In this document: piece after piece, positions 1-64,000 of the stretch | Layout of the letters: every line of letters starts with the position of its first letter | How positions within the stretch are numbered: position 1 is the first letter of the stretch | Assembly (NCBI GenBank): GCA_047602425.1 | Contig: JASGHG010000001.1 | Coordinates: forward strand, 1,184,001 to 1,248,000 | Source: Nibricoccus sp. | GTDB lineage: Bacteria > Verrucomicrobiota > Verrucomicrobiia > Opitutales > Opitutaceae | Direction: 5' to 3' | Length of the DNA: 64,000 nucleotides | Program-made: the position numbers and the translations under genes | Notes under the pieces: generated by a model | Told to the model about the DNA's origin: nothing | Seen by the model: the letters and a program-made list of their open reading frames with translations, nothing else | Database searches by the model: none

Positions 1-2041
1 AGACGTCGTAAAACATCTGGGTGGACGACGGTCCCCAGACGTAGGGAAGAACGGTTCCTTCCGGGAAATAGTTCGGTGCGTATTCAATACCGCCACCGGG
101 CGTGCTGCCGACATAATATTGTTCGTTAAGCCGGCTGTTATTGTTGGGAGCGAACCCATATTGTGGCGCGACATTCGATTGCGAGTTAACAGTCAGGAGA
201 TTGTTGGCATTATAATATTTCTGCTCCCATGCCTTGTCAGTGCCCAGCGCGACATGCCGATAGGTGTACTGCCAGTTCTGCTGATCCTTGTATTCGTAGT
301 AACCGACGACCTGATGGGTGCCGAGCCATTTGCTCCAACCCTCGTCTTTGGAAAAATCGATGCGATATGCGAATTGGACGCGACCGGTATCCCAAATTTT
401 CGGGAGATCTCTCAAGTAGGGTTCACTACTCCTTAGGTACGGTCGCCCGTAATAGGGATTAGGCGTGCCATCCAGGAAAACCCGGTTCACATCGACCTGA
501 AGCTGGCCGACGTTGCTGTTCACGCTCGCGGGCCCCATGGGCTGGTTTTCCAACCGCTTCGAATCTTCGCGCAGGAATGTGCCTTGGAAAGCCAATGTCT
601 GCGTGGGTGTGTTGAGGATAATCTGGTCGAGCTGGACCATGTAGATGTCGACGTCGTCCCAAGCCTTGCTGTTGCCCGCCAGATTGATCTTGGTCCAATC
701 GTAGATCGATTTGTCGGAAATCGGCCGAGCGATAGAGTTATAGAGCGGCTGTTGCGTGGATGTATAGGTGTCCGACGAGTTTAGCGCCAGGATGCCAATA
801 CCTGTGACCCCCGCCGCATACGGGTCTGTGACAGAATAATTATTTCCTGGAGGTGTCGTGGGATTCGATGTGTATCCCGCATTAAGCCAGTAGGAGGTCT
901 CGCCCGGGGCGCCGATTAGGAAGGGCGAACGCCCCTCTCTTCCCCAGCTAGGCAAGAACAACAACGTGTTGGTTGTAGGGGTACCTCCATACGGCGTTGT
1001 CGAGCCGAGTACGTTGCCGTTTCCATAAACCCGACCATCGTCGAAGGTGATAAGACGCGTAACGGGATTCCAACCCGGCTTTCCCGCTTTGAGCCAATCT
1101 GTATAGTGGTCACGCGGGGTCGTGTAATTGGGACGCACGGCGTTATGTTTGTAGCCAAAATAAGAAGCGGCCAGAGTGGTATTCTTAAAGGGTTGAGCCT
1201 TCACCTGAAAGCTGATGCGGCGCGCATTCTCTTCGGCGGGCTTGCGAACAAAGCCGATGTGTTCGTTTTTGTAGCTGGCACGTACGGACAACTTGTTCCT
1301 TACAAGCATGCGATTCACGTCGATCGAACCACTCCACCCCTCATAACTATCGGCCCGCATTTCAATTTTCGTGAAATTGCGGTTGAGGTTGGCGGTGGCA
1401 GGGACCTGATTCACGGTGCCCGAGGCATTGCCCAGACCGAAAATATTGGCGTTGGGTCCACGGCTTAATTCGAGTGCCTCCATCCAAAGGGGGTCGACGG
1501 GGACGCGGCCGGTCATGGCGATGTTGTTGAAGGCGATGTTCGCACTGCCGATACCACGGACGCGGTTGGCAGTGTTGGGATTGAGGCTGACGTTGTCGAC
1601 CACTGCACCCGTGCGGTCCGTGGTGAATTGGGAGTAAGTGTTGGTTCCTTCGGTGCTCGCCATGTAGTCGAAGACGTCGTTGATATCGCGCATCGCGAAG
1701 TCGTTCATCTGCTCCTTGGTCATCACGGTGATCGACTGCCCCAGATCCTCGATCTTCGAGTTCATGCGGGTGCCCGACATGGAATTGGCCGAGTAATAAC
1801 CTTTGTTACTCGTGATCACTTCGAAAGGGGAGAGAACAAGAACTTCCCCCTCAGGCGGAGGCTCTGATGCTGCAGGGACGGTTTCCACGGGAATTTTTTT
1901 CTCCGCAACTTCACTTTTCGGACGGATGGGTTCGGTGGCGGGCGTAACAGGCGCAACTTGCGCCCAAGCAGACGTGGCGAGCACGAATGCCGCCGGCGCC
2001 AGGGATAGGCGCCGGAATAGGTGTTTCTTGGTTAGGGTCAT
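1..2041 (-). CDS. TonB-dependent receptor, Opitutaceae type (C-terminal part runs off the window start; absent from the ORF track)
   Basis: Manual translation from ATG at 2041: signal peptide MTLTKKHLFRRLSLAPAAFVLATSAWAQ, then EVLVLSPFEV...GYYSANSMSGTRMNSKIEDLGQSITV...NRVRGIG...LELSRGPNANIFGLGNASGTVN (plug-domain signature). The same frame is still open at positions 2-130; the middle was not read codon by codon. Confidence 0.85.
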   Translation of the reverse strand, partial: MTLTKKHLFRRLSLAPAAFVLATSAWAQVAPVTPATEPIRPKSEVAEKKIPVETVPAASEPPPEGEVLVLSPFEVITSNKGYYSANSMSGTRMNSKIEDLGQSITVMTKEQMNDFAMRDINDVFDYMASTEGTNTYSQFTTDRTGAVVDNVSLNPNTANRVRGIGSANIAFNNIAMTGRVPVDPLWMEALELSRGPNANIFGLGNASGTVNQVPATANLNRNFTKIEMRADSYEGWSGSIDVNRMLVRNKLSVRASYKNEHIGFVRKPAEENARRISFQVKAQPFKNTTLAASYFGYKHNAVRPNYTTPRDHYTDWLKAGKPGWNPVTRLITFDDGRVYGNGNVLGSTTPYGGTPTTNTLLFLPSWGREGRSPFLIGAPGETSYWLNAGYTSNPTTPPGNNYSVTDPYAAGVTGIGILALNSSDTYTSTQQPLYNSIARPISDKSIYDWTKINLAGNSKAWDDVDIYMVQLDQIILNTPTQTLAFQGTFLREDSKRLENQPMGPASVNSNVGQLQVDVNRVFLDGTPNPYYGRPYLRSSEPYLRDLPKIWDTGRVQFAYRIDFSKDEGWSKWLGTHQVVGYYEYKDQQNWQYTYRHVALGTDKAWEQKYYNANNLLTVNSQSNVAPQYGFAPNNNSRLNEQYYVGSTPGGGIEYAPNYFPEGTVLPYVWGPSSTQMFYDV

Positions 2042-2425
2042 AGGGGGATGGGTCAAACGGTTGTTCAGTACAGGGTGAACGGATTTATTAATCTCAGGCG
2101 GAATCGCTAAATTCATCTGATGGCGTGTAACGCGCCTCAATCGGTGTCTGGTATTTTTGTTACGAAAAAACGATATATAACTAATCGATAATATTTATAT
2201 ATATTCGCTTATCGCATATTTCATTCATGGGGAAATCGACCGTGCGTACGCGCGATGTAGAGTTAGGGCTGGGGCCAAGCTGGAATCACTGGTGCGAGCG
2301 CCAATCAAATCTGCACGCAGACTCTCGCAATCAGACGCGTGCGCACGCTGTTGACCAAAGCAGCTCTTTCTTCGGTTTCATATAGCTGGGAACGAGTGGA
2401 ACGGAATACATCGGGGACGATTCTA

Positions 2426-3505
2426 CTAACGAGCTATAGAAAATCCGCGTGCCTGATCGCTCGTCATACCTTGCGCACGCACCGTTTCGCCTTTTCGCCA
2501 TTCACCCTCCAGCATCACTTCGTGAGCGTTGGCCGGAATTCCCTTTTCCCTCCGATGGATCAAACCCACCATCATCTCGGCTGCGACTGATCCCAACCTG
2601 CCCGGTGCACAGGATATTCCTGCCATTTTTATGTTGGTTGGACCAGGTTCGTCAGTCAGTGAAGCAACTCCCACGTGCTCGGGCACGGTGTACCCCATTT
2701 TGTTCAGCCATTCCACGACCACAGACCCATGCGTCGCCAAAATGGCATCGGGTTCGTGTTCCAAAAACCAACTTCTAAACTCGGCAAAATGGTCCCGCCC
2801 GGAGGCGTACGAAAGCGGTGGGATATTGGCGGGACGCGGCAAAAAAAGTTGATGATAGAGATAAGCGCCCAACCATCTATCACCCACCAATGGACTGTCG
2901 TTCTCCTCGGAAAAAACAAAACCGATGCGCCTGTAGCCCAGCGCCCTCATTTCCTGCAAAGCCTTCGATGCTCCTTCATAAAAATCCTCCGTCACCCGAT
3001 GAATCGCCGGCTCGCGCAGCGTCATACCCACGGTAACCACAGGGAAATGCTCCCAGAAAAGAGGCAGCGAAGATTGTCCGGGAGGCAGACGTCCGATGAC
3101 TATTCCACGCACTCCTCGGGTCCAAAGAATTTTCCAAAAACTGCGGGCCGTCATACCAGGCTCTCCGAGCCAGAAATGCTCAAGGTGATAACCCAGTTCC
3201 GCCAGACGTTCCGACGTGCCCGGAAAGTAGTCCGGCCTGTTGTGGTAAGGAGGTTTCCACCCATATCTTGTCGGATAGTTCGTTACGTAAGCAATGACGG
3301 CGTGCTGCGAACCTCCCCTCATGCGTTTGGCTTCTGTCAGCGCGGTCACCAAAGGATCGGTGTGATATCCCATTTCAGCCGCCAGCTTTCGCACACGCTC
3401 GCGTGTTCTTAACGAAATTCGCGGATGATTACGCAATGCGAGCGAAACCGTAGATCGGTTCACCTTCGCGCGATGAGCTATTCTTTCCAGCGTAATTTTT
3501 GGCAT
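2426..3505 (-). CDS. LacI-family transcriptional regulator
   Basis: N-terminal LacI HTH (ITLERIAHRAKVNRSTVSLALRNHPRIS...TRERV) followed by a periplasmic-binding-protein-like domain. Start moved to MPKITL at 3505. Confidence 0.85.
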   Translation of the reverse strand: MPKITLERIAHRAKVNRSTVSLALRNHPRISLRTRERVRKLAAEMGYHTDPLVTALTEAKRMRGGSQHAVIAYVTNYPTRYGWKPPYHNRPDYFPGTSERLAELGYHLEHFWLGEPGMTARSFWKILWTRGVRGIVIGRLPPGQSSLPLFWEHFPVVTVGMTLREPAIHRVTEDFYEGASKALQEMRALGYRRIGFVFSEENDSPLVGDRWLGAYLYHQLFLPRPANIPPLSYASGRDHFAEFRSWFLEHEPDAILATHGSVVVEWLNKMGYTVPEHVGVASLTDEPGPTNIKMAGISCAPGRLGSVAAEMMVGLIHRREKGIPANAHEVMLEGEWRKGETVRAQGMTSDQARGFSIAR

Positions 3506-3688
3506 GAGCAAAACGTCGCTCCGGCCGCTCAATCGCCTGGTGCAACAGCGGCAGGCGCGGGCGGCAGTGAAACCGAAGAAAGTTCGTGGGGGCGTTGCCC
3601 AAGAATGCCACCAAGTCACGAGGCTGTCATGTCACGAATTCTCGTAATAACTGGTCAGCCATGCCTCGTTCTCCCACAGTCATGGCGA

Positions 3689-6652
3689 ATGTTAAAAATC
3701 GCGCGCACCTCTTTCGCTTTCTTCGCATTTCACGTGTGCGCCATTCTGACCTCAAATGGAGCATTAACCACTAAACATGATTATGCGCTAAAATCGTGGC
3801 ACAAGGAGGACGGTTTACCCAGCGAAGTGGGATATGACGTTATACAAACGCGCGATGGCTATATTTGGTTAACAACCTTGGCAGGATTGGTCCGGTTCGA
3901 TGGTCGTGTGTTCAAGGTATTCACACCGCCCGATACAATCGCAACGACACCGCAAGCGCTGCTTTTGGTGGCGGAACGCGACAAGGACTTGTGGGTCGTT
4001 CCCCGCATAGGAAGTCCCATGAGCTTCCGCAATGGCAAATTCACGGTCGAGCCCATGCCGGCGGACTTTGCCAACGCCAAAACTCTCTCGGCTTTTCTCG
4101 CTCCGGACGGTGCCGAGTGGTTCGTTTTTTCGAATCAAGCAGTGGTGCGGCGCAAAGGAACCACGATCGAGTCGTATAACGAAAAAGACGGACTTAAACC
4201 CGATGGCCGCGTGCGGTTTGCGGTTGATGGGAACGCGAGGGTTTGGATTTCGAGCGATCGACTTCTGAGCCGTTACGAAAATGGCGCTCTCGTCCCCATC
4301 GAAGTCGGCGCCGGGGAAACGGAGCTCCGGGTGGCGTCCAGTCGCACCGCTGGCCCGTGGGTCATAACCAACGACAAGCTCCTAAAACTAAACGCAGGCA
4401 ATGTTTGGGAAACGATTGCCCAGTTGCCACCCCTGCTGGGAGCCCACTACGTTGTCAGCGCAAGCGAAGATTCATCCGGCGCGCTTTGGATCGGCACCCG
4501 GTCGCAGGGATTGTACCGGGTTACGTCAAACAGTGTGGAACATGTACCGACTTCCAACGATAGCGTGACGGCTTTGCATGAGGATTCTGATGGCACGATT
4601 TGGGCAACGACCAACTCCGGTGGCCTCAACGCGATTGTTCCTAAAATCTGTGTTCTCTATAATAAAGCGGATGGACTAATCGAAAATGCCAACGCGGCAG
4701 TTTGTTTGGACTCCAGCGGCGGAATTTGGAGCGCAAACGGTGACGGCGGCGTGGTCAAATTCAACGATCTAGGCGTTACTGTCGCGGCAAAACAACTGCC
4801 GTGGCCCCGCGTAGCAGTGAGCTCGGTGGCGGCGAATCCGCGGGGAGGAATTTGGTTCTGCGCTTCCAACAATATATTTAAGCTGGCCGCAGAGCTTTCT
4901 TCGCCACCTCAACAGGTATTATCCATCGAGCCAAATAAAAGCCGATGCTTGTTCACCGACAAAACCGGTAGCCTGTGGTTGTCGGTCGAGCCGACAAGTG
5001 TCGGCCGGTGGTCACCGGGCGGCGAATATATTGTTTACAACGAAAAACAAGGGTTCATCGGTGGAGAAGCGCGATGCTTTGCCGAGGACGCGCAAGATCG
5101 CCTCTGGATCGGCACCTCCCAAGGCAAATTGCTCAGTTGGAATGGGACCAAATTTATCGCCACTCCCCTTCCTGGTGTTGGAGCAACCGGGGACATCAAT
5201 GCGATCCTAGCGAGCCGCGGCGATGGACCGCTTTGGCTTGGCACAGCTCAGGCCGGCATTATATATCTCGATAAAGGAGTCGCCCGCGTATTGGATGTCC
5301 GCTGCGGTTTGCTCGATAACGATATAACGCAAATATTGGAAGACGATCATGGTTTTATATGGTGCGGTTCAGGCAGCGGTATATTTCGGCTTAGCCGGGA
5401 AGAAGTTCAAAAATATGTAGCCGGCCAAAGTTCTTCACTTAAACCCCTCATCCTTGGCCCGGACGAAGGTCTGCCCGCCCTGTCTTGCTCAGGCTATTTT
5501 CCCGGCGCAGTGAAATCGAATACCGGCGATATCTGGTTTGCCACGCGGCAGGGCGTTGTAGCCATTAATCCGGCGGCTCCGCTGCTCCGCTCCGGACCCC
5601 GCGAGGTGCGTATCGAGGAGCTCTTCTGTAACGAACAAGTCGTTCAAATGACATCGGCCAACCGAATCGCACCTGATTGTCGCAAGCTTCAGGTTCGTTT
5701 TTCCGTCCTTTGCCTTTCGGCGCCACGCCGTGTCCGCACAGAGTATCGGCTGGATGGATTCGATTTCGACTGGATCGATGCCGGCAGCAGTAACACGGTG
5801 ACATACCCAAAGCTTCGACCAGGCAAATATACGTTTCGTGTTCGAGCCGGAACGGGCGCGGACGCCGACAATTTTGCCACCGATACTCTAGAGCTCTGGG
5901 TATTGGCGCCATGGTGGCAAAAATCGTGGTTCGTCGCGACGGTGGTTGCCTTCATTCTGGTCAGCCTTCTTGCCGTCGTGCGTCTCTGGGCAAATCGGCG
6001 TTTGCGCCGCAAGCTCCGCGATCTCGAACGCGACCATGCCGTCGAGAGAGAGCGTGCTCGCATCGCACAAAATATGCACGACGACCTTGGCGCCAGTCTC
6101 ACGCACATCAGTCTGCTCACCCAAGCCGCAATATCGGAGTCCACGCCCGAGCGATTGACGCGTATATATGAAGCGACACGCGACATCACCAGTTCACTTG
6201 ATGAAATCGTGTGGGCTGTGAATCCGGAGAATGACACGTTGGACGCTTTTGCCGAATACCTCGCCAGCAATGCTCAACGGTTTATCGGCGCCGCAGGACT
6301 CCGCTGCTGCCTGATCTTCCCAGACCAGTTTCCCGCACAGTTGATTTCAAGCCACGTTCGTCACCATCTATTTCTCTGCTGTCGCGAAGCGCTCAACAAT
6401 GTCGTGAAGCATGCGCGAGCGAAAGCTGTCACGCTGGAGATCGAGCTTCTAGGAAGCCAGCTTCGGATTGCGGTGATTGACGATGGTCAAGGGTTCGTCA
6501 ATGGCACGGTGAGCGACAACCGTAGGTCCGGCGGCGGCAACGGACTGAGCAACATGCAACGGCGCTTGCGCGAACTGGGTGGCGAATGTGTCATAGCGCC
6601 GGCTCCTTCAGGTAACGGCACCTCCATCAGCTTTCATTTGAAAATTTCATGA
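3689..6652 (+). CDS. Sensor histidine kinase with beta-propeller (Reg_prop) and Y_Y_Y-like sensor domain, HisKA_3 type
   Basis: Repeated ED..G.LWIGT motifs, YRLDGFDFDW...TYPKLRPGKYTFRVRA, a TM helix, ERERARIAQNMHDDLG, REALNNVVKHA, DDGQG, GNGLSNM. Start reassigned to MLKIART at 3689. Confidence 0.85.
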   Translation: MLKIARTSFAFFAFHVCAILTSNGALTTKHDYALKSWHKEDGLPSEVGYDVIQTRDGYIWLTTLAGLVRFDGRVFKVFTPPDTIATTPQALLLVAERDKDLWVVPRIGSPMSFRNGKFTVEPMPADFANAKTLSAFLAPDGAEWFVFSNQAVVRRKGTTIESYNEKDGLKPDGRVRFAVDGNARVWISSDRLLSRYENGALVPIEVGAGETELRVASSRTAGPWVITNDKLLKLNAGNVWETIAQLPPLLGAHYVVSASEDSSGALWIGTRSQGLYRVTSNSVEHVPTSNDSVTALHEDSDGTIWATTNSGGLNAIVPKICVLYNKADGLIENANAAVCLDSSGGIWSANGDGGVVKFNDLGVTVAAKQLPWPRVAVSSVAANPRGGIWFCASNNIFKLAAELSSPPQQVLSIEPNKSRCLFTDKTGSLWLSVEPTSVGRWSPGGEYIVYNEKQGFIGGEARCFAEDAQDRLWIGTSQGKLLSWNGTKFIATPLPGVGATGDINAILASRGDGPLWLGTAQAGIIYLDKGVARVLDVRCGLLDNDITQILEDDHGFIWCGSGSGIFRLSREEVQKYVAGQSSSLKPLILGPDEGLPALSCSGYFPGAVKSNTGDIWFATRQGVVAINPAAPLLRSGPREVRIEELFCNEQVVQMTSANRIAPDCRKLQVRFSVLCLSAPRRVRTEYRLDGFDFDWIDAGSSNTVTYPKLRPGKYTFRVRAGTGADADNFATDTLELWVLAPWWQKSWFVATVVAFILVSLLAVVRLWANRRLRRKLRDLERDHAVERERARIAQNMHDDLGASLTHISLLTQAAISESTPERLTRIYEATRDITSSLDEIVWAVNPENDTLDAFAEYLASNAQRFIGAAGLRCCLIFPDQFPAQLISSHVRHHLFLCCREALNNVVKHARAKAVTLEIELLGSQLRIAVIDDGQGFVNGTVSDNRRSGGGNGLSNMQRRLRELGGECVIAPAPSGNGTSISFHLKIS

Positions 6653-7287
6653 CCAGCATTCCGCCCCTTCGCATTTCGATTGTCGACGACGACGATAAAA
6701 CTCGGCGCGCACTTATAGAGGTAATCAATACGATCCCAAAATTCCACGTCATAAGCAACTATGGAACCGCCAAGACCGCGCTGGAAAAACTACCGGAAGA
6801 AAAACCTGAGGTAGTCCTCATGGACATCAATATGCCCTGTATCAGTGGCGTCGATTGCGTGCGGATGCTTAAGCCGAAAATGCAAGCGACACAGTTCTTG
6901 ATGCTAACTGTATACGAGGACAACAACCATATCTTCGCCGCCCTCACCGCAGGAGCCACTGGATACCTATTAAAAAATACAAGCCGCGACGAACTCGTAC
7001 AGGCAATAGAACAGATCGCGAGCGGCGGATCTCCCATGAGCAGTGGCATTGCCCGTAAAGTTGTTCAGTCGTTCAATCGCTCGAATCCTTCGCCCAGCAC
7101 AACTGCTTTGTTTTCCCCACGCGAACAGGCGGTTTTGGCGATGCTGGCAAAAGGCTCAACCTATAAGGAAATTGCCTACGATTTGAACCTCAGCGTATCG
7201 ACCGTAGATTCTTATATCCGTCGGATATACGAAAAACTCCAAGTGCATTCTCGCTCGGCGGCTGTGGCGAAATATCTGGCGCCTTAA
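6649..7287 (+). CDS. NarL/FixJ-family response regulator
   Basis: Receiver domain (IVDDD, LMDINMP, GATGYLLK) plus LuxR HTH (SPREQAVL...YKEIAYDLNLS). ATGA overlap with the kinase. Confidence 0.92.
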   Translation: MTSIPPLRISIVDDDDKTRRALIEVINTIPKFHVISNYGTAKTALEKLPEEKPEVVLMDINMPCISGVDCVRMLKPKMQATQFLMLTVYEDNNHIFAALTAGATGYLLKNTSRDELVQAIEQIASGGSPMSSGIARKVVQSFNRSNPSPSTTALFSPREQAVLAMLAKGSTYKEIAYDLNLSVSTVDSYIRRIYEKLQVHSRSAAVAKYLAP

Positions 7288-7340
7288 CGCCCTGCCCAAT
7301 CGGCTTAAACACGAAGTTTGCGCAACGGCGGGCGCAAAAT

Positions 7341-7437
7341 CGAATTTGCAAATTCGGGAAACAAAAACGTAGTCCCGTCTATTCGCAGATGATATTATTT
7401 ATCATCCGGCTTTCTTGGTTTGCACTACCCCTACCCC
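7341..7437. promoter_or_regulatory. Candidate operator region upstream of the pectate lyase
   Basis: Perfect 16-bp palindrome CGAATTTGCAAATTCG (7341-7356), GATGATA-N5-TATCATC (7388-7406), and CCCCTACCCC (7428-7437). Confidence 0.4.
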
Positions 7438-7659
7438 TGAAAAATCTGAACGTCGCCTGACGTTTATCAAGTTACCTTCATCCATAAACAGCTTCGGGTT
7501 CGTCAACCAGCGAGACCCCGTCTGAGCACCGTACGTGCCTCAGCGCCGGGGCCAACTGCATCTCAATATCTTCTCAAGCTCTCGCCCACGAGCGCACGAA
7601 AACCCGGCGGAACGCGCTTTTTCCGCCGCTGCATAGCAAAACCCCAAAAACTAAACCCC

Positions 7660-8562
7660 ATGTACACAAAAATACTTCGCAATCTCGCGGCCATGGCTTC
7701 GGCCGCTTTTCTCATTGTCAGTAGTCATGCAGCAGATGGCTACGGCCGTAATACGACAGGCGGCGCCGGAGGAGCTTCGGTTACCGTTACGACCGCTGCA
7801 CAACTTCGCACTTACGCCGAATCAACCACCACCTACAACATCACGGTCTCTGGCACCATCGATGTGACCAGCGCCAGCGTAAAAGTTAAGTCCAACAAAA
7901 CCATCAAAGGAGCGAACACCTCCGCCACCATCAAAGGCTGCCTCGACCTTGGCAGCGGCGGCGTGAACAACGTGATCATTCAAAATCTTAACATCACCAA
8001 CCCCGGCGGCGATGGCGTCACCTGCTGGGGCGCAACCAACGTTTACTGCACAAAAGTTAATTTTTACGACTGCGGCGACGGCTGTTTCGACATTACGCAA
8101 GGCGCAAGCAAAGTCACGGTCTCGTGGTGCAAATTCTCCTACCCATCGCAAGCCGACCATCGTTTCTCGATGATCCTCGGCAATGTCGACGTCAGCCAGA
8201 ATTACGAAACCACGCTCCATCACAACTGGTTCGCCAGCCGCTGCGACCAGCGCATGCCCTCCGGCAGCTATAGCATGGCTCACATCTACAACAATTACTT
8301 CAATTGTTCCGGCAACAGCTATTGCACCAACACCCGTGTCGGTGGCAACTGGATCGTCGAAAATAATTATTACCAAAGTGTGAAGGATCCGCTCTACGAA
8401 GAAGGCGGCGGCAAGATCAAATCTTCCGGCAATACCTTCGCCAGTTGCACGGGCAAAATCAACGTCGCCACCGGCAGCGGCTTTACCCTGCCCTACGGTT
8501 ACACCCTCGATGCCACGGCCAACGTACCCAGTCGCGTCCAAGGCGGCGCTGGAAATAAGTGA
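7660..8562 (+). CDS. Secreted pectate lyase, polysaccharide lyase family 1
   Basis: Signal peptide, GYGRNTTGGAGG, VKSNKTIKG, NVIIQNL, DGCFDI, VTVSWCKF, TTLHHNWF, QRMP, HIYNNYF. Confidence 0.88.
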   Translation: MYTKILRNLAAMASAAFLIVSSHAADGYGRNTTGGAGGASVTVTTAAQLRTYAESTTTYNITVSGTIDVTSASVKVKSNKTIKGANTSATIKGCLDLGSGGVNNVIIQNLNITNPGGDGVTCWGATNVYCTKVNFYDCGDGCFDITQGASKVTVSWCKFSYPSQADHRFSMILGNVDVSQNYETTLHHNWFASRCDQRMPSGSYSMAHIYNNYFNCSGNSYCTNTRVGGNWIVENNYYQSVKDPLYEEGGGKIKSSGNTFASCTGKINVATGSGFTLPYGYTLDATANVPSRVQGGAGNK

Positions 8563-8698
8563 TCGAACACAACAACACAATATCCACCAAAGCAGCGTTC
8601 AGACGCTGCTTTGGCCGTCGCAAAATTCGCCTCTATTTTTATATAATCAACACCGTGAACCACACGGCATTAAAATACAAAAATACAATACCCCTACA

Positions 8699-9595
8699 AT
8701 GAAACGTCTCACTATGATCCTCGCGGTGGCCGCATTTGCGCCCGCCGCCTTTTCCGCCACACGCAGTGTTCCTTCGCAGTATTCCACCATCCAAGCCGCG
8801 GTTAATGCCGCCGCCAATAACGATACGATCAGCATCGCGAATGGCACTTATACCGAAGCGGTCACTATCCCTAGTACCAAAACAGGACTCAAACTCGTCG
8901 GTGCCAGCCAAAGCGGCGTCACCTTGCGGGTAACAACCGCCGCTCAAACGGCGCTTACCGTCAATGGCACCGACATCACCGTGAGCTATATGACGATTGC
9001 CAATACCGCGGGCGTCAGCGCCGGCCCCGCCCAAGCGGTACGCGTCAATAGCAAGCGTGTGGAATTTTATCACTGCTATATTAACGGCTATCAAGACACC
9101 TTCGCCATTTGGGACGGTGCAGTTGTCTATTGCAAACTCTCCGAAATTCGCGGGAGTGTGGATTTCATCTATAGCGGTGGAACCGCTTTTTTTGAGAGCT
9201 GCAATATCAAGCAAACGCGCAGCACGGGTGGCGTGAACACCGCACCGAGCACGCCTCAAACCGTGACGTACGGTTTTGTTTTCAGTTCCTGCACCATCAA
9301 CCGCGCCAGCGGTGTCGCCGATAACAGCTCCACGCTCATGCGCCCCTGGCGTCCTTACGGCCAGACAGCATATATCAATTGCTCGATGGACAGCCATATC
9401 ACCGCCGCCGGCTGGAGTCCGTGGGACGGTCGTGAGGCCACTTGCCGCGCAGCTGAATATGGCAGCAAGACCCTCTCCGGCGCCACCATCAGCCTGTCGT
9501 CCCGCTCCTCTTGGGTCGTGCGTCTGAGTTCCTCCCAAGCCGCGACATATTCCAGGAGCAACGTCCTTGGCGGTTGGACCCCGCCGCTGCTCTAG
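8699..9595 (+). CDS. Secreted pectin methylesterase (CE8)
   Basis: Signal peptide from MKRLTM, YSTIQAAVNAA, GTYTE, QAVRV, GYQDT, GSVDFIY, RPW, GW.PW, AEY. Confidence 0.88.
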   Translation: MKRLTMILAVAAFAPAAFSATRSVPSQYSTIQAAVNAAANNDTISIANGTYTEAVTIPSTKTGLKLVGASQSGVTLRVTTAAQTALTVNGTDITVSYMTIANTAGVSAGPAQAVRVNSKRVEFYHCYINGYQDTFAIWDGAVVYCKLSEIRGSVDFIYSGGTAFFESCNIKQTRSTGGVNTAPSTPQTVTYGFVFSSCTINRASGVADNSSTLMRPWRPYGQTAYINCSMDSHITAAGWSPWDGREATCRAAEYGSKTLSGATISLSSRSSWVVRLSSSQAATYSRSNVLGGWTPPLL

Positions 9596-9938
9596 CTGGC
9601 AATCGACAAAGAGTGCCGAAGATTCCCGATGCTGGAATCTTTTGAAATCAATAGCACGCATACCAAAGCGGACGTCTTACAAATTTGAGGCAATCCCTCA
9701 AATTTCGACGTCCCCGTATGCGTGCTTAATTTCCTTCTACACGAAGACGCAAAAAAAGTCATCCGGCTAAATTTAATGGCAAAATGCTGCCCTAGTCTTT
9801 GAAGGAGTTAAAAAACTCCATTCGAGGCGAGGCCCCGGTTACAGCCAGAGCCGCGACCGAAAATAGTTGGCCCCGCCTTCGAGTCGAGAGCGTCAGATTG
9901 CGACTGGGGAACGCGATATACCCTTCGAAAGGTCCCAG

Positions 9939-10014
9939 TGGAGCCGAGCATCGGATTTGAACCGACGACCCACGCTTTACGAAAGCGTTGCTCTACCAAC
10001 TGAGCTAGCTCGGC
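9939..10014 (-). tRNA. tRNA-Thr (anticodon CGT)
   Basis: Reverse complement GCCGAGCTAGCTCAGTTGGTAGAGCAACGCTTTCGTAAAGCGTGGGTCGTCGGTTCAAATCCGATGCTCGGCTCCA: 76 nt, cloverleaf, anticodon loop TTCGTAA, T-loop GTTCAAATC, encoded CCA. Confidence 0.95.
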
Positions 10015-10087
10015 GTACCACGGAACAGCGGAAGAAACTCGCCCTCCGCCCAAGGGCAAGCCTCAAATAGCGCCCTCATTTCCACCC

Positions 10088-11170
10088 GTGCCGCTTTCCA
10101 CCGATCTCTTTGACTATTCGCTTCCGCCACAACTCGTCGCGCAAACACCGGCCGCACGGCGCGATCAATCCCGACTGCTCGTTGTGGATCGCTCCCGCCA
10201 CACGATCTCCCATCACATTTTTACCGATCTGCCGCAATTTCTCAGGCCCAGCGATACTCTGATTCGCAACAATGCCAGCGTCCTTCCCGCCCGCTTGCTC
10301 GCCCGGCGCCCTACCGGCGGCGCAGTCGAATGTTTCTTGCTCCATGCCGAACCAACCCGCGGCGCCAACATCTGGGTCTGCCTCATCAAGCCCGGAAAAA
10401 AACTGCCTGTGGGAGCAACATTCAGCCATGGCGGAACCTTTACTGGTGAAATCCTAGAAAAATTCGAAGATGGTTCCGCCTGCGTGCGTTTCGCCACAGA
10501 ACACGACGAGCCCATCGCCGAAGTCGCCAACCGGCTCGGCCAGATTCCCCTTCCCCCTTACATCGAACGCGAGGGCACGCCCGCCGAACGCGCTCACGAT
10601 CTCGAACGCTACCAAACCGTCTACGCCAATCGCGCCAGACAGGTAGCCGTGGCCGCACCCACCGCAGGGCTGCACTTCACGCCCGAACTACTCGCCAAAC
10701 TCCAAAACGCGGGCGTTGGCACGGCCGAGGTCACGCTCCACGTGGGTCTGGGCACCTTCAAGCCCATCACCGCCTCCACCATCGAAGACCACGCGATCCA
10801 TCGCGAAATCTACGAAATGCCCGCCGAGACCCAGCGCGTGCTGTTCGCGCGGAATGGCGGCCGCCGGATTGCCGTCGGCACAACAAGTGTGCGCACGGTG
10901 GAGGATTTTCTCTCCAGGCACCAGGCGCCCTCAGAAAAAACGTACGTCGGCGAAGCCGATATTTTCATTTTTCCGCCCCATGACTTTCGCGGAATCGATG
11001 CGCTTATCACCAATTTCCATCAGCCCCGGTCAACATTACTCTGCCTCGTCTCGGCCTTTCTCGCGCCAAGCTCGACCGATGGCATCGCTTGGCTGCGAGA
11101 GATTTACGCCGAGGCCATTGCGCGTGAATATCGCTTTTTCAGTTATGGAGATGCCATGCTGATTTTGTAG
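10088..11170 (+). CDS. queA: S-adenosylmethionine:tRNA ribosyltransferase-isomerase
   Basis: FDYSLP, SRLLV, PLPPYI, RYQTVYA, AAPTAGLHFT, TLHVGLGTF, AVGTTSVR, TNFHQPRSTL, YRFFSYGDAML. Confidence 0.96.
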   Translation: MPLSTDLFDYSLPPQLVAQTPAARRDQSRLLVVDRSRHTISHHIFTDLPQFLRPSDTLIRNNASVLPARLLARRPTGGAVECFLLHAEPTRGANIWVCLIKPGKKLPVGATFSHGGTFTGEILEKFEDGSACVRFATEHDEPIAEVANRLGQIPLPPYIEREGTPAERAHDLERYQTVYANRARQVAVAAPTAGLHFTPELLAKLQNAGVGTAEVTLHVGLGTFKPITASTIEDHAIHREIYEMPAETQRVLFARNGGRRIAVGTTSVRTVEDFLSRHQAPSEKTYVGEADIFIFPPHDFRGIDALITNFHQPRSTLLCLVSAFLAPSSTDGIAWLREIYAEAIAREYRFFSYGDAMLIL

Positions 11171-11251
11171 TGAAAAAAACGCGGGCATCGCTTGCGCCCG
11201 GAGAAAAGTTGGGCTTTTTGTGGCGATTAGTTAAACATCAAACTATTTGCT

Positions 11252-11842
11252 ATGAAAACATCCTGTCGTCTGTTCCTCGCCGTGGCCGCCGTCGCGACCG
11301 CTTTCGCCCAAACCGCTTCCGCCGCGGTCGAAACCTACAAAATCGATCCCGTGCATTCGTCGGTCGGCTTCAGCATCCGCCACTTCGTGAGCAAAGTGCC
11401 CGGCACTTTCACCAAGTTCTCCGGTACCATCACCGTGGATCGCGATAATCTCGAAAAATCCTCCGTCGAAGCCACAATCGAGGTCGCCAGCGTCAATACC
11501 GCCAACGAAAAACGCGACGCGCATCTGCAGTCTCCCGACTTTTTCGACAGCGCCAAATACGGCACCGCTACTTTCAAAAGCAAATCGTGGAAAAAGACCG
11601 GCGAAGACGCCTTTGATGTAACCGGCGATCTCACTCTCCATGGCGTGACCAAACCCGTCGTGCTCAAAGCCAAACTCCTTGGGTTCGGCGAAGGCATGAA
11701 GGGCGCCAAGCTCTCCGGTTGGGAAGTCACCGGCGTGATCAACAAAGCCGACTTTGGCGTGAATGGACCCTCCATGCTCGGCAAGGCCCTCGGCGACGAA
11801 GTCACGATCAACATCGGCATCGAAGCCAGCTTGCAGCAGTAA
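11252..11842 (+). CDS. YceI-family periplasmic lipid/polyisoprenoid-binding protein
   Basis: Signal peptide, YKIDPVHSSVGFSIRH, RDAHLQSPDFFD, GDLTLHGVTKPV. Confidence 0.92.
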   Translation: MKTSCRLFLAVAAVATAFAQTASAAVETYKIDPVHSSVGFSIRHFVSKVPGTFTKFSGTITVDRDNLEKSSVEATIEVASVNTANEKRDAHLQSPDFFDSAKYGTATFKSKSWKKTGEDAFDVTGDLTLHGVTKPVVLKAKLLGFGEGMKGAKLSGWEVTGVINKADFGVNGPSMLGKALGDEVTINIGIEASLQQ

Positions 11843-11863
11843 ACGATTTCACCCGCAGTACTC

Positions 11864-11898
11864 GAAGGGACGGCCTTTTTCGGCCGTCCTTTCTTTTT
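11864..11898 (+). terminator. Intrinsic terminator after the YceI gene
   Basis: GAAGGGACGGCC-loop-GGCCGTCCTTTC followed by a T run. Confidence 0.65.
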
Positions 11899-11924
11899 GC
11901 TCAACTCTGCGTAACTTCCCTTCC

Positions 11925-12287
11925 ATGTCCGCCACCGATATCCAGACTCTGATCGACGACGCCACTTTCGATTTCACGATGGGCGAACATTCCGCCGCGC
12001 TGGAAAAACTGGGCCGCGCCACGGCCCAAGCACCGGACTCCTTCGCCGCCTGGCACGCGCTCGCCGAAATCAATTTTCATCTCCGCAACTTCGATGAAGC
12101 CCTGCGCGCCGCCGAACGCGCTCACGCGCTTTCCCCGGAGGATCTTTTCATCAATACCACCCTCTCGCGCATCTGGATGGAAAAAGGCGACAAGGCCACC
12201 GCGGAAAAATTTGGCGCGCAGGCAAAAATTCTCACTTGGAAAGATCAACTGAAGAATCCCGCCAATCACGCCAGCGGCCTGAGCTAA
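11925..12287 (+). CDS. Small TPR-repeat protein
   Basis: TPR-like helices (AWHALAEINFHLRNFDEALRAAERAHALSPED). Start reassigned to MSATDIQ. Confidence 0.75.
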   Translation: MSATDIQTLIDDATFDFTMGEHSAALEKLGRATAQAPDSFAAWHALAEINFHLRNFDEALRAAERAHALSPEDLFINTTLSRIWMEKGDKATAEKFGAQAKILTWKDQLKNPANHASGLS

Positions 12288-12293
12288 ACGGCC

Positions 12294-14855
12294 TCACGGG
12301 CGCACGACCAATTGGGTGCGCAAACTGCGTTGGAAATATTTCCGCGCAAATGCCGCCAGCCCGTCGATTGTCACCGCATCGATATAGCCGCCATAATTTT
12401 GCCAGTCATTCAGCGGCTGCCCGCAAAGAGCGTTGAGCCCGGCCTGCATGGCGCGCGAGGAGTTTGTCTGCAGGCTCATCCGGCGCGCCGCCTTCAAACG
12501 TGTCTGACAACGAACCAACTCCTCTGCAGTAACCCGACCAGCCTGCACGCGTGCAATTTCGGCGTCGAATTCCGTCAGCACTTCGGTGTAGCTCTTGGGA
12601 CTGGTTCCGGCATAAAAAGTAAACATGCCCGTCTCCAGCCCGCTCACACGGGTGGAGCGGACAAAATACGCCAGTCCTTTTTCCTCCCGCACGCGTTCAA
12701 ACAAGCGCGACGACATGCCGCTGAAAAGTTCATCCGCCACCTCTCCGGTATAAAAATCCGGCGAGCACAAACCTGTGCCCGGAAAGGCCTGGAATACCAC
12801 CGCCTGTTCGCGGGGCTGAATTTCCACGAAATCGCCCACTTCGGCGGGGTTCTCGAACTTTATCGCCGGCGCAACAAGCGTTCCACGCGGCACACGGCCG
12901 AGCAGTTTTTTCAGACGCGGCACCAACGTTCGCCGGTCAAAATCGCCTGCGACCGCCAAGACCACGTTTCCCGCGACGAATAGTTTTTTCCACAATGCAG
13001 CAAGGTCGGCGGGTCTCAGCGCCTGCAAACCATCGATATCGCCACCCGGTTCCACACCCAACGGATAAGCTCCAAAAAATTTCTTTCGCACCAGTTTTCG
13101 TCCCACGGTCACAACATCGTCTGCATCCTGCTTCAGCTCGGCGATCTGCGCCTCGCATTCGGTCTTGAAAGTGGACGCTTTGAATGCCGGTGTAAAAATC
13201 GCCTCCTCCAGCAAGGCCAGCGCGCGGTCAATATCGGTCGGCAGCACCTCGGCCGCGAGACCAAGACTGTTGTTTCCGGAAAACGGAGAGAATGAACCGC
13301 CTACTTCCTCGATAAACTGAGCCACTTCAGCCGCGCTGCGCTGGCGGGTGTCCTTGGTTAGCATCGTCGCCAGCAGGCTGGTGGCTCCACGTTTGCCAGG
13401 CGTCTCGTAAAGCGCGCCGCCCAGACAAAGCAGGCGCAGATGGATATTGGGCAAATGCGGTTCGTGCTGCAGGAGCAAGCGCGCGCCGCCGGGCAGCTTG
13501 ATCTCCTCAAATTCGACCGTCTTTGGCGCGGTCTCTTTGGCGATATTCGCTGAATCGTTTTTCTCCAATGGGTCCAGCGAGACCGCCGTGCGTCGCGAGG
13601 GCACAAGATACGTTTTGATCACACGCTTCAGATCGGCGTTCGTCGCAGCACGCAGTTTCTCGAAATAATGTTCGGCAAATCCGATGTCGCCCGCCACCAC
13701 TTCGGCCGCGCCAAGACGGGCCGCCTGGCCGCTCATTGTTTTGCGGGAGTTGATCTCGCCCACCACAAGCTGGCGGATCGCTTTGCTCACCTGCGTCGGA
13801 CTGAAACCGCGTTCGGCGCAACGGGCGACCTCGCGCTCGATCGCCGCCGTGGCCGCCTCGCGTTTTCCCGCGTCGCAAGTGAACGAAATGTAGAAGAGTC
13901 CGATATCCGCCGGGGTCCAGCTGTGCGTGTCAATCGAGTGAACAAGGCGGGCCTTTTCGCGCACTGCCTGCCACAGAACCGAACTATCGCCTCCACCTAA
14001 CATCGTCGAAACAAGATCCAGCAACGGCGCGTCCGCATGCGCGATGCCCGGGATATGCCAGGCCAGCCCGGAACGCGTCAGTTCAACCGCTTCCTGTTTA
14101 TGCAATGCGCGGGGAGCAAGCTGCGCAGTCTCCTCGGCCAGCAGCACGGGTGCAAGGCGCTGGCGCGGGGCTGAGCCAAAATGCCTCGCGATTTCCGCCA
14201 GCGTGCCCTGGGGCTCGACGTCGCCGGCCACGACTACCACGAGGTTATTCGGCACGTAGCGCGATCGGTAATATCCCACGAGTTCCTCACGGGTCACTCC
14301 CGAGAATATTTCCCTGTAACCAATAATCGGATACTTAAACGGATGCTGGCGGAATGCCGTGTCAAAGAGCGTCTCGCCCAGCCGTTGGTCCGGATCGTCG
14401 CGCCCCATGTCGATTTCGCGCAGGATGACGTCCTTCTCGCGCGTCACTTCGTCGGCCGGCAGGGTGGCATGCAGCGTCATATCGGCCAGTAGATCGATCG
14501 CCACGCCTACATGCTCCGACGGCAAATCGATGTAATAGACGGTGCGGTCGAACGTCGTGTAGGCATTGATGTAACCGCCATGCGCCTGCACTGTAGTTGA
14601 AATTTCCCTTCCGGCCCGGCGCGCCGTGCCTTTGAAAAGCATGTGTTCCAGATAGTGCGAAAGCCCCGCGCCGAGCAGCGCGCCTTCATGAATGCTACCC
14701 GTCTTCACCCAAACCTGAACCGACGCCACCGGAGCCGAATGGTCGGGCTTGAGGAGCACCGTCAGGCCATTGGGGAGCACGGTGCGCTCAACCGGTTCCC
14801 GCCAGAAGGTGTCAAGCAGACGGAAATCGGAAGCTGAGGTGTCTTTTTTGGGCAT
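12294..14855 (-). CDS. M16 (pitrilysin-family) zinc peptidase with two fused halves
   Basis: Inverted zincin motif HYLEH (HxxEH), NAYTTFDRT, and SSRLFERVREEKGLAY in the second half. Confidence 0.9.
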   Translation of the reverse strand: MPKKDTSASDFRLLDTFWREPVERTVLPNGLTVLLKPDHSAPVASVQVWVKTGSIHEGALLGAGLSHYLEHMLFKGTARRAGREISTTVQAHGGYINAYTTFDRTVYYIDLPSEHVGVAIDLLADMTLHATLPADEVTREKDVILREIDMGRDDPDQRLGETLFDTAFRQHPFKYPIIGYREIFSGVTREELVGYYRSRYVPNNLVVVVAGDVEPQGTLAEIARHFGSAPRQRLAPVLLAEETAQLAPRALHKQEAVELTRSGLAWHIPGIAHADAPLLDLVSTMLGGGDSSVLWQAVREKARLVHSIDTHSWTPADIGLFYISFTCDAGKREAATAAIEREVARCAERGFSPTQVSKAIRQLVVGEINSRKTMSGQAARLGAAEVVAGDIGFAEHYFEKLRAATNADLKRVIKTYLVPSRRTAVSLDPLEKNDSANIAKETAPKTVEFEEIKLPGGARLLLQHEPHLPNIHLRLLCLGGALYETPGKRGATSLLATMLTKDTRQRSAAEVAQFIEEVGGSFSPFSGNNSLGLAAEVLPTDIDRALALLEEAIFTPAFKASTFKTECEAQIAELKQDADDVVTVGRKLVRKKFFGAYPLGVEPGGDIDGLQALRPADLAALWKKLFVAGNVVLAVAGDFDRRTLVPRLKKLLGRVPRGTLVAPAIKFENPAEVGDFVEIQPREQAVVFQAFPGTGLCSPDFYTGEVADELFSGMSSRLFERVREEKGLAYFVRSTRVSGLETGMFTFYAGTSPKSYTEVLTEFDAEIARVQAGRVTAEELVRCQTRLKAARRMSLQTNSSRAMQAGLNALCGQPLNDWQNYGGYIDAVTIDGLAAFARKYFQRSLRTQLVVRP

Positions 14856-14933
14856 GATAAGGTGTTTTTTCTAACTCCAACCAATCGGTTAGGCACAAGC
14901 GTTCAGCAAAGCTCGGTCGCAATATAAGCGCGA

Positions 14934-15374
14934 TTAGGCAGAATCCGCAGTTTCAGCCGTTGGTGACCGCGCACGAGGCTTTCTCGTGGGCAAAAAGGGC
15001 TTCACGAAAGCATCATCGAAAGAGTAAATGTCCGAAAAGTCCTCGCGACGGTCATTCTCCGTCTTACTGAAGACGTTGTATTCAATTAGGTTAAAAACAA
15101 GATCACCAAAATCGCCGCAGCGAGTGATACCCCAGGAGTTCAAAACCGTCTTCGCCAGCGGACCATATTGATCCAGCGCGTAACTACGCAGGCCTTCAAG
15201 TAATTCAGCTCCGGACACGTGCTGACTGCGTTGAGCACGTTCGGTATCTTTTTTGCGCAAGTCCTTCACCGTCTGATCCAAGCCGTGGCGGATAAACGTG
15301 TAGGCTTTGCGGTCGTACCGGGGGTCTTCCTTGTGAATGAGCTCAACAACTTCGTTAAAATCCAGATCCTGCAT
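14934..15374 (-). CDS. Conserved PVC-group protein (Minf_1886-like)
   Basis: DPRY...AY.F...L...HVSG.ELL.G.R..AL.QYGPLA..VL..WG.....DFG..VFNL pattern, recalled from Planctomycete/Verrucomicrobia proteins. Confidence 0.7.
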   Translation of the reverse strand: MQDLDFNEVVELIHKEDPRYDRKAYTFIRHGLDQTVKDLRKKDTERAQRSQHVSGAELLEGLRSYALDQYGPLAKTVLNSWGITRCGDFGDLVFNLIEYNVFSKTENDRREDFSDIYSFDDAFVKPFLPTRKPRARSPTAETADSA

Positions 15375-15558
15375 GTTTTTCGAGTCTCTGACTACGTCTT
15401 AAACCGCATCAACCTCAAGCCTCCCGATAAAAAAAGTATCAGGTTTCCCCCTCTCGCGGGTGTAGGGGAAAATCTGGTATTGAAATAATTTTGCATAAGG
15501 CCTTACTTCCAATTTGCCATCATAGGCTAAACTGATCCCTATAAAAGAGCCTTAACCC

Positions 15559-16131
15559 ATGATCGCTTCTACCCAGACCAACCACCCTTTGGCTTCCGTC
15601 AAACAACCGGGTGCCAAACCCCAGGCCGCGATCGACGCCGCCTGCAGTCGGCTAAAAGCAGCTGGATTGCGAATCACCCAACCCCGTGTGGCGATCTTGG
15701 AAGCCCTGATTAAGCGAGCCCAACCAGCCAGTATCGAGCAAATCCACAACGACCTGTCCAATTCCGCGTGCGATCTCGTTACCGTCTATCGCTGTCTCGC
15801 TGCCTTTCAGGAAGTGGGCCTCGTCCGTCTTTGCTACTTTCACAACGGCACCAGCCTTTACCAAATCAACATCGAGACTGAGAGCCCTTACCATATCGTT
15901 TCCAAGGAAACCAACGAGGTGGAACAGCTGGATCAGGAAAGCTCGGCTGAACTCCGTGCAGTCTTGAGCCGGATCCAGGAATCGCTCCGCGCCCGCGGCT
16001 ACACCGAAGTTTCGCACATGGTTCAATTCTTCGCCCAAAAGCCGAAGTATTCCAACCCTCGCGAACAAGCCGCCGCCACCGCTTCGCTGCAAGCTCCCCA
16101 ACGCAATCAAGCTCCCGCGATTAAGGCCTGA
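15559..16131 (+). CDS. Fur-family transcriptional regulator (atypical metal sites)
   Basis: LKAAGLRITQPRVAILEAL...SIEQIH...DLVTVYRCL.AF.EVGLV winged helix. Confidence 0.8.
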   Translation: MIASTQTNHPLASVKQPGAKPQAAIDAACSRLKAAGLRITQPRVAILEALIKRAQPASIEQIHNDLSNSACDLVTVYRCLAAFQEVGLVRLCYFHNGTSLYQINIETESPYHIVSKETNEVEQLDQESSAELRAVLSRIQESLRARGYTEVSHMVQFFAQKPKYSNPREQAAATASLQAPQRNQAPAIKA

Positions 16132-16156
16132 GCTTCGGCCTGACCGCCATCATTTT

Positions 16157-16188
16157 AAAACGCCGCACCGAAAGGTCGGCGTTTTTTT
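16157..16188 (+). terminator. Probably bidirectional intrinsic terminator between the Fur-family gene and sod
   Basis: AAAACGCCG-CACCGAAAGGT-CGGCGTTTTTTT. Confidence 0.7.
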
Positions 16189-16237
16189 GCGTGGTCATGG
16201 ATTTTGCAACCTCGCGTTTGCGATGGCTCCGGAATTT

Positions 16238-16987
16238 TCACCCCGCAAATGCGTGGGTGTAATTCTGGGCGGCCTGCTCCCAGTTTACCACATTCCAGAA
16301 TGCCGTCACATAATCCGCCCGCTTGTTTTGATATTTCAGGTAATACGCGTGCTCCCAGACATCCAAGCCGAGCACGGGAATTTCGCCGGTCATCAGAGGC
16401 GAATCCTGGTTCGCGCTGGATTTCAGTACGAGCTTACCCTTCGAAACCACCAGCCAAGCCCAACCGCTGCCAAAACGTTTCATGGCAGCATCGGCGAACT
16501 GCATCTTAAACTGATCGAAACCGCCAAACGTTTTTGAAATCGCCTGCGCCAGTTCGCCCTTGGGTTCGCCTCCGGCGTTTGGCGCCAGAATTTGCCAGAA
16601 AAAGGCGTGGTTCACGTGTCCGCCCAGATTATTGCGCAACGTCGTGCGGTCGGGCTCCGGTAGTGAATCGAGTTTTCCAAGCAAATTCGCCGGCTCGTTG
16701 CTTAACCAATCCGGATGCTGCGCAAAGACCTTGTTCGCATTGGCGATATAGGCTTGATGGTGTTTCGTATGATGAATCTCCATCGTGCGCGCATCAATAT
16801 GCGGTTCGAGCGCATCGTAGGCGTATGGCAGTTTAGGCAAAGCCAACACCGTGGCCGTGCCGTCCGCCGAAGCGGCGCGCGAAGTTTGAAGCAAACCAAG
16901 GCTCACCAGTGCCGCCCCAGTACCCAGTGTCTTCAGCACTTCGCGACGCGTCATCCCGCCCGTTTCATTTTTCTCAGAGTAACTCAT
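16238..16987 (-). CDS. sodA: Superoxide dismutase, Mn-type signature, with Tat signal peptide
   Basis: [32 protein letters not shown] (GG, Mn-type), [22 protein letters not shown]-terminal TRREVLK twin-arginine motif. Confidence 0.9.
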
Positions 16988-17038
16988 AAAAACCAGTTAC
17001 CCAGAAAACGCAGGCCCGCAATGCATGCGGGCCTTTTC

Positions 17039-17746
17039 TCAAGCGTCGTAACGATAACCTACGCCGTGCACAGTCACGATCGTACAGGGTGACTCCGCCT
17101 CGGCTTCGATTTTCTTTCGCAGTTGCGCCACGTGCTGATCGAGCGTCCGCGTCGTGCCAAAATAATCGACGCCCCACGCCGCGTTGAGCAAGGCGTCCCG
17201 CGTCAATACTTCGCCCGGATGCGACGCAAAAACCTCGATAAGCTTTAGCTCGCGCGCAGTGAGCGCCGACGCCACGCCATCGACCGTCACGGTGAATTTC
17301 TTGCGGTCGATTTCCGCCGCGCCAAACCGCAGCACCGCGGGTAAATTGTCGTTCGCAGAATCGCCCGACTGACCCGCTGCGCGCGCACGCCGCAACAATG
17401 CCTCGACCCGCGCCAGCAGTTCGTGCACGCCAAATGGCTTGGCCATATAGTCGTCCGCGCCAAGTTTCAGGCCCACGACTTTATCAATCTCCTCGCCTTT
17501 GGCGGTGAGAAAAAGCACCGGCACGCGACTGTCTCGCGCACGAATTTCGCGACAGACATCGTAGCCGCTCTTCTTCGGCATCATCACGTCGAGGATAATG
17601 AGATCGAATTTCTCCTGTGCGAAAAGTTTCAACGCCTGCGCGCCGTCGGTCGCAGCCGTCACTGCATAGCCCTCGCTCTCCAATGTGGCGGCGAGCCCCA
17701 AGCGGATATTTGTGTCGTCTTCTGCGGTTAGGATTTTTGCTTTCAT
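17039..17746 (-). CDS. OmpR/PhoB-family response regulator
   Basis: AEDD, LDVMMP, FLTAK, GADDYMAKPF, and winged helix RTLDQHVAQLRKKIE...VHGVGY. Confidence 0.93.
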   Translation of the reverse strand: MKAKILTAEDDTNIRLGLAATLESEGYAVTAATDGAQALKLFAQEKFDLIILDVMMPKKSGYDVCREIRARDSRVPVLFLTAKGEEIDKVVGLKLGADDYMAKPFGVHELLARVEALLRRARAAGQSGDSANDNLPAVLRFGAAEIDRKKFTVTVDGVASALTARELKLIEVFASHPGEVLTRDALLNAAWGVDYFGTTRTLDQHVAQLRKKIEAEAESPCTIVTVHGVGYRYDA

Positions 17747-19551
17747 GGCAGTTCCAAAACGAATTCCGCACCACCGCCGGTCCGCGTCTGATAGCGCAAC
17801 TCCCCGCCCAAGCCGCGCGCCAGCTGCCGTGCGATGCTCAAGCCGAGCCCGGCACCGCCTTTTTCGGCCGTGAGCGTCTCGTCCACCCGGTGGAATTTCT
17901 CGAAAATCCTTTCGCGATGTCCCGTCGGCACGCCCCGCCCACGATCACTCACCACAATCTCCGCACCACCCGATGCACGCCGTCGCAAAGTCACAAGCGC
18001 CTCATGTCCGTCGCAGGCGTATTTGCAGGCGTTGTCGAGCAGGTTGAGCACGATCTGTTCGACCGCGTCGCGATCTGTGACAACCGAGACAATCTCCACC
18101 GGTAAATCGCGTTTCAATTCCAGTCCCGCCTCCGCAATGCGAGGTGCATGCACGTCGAGCAATTGCGCAAGCGCGGCCGTCAAATCCAGTGGCTCGCGCT
18201 GGTACTTTTTGCGTCCCTGCTCCAGCCGGCTGAAATCGAGCACGTTGTTCACCAAGCGGGCGAGACGCTGCGTCTCTCGCCCAATGGTTCGCAGATAGTC
18301 GTTGCGTTTTTCGTTCTCGGCAACGCGGCCTTGCTCCAGAAGTTCAGAATAGAGACGAATCGTTGTCAGCGGCGTTTTGAACTCATGCGAAACATTCGCG
18401 ACGAAAGAGGTCTTCTGCGCTGCATCGGCTGCGCTGCTGCGCGCCTGAAAAAGTAAAAGCGAACCACCCACGAGAATCGCCACCACCAAAATTCCCGCTA
18501 GCAGCAGGCCAATCGTGAAAAACCCGCCGCCATTTTCCATCGGCGCGTAGACAAGGTAAGCGGCAACCTCCCATCCGGGAAGCAATGCCGAGGCCAGCGG
18601 AATGCGCGCCGCTGGCGTGGCACCGTTTTCAGGCACCTTCCCCGCTTGATGAATCACCCTTCCTTTGTCGTCACGCAATATATAACCTTCGTCCGTCGCC
18701 AATTCCGATGGCAAGGCGCCGCTCAGGCGTGAGACGAGCGCGGTCATTTCCACTTCGACCCCGCGCACTTCGTCCGAACCAGCGGGACGAACCCAGCCCA
18801 ACAGGTGCAATCTGCCCTCCGCGACCATGGGCGTCCATCCTCGGATTTCCGGCGCACGCGCAGCCGCCGGAGCTGCGGCAGCCAACACTTTTTTCTTATC
18901 CGCATCGGCTTCCCGTTTCTCCAGATCCTTTCGTTCATCGCTGAAGCCGTAGGACGACGTTTTGGCACGCGCGAGGGACTGCGTCTCCTTGCGGGCGCTC
19001 TGCACTTTTGAAACGTTGGAGGTCACTTGCTGACGGTTGTTGTCCTCAACTTGAAACGCCTGCTCCTCCGCCAGCGTTTGTTTTGCCGGAGCAGGGAGGT
19101 CAAAAGTCAGCGTTGGCGCGCGCCCCGACCATGGCGGACTTTCGAGCAAACGCGCAGCAAAACGTCGTCGGAAGCCGCGAGCATCGTCGCTTGTGACCGA
19201 ACCATTTGGGCGTAGTAAACGGCCATCCAATGCGCAGCGATAAGAGGTTCGCACCAATGGATTGTTCCGCTCCCAACCATCGAGATTGGCATCCAAACCG
19301 CTCGCCGGCATTTCCGCCAGGATGTCGATAAGGCCGTTCTCAACGTCGCCGACGAATAACTCCACATTTTCGGCCACCAGCTGCGCGCGGGACTCCACAG
19401 CCGCCTTGCGGGCGGCTTCGGTCGAGCTCTTGCGAAGGGTCAGCCGAGCCTCCTCCCGTCGCAACAACAACCACGCACCTGCGCCAACACCCAAGGCGGA
19501 CGCCAGCAGCAGGAGCCAGTAGAAGAAGAGACGGCGGGAGGTAGAGGCCAC
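17743..19551 (-). CDS. Membrane sensor histidine kinase (HisKA)
   Basis: Two TM segments, FVANVSHEFKTPL, NLLDNACKY, DRGRG, GAGLGL. Overlaps the regulator start. Confidence 0.9.
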   Translation of the reverse strand: MASTSRRLFFYWLLLLASALGVGAGAWLLLRREEARLTLRKSSTEAARKAAVESRAQLVAENVELFVGDVENGLIDILAEMPASGLDANLDGWERNNPLVRTSYRCALDGRLLRPNGSVTSDDARGFRRRFAARLLESPPWSGRAPTLTFDLPAPAKQTLAEEQAFQVEDNNRQQVTSNVSKVQSARKETQSLARAKTSSYGFSDERKDLEKREADADKKKVLAAAAPAAARAPEIRGWTPMVAEGRLHLLGWVRPAGSDEVRGVEVEMTALVSRLSGALPSELATDEGYILRDDKGRVIHQAGKVPENGATPAARIPLASALLPGWEVAAYLVYAPMENGGGFFTIGLLLAGILVVAILVGGSLLLFQARSSAADAAQKTSFVANVSHEFKTPLTTIRLYSELLEQGRVAENEKRNDYLRTIGRETQRLARLVNNVLDFSRLEQGRKKYQREPLDLTAALAQLLDVHAPRIAEAGLELKRDLPVEIVSVVTDRDAVEQIVLNLLDNACKYACDGHEALVTLRRRASGGAEIVVSDRGRGVPTGHRERIFEKFHRVDETLTAEKGGAGLGLSIARQLARGLGGELRYQTRTGGGAEFVLELP

Positions 19552-19557
19552 GATTAT

Positions 19558-20040
19558 TCAGGGAACGGCTTCCACTATCTTGCCTCTCGCGACTTTCAGC
19601 AAGAATTCCTCGGCCTTCGATCCACGGGGCACGACCGCGCCCCCGGCGTCTGCCCAATGGGCGGCGCCAACGTAGAACTTTTCCTCGAAGGCGCTGCCCT
19701 TGTCGTATTCGGTCTGCATTTGGGGCTTGGTGGTACAAAACAGCAGATATCGGCCGGCTCCGTCTTTCAGCGCAAACACCCGTGATCCGCCATCCAAGTA
19801 GATCATTGACACGACCAGGCTGGCGTCTTCGCCGAGCCCTGCTTCAGCCAATGTTGTCGGCAAGGGTTGGGTCGGTTTCCAAGGGTGATTGATCTCCTTG
19901 ATGTTTTTCAGAGTCTTCAATTCTGCCGAATGGTTAAGACCGTCTTCGAACTTTCCCCCGGACTGAAATTCGATGCGACTTTCGGCGGCGGAAAAAACAA
20001 CCAGTCCGAAGAACCAGAGAAACAAGATTGGCGATTTCAT
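19558..20040 (-). CDS. Hypothetical exported protein
   Basis: Signal-peptide-like N terminus. Fills the gap between the vWA gene and the kinase with 18-nt and 6-nt spacers. Confidence 0.6.
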   Translation of the reverse strand: MKSPILFLWFFGLVVFSAAESRIEFQSGGKFEDGLNHSAELKTLKNIKEINHPWKPTQPLPTTLAEAGLGEDASLVVSMIYLDGGSRVFALKDGAGRYLLFCTTKPQMQTEYDKGSAFEEKFYVGAAHWADAGGAVVPRGSKAEEFLLKVARGKIVEAVP

Positions 20041-20058
20041 ATTGCCAAAGGCTCGCAG

Positions 20059-21408
20059 TTAGTTGCCGGAGGACGACTGCTGGTTTTTGGTTTGCACGCT
20101 TTCGGCCCGGTACGTTTTGCGCGCCGCATTGCTCAAGCCTTGCTTTTCAAGTTTGTCGGCCTCCCTGACCTGCTCCTCCGCGAGCGCAGCCATCGGAGCA
20201 TTGCTGTAAGTCATGGCAGCGGCCTTCAACTCGGCTGCTTTCTGACGCATTTCCTTGGCCGCGTCCTGACGGCGGTCCGCGTCGACGAGTTCAACCGCCT
20301 TGTCTTTCGTGACGGCGATGATGTTGGCCGCGTAGTCTGTCTGCACCTTGAGGTTCGCGGAACCAACCACTCGCTCGTGGTTCTCGCTAAAGGTTATTTT
20401 GCGCTGAGCGCGGATAGTGGACGTTTTTTGCGTGAGCGCATTTTCATAACTCAGCTGTGCCGAGGCGAGTTCGATTTCGGTTCCAGCGCGGGTCGCGGGT
20501 ACCTCTACTTCGATGAGGGCAAATTTCTCCTGGCCGCCATAAAGCTGATTCAACGTGATCTCCGCCTTGCGACCGCGAATGACCCCGTCGCGACCGACAA
20601 AGCTCAACGGGCGCACGCCTTCGGGAAAATTTACTTCCACCACCACGCGACGGGCGATCACGTTGAGCACGTCACCGAGTTCCCCGCCAAAAATCCGCGG
20701 GAGATCGTCGCTCGATTCCACAAAATAAGTATTGCCGTCGCTGCGCTGTGCGAGGCGCGTCATGAGATCCTCGTTGAAACCGAGCCCGAGTCCCACGGTT
20801 GTCACCGAAATGCCCTCTTTAACCAGAGCCGTGCCGAGACGGCCAAGCTCCTCGGGCGTCTGCGGACCGACATTTGCCAAACCATCCGAAAGAAGGATGA
20901 CGCGGTGAATGTAGCGACGGTCCTCGGTGTGCTTCCGAACCTCGGAGGCGCCCTGCGAAACACCGCCGAACAGATTCGTGCTTCCGCCGGTGTTGATGCC
21001 ACGAATCGCGGCAGCGATGCGCCGGCCGTCGCCGACACATTGAGCGGGGACCAGCGTTTGCACTTCGGTATCGTAGGTCACCACTGAAAGGATGTCGTCG
21101 GGCGCCAACCGTCCGAGAGCCTCAAGCGCCGCTTCGCGCGCGCGGGCAATTTTTTCGCCCGCCATCGAGCCGGAGCGATCGATCACGATCGAAAGATTAA
21201 CAGGCGGGCGCGCTTCTGCCCGCGGCAGACGGAGCCCGTCGAGGCAAACTTTCACGACCGCCCGACCTGTGCAGTCGGCCGGAAGAACCGTGCGATCAAG
21301 TTCGACGCGAAGTTGAACAACGTCGTCCAGCGATTTGGCCGAACAGGCAACGAGGGACAAAAGGCCGAACAAAGCGGCCGCGATTTTTGGGAGGAATTTT
21401 GTTTTCAT
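20059..21408 (-). CDS. von Willebrand factor A domain protein (YfbK-like), possible lipoprotein
   Basis: MIDAS motif VIDRSGSM, GSTNL, ILLSDG.AN.G, TVGLG..FNEDLM. LVAC lipobox-like motif after MKTKFLPK. Confidence 0.85.
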   Translation of the reverse strand: MKTKFLPKIAAALFGLLSLVACSAKSLDDVVQLRVELDRTVLPADCTGRAVVKVCLDGLRLPRAEARPPVNLSIVIDRSGSMAGEKIARAREAALEALGRLAPDDILSVVTYDTEVQTLVPAQCVGDGRRIAAAIRGINTGGSTNLFGGVSQGASEVRKHTEDRRYIHRVILLSDGLANVGPQTPEELGRLGTALVKEGISVTTVGLGLGFNEDLMTRLAQRSDGNTYFVESSDDLPRIFGGELGDVLNVIARRVVVEVNFPEGVRPLSFVGRDGVIRGRKAEITLNQLYGGQEKFALIEVEVPATRAGTEIELASAQLSYENALTQKTSTIRAQRKITFSENHERVVGSANLKVQTDYAANIIAVTKDKAVELVDADRRQDAAKEMRQKAAELKAAAMTYSNAPMAALAEEQVREADKLEKQGLSNAARKTYRAESVQTKNQQSSSGN

Positions 21409-21458
21409 GGTGAATCTGTGTTTAACGGCACAGATTTCACCAGAAAACACGGCCGGAG

Positions 21459-21498
21459 TTGTCACCGGCCGGTCAGAAAATTGTCAGGGAATTGTCAT
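21459..21498. promoter_or_regulatory. Four GTCA direct repeats at exact 11-bp spacing (OmpR/PhoB-type box)
   Basis: GTCA starts at 21461, 21472, 21483 and 21494, three of them as TTGTCA, 50-90 nt upstream of the vWA start. Confidence 0.65.
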
Positions 21499-21530
21499 GG
21501 CCACCCGGCCACAACACCCGCCATCCAAAA

Positions 21531-22166
21531 TCAAAGCTTCTTCAATGCCCCCAGGAAGGGCTTGGGGCCACCTTCCATATAGCCCAGCTCACCGACGTTT
21601 TTGCCTTCGCTATTGAGGACGATGACTGTCGGGAACCCCTGGATGCCGTACTGCTGGGCAAGTTTCTGGTTGGCGGCCTTGAGTTGCGGCGACTGCGGCG
21701 TGCCACGGGGAAAATCCAACTTCACCAGCAGGAGATTGGTACCGGCGAAAGTTTTGAAATCCTGAGTGGAGAGGATTTCCTTGTCGAATTTTTTGCACCA
21801 GCCGCACCAATCCGAACCGGTAAAGAACAGGAAAATCTTCTTCTTTTCCGCTTTGGCCTGGCGCAGGGCTGCCGCGTAATCGGTCGTCCACTGGCCCGCG
21901 GCGATGGCCGGCCCGGAGGTTTGCGAGGCGCCGGCTGCGGCGGCAGGGGCTCCCGTGTCACCGGCGCCCTTGATGCCAATGACTTTTCCCTCTCGCAACT
22001 TGATCGTCATGTCAGGATATTTCAGAACGGTTGTTCCGCCTGCCTCCATTTTCGATGCCGGAGCTCCTTTTTCCTCGATCACTTTTTGATAAGTGTCGCC
22101 CGTTTCAACCGCCAGCAGCGACCCAGTGGTCGCTGCGAAAATCAAAGCCAATGTGGATAGTTTCAT
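21531..22166 (-). CDS. Exported thioredoxin-fold (DsbH/SoxW-like) protein
   Basis: FTGSDWCGWC, LDFP, YGIQGFPT. Signal peptide from MKLSTL. Confidence 0.88.
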   Translation of the reverse strand: MKLSTLALIFAATTGSLLAVETGDTYQKVIEEKGAPASKMEAGGTTVLKYPDMTIKLREGKVIGIKGAGDTGAPAAAAGASQTSGPAIAAGQWTTDYAAALRQAKAEKKKIFLFFTGSDWCGWCKKFDKEILSTQDFKTFAGTNLLLVKLDFPRGTPQSPQLKAANQKLAQQYGIQGFPTVIVLNSEGKNVGELGYMEGGPKPFLGALKKL

Positions 22167-22301
22167 GGTTATGATACTCGCATGGCCCATACAGGCCGAA
22201 GCTGCGGAAATGAAAGCAAAGCCTGCCCTATTGAACATGCCCAAATCGCAGATTTAATGTAAAAGAAGCCCGGCTTGTACTGCGCGGAAGAGTGAAATCC
22301 G

Positions 22302-24440
22302 TCACATCTCGCGTTTTACACCGGCGGGCCCTGCGCGATAAATGGAAAGCGTGCTGGCAGGTTCGACTTTAACCTTCTGGCCGCGACAAACGATCTCGCC
22401 CGAAACGGTTTCGCCTGGGTTTACCGGCATGACGGCGAGCAGCATATCGCCATTCTCGGCCGGAATCGCCGAAACATAGGCGCCAGCCAATCCCGTGACC
22501 GGCGAGGGCAAATCGAGTCGCGCAATGGCGGCGGTAAGACCGGCTGCGTCCGCCTCGATTTTGAACGAAACTGGCAGACCCAGGGAGACACGGTGGCCGT
22601 CCACCGTGAGTGCCGGAGCTTCGTCAATCACATGAACCGGAAATTTTGCCGCCACGAGTTTTTGCAACACGGCAAATTCCTTCGCCGTGACCACCCGGGC
22701 GCAAGGAAGAACCACGGCTTTGTAAGTTTGTTTACCCAGCCGCAACACGCCGTTTTCCAACACGGCATCGCCAAGCCAGTTATCGGAAATCATATCCACT
22801 TGCACGCCCGCCGCAGGCATCGCACCCGTGAGGCGATTGACTTTGCTCATGATATCGTCGTTTTCGGGCTCGCGGCCAATCATCATGGTTGCGAGTGGAC
22901 AAACCACCGCAACTTCGGCGACGGGCAGTCTGTAGCCTGTGATGGCATGCACGCGGCGCGTTTTCTCGATCAGCTTCGGCAACAATGGCCATGTTGGGTG
23001 GTTCGGGAAACCAGGTCCAAAATCGCGCCCAGCCCCAATGCCTTTCGTGATGCCGTAGGAATGTTGAATCCACTCGTTGGAAAAAAGCGCCATGAGATCA
23101 TTCCAATAAATGGGCGCAGACTCTTCGTATTTCACGCCCCATTGATTGAAATAAGCGTGTCCGGTTTTTGAATACCGGCCCAGGCTCGTTGCCAGGATCA
23201 TGAAGGATACGTCCTCGTATTTGTCGGCCAGACTGGCTTTGAAATATTTTTCGAAGCTGCCCGCGTCGGTATAACCGGAATCGAGCGCGGAGAGCCCGCG
23301 CCAGTAATCGGCTGAACCGTGATACATATTGTCGGGAATGGTGTGCCAGTTTTGGTGAATCCCCATTCGCAAGGGTCCAAAGCGCTTCTCGCCTTCCTTC
23401 CACATCCGTTCCTCCGCACCAAAAACATAATCCATCACCAGCTGAAAGTAGTCGTTGCGCACGCGCATCTGGCTTTCGTCGTCGAGAGAAAGAAGCAGCG
23501 CGTAAAGTTTCGCCTTCAGGTCATAACCATACTTCGCCTGGAAATCCCGGTAGATGCGTTCGCTGATCGCGTAGTGGCCAAATTGGAGATAGTAACCTGG
23601 TTCGTCCCACCAAAAGCCGTTGAAGCGAATGCCTTCGGCTTTGTAACGATCGAGTAGTTTTATCATTTCGGCCTCATGCGCCGGCGCATCGAATGCGTAC
23701 AAATTTGTGCTGAACCGTGGAAACGCCACGACCCACCATTCACCCGGAGGCAGATCGGGCTTCCCGAACACTTCCACATAGTAAAGACTGCGATTGATAA
23801 AGAAATGATGCTGCGCGGTGATGTCGCGAATCGACGACGTGATCACGCGGCCGTCCTTGCGCTGGTAAGCGAAGACTTTGTCCACACCCACGGGATTCAG
23901 CCAGAGTCCGACTTCGGTCAGCATGTGCACGTCGCGTTTCGAAGGATAATTATAGCGAAGAGTAAAACGCCCGCCTTCCACCTTGCATTCGTTGAGCAAT
24001 GCGCGATCGGCGGGCAGAGTGTTTCCCGGCGCAGGAGATTTCCCCATAAAATCCTGACCGGTGAGCAAAATTTCCGCACCAAAACCTGTTTTCCCAATGA
24101 TGTGGTGTGCGCCGAAACGCGGATCAGGGCCCCAAATGAATTCGATCCCTTCACGCTTGCAGGCTTCGCTCGCGAGTTTCACGGCTGCAATCATCTCGTC
24201 GTCGAAAATCTGGTAGCGCGTCGCCCGCGGCATAACAAAGAGCCCGTCAAAACCAGCGGCTTTCAGATCGGCGAGTTGTTTCAACAAAACCTCCGGATTC
24301 TCGATGGCCTCGTCCTGCCACGTCCAAAACATCGTGGCGAACGGACCAGGTTTTTTTTCAGCGGCGGTCAGCGAAATTCCGCAACTAATAAAAACAACTA
24401 ACACAAAAACACGCAAGGAACGAAAGGTGGAAAGCGGCAT
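22302..24440 (-). CDS. Exported putative glycoside hydrolase (GH106-like TIM barrel, uncertain)
   Basis: Signal peptide, FWTW...QLADLKAAGFDG, GFWWDEP, F..KYGYDL, and a C-terminal GATase-like segment (YKAVVLP). Family assignment by recall only. Confidence 0.5.
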   Translation of the reverse strand: MPLSTFRSLRVFVLVVFISCGISLTAAEKKPGPFATMFWTWQDEAIENPEVLLKQLADLKAAGFDGLFVMPRATRYQIFDDEMIAAVKLASEACKREGIEFIWGPDPRFGAHHIIGKTGFGAEILLTGQDFMGKSPAPGNTLPADRALLNECKVEGGRFTLRYNYPSKRDVHMLTEVGLWLNPVGVDKVFAYQRKDGRVITSSIRDITAQHHFFINRSLYYVEVFGKPDLPPGEWWVVAFPRFSTNLYAFDAPAHEAEMIKLLDRYKAEGIRFNGFWWDEPGYYLQFGHYAISERIYRDFQAKYGYDLKAKLYALLLSLDDESQMRVRNDYFQLVMDYVFGAEERMWKEGEKRFGPLRMGIHQNWHTIPDNMYHGSADYWRGLSALDSGYTDAGSFEKYFKASLADKYEDVSFMILATSLGRYSKTGHAYFNQWGVKYEESAPIYWNDLMALFSNEWIQHSYGITKGIGAGRDFGPGFPNHPTWPLLPKLIEKTRRVHAITGYRLPVAEVAVVCPLATMMIGREPENDDIMSKVNRLTGAMPAAGVQVDMISDNWLGDAVLENGVLRLGKQTYKAVVLPCARVVTAKEFAVLQKLVAAKFPVHVIDEAPALTVDGHRVSLGLPVSFKIEADAAGLTAAIARLDLPSPVTGLAGAYVSAIPAENGDMLLAVMPVNPGETVSGEIVCRGQKVKVEPASTLSIYRAGPAGVKREM

Positions 24441-24555
24441 GGTTCGAGCGAGCCGCCAAAGCCTCCTCACGTCAACTCAGCAGGCCAGGATGCTTGCGCA
24501 ACTTGTTGAGCTGACAGTCCGGCAACGGCGCTGGACTATACTCGGGCCTGCGCCT

Positions 24556-26013
24556 TCACATTGAAGCCAGCAGCTTGCGCAGCGTTTCGTCGACGAGCTT
24601 GGGGTTAGCCTTGCCTTTCGCGGCTTTCATGATCGGACCCTTGAACGCATTGATCGCGCTGTCTTTGCCGGATTTAAACTCGGCAAGCGCCTTGGCGTTG
24701 GCCGCGATGGAGTCGCGACACCATTGTTCAAGTTCGCCCGAGTCGGTCGGCGCGGCTTTCAGGCCGCGGCGGTCAGCGATGGCTTCAGGCAGGTCGCCCA
24801 TGGCGAACATTTCGACAAAGATTTCCTTCGCGGCGTTGTTCAGCACCGTGCCGGCGTCGATCAGCTTCACGAGAGCAGCGATGTGCGCGGGTTTCACCTT
24901 TGAGTCGACGAGAGAAATTTTCGCCGTGCCGATCTCGCGGAGGAGGTCGTTGACGATCCAATTGCCAGCGGCCTGAGCCTTGCCCGGACCGGAAAGTTTC
25001 GCTGCTTCCTCAAAGAAGTCGCTCAGCTCGCGATCGGGCACGAGGACGGATGAAATCGTGTATGGAATCTGATACTGCTCGAAGAAGCGGCGCTGTTTGT
25101 CGAAAGGCAGTTCGGGACATTCAGCTTTGATGCGTGCTTTCCAAGCATCGTCGACTTTCACCGGCATAAGATCCGGGTCGGGGAAGTAACGGTAATCGTG
25201 CGCCATTTCCTTCGAGCGAAGCGACTGCGAGGCGCCGGTCTGGCCGTCGTAGTCGCGCGTTTCCTGAACGATAATACCGCCGCTTTCCTTTACCGCGATC
25301 TGGCGGGCAATTTCGTGGGCAATACCATCGCGAACAAACGAAATGGAGTTGAGGTTCTTGAGTTCGACTTTGGTTCCGAGCTTTGTTTCGCCAACGGGAC
25401 GAATGGAAATGTTAGCGTCGCAACGCATCTGGCCTTTTTCCATATCGCAGTCGGAAATGCCGCCATAGACCATGGTGTTGCGCAGCGAGGTGAGATACGC
25501 AAACGCTTCCTCCGCGGTATGCATCACGGGCTCGGAGACGATTTCCATCAATGGCGTGCCAGCGCGGTTGTAATCGACGAGCGAATCGACCGCACCATGG
25601 TTGAGCTTGCCGACATCCTCTTCGAGATGGATGCGGGTGAGCGCGATTTTTTTGTGCTCGCCCATCACGTTGCGCGCAGATCCGGGCAGTTCGATCTCAA
25701 CCGATCCATTGAGACAAATCGGTTGGTCGTATTGCGAGATTTGGTAGTTCTTCGGCGAGTCGGGATAGAAATAGTTTTTCCGATCCCATTTGCAAACCGG
25801 TGCGATGTCACAACCAAGCATGAGGCCGGCCTTGATAATCGCGTCGAGCGCGGCCTTGTTCATCACCGGCAGTACGCCGGGAAGCGCAAGCACGACTGGA
25901 TCGGTCAATGTGTTTTCGTCATGACCGTAGCCCGCAGCGACACGCGTGAACATCTTCGACTGCGTCTTTACCTGAACGTGGACTTCAAGACCGATGACGG
26001 CTTCGTATTTCAT
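24556..26013 (-). CDS. gatB: Asp/Glu-tRNA amidotransferase subunit B
   Basis: YEAVIGLEVHVQ, DRKNYFYPD.PK.YQISQ, RIHLEED.GK, DYNRAGTPLMEIVSEP, DYRYFPDPDL. Confidence 0.97.
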   Translation of the reverse strand: MKYEAVIGLEVHVQVKTQSKMFTRVAAGYGHDENTLTDPVVLALPGVLPVMNKAALDAIIKAGLMLGCDIAPVCKWDRKNYFYPDSPKNYQISQYDQPICLNGSVEIELPGSARNVMGEHKKIALTRIHLEEDVGKLNHGAVDSLVDYNRAGTPLMEIVSEPVMHTAEEAFAYLTSLRNTMVYGGISDCDMEKGQMRCDANISIRPVGETKLGTKVELKNLNSISFVRDGIAHEIARQIAVKESGGIIVQETRDYDGQTGASQSLRSKEMAHDYRYFPDPDLMPVKVDDAWKARIKAECPELPFDKQRRFFEQYQIPYTISSVLVPDRELSDFFEEAAKLSGPGKAQAAGNWIVNDLLREIGTAKISLVDSKVKPAHIAALVKLIDAGTVLNNAAKEIFVEMFAMGDLPEAIADRRGLKAAPTDSGELEQWCRDSIAANAKALAEFKSGKDSAINAFKGPIMKAAKGKANPKLVDETLRKLLASM

Positions 26014-26037
26014 GGGAGAAGAGGAGAGAGTTTTTTG

Positions 26038-26077
26038 GCCACAGAGAACACGGAGCTCGGACACAGAGGTCACAGAG
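26038..26077. repeat. Left arm of the inverted repeat enclosing GxxExxY gene 1
   Basis: GCCACAGAGAACACGGAGCTCGGACACAGAGGTCACAGAG. Matches the reverse complement of 26459-26498 at 36 of 40 positions. Confidence 0.92.
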
Positions 26078-26450
26078 CCAAGCGGCGAAGCCCGTGTTTG
26101 GTAAGCAAGGTGGTTCTAAAATTGAAGAGTAGACCGATGCGGCAGGAGGAAAACCGCAGGTAGGTTAGGACTTGGGCTTCATGCACGCCGAGGAGTTCGT
26201 CGATGGCCTTGAGCTCAACTACGACCTTGCCACCCACCAAAAAATCGAGCCGATAGGCATCCTCGATCAACAAGTCTTTATAGCGCACAGAGCAGAGTTT
26301 CTGCTCTTCAAAGGCAATATGGCGGAGAGATAATTCGTGCGCCAGAGCACGTTGGTAAGCGGACTCTAAAAGCACTGGGCCAAGGTCCCGATGGACCTCA
26401 ATTGCCGCACCAATGACTTGCTCAGTCAGCTGATTGATTTCGGCGTCCAT
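26070..26450 (-). CDS. GxxExxY protein (PD-(D/E)XK nuclease-like, PDDEXK_3), copy 1
   Basis: IGAAIEVHRDLGPVLLESAY, YRLDFLV...VVELKA, HEAQVLTYL, GLLFNF. Confidence 0.92.
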   Translation of the reverse strand: MDAEINQLTEQVIGAAIEVHRDLGPVLLESAYQRALAHELSLRHIAFEEQKLCSVRYKDLLIEDAYRLDFLVGGKVVVELKAIDELLGVHEAQVLTYLRFSSCRIGLLFNFRTTLLTKHGLRRLAL

Positions 26451-26458
26451 GATTTTTT

Positions 26459-26498
26459 CTCCGTGTTCTCTGTGTCCGAGCTCCGTGTCCTCTGTGGC
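26459..26498. repeat. Right arm of the inverted repeat enclosing GxxExxY gene 1
   Basis: CTCCGTGTTCTCTGTGTCCGAGCTCCGTGTCCTCTGTGGC, 5 nt from the gatA stop codon. Confidence 0.92.
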
Positions 26499-26503
26499 AA
26501 GAC

Positions 26504-27970
26504 TCAGAGATTCGGGGTTTTAGTGGCCCAGTCGTGACCTTTTTCGTAGGCGTGGGCGATAGAGAAAAGTTCGGCTTCCTGGAAAGGCTGGCCGATGATT
26601 TGCAGGCCGATCGGCAAGCCGCTCTGCGAGAAACCACAGGGGATGCTGATGCCGGGCAGGCCGGCGAGGTTCACGCCGATCGTGTAGATATCGCTCAGGT
26701 ACATCGCGAGCGGGTTGGCAGCCTTTTCGCCTTTTTTGAACGCGGGTGTCGGCGAGGTCGGCGTGAGAATCGCGTCAACTTCCTTGTAGGCGTTAAGGAA
26801 ATCCTGACGGATCAACGTGCGAACTTTTTGAGCGCGCAGATAATAAGCGTCGTAATAACCGCTCGAGAGTACGTAAGTGCCGAGGATGATACGGCGCTTC
26901 ACTTCGGGGCCAAAACCTTCTGCGCGCGATTTGAAATAGAGATCGACAATGTCTTTCGCGTCTTTCGAGCGATGACCGTAACGGATGCCATCGTAACGCG
27001 CGAGGTTCGAGGAGCATTCGGCCGTGGCAATGATGTAATAAACGCCTACGCCAAACTCGGTGTGCGGCAGAGAAACATTTTTCACTTCGCAGCCCATCTT
27101 CTCGTAATACGCGATCGCTTTTTCCACAGCAGCGGCCACTTCGGGATCGAGACCCTGGCCGAAATATTCCTTTGGAATGCCGAGCTTCCAAGGTCCTTTG
27201 CGCTTCGTTAGTTCTGCACGATAGTTCGGGATTTCTGTTTTGAACGAAGTGGAGTCGAGCGGATCGTGCCCGGCAATCGCGCCAAGCGTGATCGCAGCAT
27301 CTTCGACCGAGCGGCTGAAGGGGCCAATTTGGTCAAGCGACGAGGCAAACGCGATCAGGCCGTAGCGCGAGACGAGGCCGTAGGTGGGCTTCATGCCGAC
27401 GACGTTGCAGAGCGCCGCAGGTTGGCGGATCGAGCCGCCCGTGTCGGAGCCGAGCGTGACAATGGCCTCGCCAGCTGCGACAGCCGCAGCGCTGCCGCCG
27501 GAGCTGCCACCGGGCACACGTTCGAGATCATAGGGATTGCAGGTCGTGTGAAACGCGGAGTTTTCCGTCGAAGAACCCATCGCGAACTCGTCGAGGTTCA
27601 GACGACCCCAGCAAATTGCGCCGGCGTTTTTCAACTTCTTCGTGACAGTCGCATCGTAAGGCGAAACGAAATTCGCGAGCATCTTCGACGATGCCGTCAA
27701 AGGCTGGCCCGTGACAGCGATCACGTCCTTGATGCCGACCGGAATGCCGTCGAGCGGCCCCCTCGCCTGTCCTACGGCGCGACGTTCGTCGGACGCGCGG
27801 GCCTGCGCGAGCGCGTCGCCCTCGTCGAAGGAGTTGAAGGCTTTGACCTTTGAATCAACGGCCTTGGTTCGGGCGATGACGGCCTGCGTGAGGTCGACCG
27901 AAGAAAGTTTCTTCGTCTCCAGCAAGCCGGAGAGCTCGGTGACTGTTTTGTAGAAGAGTTCGGAGGACAT
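26504..27970 (-). CDS. gatA: Asp/Glu-tRNA amidotransferase subunit A
   Basis: Amidase signature GIKD, DEFAMGSSTENS, PGGSSGGSAAAV, GSDTGGSIRQPA, EVKRRIILGT. Start MSSELFY at 27970. Confidence 0.97.
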   Translation of the reverse strand: MSSELFYKTVTELSGLLETKKLSSVDLTQAVIARTKAVDSKVKAFNSFDEGDALAQARASDERRAVGQARGPLDGIPVGIKDVIAVTGQPLTASSKMLANFVSPYDATVTKKLKNAGAICWGRLNLDEFAMGSSTENSAFHTTCNPYDLERVPGGSSGGSAAAVAAGEAIVTLGSDTGGSIRQPAALCNVVGMKPTYGLVSRYGLIAFASSLDQIGPFSRSVEDAAITLGAIAGHDPLDSTSFKTEIPNYRAELTKRKGPWKLGIPKEYFGQGLDPEVAAAVEKAIAYYEKMGCEVKNVSLPHTEFGVGVYYIIATAECSSNLARYDGIRYGHRSKDAKDIVDLYFKSRAEGFGPEVKRRIILGTYVLSSGYYDAYYLRAQKVRTLIRQDFLNAYKEVDAILTPTSPTPAFKKGEKAANPLAMYLSDIYTIGVNLAGLPGISIPCGFSQSGLPIGLQIIGQPFQEAELFSIAHAYEKGHDWATKTPNL

Positions 27971-27978
27971 GTTGTGTC

Positions 27979-28269
27979 TCATTCCACGACTTTCGGGACG
28001 ACGACCATGTTGTTGCGCTGGGCGGGAGCGTTCTTTAGCGCTGCCTCGACCGACAAGCCCGGCTGCGCGACATCGTCTGCCCAAACATTATAAACCGGGA
28101 ACGCGTGCGCGGTCGGCTCCACGCCGCTCACGTCGACTTTTTTGAGCTGTTCGATGTAGGTGAGCACATCGCCGAGTTGCGTGGCAAATTTCGCCTTTTC
28201 CTCGGCAGTCAGCGCGAGCCGGGCCAGGTTGGCGACGTGGTCGATATTGAGGTCAGTCGGGGCAGACAT
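27979..28269 (-). CDS. gatC: Asp/Glu-tRNA amidotransferase subunit C
   Basis: HVANLARL...EQL.KVDVSGVEPTAH...LKNAP...VVPKVVE, directly upstream of gatA. Confidence 0.95.
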   Translation of the reverse strand: MSAPTDLNIDHVANLARLALTAEEKAKFATQLGDVLTYIEQLKKVDVSGVEPTAHAFPVYNVWADDVAQPGLSVEAALKNAPAQRNNMVVVPKVVE

Positions 28270-28273
28270 GTTG

Positions 28274-30733
28274 TTATTTTCGAATTTGGTAAGGCGTAGT
28301 TTTAACCAACTCGTCCTGCAATTTATTGAAGGCGACGCTCACTTCGTCGTCGGTCAACGTGCGGTCGGGCGCGCGAAAAACGAGCGAGAAGGCCAGGCTC
28401 TTTTTGCCGTCGGGCAAACCAGTCCCTTGGTACACGTCGAAAACCTCGACCGTTTCGAGCACAAAGGCCGTGCCGGAAGCAGAGCGCGCAAGCTTCACAA
28501 CGGTTTTCTGCGCCTCGGAAGCGGGCAGGTTCTTGTCGACGACAAGTGCGAGGTCGCGCAGCGCTGCGGGGAATAGACTGAATGGTTGGTAACGACGATG
28601 CGCTTCAACCGAAGCGAGTTTTTCCGGCAGAACGGCAAAAGTACCCGCGTATATCTTGCCCTCAATGCCAAGTGACTTAACCATCGCCAAATCGACAAGA
28701 CCGAAAGCGGCGCCCCAACCGTGGGCCATCTCGCCAGCCACGGCAGACTGCCCTTCCTGCCAGCCGCGGTGAGCGTAGGTGGCCGGTTGCAACGCCTGCC
28801 TGGACAAATCGACGCCACCGGCCATCGCCAAAGCGGCCACCAGACTCTTCGCGGTGTAGAAGTCAGCTGGTTCGCGTTTAAGCCAGCTGCGGTCGCTGGG
28901 ATTTTCAGCAATCACAAATGCCACCGCGACACACTCAAAGTTTGCGCCGTCGCGTTCGACGAAAATGCGGCCGGTTTCGAACAACCGTGAAGCGGAAACG
29001 CCTCGCGACTGGTTGAGTTTGAGGGTTTCGAGAAGGCCCGGGATCAGCGACGAGCGAAGGTGCGACTGGTCTTCAACAAAAGGATTGGCGAGCGCAAGTT
29101 CGGCCACCGCCGTCGACGAAACCCAAGCCTGCAGTTCGCGCTGCGAACGCAATGTGTAGTTCACGCATTCGTGGAAACGCTGGCCAACAAGCTGATCTGC
29201 AACCTTGCGATTGAAAAGCACGATCGGATCGTCCTCGCCAACTAAACCAGGCGATAGAACCACGCTCGCGGGAATTTTTTCAGTGCCGTAGACGCGCAGG
29301 ACTTCCTCGACGAGGTCAATCGGCCGGTCGAGGTCGTCGCGCCAGCTCGGAATCGAAACCGTCATCGCCGGACCGCGCTCGGGCGTCGGCTCCTCGCGGA
29401 CAATCGTAAGTTCGAGCGCTTCAAGCGCGGCGCGGATATCGGCCTCGGGAATCGTGAAGCCGGCCTTTTCACAAATGTAGCCCGGCGTGACCAAGATCTC
29501 GCGTTGCCACGGGACGTCGGCCCCGATGCGCTGCGTTTGTCCGGCGACTTTGCCACCGGCAATTTCCAAGATCAGATCGATCGCACGGTGGGTCGCTTCT
29601 TCGAGCGAATGGGGATCGACGCCACGCTCGTAACGGTAAGACGAATCGGACGAAAGAACTAATTTCCTGGATGTTGCTCGAATTGACTGACGGCGAAAAT
29701 AAGCGCTTTCGAGCACGAGATCCGTCGTTGTTTCGTCGACACCGGAGTTTTCTCCACCCATGACGCCGGCCACAACCAGCGGCTTGGTCGCATCGGCGAT
29801 GACGAGCATGTGATGATTGAGCACGCGCTCCTTGCCATCGAGCGTGACGAGCTTTTCGCCGTCGATTGCGTGGCGCACGATGATCTCGCGGCCGCCAATT
29901 TTTTTGGCATCAAACGCATGGGTCGGCTGACCGTATTCGAGAAGAACGTAATTGCTGATGTCGACGACGTTGTTGATCGGACGCAGGCCGACGGCCTTGA
30001 GTCGCTCCTGCATCCACGACGGACTTGCTCCGATTTTAACGCCAGTGATCACCGTCGCAGTATAAAGCGGGCAGTCGTGACTCGAATCGACGCGGACGGA
30101 TTTCAGCAGATCCTCGCGCGGTGTCGGGTCGGCCGCGGTGGGCGTGAAGGTGACTTCCGGATATTTGAGCTCCAACTTGAACCAAGCGGCGAGTTCGCGC
30201 GCGATGCCGATATGGCTTAGGCAATCGGGCCGGTTCGGTGTGACTTCGATGTCAAACACCACATCGCCCGGAGGCAGTACCGTGTTGATCGGCGTGCCAA
30301 GTGCAGGTTTGCCGTCGAGGATGAGCAAACCAGCCGATTCTTCGGAAATCGTGAGCTCCTTGGCCGAACACATCATGCCATCGGAAAGCTGGCCGCGGAC
30401 CTTGGCCTGCTTGATCGTGAAATTACCAGGTAGCACGGCGCCAGGCAGCGCCACGGGCACGCGGTTGCCGGCGTCGCAGTTGGGTGCGCCGCAGACGATC
30501 GTCTTCACCCCGCCAGCCGAACCAACGTCCACCGTACAGACAGAGAGCTTGTCGGCATTCGGGTGCTTGGCGCGAGTGAGGATTTCGCCAACGACAACGT
30601 CTTTTAGCGCTGGAGCGCCGGTACGGATGACCTGTTCGACCTCGAAACCGAGGAACGTGATCGCGCGACAGATATCGTCGACCGAAGCGTCGAGGCTGAT
30701 GTAAGACTTGAGCCAATTGAGAGAAATTTTCAC
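28274..30733 (-). CDS. pheT: Phenylalanine-tRNA ligase beta subunit
   Basis: SLNWL, HPNADKL, IVCGAPN, TPNRPDCLSHIGIARE, INNVVDISNYV, PSWRDDL, LRSSLIPGLL, FDVYQG. Confidence 0.97.
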   Translation of the reverse strand: MKISLNWLKSYISLDASVDDICRAITFLGFEVEQVIRTGAPALKDVVVGEILTRAKHPNADKLSVCTVDVGSAGGVKTIVCGAPNCDAGNRVPVALPGAVLPGNFTIKQAKVRGQLSDGMMCSAKELTISEESAGLLILDGKPALGTPINTVLPPGDVVFDIEVTPNRPDCLSHIGIARELAAWFKLELKYPEVTFTPTAADPTPREDLLKSVRVDSSHDCPLYTATVITGVKIGASPSWMQERLKAVGLRPINNVVDISNYVLLEYGQPTHAFDAKKIGGREIIVRHAIDGEKLVTLDGKERVLNHHMLVIADATKPLVVAGVMGGENSGVDETTTDLVLESAYFRRQSIRATSRKLVLSSDSSYRYERGVDPHSLEEATHRAIDLILEIAGGKVAGQTQRIGADVPWQREILVTPGYICEKAGFTIPEADIRAALEALELTIVREEPTPERGPAMTVSIPSWRDDLDRPIDLVEEVLRVYGTEKIPASVVLSPGLVGEDDPIVLFNRKVADQLVGQRFHECVNYTLRSQRELQAWVSSTAVAELALANPFVEDQSHLRSSLIPGLLETLKLNQSRGVSASRLFETGRIFVERDGANFECVAVAFVIAENPSDRSWLKREPADFYTAKSLVAALAMAGGVDLSRQALQPATYAHRGWQEGQSAVAGEMAHGWGAAFGLVDLAMVKSLGIEGKIYAGTFAVLPEKLASVEAHRRYQPFSLFPAALRDLALVVDKNLPASEAQKTVVKLARSASGTAFVLETVEVFDVYQGTGLPDGKKSLAFSLVFRAPDRTLTDDEVSVAFNKLQDELVKTTPYQIRK

Positions 30734-30746
30734 GGAAGAATTTTTT

Positions 30747-30773
30747 ACAGAAGATAACGAAGGAAACGAAGCG
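30747..30773. repeat. Left arm of the inverted repeat enclosing GxxExxY gene 2
   Basis: ACAGAAGATAACGAAGGAAACGAAGCG. Matches the reverse complement of 31188-31214 at 26 of 27 positions. Confidence 0.92.
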
Positions 30774-30774
30774 T

Positions 30775-31179
30775 CTAAGGTAGATTTGCGCCAGGAGGGA
30801 TTAAACGAGAGATCCCATTTTTCAGAATGACTTCGTGGAAATTGATCAGAAGCCCGACAGGAATATTTAGCAGTTTCATGTAACTCAGCAGTTGAGCCTT
30901 GTGAATGGGAAGAATGCGTTCAACAGACTTAACTTCGATCAAGAGACAATCGCCGGCCAAAACATCAAAGCGTAGCGGCTCGTCGAACGTTAGCTCTTGA
31001 TAGGTAACTCGGACAAGTTTCTGGCTGACCGCCGAGATTTTTCTCAACGAAAACTCGTGCAGCAAGCAACGCTCGTAGATGGATTCGATCAAGCCGGGGC
31101 CTTTGTCGCGGTGGACCTCTATAGCGGCGCCAATGACCTCATTACTCAAGGCATCAGCTTTTACGTAGAGCGCGTGCAT
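30775..31179 (-). CDS. GxxExxY protein (PD-(D/E)XK nuclease-like, PDDEXK_3), copy 2
   Basis: IGAAIEVHRDKGPGLIESIY, LRFDVL...IEVKS, HKAQLLSYM, GLLINF. Confidence 0.93.
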   Translation of the reverse strand: MHALYVKADALSNEVIGAAIEVHRDKGPGLIESIYERCLLHEFSLRKISAVSQKLVRVTYQELTFDEPLRFDVLAGDCLLIEVKSVERILPIHKAQLLSYMKLLNIPVGLLINFHEVILKNGISRLIPPGANLP

Positions 31180-31187
31180 ACGGGGAT

Positions 31188-31214
31188 CGCTTCGTTTCCT
31201 TCGTTACCTTCTGT
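31188..31214. repeat. Right arm of the inverted repeat enclosing GxxExxY gene 2
   Basis: CGCTTCGTTTCCTTCGTTACCTTCTGT, 11 nt from the pheS stop codon. Confidence 0.92.
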
Positions 31215-31225
31215 TCAATTCCGCT

Positions 31226-32269
31226 TCAGGCGAACTGCTTTAGGAAGCGGACGTCGTTTTGGTAGAAATAGCGGATGTCATCGATGCCGTAGAGGAGCAT
31301 CGCGAGACGCTCTAAGCCCATGCCAAAAGCGTAACCACTCCAGACAGACGAATCGTAGCCGACACCGTCAAACACGGTCGGATCGACCATGCCGCAACCG
31401 CCAATTTCGATCCATTCCTTGTTCACCTTCGGCAGGTGCTTGGCGGAGAGATCGACTTCGAAACTTGGTTCGGTGTAGCCGAAATAGTGCGGACGAAAAC
31501 GCGTCTTGGTGTCCTTGCCGAGCAGTGAGGCAAAGATGTAGTCGAGCAACGCCTTCAAGTCGCGCACGGTGACATTCTTGTCGACGTAGAGGCACTCGAG
31601 TTGGTGGAAGTTGGCCGAGTGTGTGGCGTCAGTCGTGTCGCGACGGTAAACGCGCCCGGGTGAGACGATGCGGATCGGCGGCTTGCCTTTGAGCATGGTG
31701 CGGATCTGGACGGACGACGTATGCGTGCGCAGCAGGTACTTTTCGTTCTGATGCTTTTTCGAAATATTGCCGAACTTGGCGTTATCAGGAAGATAGAAAG
31801 TATCCTGGGCATCGCGGGCCGGATGATCGGCGGGGGTGTTAAGCGCATCGAAACAGTAGTATTCGGTTTCGACCTCTGGGCCCTCGACGACGGAGAAACC
31901 GACTTTACGCAGGATGCGGCACATTTCTTCCCGCACCATTGTGAGTGGATGGTGGGTGCCGAAGGCGAGATCGGGCGACGGCAGCGTCGGATCGATTGCG
32001 GGGCCGAGTTGGGCCTGCAATTCAGCGGCCTCGATCGCGCGAAGCGCAGCATCGAGGAGAGCTTGGAGGTTACCCTTGGTTTCGTTGATCAACTTGCCGA
32101 CGACCGGCTTTTGCTCCTTCGGCACCAAGCCCATCTGTTTCATGAGGGCGGTGAGTTCGCCGTTGGGGCCGACGTAACGGGCTTTAGCAGCCTCGAACTC
32201 GGGGCGGGTTTTCAGCGCGGGGAGTTCCGTTTGAGCCTTGGCCAGAAGGGCGTTGAGTTGGTCTTGCAT
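31226..32269 (-). CDS. pheS: Phenylalanine-tRNA ligase alpha subunit
   Basis: HHPL, HPARDAQDTFY, LRTHTSSVQIR, PGRVYRRD, FHQLE, FRPHYF.YTEPS, AFGMGLERLAML. Confidence 0.97.
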   Translation of the reverse strand: MQDQLNALLAKAQTELPALKTRPEFEAAKARYVGPNGELTALMKQMGLVPKEQKPVVGKLINETKGNLQALLDAALRAIEAAELQAQLGPAIDPTLPSPDLAFGTHHPLTMVREEMCRILRKVGFSVVEGPEVETEYYCFDALNTPADHPARDAQDTFYLPDNAKFGNISKKHQNEKYLLRTHTSSVQIRTMLKGKPPIRIVSPGRVYRRDTTDATHSANFHQLECLYVDKNVTVRDLKALLDYIFASLLGKDTKTRFRPHYFGYTEPSFEVDLSAKHLPKVNKEWIEIGGCGMVDPTVFDGVGYDSSVWSGYAFGMGLERLAMLLYGIDDIRYFYQNDVRFLKQFA

Positions 32270-32400
32270 GAGAAGTGGGCGGCGCAGATGTGACGGTTAG
32301 TTTTCTTTTTTGTCCTAATCCTTGGTCATTCTCTGCCTGATCGAATAAAGAGAAAGAGTACGAGAAAGATAAAGAAGAACGAAAAGCTTGATGGAACGAA

Positions 32401-32436
32401 AATAAAAAAGGACGGCACCTCAGAGAGGCCCGTCCT
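32401..32436 (-). terminator. Intrinsic terminator-like hairpin after rplT
   Basis: Minus strand AGGACGGGCCTC-TCT-GAGGTGCCGTCCT followed by TTTTTATT. Confidence 0.6.
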
Positions 32437-32477
32437 CGGGAAATGAGGCGAGCCTGCGAGGCTCGCGTTTTTCAGAA

Positions 32478-32855
32478 TTAGGCCTTTGCGCCGGCCTTGG
32501 TCTTCAACGCGTCCTGGGCTTTCTTGACCAAGGCGTTAAAGGCGACTTCATCGCGAATCGCGAGGTCCGAAAGGACCTTGCGGTCGAGGCCGATGTTGGC
32601 GGCCTTGAGACCTTCGATGAAGCGGCTGTAGCTGATGCCAGCGTTCCGGCAGGCGGCGTTGAGACGCACGATCCAGAGAGAGCGGAAATCGCCCTTCTTT
32701 TTCTTGCGATGATCGTAGGCGTACTGCCACGCGTGGTGGACAGCCTCTTTCGCATAGCGGAAGAGCTTGGATTTACTTCCGAAGTAGCCCTTGGCGTACT
32801 TCAGTACTTTTTTGCGGCGCTTGCGCGACGCGGGGGAGTTGGTTGCACGAGGCAT
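32478..32855 (-). CDS. rplT: 50S ribosomal protein L20
   Basis: MPRA...RKRRKKVLKYAKGY.G, FRSLWIVRLNAA, YSRFI.GLK.A.I.LDRKVLSDLAI. Confidence 0.97.
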   Translation of the reverse strand: MPRATNSPASRKRRKKVLKYAKGYFGSKSKLFRYAKEAVHHAWQYAYDHRKKKKGDFRSLWIVRLNAACRNAGISYSRFIEGLKAANIGLDRKVLSDLAIRDEVAFNALVKKAQDALKTKAGAKA

Positions 32856-32936
32856 GTTATTGTATGTTTTTTAGAGGCCGCCGGGTCGTCTCGTTAAGAT
32901 TCACCCAGCTGGCGCAGTTATGGTTGAGCTTCTTTA

Positions 32937-33131
32937 TTAGAGGCCGTACGGCAGGCAGCGTTTGAGCGGCTCTGCATGGCCATCAGCCACGAGCTTGTCT
33001 TTGGTAGCACGGCGTTTCTGCTTGGTGCTCTTGGAGGCAAGCAAATGACGGAAGCCGGGCGTGCGGCGGATCAGCTTGCCCTTGGCGGACAATTTGAAGC
33101 GCTTGGCGACGGACTTTTTGGTCTTTTGCAT
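32937..33131 (-). CDS. rpmI: 50S ribosomal protein L35
   Basis: MQKTKKSVAKRFKLSAKGK...HLL..KS.KQKRR...LPY, upstream of rplT. Confidence 0.95.
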   Translation of the reverse strand: MQKTKKSVAKRFKLSAKGKLIRRTPGFRHLLASKSTKQKRRATKDKLVADGHAEPLKRCLPYGL

Positions 33132-33359
33132 GTGAAGAGCGGAAGAAAACAGAGAAGCCGCGGGTCCTTGGCAAGGGGAAATTTCCAAGGAAGCGATTTG
33201 GCCAAAAAATCCGCCTTTCCACAACAGATGCAATTACGGCGTTGACAGGCTTCCGCCAGCCTGAGATTCGATCCGGCTCCGCAAAATCTTTCATCGTAAA
33301 AACCCGCGTGTCACATCCTCACCGATCAGCCCGCAATCCACTTTAAACATACATCCATC

Positions 33360-33908
33360 ATGGCTCACAGCGAAGTACTCCTCCTCCAGCCCGTCGAAGG
33401 TCTCGGCTCCGAAGGCGACCAAGTCAAAGTCCGCGCCGGCTACGCCCGCAATTTCCTCCTCCCGCGCAAGATCGCGGCCCCGCTCACCACGGCCAATCGC
33501 AAACAGGTCGACGCCCTCAAGAAGCGCCGCGCCGAGCGCGAAATCAAGGAGCTCTCCGGCGCCCAGGAACTCGCCAAGAAGATCGAGAAGGTCAGCCTCG
33601 CTTTCGCCGTGAAGACCGGTGAAGGTGGCAAAATGTTCGGTGCGATCACCGCCCAGGACCTCCACGACAAGCTCGTCCAAGCCGGCATCGAAATCGAAAA
33701 GAAGCGCATTCACCTCCACACGCCGGTCAAGACCCTCGGCAAGCACGAGACTTCCATCAAGCTCCACTCCGACGTCTCCGTCACCGTGAGCTTCGACGTC
33801 GTTTCGGAAAACCCGATCGAAGTCGCTCCCGCTCCCGAAGCTCCCAAGGGCGAACACACCGAGAAGAAGTCCGCTCGTCGTCCGAAGGCCGAAAAGAAGA
33901 GCGAATAA
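33360..33908 (+). CDS. rplI: 50S ribosomal protein L9
   Basis: LGSEGDQVKVRAGYARNFLLP, GKMFGAIT, PVKTLG. Confidence 0.96.
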   Translation: MAHSEVLLLQPVEGLGSEGDQVKVRAGYARNFLLPRKIAAPLTTANRKQVDALKKRRAEREIKELSGAQELAKKIEKVSLAFAVKTGEGGKMFGAITAQDLHDKLVQAGIEIEKKRIHLHTPVKTLGKHETSIKLHSDVSVTVSFDVVSENPIEVAPAPEAPKGEHTEKKSARRPKAEKKSE

Positions 33909-33939
33909 GCCCCAAAGGTTTTCGCCGATACAACATTTC

Positions 33940-33977
33940 AAAAGCCGCACCCGCACCGGTGCGGCTTTTTTATTTTT
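33940..33977 (+). terminator. Intrinsic terminator after rplI
   Basis: AAAAGCCGCACC-loop-GGTGCGGCTTTTTTATTTTT. Confidence 0.75.
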
Positions 33978-34067
33978 CTACCTGCTGTGAACAGTTTGAG
34001 GACAACAAAAAATAAGCTGCGCTTGCACACAATTGCTGGTGCCGATCTGCTCTCCGTTTCCCTGTAA

Positions 34068-35483
34068 ATGTCCGAAGAAGCGCCCAGAACTAACCGTCGT
34101 CCACGCCCCAACGGCGACCGCGACGCCGTCGCCAACTCCCCTCTCCTCGTCGGCCGCACTGCTCCGCACAGCATCGAGGCGGAAGAGTATCTGCTCGCCT
34201 GCTGCCTGCTCGATGGCAACGACACCATTGCGCGCTGTCTCGAGGGCAAACTCCTGCCCGCCGCCTTCTACAGTCCGGCCAATCGACTCGTTTACGAAAA
34301 GCTCGTCGAGCTCTACAACAAAGGCACCGCGATCGACCTCGCTATCCTTTCGGAAGAACTAAAAACTTCCAAACAGCTCGACGAGATCGGCGGTTATGCC
34401 TTTCTGACTCAAATCAGCGGACGCATTCCCACGACGGCGCAGGCCGGCTATTTCATTGAAAAAATCCGCGAGCTCTACCTCCTGCGCGAGCTGATCAAGG
34501 TCGCCACGGGCGCGGTGGAAAATTGCTACAGTTACCAAGGCGGCCTTGAGGAGTTCATCGACAAGGTCGAACAGGACCTTTTCAAAGTCACCCAGGATCG
34601 CATTTCCGACGCCGCGAAATCGATGAAGGAGCCCACCATGGAAGCCATGGGTGTCATCAACAAAATGATGATGAAAAAGGGTGAGCTCACAGGCGTCACT
34701 TCGGGCTTCAAGGACCTCGATCAACTCACCTACGGATTTCAGAAATCCGAAATGATTATTTTAGCTGCGCGTCCTTCGATGGGTAAAACCTCGCTCGCGC
34801 TCAACATGGCTGAGTCCGCCGCCATGCCGAAAAAAGGCCCGCAGGTCACCACGCTCGTTTTCAGTTTGGAAATGAGCGCCGCCCAACTCGCCATGCGTAT
34901 GCTTTGCTCCCGCGCTCGCGTGAACATGAAGCTCCTACGCGACGGCTTACTTTCAAAAAATGGCGACGAACAGCAGCGCCTGCTCCAAGCCGCCGACGAG
35001 TTTTCCAAATCCGCCATCTACATCGACGATTCCAGCCATCTCACGATCATGGAACTGCGCGCCAAAGCCCGCCGCCTCCACGCGCGTCACCCCATCGGCT
35101 TCATCGTCGTCGACTATCTCCAACTTCTCAGCCCAACCGATCCCAAAGTCCCGCGCGAACAACAGGTCGCCGAAATGTCCCGCGGATTGAAGTCACTTGC
35201 GAAGGAACTTGAGGTGCCCGTTCTTGTATTAAGTCAGTTGAACCGTTCAGCAGAAAAAGAAAATCGCACGCCCAAACTCTCCGACCTCCGTGAATCCGGC
35301 TCCATCGAACAGGACGCCGACGTTGTTTTAATGCTAGCACGCCCCAAAGACGCCGACGAAAAATTCCAAGTCGCCGCCGACTCTGCGGAGTTAATAGTTG
35401 CCAAGCAACGAAACGGCCCGGTAGGAGAACTAAAGCTCACTTTCCTCCGAGACATCACCCGCTTTGAAAACTTCACCCAGTAA
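34068..35483 (+). CDS. dnaB: Replicative DNA helicase
   Basis: PHSIEAE, AARPSMGKT, FSLEMS, VDYLQL, LSQLNR, SDLRESGSIEQDAD, AKQRNGP. Confidence 0.97.
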   Translation: MSEEAPRTNRRPRPNGDRDAVANSPLLVGRTAPHSIEAEEYLLACCLLDGNDTIARCLEGKLLPAAFYSPANRLVYEKLVELYNKGTAIDLAILSEELKTSKQLDEIGGYAFLTQISGRIPTTAQAGYFIEKIRELYLLRELIKVATGAVENCYSYQGGLEEFIDKVEQDLFKVTQDRISDAAKSMKEPTMEAMGVINKMMMKKGELTGVTSGFKDLDQLTYGFQKSEMIILAARPSMGKTSLALNMAESAAMPKKGPQVTTLVFSLEMSAAQLAMRMLCSRARVNMKLLRDGLLSKNGDEQQRLLQAADEFSKSAIYIDDSSHLTIMELRAKARRLHARHPIGFIVVDYLQLLSPTDPKVPREQQVAEMSRGLKSLAKELEVPVLVLSQLNRSAEKENRTPKLSDLRESGSIEQDADVVLMLARPKDADEKFQVAADSAELIVAKQRNGPVGELKLTFLRDITRFENFTQ

Positions 35484-37848
35484 CCCCCTCTGCGGGGTCA
35501 CTCGCCTTTTTATTACCCTTGTCGTCCTCGCCACCGCGAGCCTGCGCCTTTCCGCGCAATTACCTGCTACCGAGGAGAATGCGCAACCTTATAAAATTGG
35601 CACCATTGCCGTACGCTTCGTCGGCGTCGCCAACGTCAGTGAGCAGGTCGTCCGCGCAAACATGCAGATCCGCGAAGGCGCGGAGCTCAACGACACTTAC
35701 ATCGATCGCGATATTCGTTCTCTCTATAAGACCGGCCTTTTTGAGTTTATTGAAGTCAAACGCGAGGTGCTTCCTGACCGGGTGGTAAATCTCGCAGTCG
35801 AAGTCACCCCGAAATATCGCATCCTCACCGTCCGCTTTGAAGGAACCAAAAAGGTAAAGCCCCACCGCCTCGAAAAGGAAATCAAGAGCAAGACCAACGA
35901 GTCGCTTGATGAACGTCAGGTCAAAGAAGACGCCGAGAAGATCAAAGAATATTATCAGAAAAATGGCTACAACCAGGCGACCATCAACTACGTGGTCGAG
36001 CGCGATCGCACCACCGGCTTCGGCACGATCATCTTCAAGATCAACGAAGGCGCGAAGGTCAAAATCTCCGACATCCGCTTCATCGGAAACAACAACGTCA
36101 AAGCACACGTTCTTTGGGGCCACTTCGACGGTCCTCTGATCAAAGCCATGGAAACCCGCCGTTACTGGTGGCTTTCCTGGCTCACCGGCACTGGACGCCT
36201 GAAGGACGAAGTTTTTGAAGACGACCTCGACAAGCTCCGCGACTATTATCGCGAACAGGGTTACCTCGACGTCGAAATCCCGCAGGACAAAATCATTTAC
36301 GACTATCCCACGCCCAAAAAGCTCGTGCTCACCATCCAGATCGAGGAAGGTCGCCAGTACAAGGTGGGTGAGATTACTTTTACCGGCAACAAGCTCCATT
36401 CGTCGCGCATGCTGAAGCGTCTTGTGAAGCAGAAGACCGGCATGATTTTCACGCCTTCGAAAATCGATAAGGACGTTGAAACGCTCGAAGATTTTTACGG
36501 CAAGGACGGTTACCTCGAGACCCGCATCCATCCGAACCGCAAGCCCAACATTGCCACCGGCAACATCGATCTCGAATACGAGGTCAACGAAAGCGAAAAG
36601 TTCTACGTCGAATCCATTCACATCGAGGGCAACACCAAGACCAAGAGCCTCGTCATCCTCCGCGAACTGACCCTCGGCCCCGGCGAAGTCTTCAATTCCG
36701 TCCGCATGAAGATCAGTAAAATGCGTCTCGAAAACACGCGTTTCTTCAGCGACCAAAACCTTTCGCCAGAAACCACCAACATTCCGGGTCGCCGCAATCT
36801 TAAGGTCTCCGTAAAGGAAGACCGCACCGGCAATCTTTCTTTCGGCGCCGGTTATAGCTCGTTGGAGAAACTTGTTTTTTTCGCCGAAGTCACCCAGTCG
36901 AATTTCGACATCTTAAACCGCAAATCCTTCTTTCAAGGCGACGGTCAGAAATTTCGCCTCCGACTCCAGACCGGTTCTTACTCGAAGGAAATCACCCTCT
37001 CCTTTGAAGAACCTTGGGTGATGCAAAAGCAGTTGGCGCTGGGCTTCGAATTTTTTCACACCAGCAGCAACTACGACAATCAGTACTATAACCTGATGCG
37101 CACCGGCGGCACCGTTTACTTGCGGAAACGCCTTTTCGAACTCGTCGAAGGCACCCTCTCTTACACATTCGAAAAAGATAAAATTTCCGACGTCTCCAGC
37201 TCCAACATCACTGCGGCGACCAACAGCTCCTATCAAATCTCCAAAGTGGGCTTTCAACTTTTGCGCGACACCCGCGACAAAATCGTCAACACCACCAGCG
37301 GAAATCGTATCGAGTTTAACACCAATGTCGCCGGCGGTTACCTCAAGGGCGACCTCGATTATTACAGCCTCGAACTACGCACCTCGCAATTTCTTCCCAT
37401 CTTCGAGGCTCAAGAACAAGTCATCGCCATCATTGCCCGTGGTGGCGTCGTCAACGGTTATGGTCGCACCCGCGGCTACGAAAACTACTACTTCGAAGGT
37501 TTTTACCTCGGCGGCCCGTACTCGTTGCGCGGCTTTGAAAACCGCGACGTCGGTCCCAAAAATTCCGGCGGCTACCCTATCGGCGGCAAAAGCTACGGCT
37601 TCCTCAGCATCGAATACTCCGCCGATATCGTCAGCCCCGTCCGCTTCGCCATCTTCTACGACGCCGGCTTCGTCAACTTCGACGCCTACGACTTCAACCC
37701 CATCAACTATAACGACAATTTCGGCTTCGGTCTCCGCATGTTCGTTGCCGGCGCGCCTCTCAGTCTCGACTACGGCATTCCTCTCACGACGGATAAATAT
37801 AACAAAAAAGGCGGACAGTTTAACTTTTCATTCGGCACCCGTTTCTGA
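35464..37848 (+). CDS. bamA: Outer membrane protein assembly factor
   Basis: POTRA repeats, GNTKTK..VI.RE, TGNLSFGAGYSS, LRGF motif, C-terminal FSFGTRF. Start codon uncertain (TTG overlapping dnaB). Confidence 0.93.
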   Translation: MKTSPSNPLCGVTRLFITLVVLATASLRLSAQLPATEENAQPYKIGTIAVRFVGVANVSEQVVRANMQIREGAELNDTYIDRDIRSLYKTGLFEFIEVKREVLPDRVVNLAVEVTPKYRILTVRFEGTKKVKPHRLEKEIKSKTNESLDERQVKEDAEKIKEYYQKNGYNQATINYVVERDRTTGFGTIIFKINEGAKVKISDIRFIGNNNVKAHVLWGHFDGPLIKAMETRRYWWLSWLTGTGRLKDEVFEDDLDKLRDYYREQGYLDVEIPQDKIIYDYPTPKKLVLTIQIEEGRQYKVGEITFTGNKLHSSRMLKRLVKQKTGMIFTPSKIDKDVETLEDFYGKDGYLETRIHPNRKPNIATGNIDLEYEVNESEKFYVESIHIEGNTKTKSLVILRELTLGPGEVFNSVRMKISKMRLENTRFFSDQNLSPETTNIPGRRNLKVSVKEDRTGNLSFGAGYSSLEKLVFFAEVTQSNFDILNRKSFFQGDGQKFRLRLQTGSYSKEITLSFEEPWVMQKQLALGFEFFHTSSNYDNQYYNLMRTGGTVYLRKRLFELVEGTLSYTFEKDKISDVSSSNITAATNSSYQISKVGFQLLRDTRDKIVNTTSGNRIEFNTNVAGGYLKGDLDYYSLELRTSQFLPIFEAQEQVIAIIARGGVVNGYGRTRGYENYYFEGFYLGGPYSLRGFENRDVGPKNSGGYPIGGKSYGFLSIEYSADIVSPVRFAIFYDAGFVNFDAYDFNPINYNDNFGFGLRMFVAGAPLSLDYGIPLTTDKYNKKGGQFNFSFGTRF

Positions 37849-37882
37849 TCTAGTCACCCCTTCACTCTCCTAAACCACCTCT

Positions 37883-38554
37883 ATGAAGACATCGTTCAAA
37901 ACCCTCCTGGCCCTCGCGGCCGTCAGCGCCACTGCGCTGATCAGTCAGGCCCAAACAGCCCCAAAAATTCTTGTCCTCGACATAGGCAAGGCCTTCCAAA
38001 GCCACTACAAAACGGCTGAGATGGACGAGTCTCTTAAGGGCGATCAACAAAAAGCCCAACAGGAATACACCGCCAAGGAAAAGGAACTCGTCGACCTCTC
38101 CGAAAAGATCAAGGGCCTTGACGAACAGACCAAGAATCCCGCCCTCACCAAGGAAGCCCAAGCCAAGATCATGGCCGATGGCGAAAAGTTGGTTCAGGAT
38201 TTCCAAGGCAAACAGCAGGAGCTCCAGGCTTTCGCCAATGACGCCCGCCGCAAGATCGGTGAAAAACAACAGAACATCACCAATCTTCTGATCGAAGACA
38301 TCACCAAAAAAGGTCAGGAAATCGGCAAGAAGCGTGGCGCCGATCTCGTTCTCCCGAAGAACACCATCGTCTTCAGCAACCCGGCTTGGGAAATCACCGA
38401 CGAGGTGATCGCCGAAATCAACAAAGACAAACCCGCCGGCGCTCCCGCCGCCAAGCCCACCGCCGCCGCTCCGGCTCCCGCCGCGAAGCCCGCCGGTCAG
38501 GCCCCCGCCGCTGAAGGCGCTCCCACGATCGTCTTCCCTGGTGCCAAGAAATAA
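37883..38554 (+). CDS. skp: OmpH/Skp periplasmic chaperone
   Basis: Signal peptide, KI.VLD, coiled coil, ADLVL...ITDEVI. Located between bamA and lpxD. Confidence 0.85.
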
Positions 38555-38579
38555 GCTTCTCGCAATACGACTCTCCTTC

Positions 38580-38609
38580 AAACCCTGCTCCTTCGAGCGG
38601 GGTTTTTTT
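38580..38609 (+). terminator. Intrinsic terminator after skp
   Basis: AAACCCTGCTC-CTTC-GAGCGGGGTTTTTTT. Confidence 0.7.
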
Positions 38610-38666
38610 GTGCCCGGAGGCCGCTGCGCCATTGCCATGCAAGCCAAGCCCTGCACGCTGCGCACC

Positions 38667-39698
38667 ATGGAGTTTTCCTTCACCGCCGCTGAAATCACCG
38701 CCCTCGTCCAAGCAACCAATACCCGTGGCTCGACCACCGAGACGCTTCGAGGCATAGCCTCCCTCAACTCCGCGCGGCCCGGAGACGTTTCCTTCCTCGG
38801 CAACCCCAAATACAAACCTGAGGTCGCCGCCACCGCCGCCTCCGTCGTTCTTCTTCCGCTCGATTACGTTGGAGATCCCAAGCCCAACCAGCTCTTTCTT
38901 CTGCTGGAAAAACCCTCCGTGGGTCTCGCACTTCTCTGCGCCCGCGTCGAACAACTCCTTTGGCCCAAACCCACTCCCGGCGTCCATCCTTCGGCGATCG
39001 TCGCTCCCGACGTTAAAATCCCCGCCTCGGCCACCGTTGGCCCGCTTTGCGTGATCGAGTCCGGCGCCGTCATCGGGGAACGCGCCCATCTTCAAGCCCA
39101 CGTCTTCATCGGACGCAACGCGCGCCTCGGCACCGATTGTTGGCTCAAATCGAATGTCGTCATCGCCACCGAATGCATTTTGCACAACCGTGTGCACATC
39201 CACCCTGGCGCCGTTATCGGTGCTGACGGTTTCGGCTACGATTTCGTCGCCGGTCGCCATGCAAAAGTCCCTCAAGTCGGTCGCGTCGTCATCCACGATG
39301 ACGTCGAAATCGGCGCCAATACGACCCTCGATCGCGCCCGTTTTTCCGAAACCGTCGTCGGTGAAGGCACGAAAATCGACAACCTCGTCCAAATCGGCCA
39401 CAACGTCGTCATTGGCAAACATTGCTTGATTTGCGCCCAAGCGGGCATCTCAGGCAGTAGCATTGTGGAGGACTACGTCGTCATCGGTGGTCAGGCCGGT
39501 CTCGCCGGACACCTGACCGTGGGACGCGGCTGTAAAATCGATGGCCAGACCGGCGTGAATTCCGATCTCGAACCCGGAACCTCCGTCAAAGGTTCTCCCT
39601 GCCTGCCCTATTCCCTCGAACAACGCGTCAACGTCCTCCGCAAGCGCCTTCCCGAACTCTTCAAACGCGTCGACGCCCTCGAGGAGAAGCTAAAATAA
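38667..39698 (+). CDS. lpxD: UDP-3-O-acyl-glucosamine N-acyltransferase
   Basis: SFLGNPKY, hexapeptide repeats, [32 protein letters not shown]. Start MEFSFT. Confidence 0.95.
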
Positions 39699-39738
39699 AC
39701 TTCCGCCACGCCCAAATTCATCGCAACGTTTCCGTCAC

Positions 39739-40689
39739 ATGAGCAAACGACCAGGCTTGAACATTTTTACGGGCAACTCCAACCGCCCGTTGGCTGAAGA
39801 AATCTGCAAGAGCATCGGCATCGATCTCGGCGAAGCCACTGTCACCAGTTTTCCCGATGGCGAATCGTTCGTCAAAATCAACGACAACGTCCGCGGCAGC
39901 GACGTCTATCTGATCCAGTCGACCTGCCCTCCGACGAATCATCACCTGATGGAGTTGCTCATCATGATCGACGCTGCCAAACGCGCGTCGGCCAATCGCA
40001 TCACCGCCGTCATTCCGTTCTACGGTTATGCCCGCCAGGATCGCAAGGATCAGCCCCGCGTGCCCATCACCGCGAAGCTCGTCGCCAATTTGCTCACCGC
40101 CGCCGGCGCCAATCGCGTTCTCACAATGGATCTGCACAGTCAGCAAATCCAGGGCTTCTTCGACATCCCCGTCGACCACCTCTACGCGTCACCTGTTTTT
40201 TTCAATTACCTCAACAAGCTCAACAAGGACAACCTCGTCGTCTGCTCGCCTGACGTCGGCGGAATGAAAATGGCGGCCGCGTACGCCGACACCATTGGCG
40301 CTGGTCTCGCCCTCGTTGCGAAAAAACGCACGAACGCCACCACGGTTTCCGCCATCAACGTCGTGGGTGAAGTCAAAGACCGCGACATTCTCCTCGTCGA
40401 CGACATTACCGAAACCGCCGGCACGTTGACCGCCTCGGCCAAACTGCTCCGCGAGCATGGTGCCCGCAGCATCCGCGCCGCCGTCAGTCACTGCATTCTC
40501 AACGACGTCGCCGTCACCCGCCTGAAAAGCGGCCTCATCGACGAACTGATCACCACCAACTCGACGCCGATCGACACCAAGGGTCTGCCGATCACCGTGC
40601 TCAGCATCGCCGAGTTGCTCGGTCAGGCGATCATGCGCATCCACCAGAACGAAAGCGTCACCAGCCTTTTCAAAATCAAGGGCTTCTAG
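39739..40689 (+). CDS. prs: Ribose-phosphate pyrophosphokinase
   Basis: FPDGE, PFYGYARQDRK, DLHSQQIQGFF, SPDVGG, LVDDITETAGT. Confidence 0.96.
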   Translation: MSKRPGLNIFTGNSNRPLAEEICKSIGIDLGEATVTSFPDGESFVKINDNVRGSDVYLIQSTCPPTNHHLMELLIMIDAAKRASANRITAVIPFYGYARQDRKDQPRVPITAKLVANLLTAAGANRVLTMDLHSQQIQGFFDIPVDHLYASPVFFNYLNKLNKDNLVVCSPDVGGMKMAAAYADTIGAGLALVAKKRTNATTVSAINVVGEVKDRDILLVDDITETAGTLTASAKLLREHGARSIRAAVSHCILNDVAVTRLKSGLIDELITTNSTPIDTKGLPITVLSIAELLGQAIMRIHQNESVTSLFKIKGF

Positions 40690-40770
40690 GCGGCTCCGCT
40701 TGCCATGGAGGGCGACGCAATCGTCGCCGGCGAGACGTCATCATTTTTTGGATACGTTTAAAACTCCCGC

Positions 40771-42207
40771 ATGAAATCCACACTCACGTTTGGACTGCTT
40801 GCCTTCGCCCTCGCATTCTCCCCGGATGTTCGCGCCGCCGTCATTAAGGAACCAACTCCTACGACCATAAAACGGCCGGAGGCGGTCCGTCCCACGCTCA
40901 ACATCGATCCTGCGCCGGTGACCGACGGCAAGGCTCCTGTCGTCGCAAGTTATGCCGATGTTATCGAGCCCGTGCAAAAGGCGGTTGTCTCCGTCTACGC
41001 TACCAAGTTCGTCCGCGAGCGCCTCCCGGCAAATCCTTTCTTCCGCCCTTTCTTCGGCGATCAAGTGCCCGCTCGCGAATCGAAAGAACAAGGTCTCGGC
41101 TCCGGCGTCATCGTTTCCCCGAACGGTTATATTCTAACCAACAACCATGTCATAGAGGGCGCCGACGAACTCAGCGTCGCGCTTCCGGAAGGGCGGGAAT
41201 TCCGCGCCCGCCTCGTCGGCACCGATCCAAAGACCGATATCGCCGTCCTCAAAATCGACGCCGAAAATCTGCCCACCCTGACTCTCGCCGACAGCGAGAA
41301 ACTTCGGGTCGGCGATATTGTTTTCGCCGTCGGCAATCCACTCGGTATCGGCCAGACCGTCACCATGGGCATTGTTTCCGCGAAAGGCCGCAACAATCTC
41401 GGTCTCCTCGGAAACGTCCATGGCTACGAGGATTTCATTCAAACCGATGCCGCCATCAACGTCGGCAATTCCGGTGGCGCGCTCGTCGACGCCAAGGGCC
41501 GCCTCGTCGGCATCAATAGCGCCATCGTCTCCACCACTCGCGGCAACATTGGCATTGGCCTCGCGATCCCCGTGAACCTCGCGGCCAGCATCATGAACAG
41601 CCTGATAGAGACAGGTTCGGTCACTCGCGGCTACCTGGGAATTTCCGTCGATCCCGTCAGCCCGGAGGTCGCGGAAACCCTCGGCCTGAAAAAGGATACC
41701 CGCGCCGTCACCATCACCCAGGTTAATCCCGGCAGCCCGGCCGAGCAGGCTGGTCTCAAACGCTACGACGTACTTCTTTCGATCAACGAAAAGCCCATCA
41801 CTTCGATCGAAGATTTGCGCCTGCTCGTTGCGAAGTTGCCACCCGAAACAGAAATTACCGCCAAAATCCTGCGCAATGGCCGGGAACTTTCCGTCAAGGC
41901 CCGCCTCGGCCGCCTCGTCGACGACAACGTGATCAACGAATTGTTGCCCGGAGTCGAAGTCATGCGGCTCACCGACGAACTTCGCCAGCGTCTCAATTTG
42001 AGCAACCAGCTCGAAGGCCTTCTTGTCACCAACGTCGACGCGAAATCGCCTCACGCCAACGTTGTAGTCCCCAACATGATCATTCTTGAGATCAATCGCA
42101 TGCCCGTGACCGATCTCGAGACAGCCCGCCAGCTCCTGCAGCCCGGCCGCAATCTTCTTTTCGTCTACAACCGCGGTTACCTTCGCTACCTCGTAGTCAC
42201 GAAATAG
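40771..42207 (+). CDS. Do/DegP (HtrA)-family serine endoprotease with PDZ domains
   Basis: GSGVIV, TNNHV, TDIAVLKI, IQTDAAINVGNSGG, RGYLGI. Confidence 0.93.
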   Translation: MKSTLTFGLLAFALAFSPDVRAAVIKEPTPTTIKRPEAVRPTLNIDPAPVTDGKAPVVASYADVIEPVQKAVVSVYATKFVRERLPANPFFRPFFGDQVPARESKEQGLGSGVIVSPNGYILTNNHVIEGADELSVALPEGREFRARLVGTDPKTDIAVLKIDAENLPTLTLADSEKLRVGDIVFAVGNPLGIGQTVTMGIVSAKGRNNLGLLGNVHGYEDFIQTDAAINVGNSGGALVDAKGRLVGINSAIVSTTRGNIGIGLAIPVNLAASIMNSLIETGSVTRGYLGISVDPVSPEVAETLGLKKDTRAVTITQVNPGSPAEQAGLKRYDVLLSINEKPITSIEDLRLLVAKLPPETEITAKILRNGRELSVKARLGRLVDDNVINELLPGVEVMRLTDELRQRLNLSNQLEGLLVTNVDAKSPHANVVVPNMIILEINRMPVTDLETARQLLQPGRNLLFVYNRGYLRYLVVTK

Positions 42208-42639
42208 GACGAAATCGAAGAACCAAAGGGTGAATTCCTTTTCCAGTTGAGGTTCTTTTTGGCGGATAAAAACCAATCGGTAGCGCCAAAACGCAGCGAT
42301 GAACACACCGATAAATCTTGGTCGGTTGCTATCCTGTACTACCGCTAATAGCCCCTATTAGCGAAAACTAGATCCACCACTGCGCCAATTTTAAATGCAC
42401 TTATTATTGTAGGTAAAAAACTTACAGAATCGTTAAAAATTTGTGAGCTCCTAAAGTTGATTATTTGCAAATTTTTTGCAATTAGTATGCCCGCAACCCC
42501 TACCCCAGCTCGGAAAATACCCCAGCCAGTTTTTCAGCGAAAAAGCCGCCCCTTTGTTTCTGTTCACACCACGTTGTTAGCACTCACGCTAGCCGCTTGT
42601 ATGAAAGTACATACAAAGAACCCTCAACCCCAAAAATCC

Positions 42640-43866
42640 ATGCTTCAGACCTCAAAACGACTGCCCACTCTCGCCACTGTTACCCTTTTTGCTCTTCTGC
42701 AAACCACAGCTTCGGCCGCGACTTGGTACGTGGCCACCACCGGTAGCGATTCGAACGCCGGCACGCTGGCCGCGCCTTTCAAGTCCATCACCAAAGCCCA
42801 GACCGCCGCCGCCTCGGGCGACACGGTGCTGATTCGCGGTGGCACGTACAATAGTTTCACCATCGCCGCTTCGGACAGCACGTACAACTACGTCCACGTT
42901 CTCAGCAAGGCCAACGTCACTTATGGCGCCTACAACGGTGAAGTGCCGATTTTTAATTTTTCCAGCATTTCAACTTCGCTGCGTGTCTGCGGTTTTCGTA
43001 TTACAGGCTCGGGCATTATTCTCAACAGCCTTGTGGTGACCGGCGTCCCGGTCGGCAGCCAGAAACAATCCGAAGCCTTCCGCATCGATGGCAGCGCCGC
43101 GAGTTGCACCTTCAACAAATGCGTCGCCCGCGACAATGCCGCCAACGGTTTCTATTTCACCAACAAATCCACCGGCACCTGCAACAACTGCGACGCCTAC
43201 AACAACGTTGGGCCAACCAGCACTTCGATTGGTAATACCGATGGGTTCGGTGCGCACGGCAATGGCGTGACGTTCAACTATTGCCGCTCCTGGCATAACA
43301 GCGACGACGGCTACGATTGCATCGCTTCCTATGGCGCCAACACTTTCAACCATTGCTGGGCTTACGACATGACCGCTGGTGGCGACTCCAACGGTTTCAA
43401 AATCGGCGGCTGGGGCACTACCACGCCTCCGAGTTCGGTGCCCGTTCACACCGTCAAATATTGCCTCGCGGCCAACAACAACGCCCATGGTTTCTACGCC
43501 AATCACCAGCCCGGCCAGTCGGCCAATTGGACTAACAACACCGCCTACAACAACAAGGCCGCCAACTATGACATGCTTGAGCGTGTGAGCGTCACCGATG
43601 CCACCGACATTGCCGGCACCCGAGAAGTGCTTCACTACAACATCGCCTTTACTGGCACGACCATCATCAACGACAACAACCCCGCCGCCAATAAAACCAA
43701 TAACTCCTGGACCAAGAGCGGCGTGACTGTTTCCTCGGCCGATTTCCAAAGCACCGATGCCAGCCAGATGACGAGCACCCGTCCCTCCGGCAACCCCAAT
43801 TTGCCGGTGATCACCTTCATGAATCTCGTCAGCGGCAGCGATCTCACAGGCATGGGCTGCTTCTAA
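42640..43866 (+). CDS. Secreted right-handed beta-helix protein, PL9-like pectate lyase, copy 1
   Basis: YVATTGSDSNAGT..PFKSI, GDTV..RGGTY, GNTDGFG, NSDDGYD, GDSNGFKIGG (PL9 catalytic Lys context). Start MLQTSK. Confidence 0.8.
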   Translation: MLQTSKRLPTLATVTLFALLQTTASAATWYVATTGSDSNAGTLAAPFKSITKAQTAAASGDTVLIRGGTYNSFTIAASDSTYNYVHVLSKANVTYGAYNGEVPIFNFSSISTSLRVCGFRITGSGIILNSLVVTGVPVGSQKQSEAFRIDGSAASCTFNKCVARDNAANGFYFTNKSTGTCNNCDAYNNVGPTSTSIGNTDGFGAHGNGVTFNYCRSWHNSDDGYDCIASYGANTFNHCWAYDMTAGGDSNGFKIGGWGTTTPPSSVPVHTVKYCLAANNNAHGFYANHQPGQSANWTNNTAYNNKAANYDMLERVSVTDATDIAGTREVLHYNIAFTGTTIINDNNPAANKTNNSWTKSGVTVSSADFQSTDASQMTSTRPSGNPNLPVITFMNLVSGSDLTGMGCF

Positions 43867-43893
43867 GATATTGTCCCACCCACACTAACCCCG

Positions 43894-43927
43894 GCCGGGG
43901 GTGCGCTGAGCACCTCCGGTTTTTTTT
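43894..43927 (+). terminator. Intrinsic terminator between the two PL9-like genes
   Basis: GCCGGGGGTGC-GCTGA-GCACCTCCGGT followed by T7. Confidence 0.7.
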
Positions 43928-44112
43928 GTCATCAAAAAATCACCAGTCACCGCATTTGATTTTCCGATCGTTGCCATTTGATTCACCGCCTACCCGCCAC
44001 ACCCGCTGCCGCGAATCCCCCTTTGTAATCGGCAACACGTTTTTGCTTTCGCCTTTTTCCGCCGGCAACCCCGCCGACGGTCCACAACAACCACATAAAA
44101 GAACCATACCCC

Positions 44113-45348
44113 ATGTCTGCAATGCGTCACACCACCAAGCGTCTGCCAGCCCTCGCCGCGGCAGCGCTCTTCGTCCTGCTACAAACCGCGGCCTCCGCCG
44201 CCACTTGGTACGTCGCCACCACCGGGAGCGATTCCAACGCCGGCACCAGCTCCGCGCCGTTCAAGTCCATCACTAAAGCCCAATCGGCCGCCGCCTCTGG
44301 CGATACGGTTTATGTCCGCGGCGGCACCTACAGCAGCTTCACCGTTGCCGCTTCCGACAGCACCTATAACTACGTGCACGTCCTAAATAAAGCGAATATC
44401 ACCTATGCAGCCTACGGCACCGAAGTGCCGACCTTCAACTTCTCCAGCGTTTCCACCTCGCTCCGCGTGTGCGGATTCCGTGTCACCGGCTCGGGCATCA
44501 CCATCAACGGTTTTGTTGTGACCGGGACGCCCGTCGGCAGCCAGAAACAATCCGAATGCTTCCGCATCGATGGCAGCGCCGCGAGTTGCACGTTCAACAA
44601 ATGCGTCTGCCGCGACAATGCAGCCAATGGCTTTTACTACACGAACAAGTCGTCAGGTACAGTCAATAACTGCGACGCGTACAATAACATTGGCACGAGC
44701 AGCACGTCTGTTGGGAATACCGATGGGTTCGGCGCGCACGGCAATGGCGTGACTTTCAACTACTGCCGCTCCTGGCACAACAGCGACGACGGCTACGATT
44801 GCATCGCTTCCTATGGCGCAAATACCTTCAACCATTGCTGGGCCTACAACATGACGGCCGGCGGCGACTCGAACGGTTTCAAAATCGGCGGCTGGGGCAC
44901 TTCGACGCCACCCAGTTCCGTGCCGGTCCACACCGTCAAATACTGCCTCTCGGCCAGCAACAACTCGAACGGTTTTTACGCCAATCATCAGCCCGGCCAG
45001 TCCGCCAATTGGACTTACAACACCTCGTACAACAACAAAAGCGCCAACTACAACATGCTCGAGCGTGTGAGCGTGACCGATGCCACCGATATCGCCGGCA
45101 CCCGCGAAGTATTCCACTACAATATCGCTTTCACCGGCACCACGATCTCGAATGATAACAATCCCGCGGCCAACAAGACCAACAACTCCTGGACCAAGAG
45201 CGGCGTCACAGTCTCCTCAGCCGATTTCCAAAGCACCACGGCCAGCCAAATGACCAATGCACGCGGCACTGGTTCGCCCAATTTGCCCACTATCACCTTC
45301 ATGCACCTCGTGAGCGGCAGCGACCTCACCGGCATGGGCTGCTTCTGA
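44113..45348 (+). CDS. Secreted right-handed beta-helix protein, PL9-like pectate lyase, copy 2
   Basis: Near-identical paralogue of 42640-43866 with the same motifs and the same C terminus (SGSDLTGMGCF). Confidence 0.8.
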   Translation: MSAMRHTTKRLPALAAAALFVLLQTAASAATWYVATTGSDSNAGTSSAPFKSITKAQSAAASGDTVYVRGGTYSSFTVAASDSTYNYVHVLNKANITYAAYGTEVPTFNFSSVSTSLRVCGFRVTGSGITINGFVVTGTPVGSQKQSECFRIDGSAASCTFNKCVCRDNAANGFYYTNKSSGTVNNCDAYNNIGTSSTSVGNTDGFGAHGNGVTFNYCRSWHNSDDGYDCIASYGANTFNHCWAYNMTAGGDSNGFKIGGWGTSTPPSSVPVHTVKYCLSASNNSNGFYANHQPGQSANWTYNTSYNNKSANYNMLERVSVTDATDIAGTREVFHYNIAFTGTTISNDNNPAANKTNNSWTKSGVTVSSADFQSTTASQMTNARGTGSPNLPTITFMHLVSGSDLTGMGCF

Positions 45349-45424
45349 GCATACATAAAACGAACCTCTGTTGACCATCTTCAGCCGGGGCCGCTTACCG
45401 TCGTACGTCCCCGGCTTTTTACTT

Positions 45425-46228
45425 ATGAAACGCGCCCGCTCTCTTCCCCTCCTGTTTGCCTTCTGTGTTATTAGTACTGTTGTATGTTTCGGTCAGAAAC
45501 TTCCGCAGGAAGCCCGGCCCCAGGCGCTCAGCCTCGATCTTGGCGGCGGCATCATGATGGATTTCGTCCTCATCCCTGCGGGCAGTTTCCTCATGGGCGG
45601 CGATGAAAACTCCGGCGATGGCGACGAATACCCTGCCCACAAAGTCATTTTCTCAAGACCCTTTTACCTCGGCAAATACGAGGTCACTCAGGAGCAATGG
45701 TCGCTCCTTATGGGCAAAAACCCAAGCCAGTTTAAAGGGCCAAAGCTTCCCGTGGAAACCGTCAGCTGGAATGACTGCCAGATTTTCCTTTCCCGGCTCG
45801 CCGAAAAGACCGGCCGCCACGCGGTCCTGCCCACCGAAGCTCAATGGGAGTACGCCTGCCGCGCGGGGACTTCCTCTTCCTGGTTCCACGGCGTCTCCGA
45901 CCGGCTCGCCGCCGATTATGCCTGGTATGGCGAGAATTCCGAAAACAAAACCCACCCCGTAGGGCTAAAGAAACCAAATCCGTGGGGACTTTACGACATG
46001 ACTGGCAATGTCTGGGAATGGTGCGCGGATTTTTACCAAAAACACGCGTATACAAAGGGCGAAGCCATCGATCCCACGGGTCCAGCGAAGGGCGAAGCCC
46101 GCATCACTCGCGGCGGCGCCTGGGGTGATAATACCGAATTACTGCGCTCCTCCGCCCGCAATTGCGCGGGCCCTGAAATCGCAAACCAAGGCCTAGGTCT
46201 AAGGTGCGCGATTCTCCTTCCAGACTGA
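45425..46228 (+). CDS. FGE-sulfatase (SUMF1)-domain protein
   Basis: IPAGSFLMG, KYEVTQ, PVETVSWND, LPTEAQWEYACRAG, NPWGLYDMTGNVWEWC, RGGAW. Confidence 0.88.
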   Translation: MKRARSLPLLFAFCVISTVVCFGQKLPQEARPQALSLDLGGGIMMDFVLIPAGSFLMGGDENSGDGDEYPAHKVIFSRPFYLGKYEVTQEQWSLLMGKNPSQFKGPKLPVETVSWNDCQIFLSRLAEKTGRHAVLPTEAQWEYACRAGTSSSWFHGVSDRLAADYAWYGENSENKTHPVGLKKPNPWGLYDMTGNVWEWCADFYQKHAYTKGEAIDPTGPAKGEARITRGGAWGDNTELLRSSARNCAGPEIANQGLGLRCAILLPD

Positions 46229-46255
46229 TCTTGTTTTTAAAATCCCACGCGAGAT

Positions 46256-47353
46256 TTACTCCTTCGGACGTTCGCGTTCCGCCTGTTCCTCTTTCAGCAT
46301 TTTTTCCACGCGCTCTTTTTCCGGCAGCGTCCTGATCCAGGCTTGGGCGGCGTTTGCGTCCACTTTCAGCCAGGCGCGCGCCAACGCATCGACTGCATCG
46401 GAGCGCAAGTTGATATCCGTCGAATGAGAAAGCCAATTCGCCGCGTCCGCCGGCGATTTTTCCGACCAGATTTCGACGATGGACTGCGCCGTCTCTTTGA
46501 GCGCGCCTTCCGTCTTCACCGCGTTCGAAAGCCATTGTGCGCCAAGATCGGGATCGCCCATCGCAATCGCCTTGGCGGTCATGACCAGCGTTTTTTCACG
46601 CAATGCCGGATCGGCAATGGTGCCAACCAAACCAATCGCACCCGACAAATCCCGCGTCGCCCAGTCATAAACAATGGTCTCAAGCGCATTCGTTTGCTCC
46701 TTTCCGGGTTTCATCTGTCTGGCCAAAGCCGCGGCTTGGGGCGGACTTTTCGCGACCGCGATCAAACTGGCTTCGCCCAAAAAGGTCTGTTTCCAGCCTG
46801 TATCCGGCAAATCGTTACAATACAAATTAAGCGTCTGTTCGTCAGACAAGAGCTGTTGCGCGACGAGTCTCGCCTGCAAATCCGTGGCGCTCGGCTGGCT
46901 CGACATCCAGTTCGCCGCTTCCGAGGGATTGACCTTCAACCATTGTTCGAATGCCAGCAGGCCAAAAGGCGAACTCAGCTCGTCGTCAGAGAGCATCCGG
47001 GTAAGCTCGGCCGCGTTTTCCTTGGTCAGCAAGGCCTTCATCGTCTCCAACAAACGTTCCCGTGCAGCTTCGTCTTCGGTTTGGGTCTGTCCCCATTGGG
47101 TTAATTTCAACCGGATCAGCGCCTTCACGTCGCTCAGCGGAATTCCTGCCGTCTCATCGTCCTTGCGTTCGACGATAAGAGCAGGCGTTTCCTTCGCATC
47201 CGGTTTTTGAATACTGGCCGTTGACCTCTCAGTTGGCGGTTCGGCCTGGGGTCGAACTTTCGGCCCATCCGTGCGGAACCAATAGGCTACGCCAAGGGCC
47301 AAAACGATGACAGCCGAAATCAACCCTGCAATTTTGGGCTGGTGGTTTTTCAT
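46256..47353 (-). CDS. Hypothetical membrane-anchored alpha-helical repeat protein
   Basis: N-terminal TM helix and recurring W...(D/N/S)P..AA.W motifs. Confidence 0.65.
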   Translation of the reverse strand: MKNHQPKIAGLISAVIVLALGVAYWFRTDGPKVRPQAEPPTERSTASIQKPDAKETPALIVERKDDETAGIPLSDVKALIRLKLTQWGQTQTEDEAARERLLETMKALLTKENAAELTRMLSDDELSSPFGLLAFEQWLKVNPSEAANWMSSQPSATDLQARLVAQQLLSDEQTLNLYCNDLPDTGWKQTFLGEASLIAVAKSPPQAAALARQMKPGKEQTNALETIVYDWATRDLSGAIGLVGTIADPALREKTLVMTAKAIAMGDPDLGAQWLSNAVKTEGALKETAQSIVEIWSEKSPADAANWLSHSTDINLRSDAVDALARAWLKVDANAAQAWIRTLPEKERVEKMLKEEQAERERPKE

Positions 47354-47422
47354 AGGGTAACGTTTCCAAAAATCCATGGCACTTTGCGGGTTTGCAAGCG
47401 CCATGAACAGATGACACGCCCG

Positions 47423-49816
47423 CTATGGTTTTTTCAAAAGACGGATGCCGTAAATCGATCCTGTACGAGAGCCTGATTTGGCCACGAACTTCACCTCCAG
47501 CGTGCCATCGTCCTTTGCAAGAGAATCAGGAATTGAATAACTGACGTCATCGAATTTGTCGGGAGTGCGGCCGTTGAGTTTCACGGTGGAAACGACGACG
47601 CCGTTGACCACGAGATCGAATTCGCGGCGGTTCTCACCCAAAGAATACGTCACGAGCAGTTCGGCGCTGCAGCCTTTCTCGCCGCGCAGGGTGTAACCGA
47701 ACCATTTGCCAGAATCCCGCCAGCGTCGGCCGAGGCTTGCGCCCGTGGCGGAATCGTCCCCCGCATAGGCATGTTCCACCTCAGGTTGCTGCTCGCCCGG
47801 ATTAACCTGGTCAAGCGTGCGGGCCTCGAGCGCGAGTCGTGCATTTTCCTGCACGGCAAGTTCCGAGAGCAGTTTGGCGTGTCCTTCCGGCGTCACCGTG
47901 CGCCAGTAAATCATGTAGCGCGAATCGTGCACGCGGAAGAAAGGCACGAGTTCAAGTTTACCCGCTTCGACCGGCCGGATGAGATCCTGCGCGGTAAAAG
48001 TCATGGGATGGCCTTTGACGGGAACAATATGTTCGGCAAGATGCGCGGGATCCCCCACCAGCATCGGCGCGCGATCGAGCGGAAGCATCGGACCCTCCGT
48101 GCGGTGCCCCATGCGGCCATCGTTGGCGATGAGGTCGGTCAATGGTTCGGTTTCCGTCTTCGCCGCGAGCACGATCGGACCGCGCAGCACCGCGACATAG
48201 TCGGAGCCATCGGGCAGACGTTCTGTTGTAGTCTGCATCGGCAGCTCAATCTCGACGCAATCGCCGTTGTTCCATTCCCGGTCGATGACAACGAATTCGC
48301 CGGGCTTCGTGCCGGACAAGGCTCGCACCTTGCCGTTTATGCGCACGACAAAATCGCCAGATCGCACCCAAGACGGCTGACGGAGTTTCAACTCAAAGCG
48401 CTGCGATTTCTTCAACGATAAAACAAGCCGCGTGCGCTCTTCGTCGGGGAATTTCGTTTCCTGCCGCAGCTTCAAGTCGCGCTCGATCCAGTTGAGTTCG
48501 GAGGCGATGAATAGGTTCACATAAAGCGCGTCATTGGTACGCGCGTAGATGAATTGCCCGTACTTTCCGTGATTTTCGATGCCGCTGCCCACACAACACC
48601 AGAAGCATTCTGTCGGTTGTGAATAGTTTCGGTAATGACGCGGACGGATCGGCGTGAAGTAAACGAAGCCGCCGCGTTCCGGATGCTGCGAAGACAGAAT
48701 GTGGTTAAAAAGCGCCCGTTCGTAATAGTCCGCATAGCGGGCTGATGGGTCGCTGCGAAACAATTGCTCGGTGAGCCGAAGCATATTGTAGGTATTGCAG
48801 GTTTCGGGACCTTCGCGGGTCTCGACCATCGATGAAAAATCCTCAGCCGGGTGAAAATGTTCGCGCACGCTGTTCCCGCCGAAAGCGACGCTGCGCCGTT
48901 CCACCACGGTCTGCCAAAAGAATGCGGCCGCGCTATTCCACGCCGGATCGCCACGAAGTTCCGCGATGCGCGCGAAACCGATGACCTTGGGAATTTGGGT
49001 GTTGGCATGAAGCCCGGTGAGCGGATCGGAGTTTTTCAGCAGCGGATCGAGCAGAACGCGGTGCGAAAACCGTTTTGCCAGTGCGAGGTATTTCGCGTCG
49101 CCGGTAATTGCACAGACATCGGCAAGCACTTCGTTCATTCCGCCGTGCTCGCAACGCATCATTTGTTGGAGCTGTTCATCGGTTAGACCTGCCAGCAGGC
49201 GGTCGCACCAATCCGCGAGCGCGACGAGCACATCCCGCGCCTGGGCGTTGCCGGCGATGGTCCAAGCATCGCGCAAACCGGCAAAGGTTTTGTGCAGGTT
49301 GTACCAGGGCACCCATTTTCCGTTGATGGAAAAGTTGTCGACCTTCAGCTTGCCCGCCGCGAGTTCCCGCCAAAGTTCGCGGTCCCCGGGGCAACCGCCG
49401 ACATAGCCGTCGCCATTGGCGCGCTGACAGGCGGCCATTTCGCTCACCATATAATCGAGCCGCCGCACGATCTCCGCGTCTCCCGTCGTCACCGCCATCT
49501 GCGCGAGCGCCGTCAAATAGTGGCCGGCGGAATGGCCATCGAGACCCGTGCTTTCCCAGTTGGGATATTTTTTCGCCTTCGAGGGAAGACCGGATTCCGC
49601 GCGAAATGGTGCCATGAAACGGTCCACATCGAGCGCCAGCATGTAGCGCAAATCGACCTCTTGGGCGGACTTGAAGGGGCCGTCGAGCAGTCGCACGTCG
49701 CGCAAACCGAACTCTTTTACAGAGGCAATTGCGGGTTGCCCGCCGACGCCGAAGGCGCGAATTGCGAGGCTGGCGATGGCAAAAAAGGCGGCAATGCGCA
49801 GGGGCAGTTTCTTCAT
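47423..49816 (-). CDS. GH127/GH146-type beta-L-arabinofuranosidase
   Basis: WESTGLDGHSAGHYL, PWYNLHK, EHGGMNE, HANTQIPK, ETCNTYNML, YYERALFNHIL, FWCCVGSGIENH. Start MKKLPLR. Confidence 0.88.
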   Translation of the reverse strand: MKKLPLRIAAFFAIASLAIRAFGVGGQPAIASVKEFGLRDVRLLDGPFKSAQEVDLRYMLALDVDRFMAPFRAESGLPSKAKKYPNWESTGLDGHSAGHYLTALAQMAVTTGDAEIVRRLDYMVSEMAACQRANGDGYVGGCPGDRELWRELAAGKLKVDNFSINGKWVPWYNLHKTFAGLRDAWTIAGNAQARDVLVALADWCDRLLAGLTDEQLQQMMRCEHGGMNEVLADVCAITGDAKYLALAKRFSHRVLLDPLLKNSDPLTGLHANTQIPKVIGFARIAELRGDPAWNSAAAFFWQTVVERRSVAFGGNSVREHFHPAEDFSSMVETREGPETCNTYNMLRLTEQLFRSDPSARYADYYERALFNHILSSQHPERGGFVYFTPIRPRHYRNYSQPTECFWCCVGSGIENHGKYGQFIYARTNDALYVNLFIASELNWIERDLKLRQETKFPDEERTRLVLSLKKSQRFELKLRQPSWVRSGDFVVRINGKVRALSGTKPGEFVVIDREWNNGDCVEIELPMQTTTERLPDGSDYVAVLRGPIVLAAKTETEPLTDLIANDGRMGHRTEGPMLPLDRAPMLVGDPAHLAEHIVPVKGHPMTFTAQDLIRPVEAGKLELVPFFRVHDSRYMIYWRTVTPEGHAKLLSELAVQENARLALEARTLDQVNPGEQQPEVEHAYAGDDSATGASLGRRWRDSGKWFGYTLRGEKGCSAELLVTYSLGENRREFDLVVNGVVVSTVKLNGRTPDKFDDVSYSIPDSLAKDDGTLEVKFVAKSGSRTGSIYGIRLLKKP

Positions 49817-50153
49817 TAAAGAGCACAAAATCCGCACAACCAGCGGGTTCAAGCCCGCCTCCACATGACTGTACAGTAAATGACGCATCCGCGAGCGGTC
49901 CGACAACTTGACTCTCCTCTGAAAACTGCCAGTTTCATCACACCACACCCATAGGTTCCGAGCTTCCCATCGGGACCGAATAAACCAGCCCCCAAACGAC
50001 TTCCCGCCAGGACATTGTGTACCCGCAAATCCAGCAGCTTCTGCGTCTGCGAATCGCAAAGTCCGCCCCAAAAATGAACTTCCCTCATCCGCAGTCGACC
50101 GTGCTTTTGCCCTCCAAAGCGCGTGCCGCGAATGAACAGAGTTTTCCCCAGCC

Positions 50154-50711
50154 ATGAGCGAAATCACCCTCTTGCTCGAAGCCAATGCCCGTGGCGATGG
50201 TTGTGCCGCCGGCGAACTTCTTCCCCTCGTCTACGACGAACTTCGACGGCACGCCTCCGTCCGCATGTCGCACGAACTCGCCGGACAAACCCTGCAACCC
50301 ACCGCTTTGGTGCATGAGGCCTGGTTGCGGTTATTTGGCACAGGCGACCAGCGCTGGATGAATCGCGCGCACTTTTTCGGCGCCGCCGCAGAGGCGATGC
50401 GCCGCATCCTGATCGAAAAAGCCCGCAGCAAGCTCCGTCTGAAACGTGGCGGCGTGCAGACCCGCCTCGACATCAACGAGGTGGAACTGGCCTCAAGCAT
50501 GCCCGAGGAAAAAGTGCTCCTGATCGACGACGCGCTTGAGCAGTTGAAAATTCAGGATCCGGAAAAAGCCCGCGTGGTCGTGCTGAAATTTTTTGGCGGA
50601 TTATCCAACCAGGAAGTTGCCGAGACCATGGGCGTGACCGAACGCACCATCGAGCGCCACTGGGCTTATGCCAAGGCTTGGTTGTTCCAATGCATCCGCG
50701 CCCAGAAATAA
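50154..50711 (+). CDS. ECF sigma factor of the Ser/Thr-kinase-associated type (TIGR02999-like)
   Basis: LLPLVYDELR, TLQPTALVHEAWLRL, RAHFF.AAA.AMRRIL, LKFFGGLS..EVAE..GV..RT..R.W. Confidence 0.9.
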   Translation: MSEITLLLEANARGDGCAAGELLPLVYDELRRHASVRMSHELAGQTLQPTALVHEAWLRLFGTGDQRWMNRAHFFGAAAEAMRRILIEKARSKLRLKRGGVQTRLDINEVELASSMPEEKVLLIDDALEQLKIQDPEKARVVVLKFFGGLSNQEVAETMGVTERTIERHWAYAKAWLFQCIRAQK

Positions 50712-50735
50712 GGGCGCTCACGCAACGGCCCGCCC

Positions 50736-52946
50736 ATGGAAAACGCTTTTGAGCGCGAAGAGGACCTTTTTGAAGCCGCGCGCAAATTGCCCCACAATGC
50801 CCGTCGCGAGTTTTTGAACCGACAGTGCGAGGGCGACAATGCTCTGCGCCGCCGCATTGAGGACTTGCTCGCCGCGAGCGCGGAAGCCGAACGCTTTTTC
50901 GACGATGGTGGCTCCGTTCGGATCTCACAGGAAGTGGCAGCGCAATTCACCCAAAGCGTTCGCGCCGCCTCCGGCCAGCCCGCCCATCCTCCCGGCGAAG
51001 AACCGCTCGGCAGCCGCATCGGCCGCTATAAACTCATCGAAAAACTCGGCGAAGGCGGTTGCGGCGTCGTCTACCGCGCGGAACAGGAAGAGCCCGTGCG
51101 ACGCAGCGTCGCCCTCAAGATCATCAAGCTCGGCATGGAAACCAAAAGCGTCATCGCGCGCTTCGAAGCCGAGCGTCAGGCCCTCGCCCTGATGGATCAC
51201 CCCCACATCGCCCGCGTCTACGACGCGGGCGCCACCGACCGAGGTCCACCGTACTTCGTGATGGAACTCGTGCAAGGCGTGAAGATCACCGACTATTGCG
51301 AACGCAACCGCCTTACCCTGCGCGAACGGCTGGAGATGTTCGTGCAGATTTGCCACGCGATTCAGCATGCCCATCAAAAAGGCGTCATTCACGGCGACAT
51401 CAAACCCTCGAACATCCTGGTTGCCGAACAAGACGGCACTCACATGGCCAAGGTGATCGACTTCGGCATTTCCAAAGCCACCGAAGCGCGTCTTACCGAC
51501 AAAGCGCTTTTCACCACCTATGCCCAGCTCATCGGCACGCCCGCCTACATGAGTCCCGAGCAGGCCCAGATGGGCGGCGTCGACATCGACACCCGGAGCG
51601 ACATCTACAGCCTCGGCGTGCTGCTCTACGAACTTCTCACCGGCCGCACGCCCTTCGATCCGAAGGATCTGATCAAACTCGGCCTCGACGAAATGCGCCG
51701 CATTCTTCGCGAACAGGAGCCCGCTCGCCCCTCCGTCCGGCTCAACAGCCTGTCCGATGCCGAACTTTTTAAAACCGCCAGTACGCTTTGGATGGAACCG
51801 GCGCGCCTCGTTTCGTCGATCAAGGGCGATCTCGACTGGATCGTGATGAAGGCCTTGGAAAAAGACCGCCGCCGCCGCTATGAAACCGCCAATGGCCTGG
51901 CGATGGATATTCAGCGTCATCTCGACAACGAACCCGTCATCGCGCGCCCGCCGAGCTGGGGTTACCGTTTGGAAAAACTGGTTCGTCGCAACCGCGTGGT
52001 CTTCATCGCCGGTGCCGCCGTGACCGCGGCGCTCGTGACGGGTTTGAGCATGTCGACCTGGTTGTTCTTCAAGGAACGCGAGGCCCGCGAACGCGCCGTC
52101 GCCGCCGAGCAGCAGCAAACGCGGCTCCGCCACGAATCGGAGGTTCGCGAAAAAATCACTTTCGCGTCCCTGCTCGTCAGCAAGGACAAGTTCGAAGAAG
52201 CCGATCGTTTGCTGAACGACATCGACCTCGTCACGCCCACCGTCGAAGGCGCTGCGCTTTTTCGCGCCGTCGGCGAATGGCATGCGCTTCACGGTCGCTG
52301 GCCGGATGCGGCCAAGCGCCTTTCACGCTTGATGCAACTCAATCAGCTCGATGGTTGGGATTTTGCGACGCTCGACGCTCTGCGCATCGGGCCAGCCTTG
52401 ATCGAAGATGGTGACATCGCGGCTTTCGATCGTTTTCGCGAAGAAGCCATTGCCCGTTTCATCAGCGATTCCAGCTGCCCATTTCCCGACCGTGTAATCA
52501 AAATTGTTCTCTTGGTGCCGGCCAGCCCGCAAGTTCTCGGCTCTCTGAGTCGGGCCAGCGAAGCCAATTTGAAATCTTACAAGGAAGCCGTCGCCGCCGG
52601 TGATGTTTTCCAGTCGTCGTGGCGCGCCCTTTCCCTCGGTCTTTGGGAGTATCGTCGCGGCAACCACGCCCAAGCTGTTGAGTGGACTCAAAAATGTATC
52701 GCCTGCCCCGAGTTCAATGCTCCGCGAACCGCCACCGCGCGCCTCGTCCTCGCGTTGAGTCTCTATGCGTTGGGACGCGAAGCTGAAGCCCGAGAAGAAC
52801 TGGCCGCCGCCAACGAGCTCATTGAGAGCAAACTCAAACCTCTTACCGATCGCGGCACCCCCATCCAGGGTTTTTGGTTTGATAATGCGTTTGTCCGCAT
52901 TCTCTGGCGGGAAGCTGAAAGCCATCTCAACCGCTCGCCGAAATAG
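50736..52946 (+). CDS. Hanks-type Ser/Thr protein kinase with TM segment and TPR-like C terminus
   Basis: LGEGGCG, VALK, HGDIKPSN, DFG, GTPAYMSPEQ, DIYSLG. TM segment VVFIAGAAVTAALVTGLSMSTWLFF. Confidence 0.92.
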   Translation: MENAFEREEDLFEAARKLPHNARREFLNRQCEGDNALRRRIEDLLAASAEAERFFDDGGSVRISQEVAAQFTQSVRAASGQPAHPPGEEPLGSRIGRYKLIEKLGEGGCGVVYRAEQEEPVRRSVALKIIKLGMETKSVIARFEAERQALALMDHPHIARVYDAGATDRGPPYFVMELVQGVKITDYCERNRLTLRERLEMFVQICHAIQHAHQKGVIHGDIKPSNILVAEQDGTHMAKVIDFGISKATEARLTDKALFTTYAQLIGTPAYMSPEQAQMGGVDIDTRSDIYSLGVLLYELLTGRTPFDPKDLIKLGLDEMRRILREQEPARPSVRLNSLSDAELFKTASTLWMEPARLVSSIKGDLDWIVMKALEKDRRRRYETANGLAMDIQRHLDNEPVIARPPSWGYRLEKLVRRNRVVFIAGAAVTAALVTGLSMSTWLFFKEREARERAVAAEQQQTRLRHESEVREKITFASLLVSKDKFEEADRLLNDIDLVTPTVEGAALFRAVGEWHALHGRWPDAAKRLSRLMQLNQLDGWDFATLDALRIGPALIEDGDIAAFDRFREEAIARFISDSSCPFPDRVIKIVLLVPASPQVLGSLSRASEANLKSYKEAVAAGDVFQSSWRALSLGLWEYRRGNHAQAVEWTQKCIACPEFNAPRTATARLVLALSLYALGREAEAREELAAANELIESKLKPLTDRGTPIQGFWFDNAFVRILWREAESHLNRSPK

Positions 52947-53064
52947 CTCTTGCGATTGTTTCGGCTGCCAAACGCCTGAAAAGTGAATTCCGAGTCGGGG
53001 TAATTGCCGCCGAGTTGCAAAACTGCGCCATTAAAGCAATTTAACGGGTTTATCTGCGTCGGCA

Positions 53065-53091
53065 TGTCGGCTTTTGGCCTCCATCGGCGCA
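53065..53091 (+). promoter_or_regulatory. Candidate ECF promoter TGTCGG-N17-CGCA upstream of the TBDR
   Basis: Same motif and spacing as at 56178-56204. Confidence 0.45.
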
Positions 53092-53147
53092 ATAGAATAA
53101 GCGGGGTACGTTCCAGGGTGCCTCTTTCACCAAGAAACCCTAAAACC

Positions 53148-55955
53148 ATGTCATCAAACGAAACCTTATCGGTATCGCGTGCCGCACTATGCACGCATGC
53201 CTTCTCGCTGCGCGGAAAGTCCATTTCGCTCTGCTCCGCCCTCGTCCTCAGCCTCAGCCTCGCTGTCGGCTCCGCCCACGCTCAGGATAACCCGACCGAC
53301 AAAAAAACTGCCGATGAGCCGGTCGTGCTTGAAGAAGTTGTCGTGAAGGGCGTGCGCGCCAGCTTGATCACCGCTCAGGAGATCAAACAACAATCGCCAA
53401 CGTTCGTCGATTCCATCGTGGCCCAGGATATTGGCAAACTGCCCGACAACACGGTCGCGGATGCCCTTCAACACGTGCCCGGCATTCAAGTTGCCCGAGC
53501 CGAGGGCGAAATTGGCGGTCCAAACTCCGTCGTCATTCGCGGCTTGCCGAACATCGAGACCACCATCAATGGCTACGAAGTGTTCACCGGCACTAGTCGT
53601 GGCGTGGCGCTTCAGGATATTCCCGCGGAAATGATTTTCAGCGTCGACGCGTACAAAACAGTCGGGCCCGACCAACTCGAAGGCGGCACCTCTGGCTCGA
53701 TCGATATCCGGCTACGACGTCCGTTTAATTTCAAATCCGGGCTCAGCGTCAACGCAAACGCGCGGGGAATGCGTGGCGATCAATCGAAGAAAAACAGCTT
53801 TTTCCTGAGCGGTCTCGTGAACAATCGCTGGAAGACGTCGCTGGGAGAATTTGGCGCCTTGTTCGATTTCTCGTATGCAAAACGTCGATACGAAGATCAG
53901 GTCTTCGACAACTGGGTTCATTATCCTGAATTTTTCGACATCGCCTACGACGGCTCCGGCCAACCTGGCTATTTCGCCGACAATTTCGGTTTCCAGATTC
54001 GCCGCGGCGATCGCACACGTCCCGCCGCCCAGCTCGCACTTCAATGGAAAACCAACACCGATATCGAGCTCTATACCGAAGGCACGTACACCGGTTATAA
54101 GAACAGACACGACGTCGACTTTTTCATCGGAATCCCGAGTTGGGGCGGTTCGCGCAGCAACGTCGTCCTCTATCCTGCCGGCTACATGGGCGTGAACATT
54201 CCTGTCCGCGCACTGAATCCCGATGGCTCTCCGTCCGGACTCCCCCAAGCCGGACAACCCGCCCGCTGGGTAAAAAGTTTCACCGCCCAGGGCACCAACA
54301 CCATCATCAGCAAGCAGGCGTTCGACGATTACACGAACACTTTCCAAGGGGCAACCGGCATCAAATGGGGGAAAGACGCCCTCAAGCTCTACGGGGAAGT
54401 CAGCTACAACATCAGCATGGTCAAAACCCGCGGCGCGATCCTCGACACCATCGCGCAAAATAACAACCAGGTCTGGAACATCACCTACAACGACGGTTCG
54501 AATCCTTCGGTGCAAAGCACTGGCCTGGATTTCACTAACCCCGCCAACTTTGTCGCTACTAACTTGTTCGACCAATGGTCGAAGGCCTACAGCGCCCAAT
54601 ACGCGGGGAAGGTCGACGCCCTCCTGACGCTGCAAAACGAATTTATCAAATCGCTGAAGTTCGGCACGCGCTACGGAAGCCGCACCGTGCATTTCCACCA
54701 GGCAAATCCTGCCGCCAACTGGCGTAGCGGTTGGATCCCGGTCAACTCGGTCAGCCCGAACCTCGGCGTTGTTACCTCTAACAACCTGTTCGTTTCAACC
54801 GGCGACATGAACGTGCGCACGTGGTGGTCGCCCTCCACTGACTTCCTCCTCGACAACACCGATGCGGTGCGCGTCGCAGGCGGTTTGTCCCGGGGCAGCC
54901 CGCCAGCGGATCCCGCAAGCACCTTCAACGATGACGAAAAGACTTTGGCGTTCTACGGACTCGCCAATTACAAATTCGATATCGGTTCGTTGCCGGTCGA
55001 TGGCGTGGTCGGCGCGAGAGCCGTTCAAACCAAGCAGACGCTGGGCGCTTATCAGAACCCCGTGGACGCCAACGGAAGCAGCATCCCGGACCAGTTCAGA
55101 CCGGTATCCATCAGCAATTCGTATTGGGACACTATTCCGACGGTGACCGCCCGACTGCACTTCACGGAGAAATTGCTGTCCCGTTTTTCGTTCACGAAAA
55201 CCCAAACGCGTCCGAATTTCGGCGATCTGAATCCTGCGCTTGCGCTGTTCCACTCCGGCCCGACTTCTCAAGTTGGCACCGGCACCGGCGGCAACCCCAA
55301 GCTGGATCCGATCAAATCCACCAACTACGACCTTTCGCTGGAATACTACTTCACAAAAACGAGTCAGGCCTCGGTCACTCTTTTCGATCACAAACTCACG
55401 GGCTACGTACAAAGTTTCGCGAAGCTCGAAAACGTTGGCGGTACAAACTACCTCATCACGCGGCCCCAAAACACCGGCAAGGGCAAGCTCCGCGGCTACG
55501 AACTGAGTTATCAACAGTTCTTCGATTTCCTCTCCGTCGACGCGCTCAAGGGCCTTGGATTCCAAATCAATTACACCGGCATCACCGGCACCACCGAAAG
55601 CCCGACCACCAAGCAGCAACAGGACATCACGCAGGTCGCAAAAAAGAACTACAACGCGATCCTGATCTATGAAATCGGCGCCTTTTCCAGCCGGTTCGCG
55701 TACACCTATCGCGGTACCTATATCGACTCCTACAACCAACCGGGATTTCAACCCTCAACGGTTTACGTAGAACCGACCAAGACCCTCGATTTCTCCGCCA
55801 GCTACGCGATCACCAAACAGCTCACCCTCACCGTGGATGCCACCAACATCCTGAAAGACAAATACAAGGACCATTTTGGTCCGACGCAGATGTTCGGTCG
55901 CGATGTGCGAAACTACGATCAAACCATCGCCCTTGGTATGCGCTACAGCTACTAA
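53148..55955 (+). CDS. TonB-dependent receptor (carbohydrate-uptake type)
   Basis: EEVVVKGVRASL, DSIVAQDIGKLPD..VADALQ..PGIQ, RPNF..L, GNPKL.P..S.NYDLSLEYYF, C-terminal GMRYSY. Start MSSNET. Confidence 0.92.
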   Translation: MSSNETLSVSRAALCTHAFSLRGKSISLCSALVLSLSLAVGSAHAQDNPTDKKTADEPVVLEEVVVKGVRASLITAQEIKQQSPTFVDSIVAQDIGKLPDNTVADALQHVPGIQVARAEGEIGGPNSVVIRGLPNIETTINGYEVFTGTSRGVALQDIPAEMIFSVDAYKTVGPDQLEGGTSGSIDIRLRRPFNFKSGLSVNANARGMRGDQSKKNSFFLSGLVNNRWKTSLGEFGALFDFSYAKRRYEDQVFDNWVHYPEFFDIAYDGSGQPGYFADNFGFQIRRGDRTRPAAQLALQWKTNTDIELYTEGTYTGYKNRHDVDFFIGIPSWGGSRSNVVLYPAGYMGVNIPVRALNPDGSPSGLPQAGQPARWVKSFTAQGTNTIISKQAFDDYTNTFQGATGIKWGKDALKLYGEVSYNISMVKTRGAILDTIAQNNNQVWNITYNDGSNPSVQSTGLDFTNPANFVATNLFDQWSKAYSAQYAGKVDALLTLQNEFIKSLKFGTRYGSRTVHFHQANPAANWRSGWIPVNSVSPNLGVVTSNNLFVSTGDMNVRTWWSPSTDFLLDNTDAVRVAGGLSRGSPPADPASTFNDDEKTLAFYGLANYKFDIGSLPVDGVVGARAVQTKQTLGAYQNPVDANGSSIPDQFRPVSISNSYWDTIPTVTARLHFTEKLLSRFSFTKTQTRPNFGDLNPALALFHSGPTSQVGTGTGGNPKLDPIKSTNYDLSLEYYFTKTSQASVTLFDHKLTGYVQSFAKLENVGGTNYLITRPQNTGKGKLRGYELSYQQFFDFLSVDALKGLGFQINYTGITGTTESPTTKQQQDITQVAKKNYNAILIYEIGAFSSRFAYTYRGTYIDSYNQPGFQPSTVYVEPTKTLDFSASYAITKQLTLTVDATNILKDKYKDHFGPTQMFGRDVRNYDQTIALGMRYSY

Positions 55956-55974
55956 TCGCGTTTCCTCCAATCTG

Positions 55975-56018
55975 ACGCCTGACAATCAAAGCCTTTGGTT
56001 GTCAGGCGTTTTTGTTTT
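55975..56018 (+). terminator. Intrinsic terminator after the TBDR
   Basis: ACGCCTGACAATCAAAG/CTTTGGTTGTCAGGCGT stem followed by TTTTGTTTT. Confidence 0.7.
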
Positions 56019-56177
56019 CACAAAAGCCTTGGATGTATTCGACAGCTGGGGGCCGAGGGCTGCATCGGTTCGTAAAGCGAGGTGCGTCCACACAAAACCG
56101 GATCAACCACCAGCCAAAAAACAGCAAAATCGGCATCATTGACGGCTTCGATTCGTTGAATCGATTTCGCCCCAAAT

Positions 56178-56204
56178 TGTCGGGTTTCGCCGCTCGATAT
56201 CGCA
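56178..56204 (+). promoter_or_regulatory. Candidate ECF promoter TGTCGG-N17-CGCA upstream of the GH43 operon
   Basis: Same motif and spacing as at 53065-53091. Confidence 0.4.
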
Positions 56205-56578
56205 TGGAGAGATGAGGCTATATTCCCCGTTTAACCTCACACACCAACCCTGTCGGCCAAGGGCCTCCCCCGAAAGCCGATGGACACCCTTCAACACCCA
56301 AGCCAATCCCCGCCATTTTTTTAGATACTAATCACTGTTCGGCGTTTCATCCCAGCTTCGCCCTTAACACCAACGCCGTTCGCAAATTACCGTTTTCGCC
56401 GGCCCCCGCGATCACGATAAGTCTCAATTTGTAAGTTATTTATTGCTATTAAATTTGGGGAGCTCAAGGGAAACTCCATGGGCGGGCCGGGGCTCGTCCA
56501 TGGAGCCAATTTCAAAACTATCCACAGCGATTCCAAAACCTCCGCGATAAAACCTGCGCCCATCCGCACAACGCACCA

Positions 56579-57610
56579 ATGTTGCCCATCTTCCACACCG
56601 TCGCCCGCCTGACCTTGGCCGCCCTTTGCGTCGCCACCAGTTTAGGCACTTCGAGCGCAAAACAAGTGAGCCCTCATGACCCCGTCATGGCGAAGGAAGG
56701 CAACACCTACTACCTTTTCAGCACCGACCCGGGCATCCGTTTCTACGCGTCGACCGACATGGTCACTTGGAAACTTGCCGATCAAGTTTTCCATACCGAA
56801 CCCACTTGGGCCAAAAAAGTTGCCCCCGGATTCAACGGACATCTCTGGGCGCCCGACATCATTCAGAAGGACGGAAAATTCTACCTTTACTACTCCGTTT
56901 CCGCCTTCGGCAAAAATACCTCCGCCATCGGAGTCACCACGAACAAAACCCTCAACCCCGCTTCACCTGATTACAAATGGGAAGATCAGGGCATCGTAAT
57001 CGAATCCGTTCCTGGCCGCGACAATTGGAACGCCATCGATCCCAACGTCGTGGTTGACGACCAAGGCACAGGTTGGATGAGCTTCGGCTCTTTTTGGGGC
57101 GGGCTGAAACTCTTCAAGCTCGACGCTAGCTGGACCAAGCCCGCCGAACCACAAGAATGGCACACAATCGCCCGCCGTGAACGCCCGGCTTTCACGGACG
57201 ATCGCACCGGCGGCCCCGCTGCCCTCGAAGCCCCTTTCATCTACAAAAAAGGCGAGTATTTTTACCTCTTCGTTTCGTGGGACCGCTGCTGCGCCGGCAA
57301 AGATAGCACCTACAAAATGGTGATCGGACGTTCGAAGGATGTTCGCGGCCCCTACCTCGACAAAACCGGCAAAGACATGGCCAAGGGCGGAGGCACGCTT
57401 CTCCTCGCCGGCAACGAAAAATGGCCCGGCCTTGGCCACAACGGCGTGTACAATTTCGACGGTAAGGACATTATAGTTTTCCACGCTTACGAAACCGCGG
57501 ACCGCGGCCTGCAAAAACTAAAAATCGCCGAACTCCTCTGGGACCAAGATGGCTGGCCCTTCATCGATCCCGCCGTGCTCGATACCTACCAAAGCGTGCT
57601 CGTGAAATAA
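56579..57610 (+). CDS. GH43 arabinan 1,5-alpha-L-arabinanase (Arb43A-like)
   Basis: HDP, LWAPD, YYSVSAFGKNTSAIG, NAIDP, FGSFWGG, EAPF, DRCC, GHN. Confidence 0.9.
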   Translation: MLPIFHTVARLTLAALCVATSLGTSSAKQVSPHDPVMAKEGNTYYLFSTDPGIRFYASTDMVTWKLADQVFHTEPTWAKKVAPGFNGHLWAPDIIQKDGKFYLYYSVSAFGKNTSAIGVTTNKTLNPASPDYKWEDQGIVIESVPGRDNWNAIDPNVVVDDQGTGWMSFGSFWGGLKLFKLDASWTKPAEPQEWHTIARRERPAFTDDRTGGPAALEAPFIYKKGEYFYLFVSWDRCCAGKDSTYKMVIGRSKDVRGPYLDKTGKDMAKGGGTLLLAGNEKWPGLGHNGVYNFDGKDIIVFHAYETADRGLQKLKIAELLWDQDGWPFIDPAVLDTYQSVLVK

Positions 57611-57661
57611 TTTTTCCGCTCTCTCGCCGCTCGTTCTCCCTGCTCCCCCGCTCCCCGCTCA

Positions 57662-59242
57662 ATGAACAACTCCCCGTCCTCGCAAAAACTTTCTTTCATC
57701 GAGAAACTCGGCTTCGGCGCCGGCGACCTCTCCATCAACGTCGTCGTCTACTCGCTCTTCATGCTCCTTCTGATTTTTCAGACGGACGTGTTCGGCCTGA
57801 CACCTGCCGACGCGGGTAAACTTGGACTACAAATTAGAGCGCTGGATGCACTGCTGGACCTGACGATGGGCGTCATCACCGACAAGTTTAATACGCGGTG
57901 GGGACGTTACCGGCCCTACCTCCTGCTCTTCGCCATTCCTTTTGGACTTTCCATCGTTCTGCTCTATACCACGCCTGATTTCACTAGCTACGCGAGCAAA
58001 CTAGTTTGGGCTTACGCGACATACGCGTTCACCATGGTTATGTTTACGGCAGTCGTGATCCCGTACATTTCGCTGCCTGGGGTCATTACCAATAGTCCTC
58101 AGGAACGGCTCTCCGCCAATGGCTATCGCCTCTTCATGGCTAAAGTTGGCGCAACCGCCTTAGCGTTCGCTGTGCCGCTACTCGTGAAAGAATGGGGCAT
58201 GGGTAATCCAGCAAAAGGATACCAACTCGCGATGGGACTAATGGGGGTTGTTGCAGCGGTTCTTCTGTTATTCTGCTTTTTTACTACAAAAGAACGAGTT
58301 CAGCACACAGCCGATAAAATCTCGCTATGGGCACAGTACAAAATGCTCATGAAAAACGATCATTGGCTTATCCTGTGTGCAGTTTGCGTTATAGGTACCA
58401 TCGGCTACGTCATCCGGACCGGCGTTGCCGCTTACTATGCTAAATACTATTTAGGCGGGGACGAAAAAGTTCTAGCGACGTTTTTAACCGTCAGCACTGT
58501 CGCATCGATTCTCGCGATGGTCGCCTCGACGTGGATCACAAAGCGCATCTGTAAACTCCAGCTCTTTCGTTGGAGCCAAATTATCGCGATGTTGATCAGC
58601 GTCGCGATGTATTTCGTGGTCAAACCAGGCGACACGATGCTGGCTTTCGTTTTCTTCTTCGTAATTTTCTTTGTCGTAGATCTCCATGCGCCCGTCTTCT
58701 GGTCATTGATCTCCGAATCCATCGACTATGGTGCCATCAAAACCGGCGAACGTGTCACGGGCCTAGCCTACGGCGGTATTTCATTTTACCAAAAAGCAGG
58801 TGGTGGTTTGGCGACTTGGATCACGAGTTATTTGCTGACGTATTGCCACTACGTGCCAAACCAAATCCAAAGTGATGGCGCGCTAAGAATGATCGCGCTG
58901 ACCACAGCAGTCATCCCGGCCATCTTTAATCTCCTTATGGCTTTGGTCATGTTTAAATACAAAATCACTGACAAATATTACCACCTGATGCTTTCGAATC
59001 CTGCCTCTGTCGATCTGCATGGCGGCAAACTAACACGCGCGACAAATCATATCCTGGCAATTGGTATCATCGCCCTGACCTGCATGTTTTTCTATTTCAT
59101 TTTGGATTCTACCGAGCTTGTGGCGTTCATGCCTCGTTGGATAGGCCTTTCGATTACCACGGCCGGGATCATCTGGCTCGTTGTCGACTACTTTAAAAAT
59201 CAGTCCGATAAGGCGCGTTCTTCCCCCGCGGTCAATAGCTAA
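57662..59242 (+). CDS. Glycoside-pentoside-hexuronide (GPH) cation symporter
   Basis: EKLGFGAGD, DALLD..MG.I.D..NTRWGRYRPY, IPY.SL...IT..PQER, IDYG..KTG.R. Confidence 0.9.
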   Translation: MNNSPSSQKLSFIEKLGFGAGDLSINVVVYSLFMLLLIFQTDVFGLTPADAGKLGLQIRALDALLDLTMGVITDKFNTRWGRYRPYLLLFAIPFGLSIVLLYTTPDFTSYASKLVWAYATYAFTMVMFTAVVIPYISLPGVITNSPQERLSANGYRLFMAKVGATALAFAVPLLVKEWGMGNPAKGYQLAMGLMGVVAAVLLLFCFFTTKERVQHTADKISLWAQYKMLMKNDHWLILCAVCVIGTIGYVIRTGVAAYYAKYYLGGDEKVLATFLTVSTVASILAMVASTWITKRICKLQLFRWSQIIAMLISVAMYFVVKPGDTMLAFVFFFVIFFVVDLHAPVFWSLISESIDYGAIKTGERVTGLAYGGISFYQKAGGGLATWITSYLLTYCHYVPNQIQSDGALRMIALTTAVIPAIFNLLMALVMFKYKITDKYYHLMLSNPASVDLHGGKLTRATNHILAIGIIALTCMFFYFILDSTELVAFMPRWIGLSITTAGIIWLVVDYFKNQSDKARSSPAVNS

Positions 59243-59271
59243 GCCCATACGATCTCTAAATCGCCTAAACC

Positions 59272-60225
59272 ATGGCCAACCTCCAAGCCCTTCTTCCTCT
59301 CATCCAGCAGCGCGCCGATCCGTGCATCCGCAAGCACACCGACGGCTATTATTATTTCGTTGCGTCGTACCCCATCTACGACCGCATCGAACTGCGTCGC
59401 GCCAAAACCATCGCCGAGCTCGCCATCGCGCAGACATCCGACGTCTGGAAAAAACCGGACATCGGTCCCTACAGCGAGCTCATCTGGGCTCCGGAAATTC
59501 ATTTCAACATGGGAGCATGGTACATCTATTTCGCCGCAGCCCCTTCGCGTGCCATCAAGGACGACCTTTTCCAACACCGCATGTACGCGATCACCACCAA
59601 CGCGGAGAACCCGTTGTGGGGAGAGTGGAAATTTTGCGGTCAGATCAATACGGGCTTCGACACGTTCTGCCTCGATGCCACGACGTTCACCCACAAAGGC
59701 GTGCTCTACTACGTCTGGGCGCAAAAAGAGCCCGGCATTCACGGCAACTCCAACCTTTACATCGCGCGCATGGAGACGCCGTGGAAACTCACGGGCAAAC
59801 ACGTGCGCATTTCCATACCCGAATACGATTGGGAAACGCACGGTTTCTCCGTCAACGAAGGCCCGTCGGTGCTCATTCGTCGCGGCCGCGTGTTTATCAC
59901 CTATTCGGGCAGCGCCACCGACGAAAACTACGCCATGGGCCTGCTCCACGCCGACGAAAACGCCGATTTGCTCGACCCAAAGAGTTGGACCAAATCGCCC
60001 AAGCCGGTCTTCCTGACCAACTTCGAGCTCGGCCTGTACGGCCCCGGCCACAACTCCTTCACCGTCGCCGAGGATGGAGTCACCGATATGCTGGTCTACC
60101 ATGCCCGCACTTATACCGAGATCAAAGGCGACCCGCTGTGGGACCCCAACCGCCACACCTATGTCAAAGCATTGAAATGGGGTTCCGATAATATGCCCAT
60201 TTTCGGCCGCCCCGGGGAAGCCTGA
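59272..60225 (+). CDS. GH43 alpha-L-arabinofuranosidase, cytoplasmic (no signal peptide)
   Basis: QRADP, IWAPEIH, FCLDAT, VNEGP, YSGSATDENY, GPGHNSFT, DPNRHT. Confidence 0.9.
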   Translation: MANLQALLPLIQQRADPCIRKHTDGYYYFVASYPIYDRIELRRAKTIAELAIAQTSDVWKKPDIGPYSELIWAPEIHFNMGAWYIYFAAAPSRAIKDDLFQHRMYAITTNAENPLWGEWKFCGQINTGFDTFCLDATTFTHKGVLYYVWAQKEPGIHGNSNLYIARMETPWKLTGKHVRISIPEYDWETHGFSVNEGPSVLIRRGRVFITYSGSATDENYAMGLLHADENADLLDPKSWTKSPKPVFLTNFELGLYGPGHNSFTVAEDGVTDMLVYHARTYTEIKGDPLWDPNRHTYVKALKWGSDNMPIFGRPGEA

Positions 60226-60291
60226 CTACAACCCGTCCTCGCCGAACCGATACCCAATTTACAGCACCCACAGCCTAGTTCCTTCTTCGCC

Positions 60292-62283
60292 ATGAAAGTC
60301 TTCAGCCTTCTTGCCCTCAGCCTCGCCGCAGCCCTCTCACTACGCGCTCAAACCACTCCGACGTTCGCCGACGTCACCGTCCACGATCCTTCTGTCATCA
60401 AGGAAGGCACTCGTTGGTATGTCTACGGCTCCCACGGAGCCTCGGCTTGGACAACCGACCTGATGCATTGGAACCAAGTTGCGGTCAGCGTAAACTCGGG
60501 CAGCCCCGCACATTTCAATACTTTTCAAACCGAGTTGTCGGACCTCATCAGTTGGACAAGCGCCACCACGCTTTGGGCGGCCGACATCAAAAAGCTCAAC
60601 GGCAAATTCTATTACTACTACAACGTCTGGAATAACCCCGGCGGCGCGTACCGCAGCTACATGGGACTAGCAACCTCCAACACCATCGAGGGTCCTTACA
60701 CCAACACCGGCAATCTCCTGAAAGGCGGCGATACGGGCTTCAATGCAGCGATCCATCCCAATACGGTCGATCCTGCCGTTTTCTACAATGCCGACAGTAG
60801 TAAATTGTGGATGCTCTATGGTTCGTACTCCGGAGGCCTGTTCATACTCGAACTCGAAAACGACACCGCCTCAGCCAATTTCGCCAAACCCAAAGCTGGA
60901 CAGGCGAATCTCGGCTTTGGCAAAAAACTTTTCGGCGGCAACCATGCGCAAATCGAGGGTGGATACGTGGTCTACGATCCGGATACGCAATTCTACTATT
61001 TGTTCATGTCCTTCGGCGGCCTCGGCGCAGAAACAGGCACTTACAACATGCGCGTAGCCCGGTCGGTTAACGCCGATGGTCCTTTCCTGGACTCGGCTGG
61101 CACTGACCTCTCTACCCTCACAACAAGCGGCACTTTGTCGACGATCGCTCCCTATGGCGTGAAGCTCATGGGCAATGTGCAGTTTGCGCATGTGGCCGCT
61201 GACAAGGGCGCGACCGCCTCCGCCGGTTACGTCTGCCCGGGCCACTGCTCCGTCTATCGTGATCCGACAACGAAACAGTATTTCCTGATCTTCCACACGC
61301 GATTTTTCTCCACAACCGCCGACCAGGGACATTCAGTCCGCGTACATCAGATGTACATGAATGCAGATGGCTGGCCAGTCGCCTCGCCCCATCGTTATGC
61401 CGGCGAAACGATAGCCATCACCCCCACCGCCAACCTCCTTGGCGATTTCAAAGTGATCGTTCAAAACAAGTCGATGCCCACCACCACTCAAAGTGGTTCG
61501 GTTTACACGATTCCAATGAACACGTCGTCGGTCGCCACGTTCCACGCCGACGGCACCATCACAGGCACTTACACGGGCACGTGGTCCATAACCAATGACA
61601 CCGGCAACACCAAATCCTATGCTACCATCGTGATCGGCGGGACCACTTACAAGGGCGTCTATTCCACCCAATGGGATAACGACAACCAGGCGTGGGTGCC
61701 CTGCTTCAGCGCGATTTCCACCGGTGCGGCCGCCGCCATCGACAATGGCGTCGCGCTTTGGGGCAGCAAAGTTTCCGCCACCCCCGTTGCCCCTGTCTTC
61801 ACTACGCAGCCCACCAGCAGCGTGGCTTTGAATGTCGGCAGTTCCCTCTCGCTCAACGCAGTCGCCTCTGGCGTCTTCACTCCCGACTATCAGTGGTATA
61901 AGGACGGCGCGCTCATCAGCGGTGCGAACACCAATACCTACACCGTAAACAACGTTACGACTGGCCACGCGGGTGTTTACTACGTCACTGCTGTCAACAC
62001 CGCCGGCATCGCCACCAGCAACACCGCTACGGTCACCATCACGAGCAGTTCCTCGTCGTCATCGAGCTCGTCTTCCTCCTCGAGCTCCTCGTCCAGTTCG
62101 TCCTCCTCCAGTTCAAGCAGCAGCTCATCGAGCTCCTCTTCGTCCTCGAGCAGTTCGAGCGGCAGCCCCAATCCCCCGGCTCCCGCCCCGAGCGGTGGCG
62201 GCGGTGGTGGCGCTCCAAGTCTCTGGTTCCTCAGTGCCATCTTTGCCTTGGGCCTCCTGCGCCGAACCATAACCCGTCGCTAA
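60292..62283 (+). CDS. Secreted GH43 endo-arabinanase with C-terminal beta domain, Ig-like domain, polyserine linker and GlyGly-CTERM-like anchor
   Basis: VHDPS, YGSH, WAAD, PNTVDP, YGSYSGG, IEG, PGH.S, FHTRF. Ig segment FTTQP...YQWYKDG...G.Y. 39 Ser, then SGGGGGGAPSLWFL-hydrophobic-RR. Confidence 0.88.
   Translation: MKVFSLLALSLAAALSLRAQTTPTFADVTVHDPSVIKEGTRWYVYGSHGASAWTTDLMHWNQVAVSVNSGSPAHFNTFQTELSDLISWTSATTLWAADIKKLNGKFYYYYNVWNNPGGAYRSYMGLATSNTIEGPYTNTGNLLKGGDTGFNAAIHPNTVDPAVFYNADSSKLWMLYGSYSGGLFILELENDTASANFAKPKAGQANLGFGKKLFGGNHAQIEGGYVVYDPDTQFYYLFMSFGGLGAETGTYNMRVARSVNADGPFLDSAGTDLSTLTTSGTLSTIAPYGVKLMGNVQFAHVAADKGATASAGYVCPGHCSVYRDPTTKQYFLIFHTRFFSTTADQGHSVRVHQMYMNADGWPVASPHRYAGETIAITPTANLLGDFKVIVQNKSMPTTTQSGSVYTIPMNTSSVATFHADGTITGTYTGTWSITNDTGNTKSYATIVIGGTTYKGVYSTQWDNDNQAWVPCFSAISTGAAAAIDNGVALWGSKVSATPVAPVFTTQPTSSVALNVGSSLSLNAVASGVFTPDYQWYKDGALISGANTNTYTVNNVTTGHAGVYYVTAVNTAGIATSNTATVTITSSSSSSSSSSSSSSSSSSSSSSSSSSSSSSSSSSSSSSSGSPNPPAPAPSGGGGGGAPSLWFLSAIFALGLLRRTITRR
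62044..62160 (+). repeat. Polyserine-coding low-complexity tract (39 codons)
   Basis: 39 consecutive Ser codons using all six synonymous codons. Confidence 0.9.
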
Positions 62284-62395
62284 TACCCCCGGAGGGCGAC
62301 AGCCCATTGTCGCCGCTTAGCTTTTCAAAATCCTCTCCTTCACAGAGGCGCAGTCTTTCCATGCGCCTCCGTAGCTCTCTTTCTCTGTTTTCCCG

Positions 62396-64000
62396 ATGAA
62401 ATACCTCGCCTTGCTGGCCGCCACCATCGTCGCCCTAACGAACTACCTGCCAGCGGCCAATCCGATCATTACCAGCATCTATACCGCCGACCCCGCGGCG
62501 CTCGTGTACGGCGACAAGGTTTATCTCTACACCGGGCACGACGAGGGTTCCACCAGCTACGTCATGAAGGACTGGCGGTGTTTTTCCTCTTCCGACATGA
62601 TCAATTGGACGGCCGAGGGCTCCGTCATGTCGCTGGCAACTTTTCCCTGGGCCAATCAGGTCATTGATGCCTGGGCCGGTCATGTCGTCGAGCGTGGCGG
62701 CAAGTTCTACTTCTACGCCCCCGTCAACCATGGCTCAGCGGCGCTAACCGGCTTCGCCATCGGCGTCGCCGTGGCCAATTCCCCCACCGGGCCTTTCGTC
62801 GATGCCAAAGGCTCCGCCCTCATCACCAACAACATGACGCCTGATCCAAACGGTCGCACCGATGTCTGGAGTTGGGACGACATCGATCCTGCCGTCTTCA
62901 TCGACGACGATGGCCAGGCCTACCTTTTTTGGGGCAACACCATCCTGCACTACGTGAAATTGAAGGCCAACATGATCGAACTCGATGGCACGATCCAAAC
63001 CATTTCCCTGCCCCAATTCACCGAGGCGCCGTGGATCCATAAACGCAATGGCATTTACTATCTCACCTACGCCTATGGCTGGTTTGAGAAAATCGCCTAC
63101 GCCACCGCCACCAACATCAATGGTCCGTGGACTTTCCGCGGCGTCATCTGCGAAACCGTCCAGAACTCCAACACCGTCCACCAATCCATCATCGATTTCA
63201 AAGGACGCTCCTACTTCATCTACCACAACGGCGCTCTTCCCGGCGGCGGGAGCTACCGGCGTTCCGTTTGTGTCGAATTTCTCAACTACAACGCGGACGG
63301 CACGATCGTCCCCATCGCACAAACCACCACCGGCATTGTCGCCAACTCCATCTTCGCCAACCCCACCAGCGTGGCGCTCGATAGCAGCGGCAACCTTTTC
63401 GTCGCCGATTCGACCCGGCATACCGTGGGCAAAATTTCCACCACCGGCCAATTTTCTCTTTTTGCTGGTTCCCCTGATGCGCAGGGCTCGACCGATGCCA
63501 CTGGCATCGCCGCCAGTTTCCGCCAGCCCACCGGCCTTGCGATCGACTCCAACAATAATCTCTACGTTTCCGACACCGGCAATTCCACCGTACGTAAAAT
63601 ATCCGCTGCCGGCGTCGTGACGACATTGGCTGGTTCGGCTTCCAACTCCGGTTCTATCAATGGCACCGGCTCAGCCGCACGCTTTTCCTCGCCAACAGAC
63701 GTTACCGCCAAAGCCGATGGCACGCTCTACGTCGCCGATACGGGCAATCATATCCTGCGCGCCGTCACTTCCGCCGGCGTGGTCTCCACCGTTGCAGGTT
63801 CGGCGGGGACCTCGGGCACCGCTGACGGCACGGGCTCGGCCGCACGTTTTAACGGCTCCGCTGGCGTCGCGGTCAATTCCACGTCTGGCGTCGTTTACGT
63901 GGCCGACACCACTAACAACACGCTGCGCGCTTCCACTGCCGCCGGCGTCGTCTCTACACTTGCCGGCACCTACGGCATTGCCGGATATGCCGATGGCACC
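62396..64000 (+). CDS. Secreted GH43 xylosidase/arabinofuranosidase-like enzyme fused to NHL repeats (runs off the window end; absent from the ORF track)
   Basis: Manual translation: MKYLALLAATIVALTNYLPAANPIITSIYTADPAALVYGDKVYLYTGHDE...DAWAG...WDDIDPAVFIDDDGQAYLFWGN...FTEAPW..., then NHL repeats (FANPTSVALDSSGNLFVADS; FRQPTGLAIDSNNNLYVSDTGN). Confidence 0.85.
   Translation, partial: MKYLALLAATIVALTNYLPAANPIITSIYTADPAALVYGDKVYLYTGHDEGSTSYVMKDWRCFSSSDMINWTAEGSVMSLATFPWANQVIDAWAGHVVERGGKFYFYAPVNHGSAALTGFAIGVAVANSPTGPFVDAKGSALITNNMTPDPNGRTDVWSWDDIDPAVFIDDDGQAYLFWGNTILHYVKLKANMIELDGTIQTISLPQFTEAPWIHKRNGIYYLTYAYGWFEKIAYATATNINGPWTFRGVICETVQNSNTVHQSIIDFKGRSYFIYHNGALPGGGSYRRSVCVEFLNYNADGTIVPIAQTTTGIVANSIFANPTSVALDSSGNLFVADSTRHTVGKISTTGQFSLFAGSPDAQGSTDATGIAASFRQPTGLAIDSNNNLYVSDTGNSTVRKISAAGVVTTLAGSASNSGSINGTGSAARFSSPTDVTAKADGTLYVADTGNHILRAVTSAGVVSTVAGSAGTSGTADGTGSAARFNGSAGVAVNSTSGVVYVADTTNNTLRASTAAGVVSTLAGTYGIAGYADGT

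Follow-up and report, generated by a model that had tools for sequence, protein, structure and literature searches.

Within the window (the whole 64,000-nucleotide stretch of DNA that was analysed), NCBIfam profile matches place the genes pheS-pheT-gatC-gatA-gatB, in this order, on the minus strand. Two junctions of this operon are occupied by small genes of the GxxExxY family, each lying inside its own inverted repeat (cassettes A and B; Table 1). The inverted repeat of cassette A is 40 nt long (36/40 complementary) and that of cassette B 27 nt (26/27 complementary), and the two arm pairs are the best inverted repeats within positions 24000-33500. In cassette A, 5 nt separate the host stop codon from the upstream arm and 24 nt separate the downstream arm from the next start; in cassette B these distances are 11 and 13 nt. 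In both cassettes an A6 run follows the downstream arm; other cassettes have an A run that is paired with a T run upstream and forms part of the repeat. Three of the five arm mismatches are G-U on the mRNA strand. An earlier sequence-only reading of the locus had described this arrangement at pheS/pheT and gatA/gatB, with the same arm spacing, A6 runs and mismatches, and it is reproduced here by profile matches, an inverted-repeat scan and a second reading of the sequence.

Table 1. Features of the pheS-gatB operon and its two cassettes, in order of transcription.
Feature	Position	Strand	Remarks
pheS	31226..32269	-	TIGR00468; host gene upstream of cassette B
Cassette B upstream arm	31188..31214	-	Purine-rich on mRNA; three phased 9-nt words, ACAGAAG/ACGAAG type
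GxxExxY nuclease gene b, 134 aa	30775..31179	-	TIGR04256, PF13366; home junction pheS/pheT
Cassette B downstream arm	30747..30773	-	Pyrimidine-rich on mRNA; 13 nt before pheT start
pheT	28274..30733	-	TIGR00472
gatC	27979..28269	-	TIGR00135; both its junctions empty in this genome
gatA	26504..27967	-	TIGR00132; host gene upstream of cassette A
Cassette A upstream arm	26459..26498	-	Four phased CACRGAG words
GxxExxY nuclease gene a, 126 aa	26070..26450	-	TIGR04256, PF13366; home junction gatA/gatB
Cassette A downstream arm	26038..26077	-	Overlaps last codons and stop of gene a
gatB	24556..26013	-	TIGR00133

The position of the gene stop inside the downstream arm, as in cassette A, is found in 53 of 81 clade-a members. 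No target-site duplication is visible at the divergence of the relatives compared, the intergenic DNA of congeners failing to align. An Rfam search returned a single match at chance level and none that was credible, and promoter- and terminator-like sites are no more numerous than in shuffled sequence.

The two window proteins, a and b, are 45% identical to each other and are clear members of the family, with TIGR04256 scores of 132 and 126 bits (cut-off 35) and PF13366 scores of 132 and 121 bits (cut-off 22). The genome contains five GxxExxY paralogues, divergent single copies that are 33-45% identical to the two window proteins. The predicted structure of protein a (pLDDT 95) has mostly PD-(D/E)XK proteins as its top fold matches, the best being SSO0001 (Z 8.0, rmsd 4.2, 100 aligned), with Hjc at Z 6.7; these matches are middling, as the best Z is 8.0 and no Foldseek E value falls below 0.001. 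Six residues of protein a (E29, D69, E79, K81, Q93, and Y97), which we take to be the catalytic motif residues of the PD-(D/E)XK fold, are kept in at least 90% of the 117 aligned rows, one of which (16% identity) may be mis-framed. By these matches, the GxxExxY fold appears nearest to Cas4/RecB-type nucleases. T7 endonuclease I, the sole match in a PDB sequence search (E 0.97), was dropped as support. PADLOC returned nothing beyond weak Cas4 matches (E 0.002-0.05). Single-protein queries found no phage or viral carriage of GxxExxY, and eight plasmid records match it. PF13366 is present in 55 of 61 genomes of the family Opitutaceae and in 30 of 61 of the phylum Verrucomicrobiota; its function is given as 'Unknown' in one published table (PMC3424549).

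Flanking repeats are common throughout the family. All five paralogues in this genome have their own distinct flanking repeat at a co-oriented junction. Among relatives, an inverted repeat flanks 135 of 156 GxxExxY loci, and the same holds for 22 of 31 loci sampled across other families and phyla; because none of 150 random control windows reaches the inverted-repeat score used for the 156 loci, the repeats around GxxExxY genes are not a product of chance. GxxExxY genes elsewhere, in other words, are not generally devoid of such repeats. When mapped on the protein tree, the repeat-word label changes 25 times (null minimum with shuffled labels, 78), and the label of the upstream host gene 61 times (null minimum, 98). 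A protein clade keeps to a single repeat word and, as a rule, to a single home junction, and the low number of word changes agrees with the earlier proposal that nuclease variants and repeats are matched one to one. The genes stand alone within housekeeping operons, and 94 of the 106 with both flanks assigned are co-oriented with their neighbours.

The arms of cassettes A and B also recur in this genome as 28 and 21 gene-less doublets, respectively, the two families amounting to 67 and 70 arms. The spacers of these doublets barely resemble one another (41 spacers), and none of the 41 resembles GxxExxY DNA, which led us to reject them as gene remnants. One internally deleted remnant of the gene does exist (locus L027). 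Among 56 gene-less doublets, 46 sit between co-oriented genes, and lone downstream arms are common (43:15). An apparent tie between the polarity of A-type elements and transcription was set aside, as it may only mirror the pyrimidine-rich intergenic DNA of the sense strand. At 11 junctions that carry an A-type doublet here, no compared relative has the same doublet. The link between gene presence and arm abundance is loose. Five or more A arms occur in 6 of 14 genomes with clade a and 5 of 46 without it, and five or more B arms in 8 of 15 genomes with clade b and 9 of 45 without it, in both cases among kin that are not independent; with at least 15 B arms, the figures are 6/15 and 6/45 (p 0.056). 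One genome has 162 B arms and no clade-b match (G020), another 29 A arms and no clade-a match (G080), and a third has the gene and only four arms (G026).

In relatives, the orthologous junctions are empty, doublet-only, filled by a GxxExxY gene, or filled by a four-helix-bundle gene. The cassettes are thus not vertically conserved at these junctions in all relatives, and the coexistence of empty and filled alleles fits the selfish-looking unit that had been suggested from the window. Clade-a matches occur once per genome in 15 genomes, and gatA/gatB is the site of 78 of the 81 clade-a genes. The GxxExxY gene is under purifying selection, with a median dN/dS of about 0.06 (0.057). An AU test rejects the host topology for the GxxExxY gene (deltaL 156, p 2e-6), far more than for pieces of gatA or gatB of equal length (deltaL 30 and 25); the shallow branches of the gene tree agree with the host. 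The arm subtype changes three times on the protein tree versus 11 times on the host tree. By this comparison, the gene and its arms are exchanged as a unit between lineages, at the home junction. With fourfold sites near saturation, no recent transfer could be picked up, and no co-conversion tract was seen near the junction in five diverged pairs.

Taken together, these data point to a previously undescribed DNA element, of the type 'one master gene plus many mini-copies', and not to a piece that is looped out of mRNA. We consider it probable, by a modest measure, that the cassettes are semi-domesticated DNA elements with a RAYT-REPIN-like layout around a PD-(D/E)XK nuclease, and mobilisation would be due to the GxxExxY nuclease itself. 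Comparison of the genomes shows that each clade consists of a single selected gene that is framed by its own 9-11-nt word in inverted arrays and resides at a home junction in a conserved operon, and that gene-less doublets built from this word, each with a spacer of its own, arise within that lineage at new junctions between non-overlapping genes. The protein would be expressed from the host operon, read the helically phased words and nick or cut at the arms, whether as duplex, cruciform or single-stranded hairpin. Repair may then copy arm pairs into new junctions and homogenise the arms. The full cassette would seldom jump and would persist because essential flanks limit its deletion while permitting allele replacement via homologous recombination. 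Several observations were counted against this nuclease-centred element: the loose tie between gene and arm abundance, the presence of other cargo, Y1 transposase matches elsewhere in the genome, and upstream arms that track the host (all discussed below), as well as the middling fold matches, the failure to catch a recent transfer or a co-conversion tract, and the fact that no target-site signature or transposition intermediate was seen.

An unlikely alternative is that the doublets owe their spread to the host or to a third party, by way of recombination, template switching or a trans-acting HUH transposase, with GxxExxY, four-helix-bundle and other small genes being captured passengers that perhaps bind the arms for autoregulation only. 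In relatives, non-enzymatic PF05635 genes occupy the same junctions with the same architecture, as does an unrelated small ORF; since these unrelated cargoes share the design, the cargo need not be the mobiliser. The genome also has four Y1 transposase matches (PF01797), all away from the cassettes, and several further repeat families, and the large arm families lacking a detectable cognate gene would be expected of passengers. In addition, the similarity of upstream arms remains correlated with the host after controlling for protein (partial correlations, 0.37 for host and 0.28 for protein). Against this alternative, word types keep close to protein clades, arm subtypes accompany the gene where it departs from the host tree, and the gene is strongly selected with its catalytic residues intact. 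The mismatch between gene and repeat abundance has a parallel in RAYTs, where the account cited explains it by gene loss after proliferation (PMC3686654).

The sequence-only reading had favoured another mechanism, in which pairing of the arms in the mRNA loops out the ORF and restores the proximity of stop and start, as in rRNA intervening sequences; in the form weighed here, selection would maintain the arms for this pairing, and RNase III might also excise the ORF. Stems are indeed predicted in silico for both window cassettes (z -7.7 and -3.4), with slightly greater stability on the sense strand. Looping out would leave gaps of 29 and 24 nt, which match the upper end of the ranges measured where the junctions are empty (-4 to 29 and 6 to 24 nt). 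RNase III is encoded in this genome, PF05635 alleles are found at the same sites, and the co-orientation of genes and gene-less doublets with their flanks is also what this mechanism would predict. However, the G-U mismatches that had been taken as a sign of pairing are rarer than A-C family-wide: counted on the sense strand, G-U to A-C stands at 47:97 across 103 cassettes and at 46:102 across 46 gene-less doublets. This asymmetry goes with the replichore and follows the leading strand (132:45), and a residual effect of transcription runs against G-U in the mRNA (p 0.048). Replication strand explains the G-U pattern, both window cassettes lying on the leading strand. Nor do arms match their own partners better than shuffled ones (28.2 vs 29.1 for A; 21.2 vs 21.2 for B), so that selection on pairing within elements was not found in this genome; a higher within-element score across species was rejected as evidence, being confounded because both arms share the variant of their genome. 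Moreover, the ORF is under selection and is therefore translated, with its stop lying in the arm, most copies have no ORF to loop out, and single downstream arms are frequent. Excision of intervening sequences is described as leaving unligated ends (PMC4990558), which in an mRNA would presumably split the operon. Selection for mRNA pairing is thus improbable as the reason why the arms are kept, and any pairing would be no more than a by-product that eases the burden of insertion. Least likely of all is a domesticated defence or toxic nuclease (cf. Rpn) or a freestanding homing-type endonuclease, with repeats as operators or protective sites and dispersed copies as a by-product: the strength of purifying selection, the fidelity to one site despite empty alleles, and the discordance with the host tree would suit it, and Rpn proteins are described as small endonucleases linked to recombination and phage defence (PMC5350276, PMC10400941), but the PADLOC matches are weak, the genes stand alone in housekeeping operons, the five diverged pairs lack co-conversion, and the lineage-specific dispersal of doublets is left unexplained.

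No description of GxxExxY genes with inverted repeats was found in a literature search of main texts, mostly outside the subscription journals. PF13366 is widespread without a known function, and the anatomy described here gives each protein a candidate substrate, namely its own flanking arms; the genome supplies five natural protein-repeat pairs for a comparison of cross-specificity. More broadly, it is conceivable, at a little under an even chance in our judgement, that a large and so far undescribed class of REPIN-like elements is mobilised by GxxExxY proteins, with PD-(D/E)XK instead of HUH chemistry. Each variant would read its own phased 9-11-nt word, seed gene-less doublets throughout the genome and travel from lineage to lineage at fixed operon junctions, and 23S rRNA intervening sequences with an ORF would then represent a special landing site within a wider family of genes set between inverted word arrays. 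If the proposed nuclease-centred element is confirmed, the origin of abundant intergenic repeat families would be explained, a second enzyme class would exist for long-lived 'master gene plus satellite' elements, and very small sequence-specific nucleases with natural specificity variants would be at hand.

Several known systems share parts of this design. A freestanding homing endonuclease would cleave the empty allele and co-convert its flanks; site fidelity and host-tree discordance are seen here, and no co-conversion in the five diverged pairs. In contrast to an IS/MITE pair, there is no multi-copy autonomous element with a known transposase, the five paralogues being divergent single copies. 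The Cas4/RecB-type and Hjc-type PD-(D/E)XK nucleases have the nearest folds and the same catalytic pattern, but protein a is a minimal 126-aa domain with no CRISPR context. The Xanthomonas GGGAATC and Nostoc heptamer repeats likewise occur as arrays in intergenic DNA, frequently in the form of inverted doublets that lie between aligned genes, with a purine-rich arm just after the stop and a complementary arm before the next start; however, the heptamers are read as G-quadruplexes and are not tied to a framed gene in that account (PMC4692102).

The 23S rRNA intervening sequences with an S23p/PF05635 ORF have complementary borders and a sporadic presence (PMC4990558). The likeness noted earlier holds in part: these inserts too measure roughly 430-490 nt, have complementary arms able to form a stem (here in silico) and occur sporadically at conserved positions, and PF05635 genes are found at the very same junctions in relatives. 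The cassettes differ in lying between protein genes and not in an rRNA gene, in having a selected nuclease ORF where S23p is described as decaying, and in having many dispersed gene-less copies and no sign of selection on RNA pairing. TIRtrons also contain a gene between long inverted repeats, and these repeats are found dispersed singly, as dimers and in clusters, but their TIRYTs are tyrosine transposases, which GxxExxY genes are not; a text search of the available TIRtron article (PMC3733652) did not return the term 'GxxExxY'. Finally, REPIN-RAYT systems are described as having extragenic inverted doublets of about 100 bp with conserved arms and a variable spacer (10.1101/2021.07.10.451892; PMC3116915; PMC3686654). 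They share with the present elements the many extragenic inverted doublets with conserved arms and unrelated spacers, a gene that is present once, does not jump and stays at one extragenic site between cognate repeats, and, as far as these sources describe it, a repeat abundance loosely tied to the gene, with singlets as remnants. They differ in that the enzyme is an HUH/Y1 tyrosine transposase there and a PD-(D/E)XK nuclease (PF13366) here, that REPs are short palindromes whereas the arms here are direct arrays of 9-11-nt words, and that the RAYT phylogeny is described as congruent with the host, whereas the GxxExxY tree is discordant with it at the same site.

The pheS-pheT-gatC-gatA-gatB operon lies on the window's minus strand, and intact GxxExxY genes (TIGR04256/PF13366), whose products are 45% identical to each other, occupy its pheS/pheT and gatA/gatB junctions. 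The sequence-only reading had placed them inside inverted repeats of 27 and 40 nt, respectively, and this is confirmed: the arms are complementary at 26/27 positions at pheS/pheT and at 36/40 at gatA/gatB, where the stop codon of the GxxExxY gene falls inside the downstream arm. The arm-to-host distances, the A runs and the 3/5 G-U mismatches had the same values on re-reading. The two-cassette feature is real and belongs to a widespread nuclease-plus-repeat system.

Flanking repeats had been anticipated at GxxExxY genes elsewhere, and they are indeed common. Among 156 distinct loci (150 of the 247 PF13366 matches listed, plus the junction loci of this study), 135 had an inverted-repeat score of at least 12 and 103 of at least 16, vs. 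0/150 controls at either threshold; at a few loci, the best repeat includes a neighbouring element. PF13366 is present in 55/61 genomes of the Opitutaceae. Outside this family, 22/31 GxxExxY loci scored at least 12, and loci at this score include plasmid records of Bernardetia, Bacteroides, and Sphingomonas (3/6 plasmid-record loci examined). The expected co-variation of repeat type with protein clade was also recovered: the word, a short unit arrayed in the arms, changes 25 times on the protein tree (127 labelled tips) vs. a shuffled minimum of 78, and the upstream host gene 61 times (130 tips) vs. 98, both contrasts being inflated by kinship. Genes of clade a, that of the gatA/gatB cassette, sit at this junction in 78/81 cases (76 by both flanks, 2 by one), in a set that shares some members with the 156 loci.

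The cassettes had been read as insertions, and junction comparison revealed both empty and filled alleles at gatA/gatB and pheS/pheT in relatives. The best 30 of 60 gatA/gatB loci, the Nibricoccus genome among them, comprised by eye nine empty junctions (-4 to 29 nt), nine gene-less doublets (inverted arm pairs lacking a GxxExxY gene) from four families, nine GxxExxY genes, one four-helix bundle gene, one deleted remnant, and one locus where gatB is not adjacent. The best 30 of 40 pheS/pheT loci, also tallied by eye, comprised nine empty junctions (6-24 nt), four doublets, three GxxExxY genes, six four-helix bundle genes (five confirmed as PF05635), one other small ORF between arms, six unclassified loci, and one contig end. 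GxxExxY genes were also seen at gatC/gatA in other relatives which, together with the gene upstream of pheS (Table), indicates that several junctions of the operon are used. At gatA/gatB of one relative (G052, locus L027), a C-terminal remnant of a pheS/pheT-type GxxExxY gene persists with its own arm; therefore, full cassettes sometimes land off their home junction and then decay.

Table. Individual elements in the Nibricoccus genome (G000) and in loci extracted from relatives (L numbers)
Feature	Position	Observation
Fifth GxxExxY gene	G000:C1:4331830-4332221	Lacks most of N-terminal helix, both arms retained; possibly decaying
Type A arm	G000:C1:2130475-2130692	7-8 bases of outer end also in empty allele of 3/4 congeners; possible microhomology target, single case
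Lone pyrimidine-rich arms	Orthologue of G000:C1:632296 (in G007)	Different families, serially before start codon
Lone pyrimidine-rich arms	Orthologue of G000:C1:652165 (in G003)	As preceding
Framed PF05635 gene	G000:C1:624198	
Framed PF05635 gene	G000:C1:3849092	
Framed PF05635 gene	G000:C1:4322497	
Framed PF05635 gene	G000:C1:4405381	
Hydrophobic ORF, pheS/pheT	L058:1251-1448	66 aa, CACAGAG-type arms, no Pfam match
GxxExxY gene upstream of pheS	L032:2587-2976 (G004)	
GxxExxY gene of another clade, congener	L359:796-1194	Different junction; gatA/gatB of these two congeners (L002, L003, L005) holds gene-less doublets with this clade's word
GxxExxY gene of another clade, congener	L358:2468-2866	As preceding

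The Nibricoccus genome has five GxxExxY genes, all with their own inverted repeat and co-oriented neighbours; the proteins of the three outside the window are 33-38% identical to those within it. Genome-wide, the arm family of the gatA/gatB cassette (type A) numbers 67, in 29 pairs (28 of them gene-less) and 9 singles, and that of the pheS/pheT cassette (type B) numbers 70, in 22 pairs (of which 21 are gene-less) and 26 singles. According to a simple purpose-made gene predictor, 46/56 gene-less doublets of this class have co-oriented genes on either side and 4/56 have divergent ones, each share differing from background (p about 0.001). No match to GxxExxY DNA was found in 41 doublet spacers tested, which barely resemble one another; the conserved feature of the arms is the word at fixed positions, a pattern that would be expected of protein-binding sites. 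Each of eleven A-doublet junctions was compared with one to four close relatives, in which the site was unfilled or carried a different repeat family, with a single A-like arm in one relative, so that the A doublets are lineage-specific arrivals. Junctions with stop/start overlap in Nibricoccus are almost always unfilled in relatives as well. Lone arms favour the pyrimidine-rich-before-start orientation (43:15), and the serial ones look as if successive insertions had lost their upstream arms. The genome also contains abundant intergenic GTAG-type REP-like, TTGTCAT-type, and AGAGTAAC-type repeats, and four Y1 transposase matches.

Median dN/dS of GxxExxY genes was 0.057 (20 full-length genes, 102 unsaturated pairs). 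Across 24 sampled loci, imposing the host topology on the GxxExxY gene cost 156 log units (AU p 2e-6), vs. 30 for a gatA piece and 25 for a gatB piece of the same length; a nucleotide test on 16 genomes was consistent. One same-genus genome (gatAB 92% identical) has a 75% identical GxxExxY protein and different arms, and one from another genus (gatAB 84%) has an 87% identical protein and the same arm subtype. The shared subtype (20/57 loci) changes 3 times on the protein tree vs. 11 on the host tree, and arms track the host too (partial rho 0.37 host vs. 0.28 protein). Sequence comparison of GxxExxY junctions revealed no co-conversion, with fourfold sites in the compared genomes near saturation, so the transfers are old. 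At least five A arms occur in 6/14 genomes with the clade vs. 5/46 without (p 0.014), and at least five B arms in 8/15 vs. 9/45 (p 0.02), uncorrected for kinship and with clear exceptions both ways.

Among known structures, the GxxExxY model (pLDDT 95) comes closest to Cas4 (Z 8.0), to restriction-type nucleases, and to Hjc (Z 6.7), each at a middling level of similarity. Acidic residues, a lysine, and a QxxxY motif are conserved across the proteins, and presumably play their motif roles in a PD-(D/E)XK nuclease. Fold and conserved residues thus support a predicted active nuclease, which does not in itself identify the substrate. The function of PF13366 is entered as 'Unknown' in a table of PMC3424549.

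We lean slightly toward a model of a master gene with satellite doublets, in which the nuclease mobilises its arms. Expressed from the host operon, it would recognise the phased words and then cut at its own arms; repair would seed new doublets and homogenise existing ones, and the full cassette would remain at the protected junction, exchanged when its conserved flanks recombine. The steps that rest on genome comparison are observed here; we infer binding, cutting, and mobilisation by the nuclease. The most serious objection comes from the PF05635 genes, which are non-enzymatic and yet have this design too: genes might be mere passengers of arms that move in some other way, which we consider rather improbable. 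Repeat-framed PF05635 genes are a parallel system; in Nibricoccus, inverted short-repeat arrays frame 4/5 such genes (L209-L213).

That arms pair in the transcript and loop out the nuclease ORF, as the sequence-only reading proposed, is unlikely to be the element's main logic. Stems are predicted for cassettes, the gap left after loop-out is similar to empty alleles, and RNase III is encoded. However, selection for mRNA pairing should make G-U more frequent than A-C on the sense strand, where G-U:A-C is 47:97 over 103 cassettes (20:48 per element) and 46:102 over 46 gene-less doublets. Moreover, arms of the two large families fit shuffled partners as well as their own; two small families lean toward their own (p about 0.07). 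On the G-rich strand, the ratio is 132:45 (elements 42:8, 6 ties); tRNA orientation (67:17), skewed octamers, and the rRNA gene identify this strand as the leading one. The window's 3/5 matches this bias because both cassettes are transcribed on the leading strand. An unrelated repeat family is biased in the same direction (26:9), and the genome's REP-like repeats show no bias (32:27). The asymmetry is compatible with ordinary mutation bias and with lagging-strand-template hairpins alike. The cumulative GC skew has its turning points near 2.2 and 4.65 Mb, with dnaA at 40 kb, so dnaA is apparently far from the origin.

Identity with rRNA intervening sequences was rejected on comparison with their description in PMC4990558. 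A literature search found no description of GxxExxY genes with inverted repeats, and the system is apparently unpublished. Among the matches listed, the family name itself turned up incidentally in one paper and also in one on an algal virus genome. The heptamer doublets of Xanthomonas share the geometry of GxxExxY doublets but show, in the available part of their description, no gene link, unlike the cassettes (PMC4692102). In the excerpts available, the layouts of REPINs/RAYTs (10.1101/2021.07.10.451892; PMC3116915; PMC3686654) and TIRtrons (PMC3733652) are the same as those of GxxExxY cassettes with doublets and with dispersed arms, respectively. Since it lacks their defining enzymes, the GxxExxY system resembles both in its working and is a member of neither.
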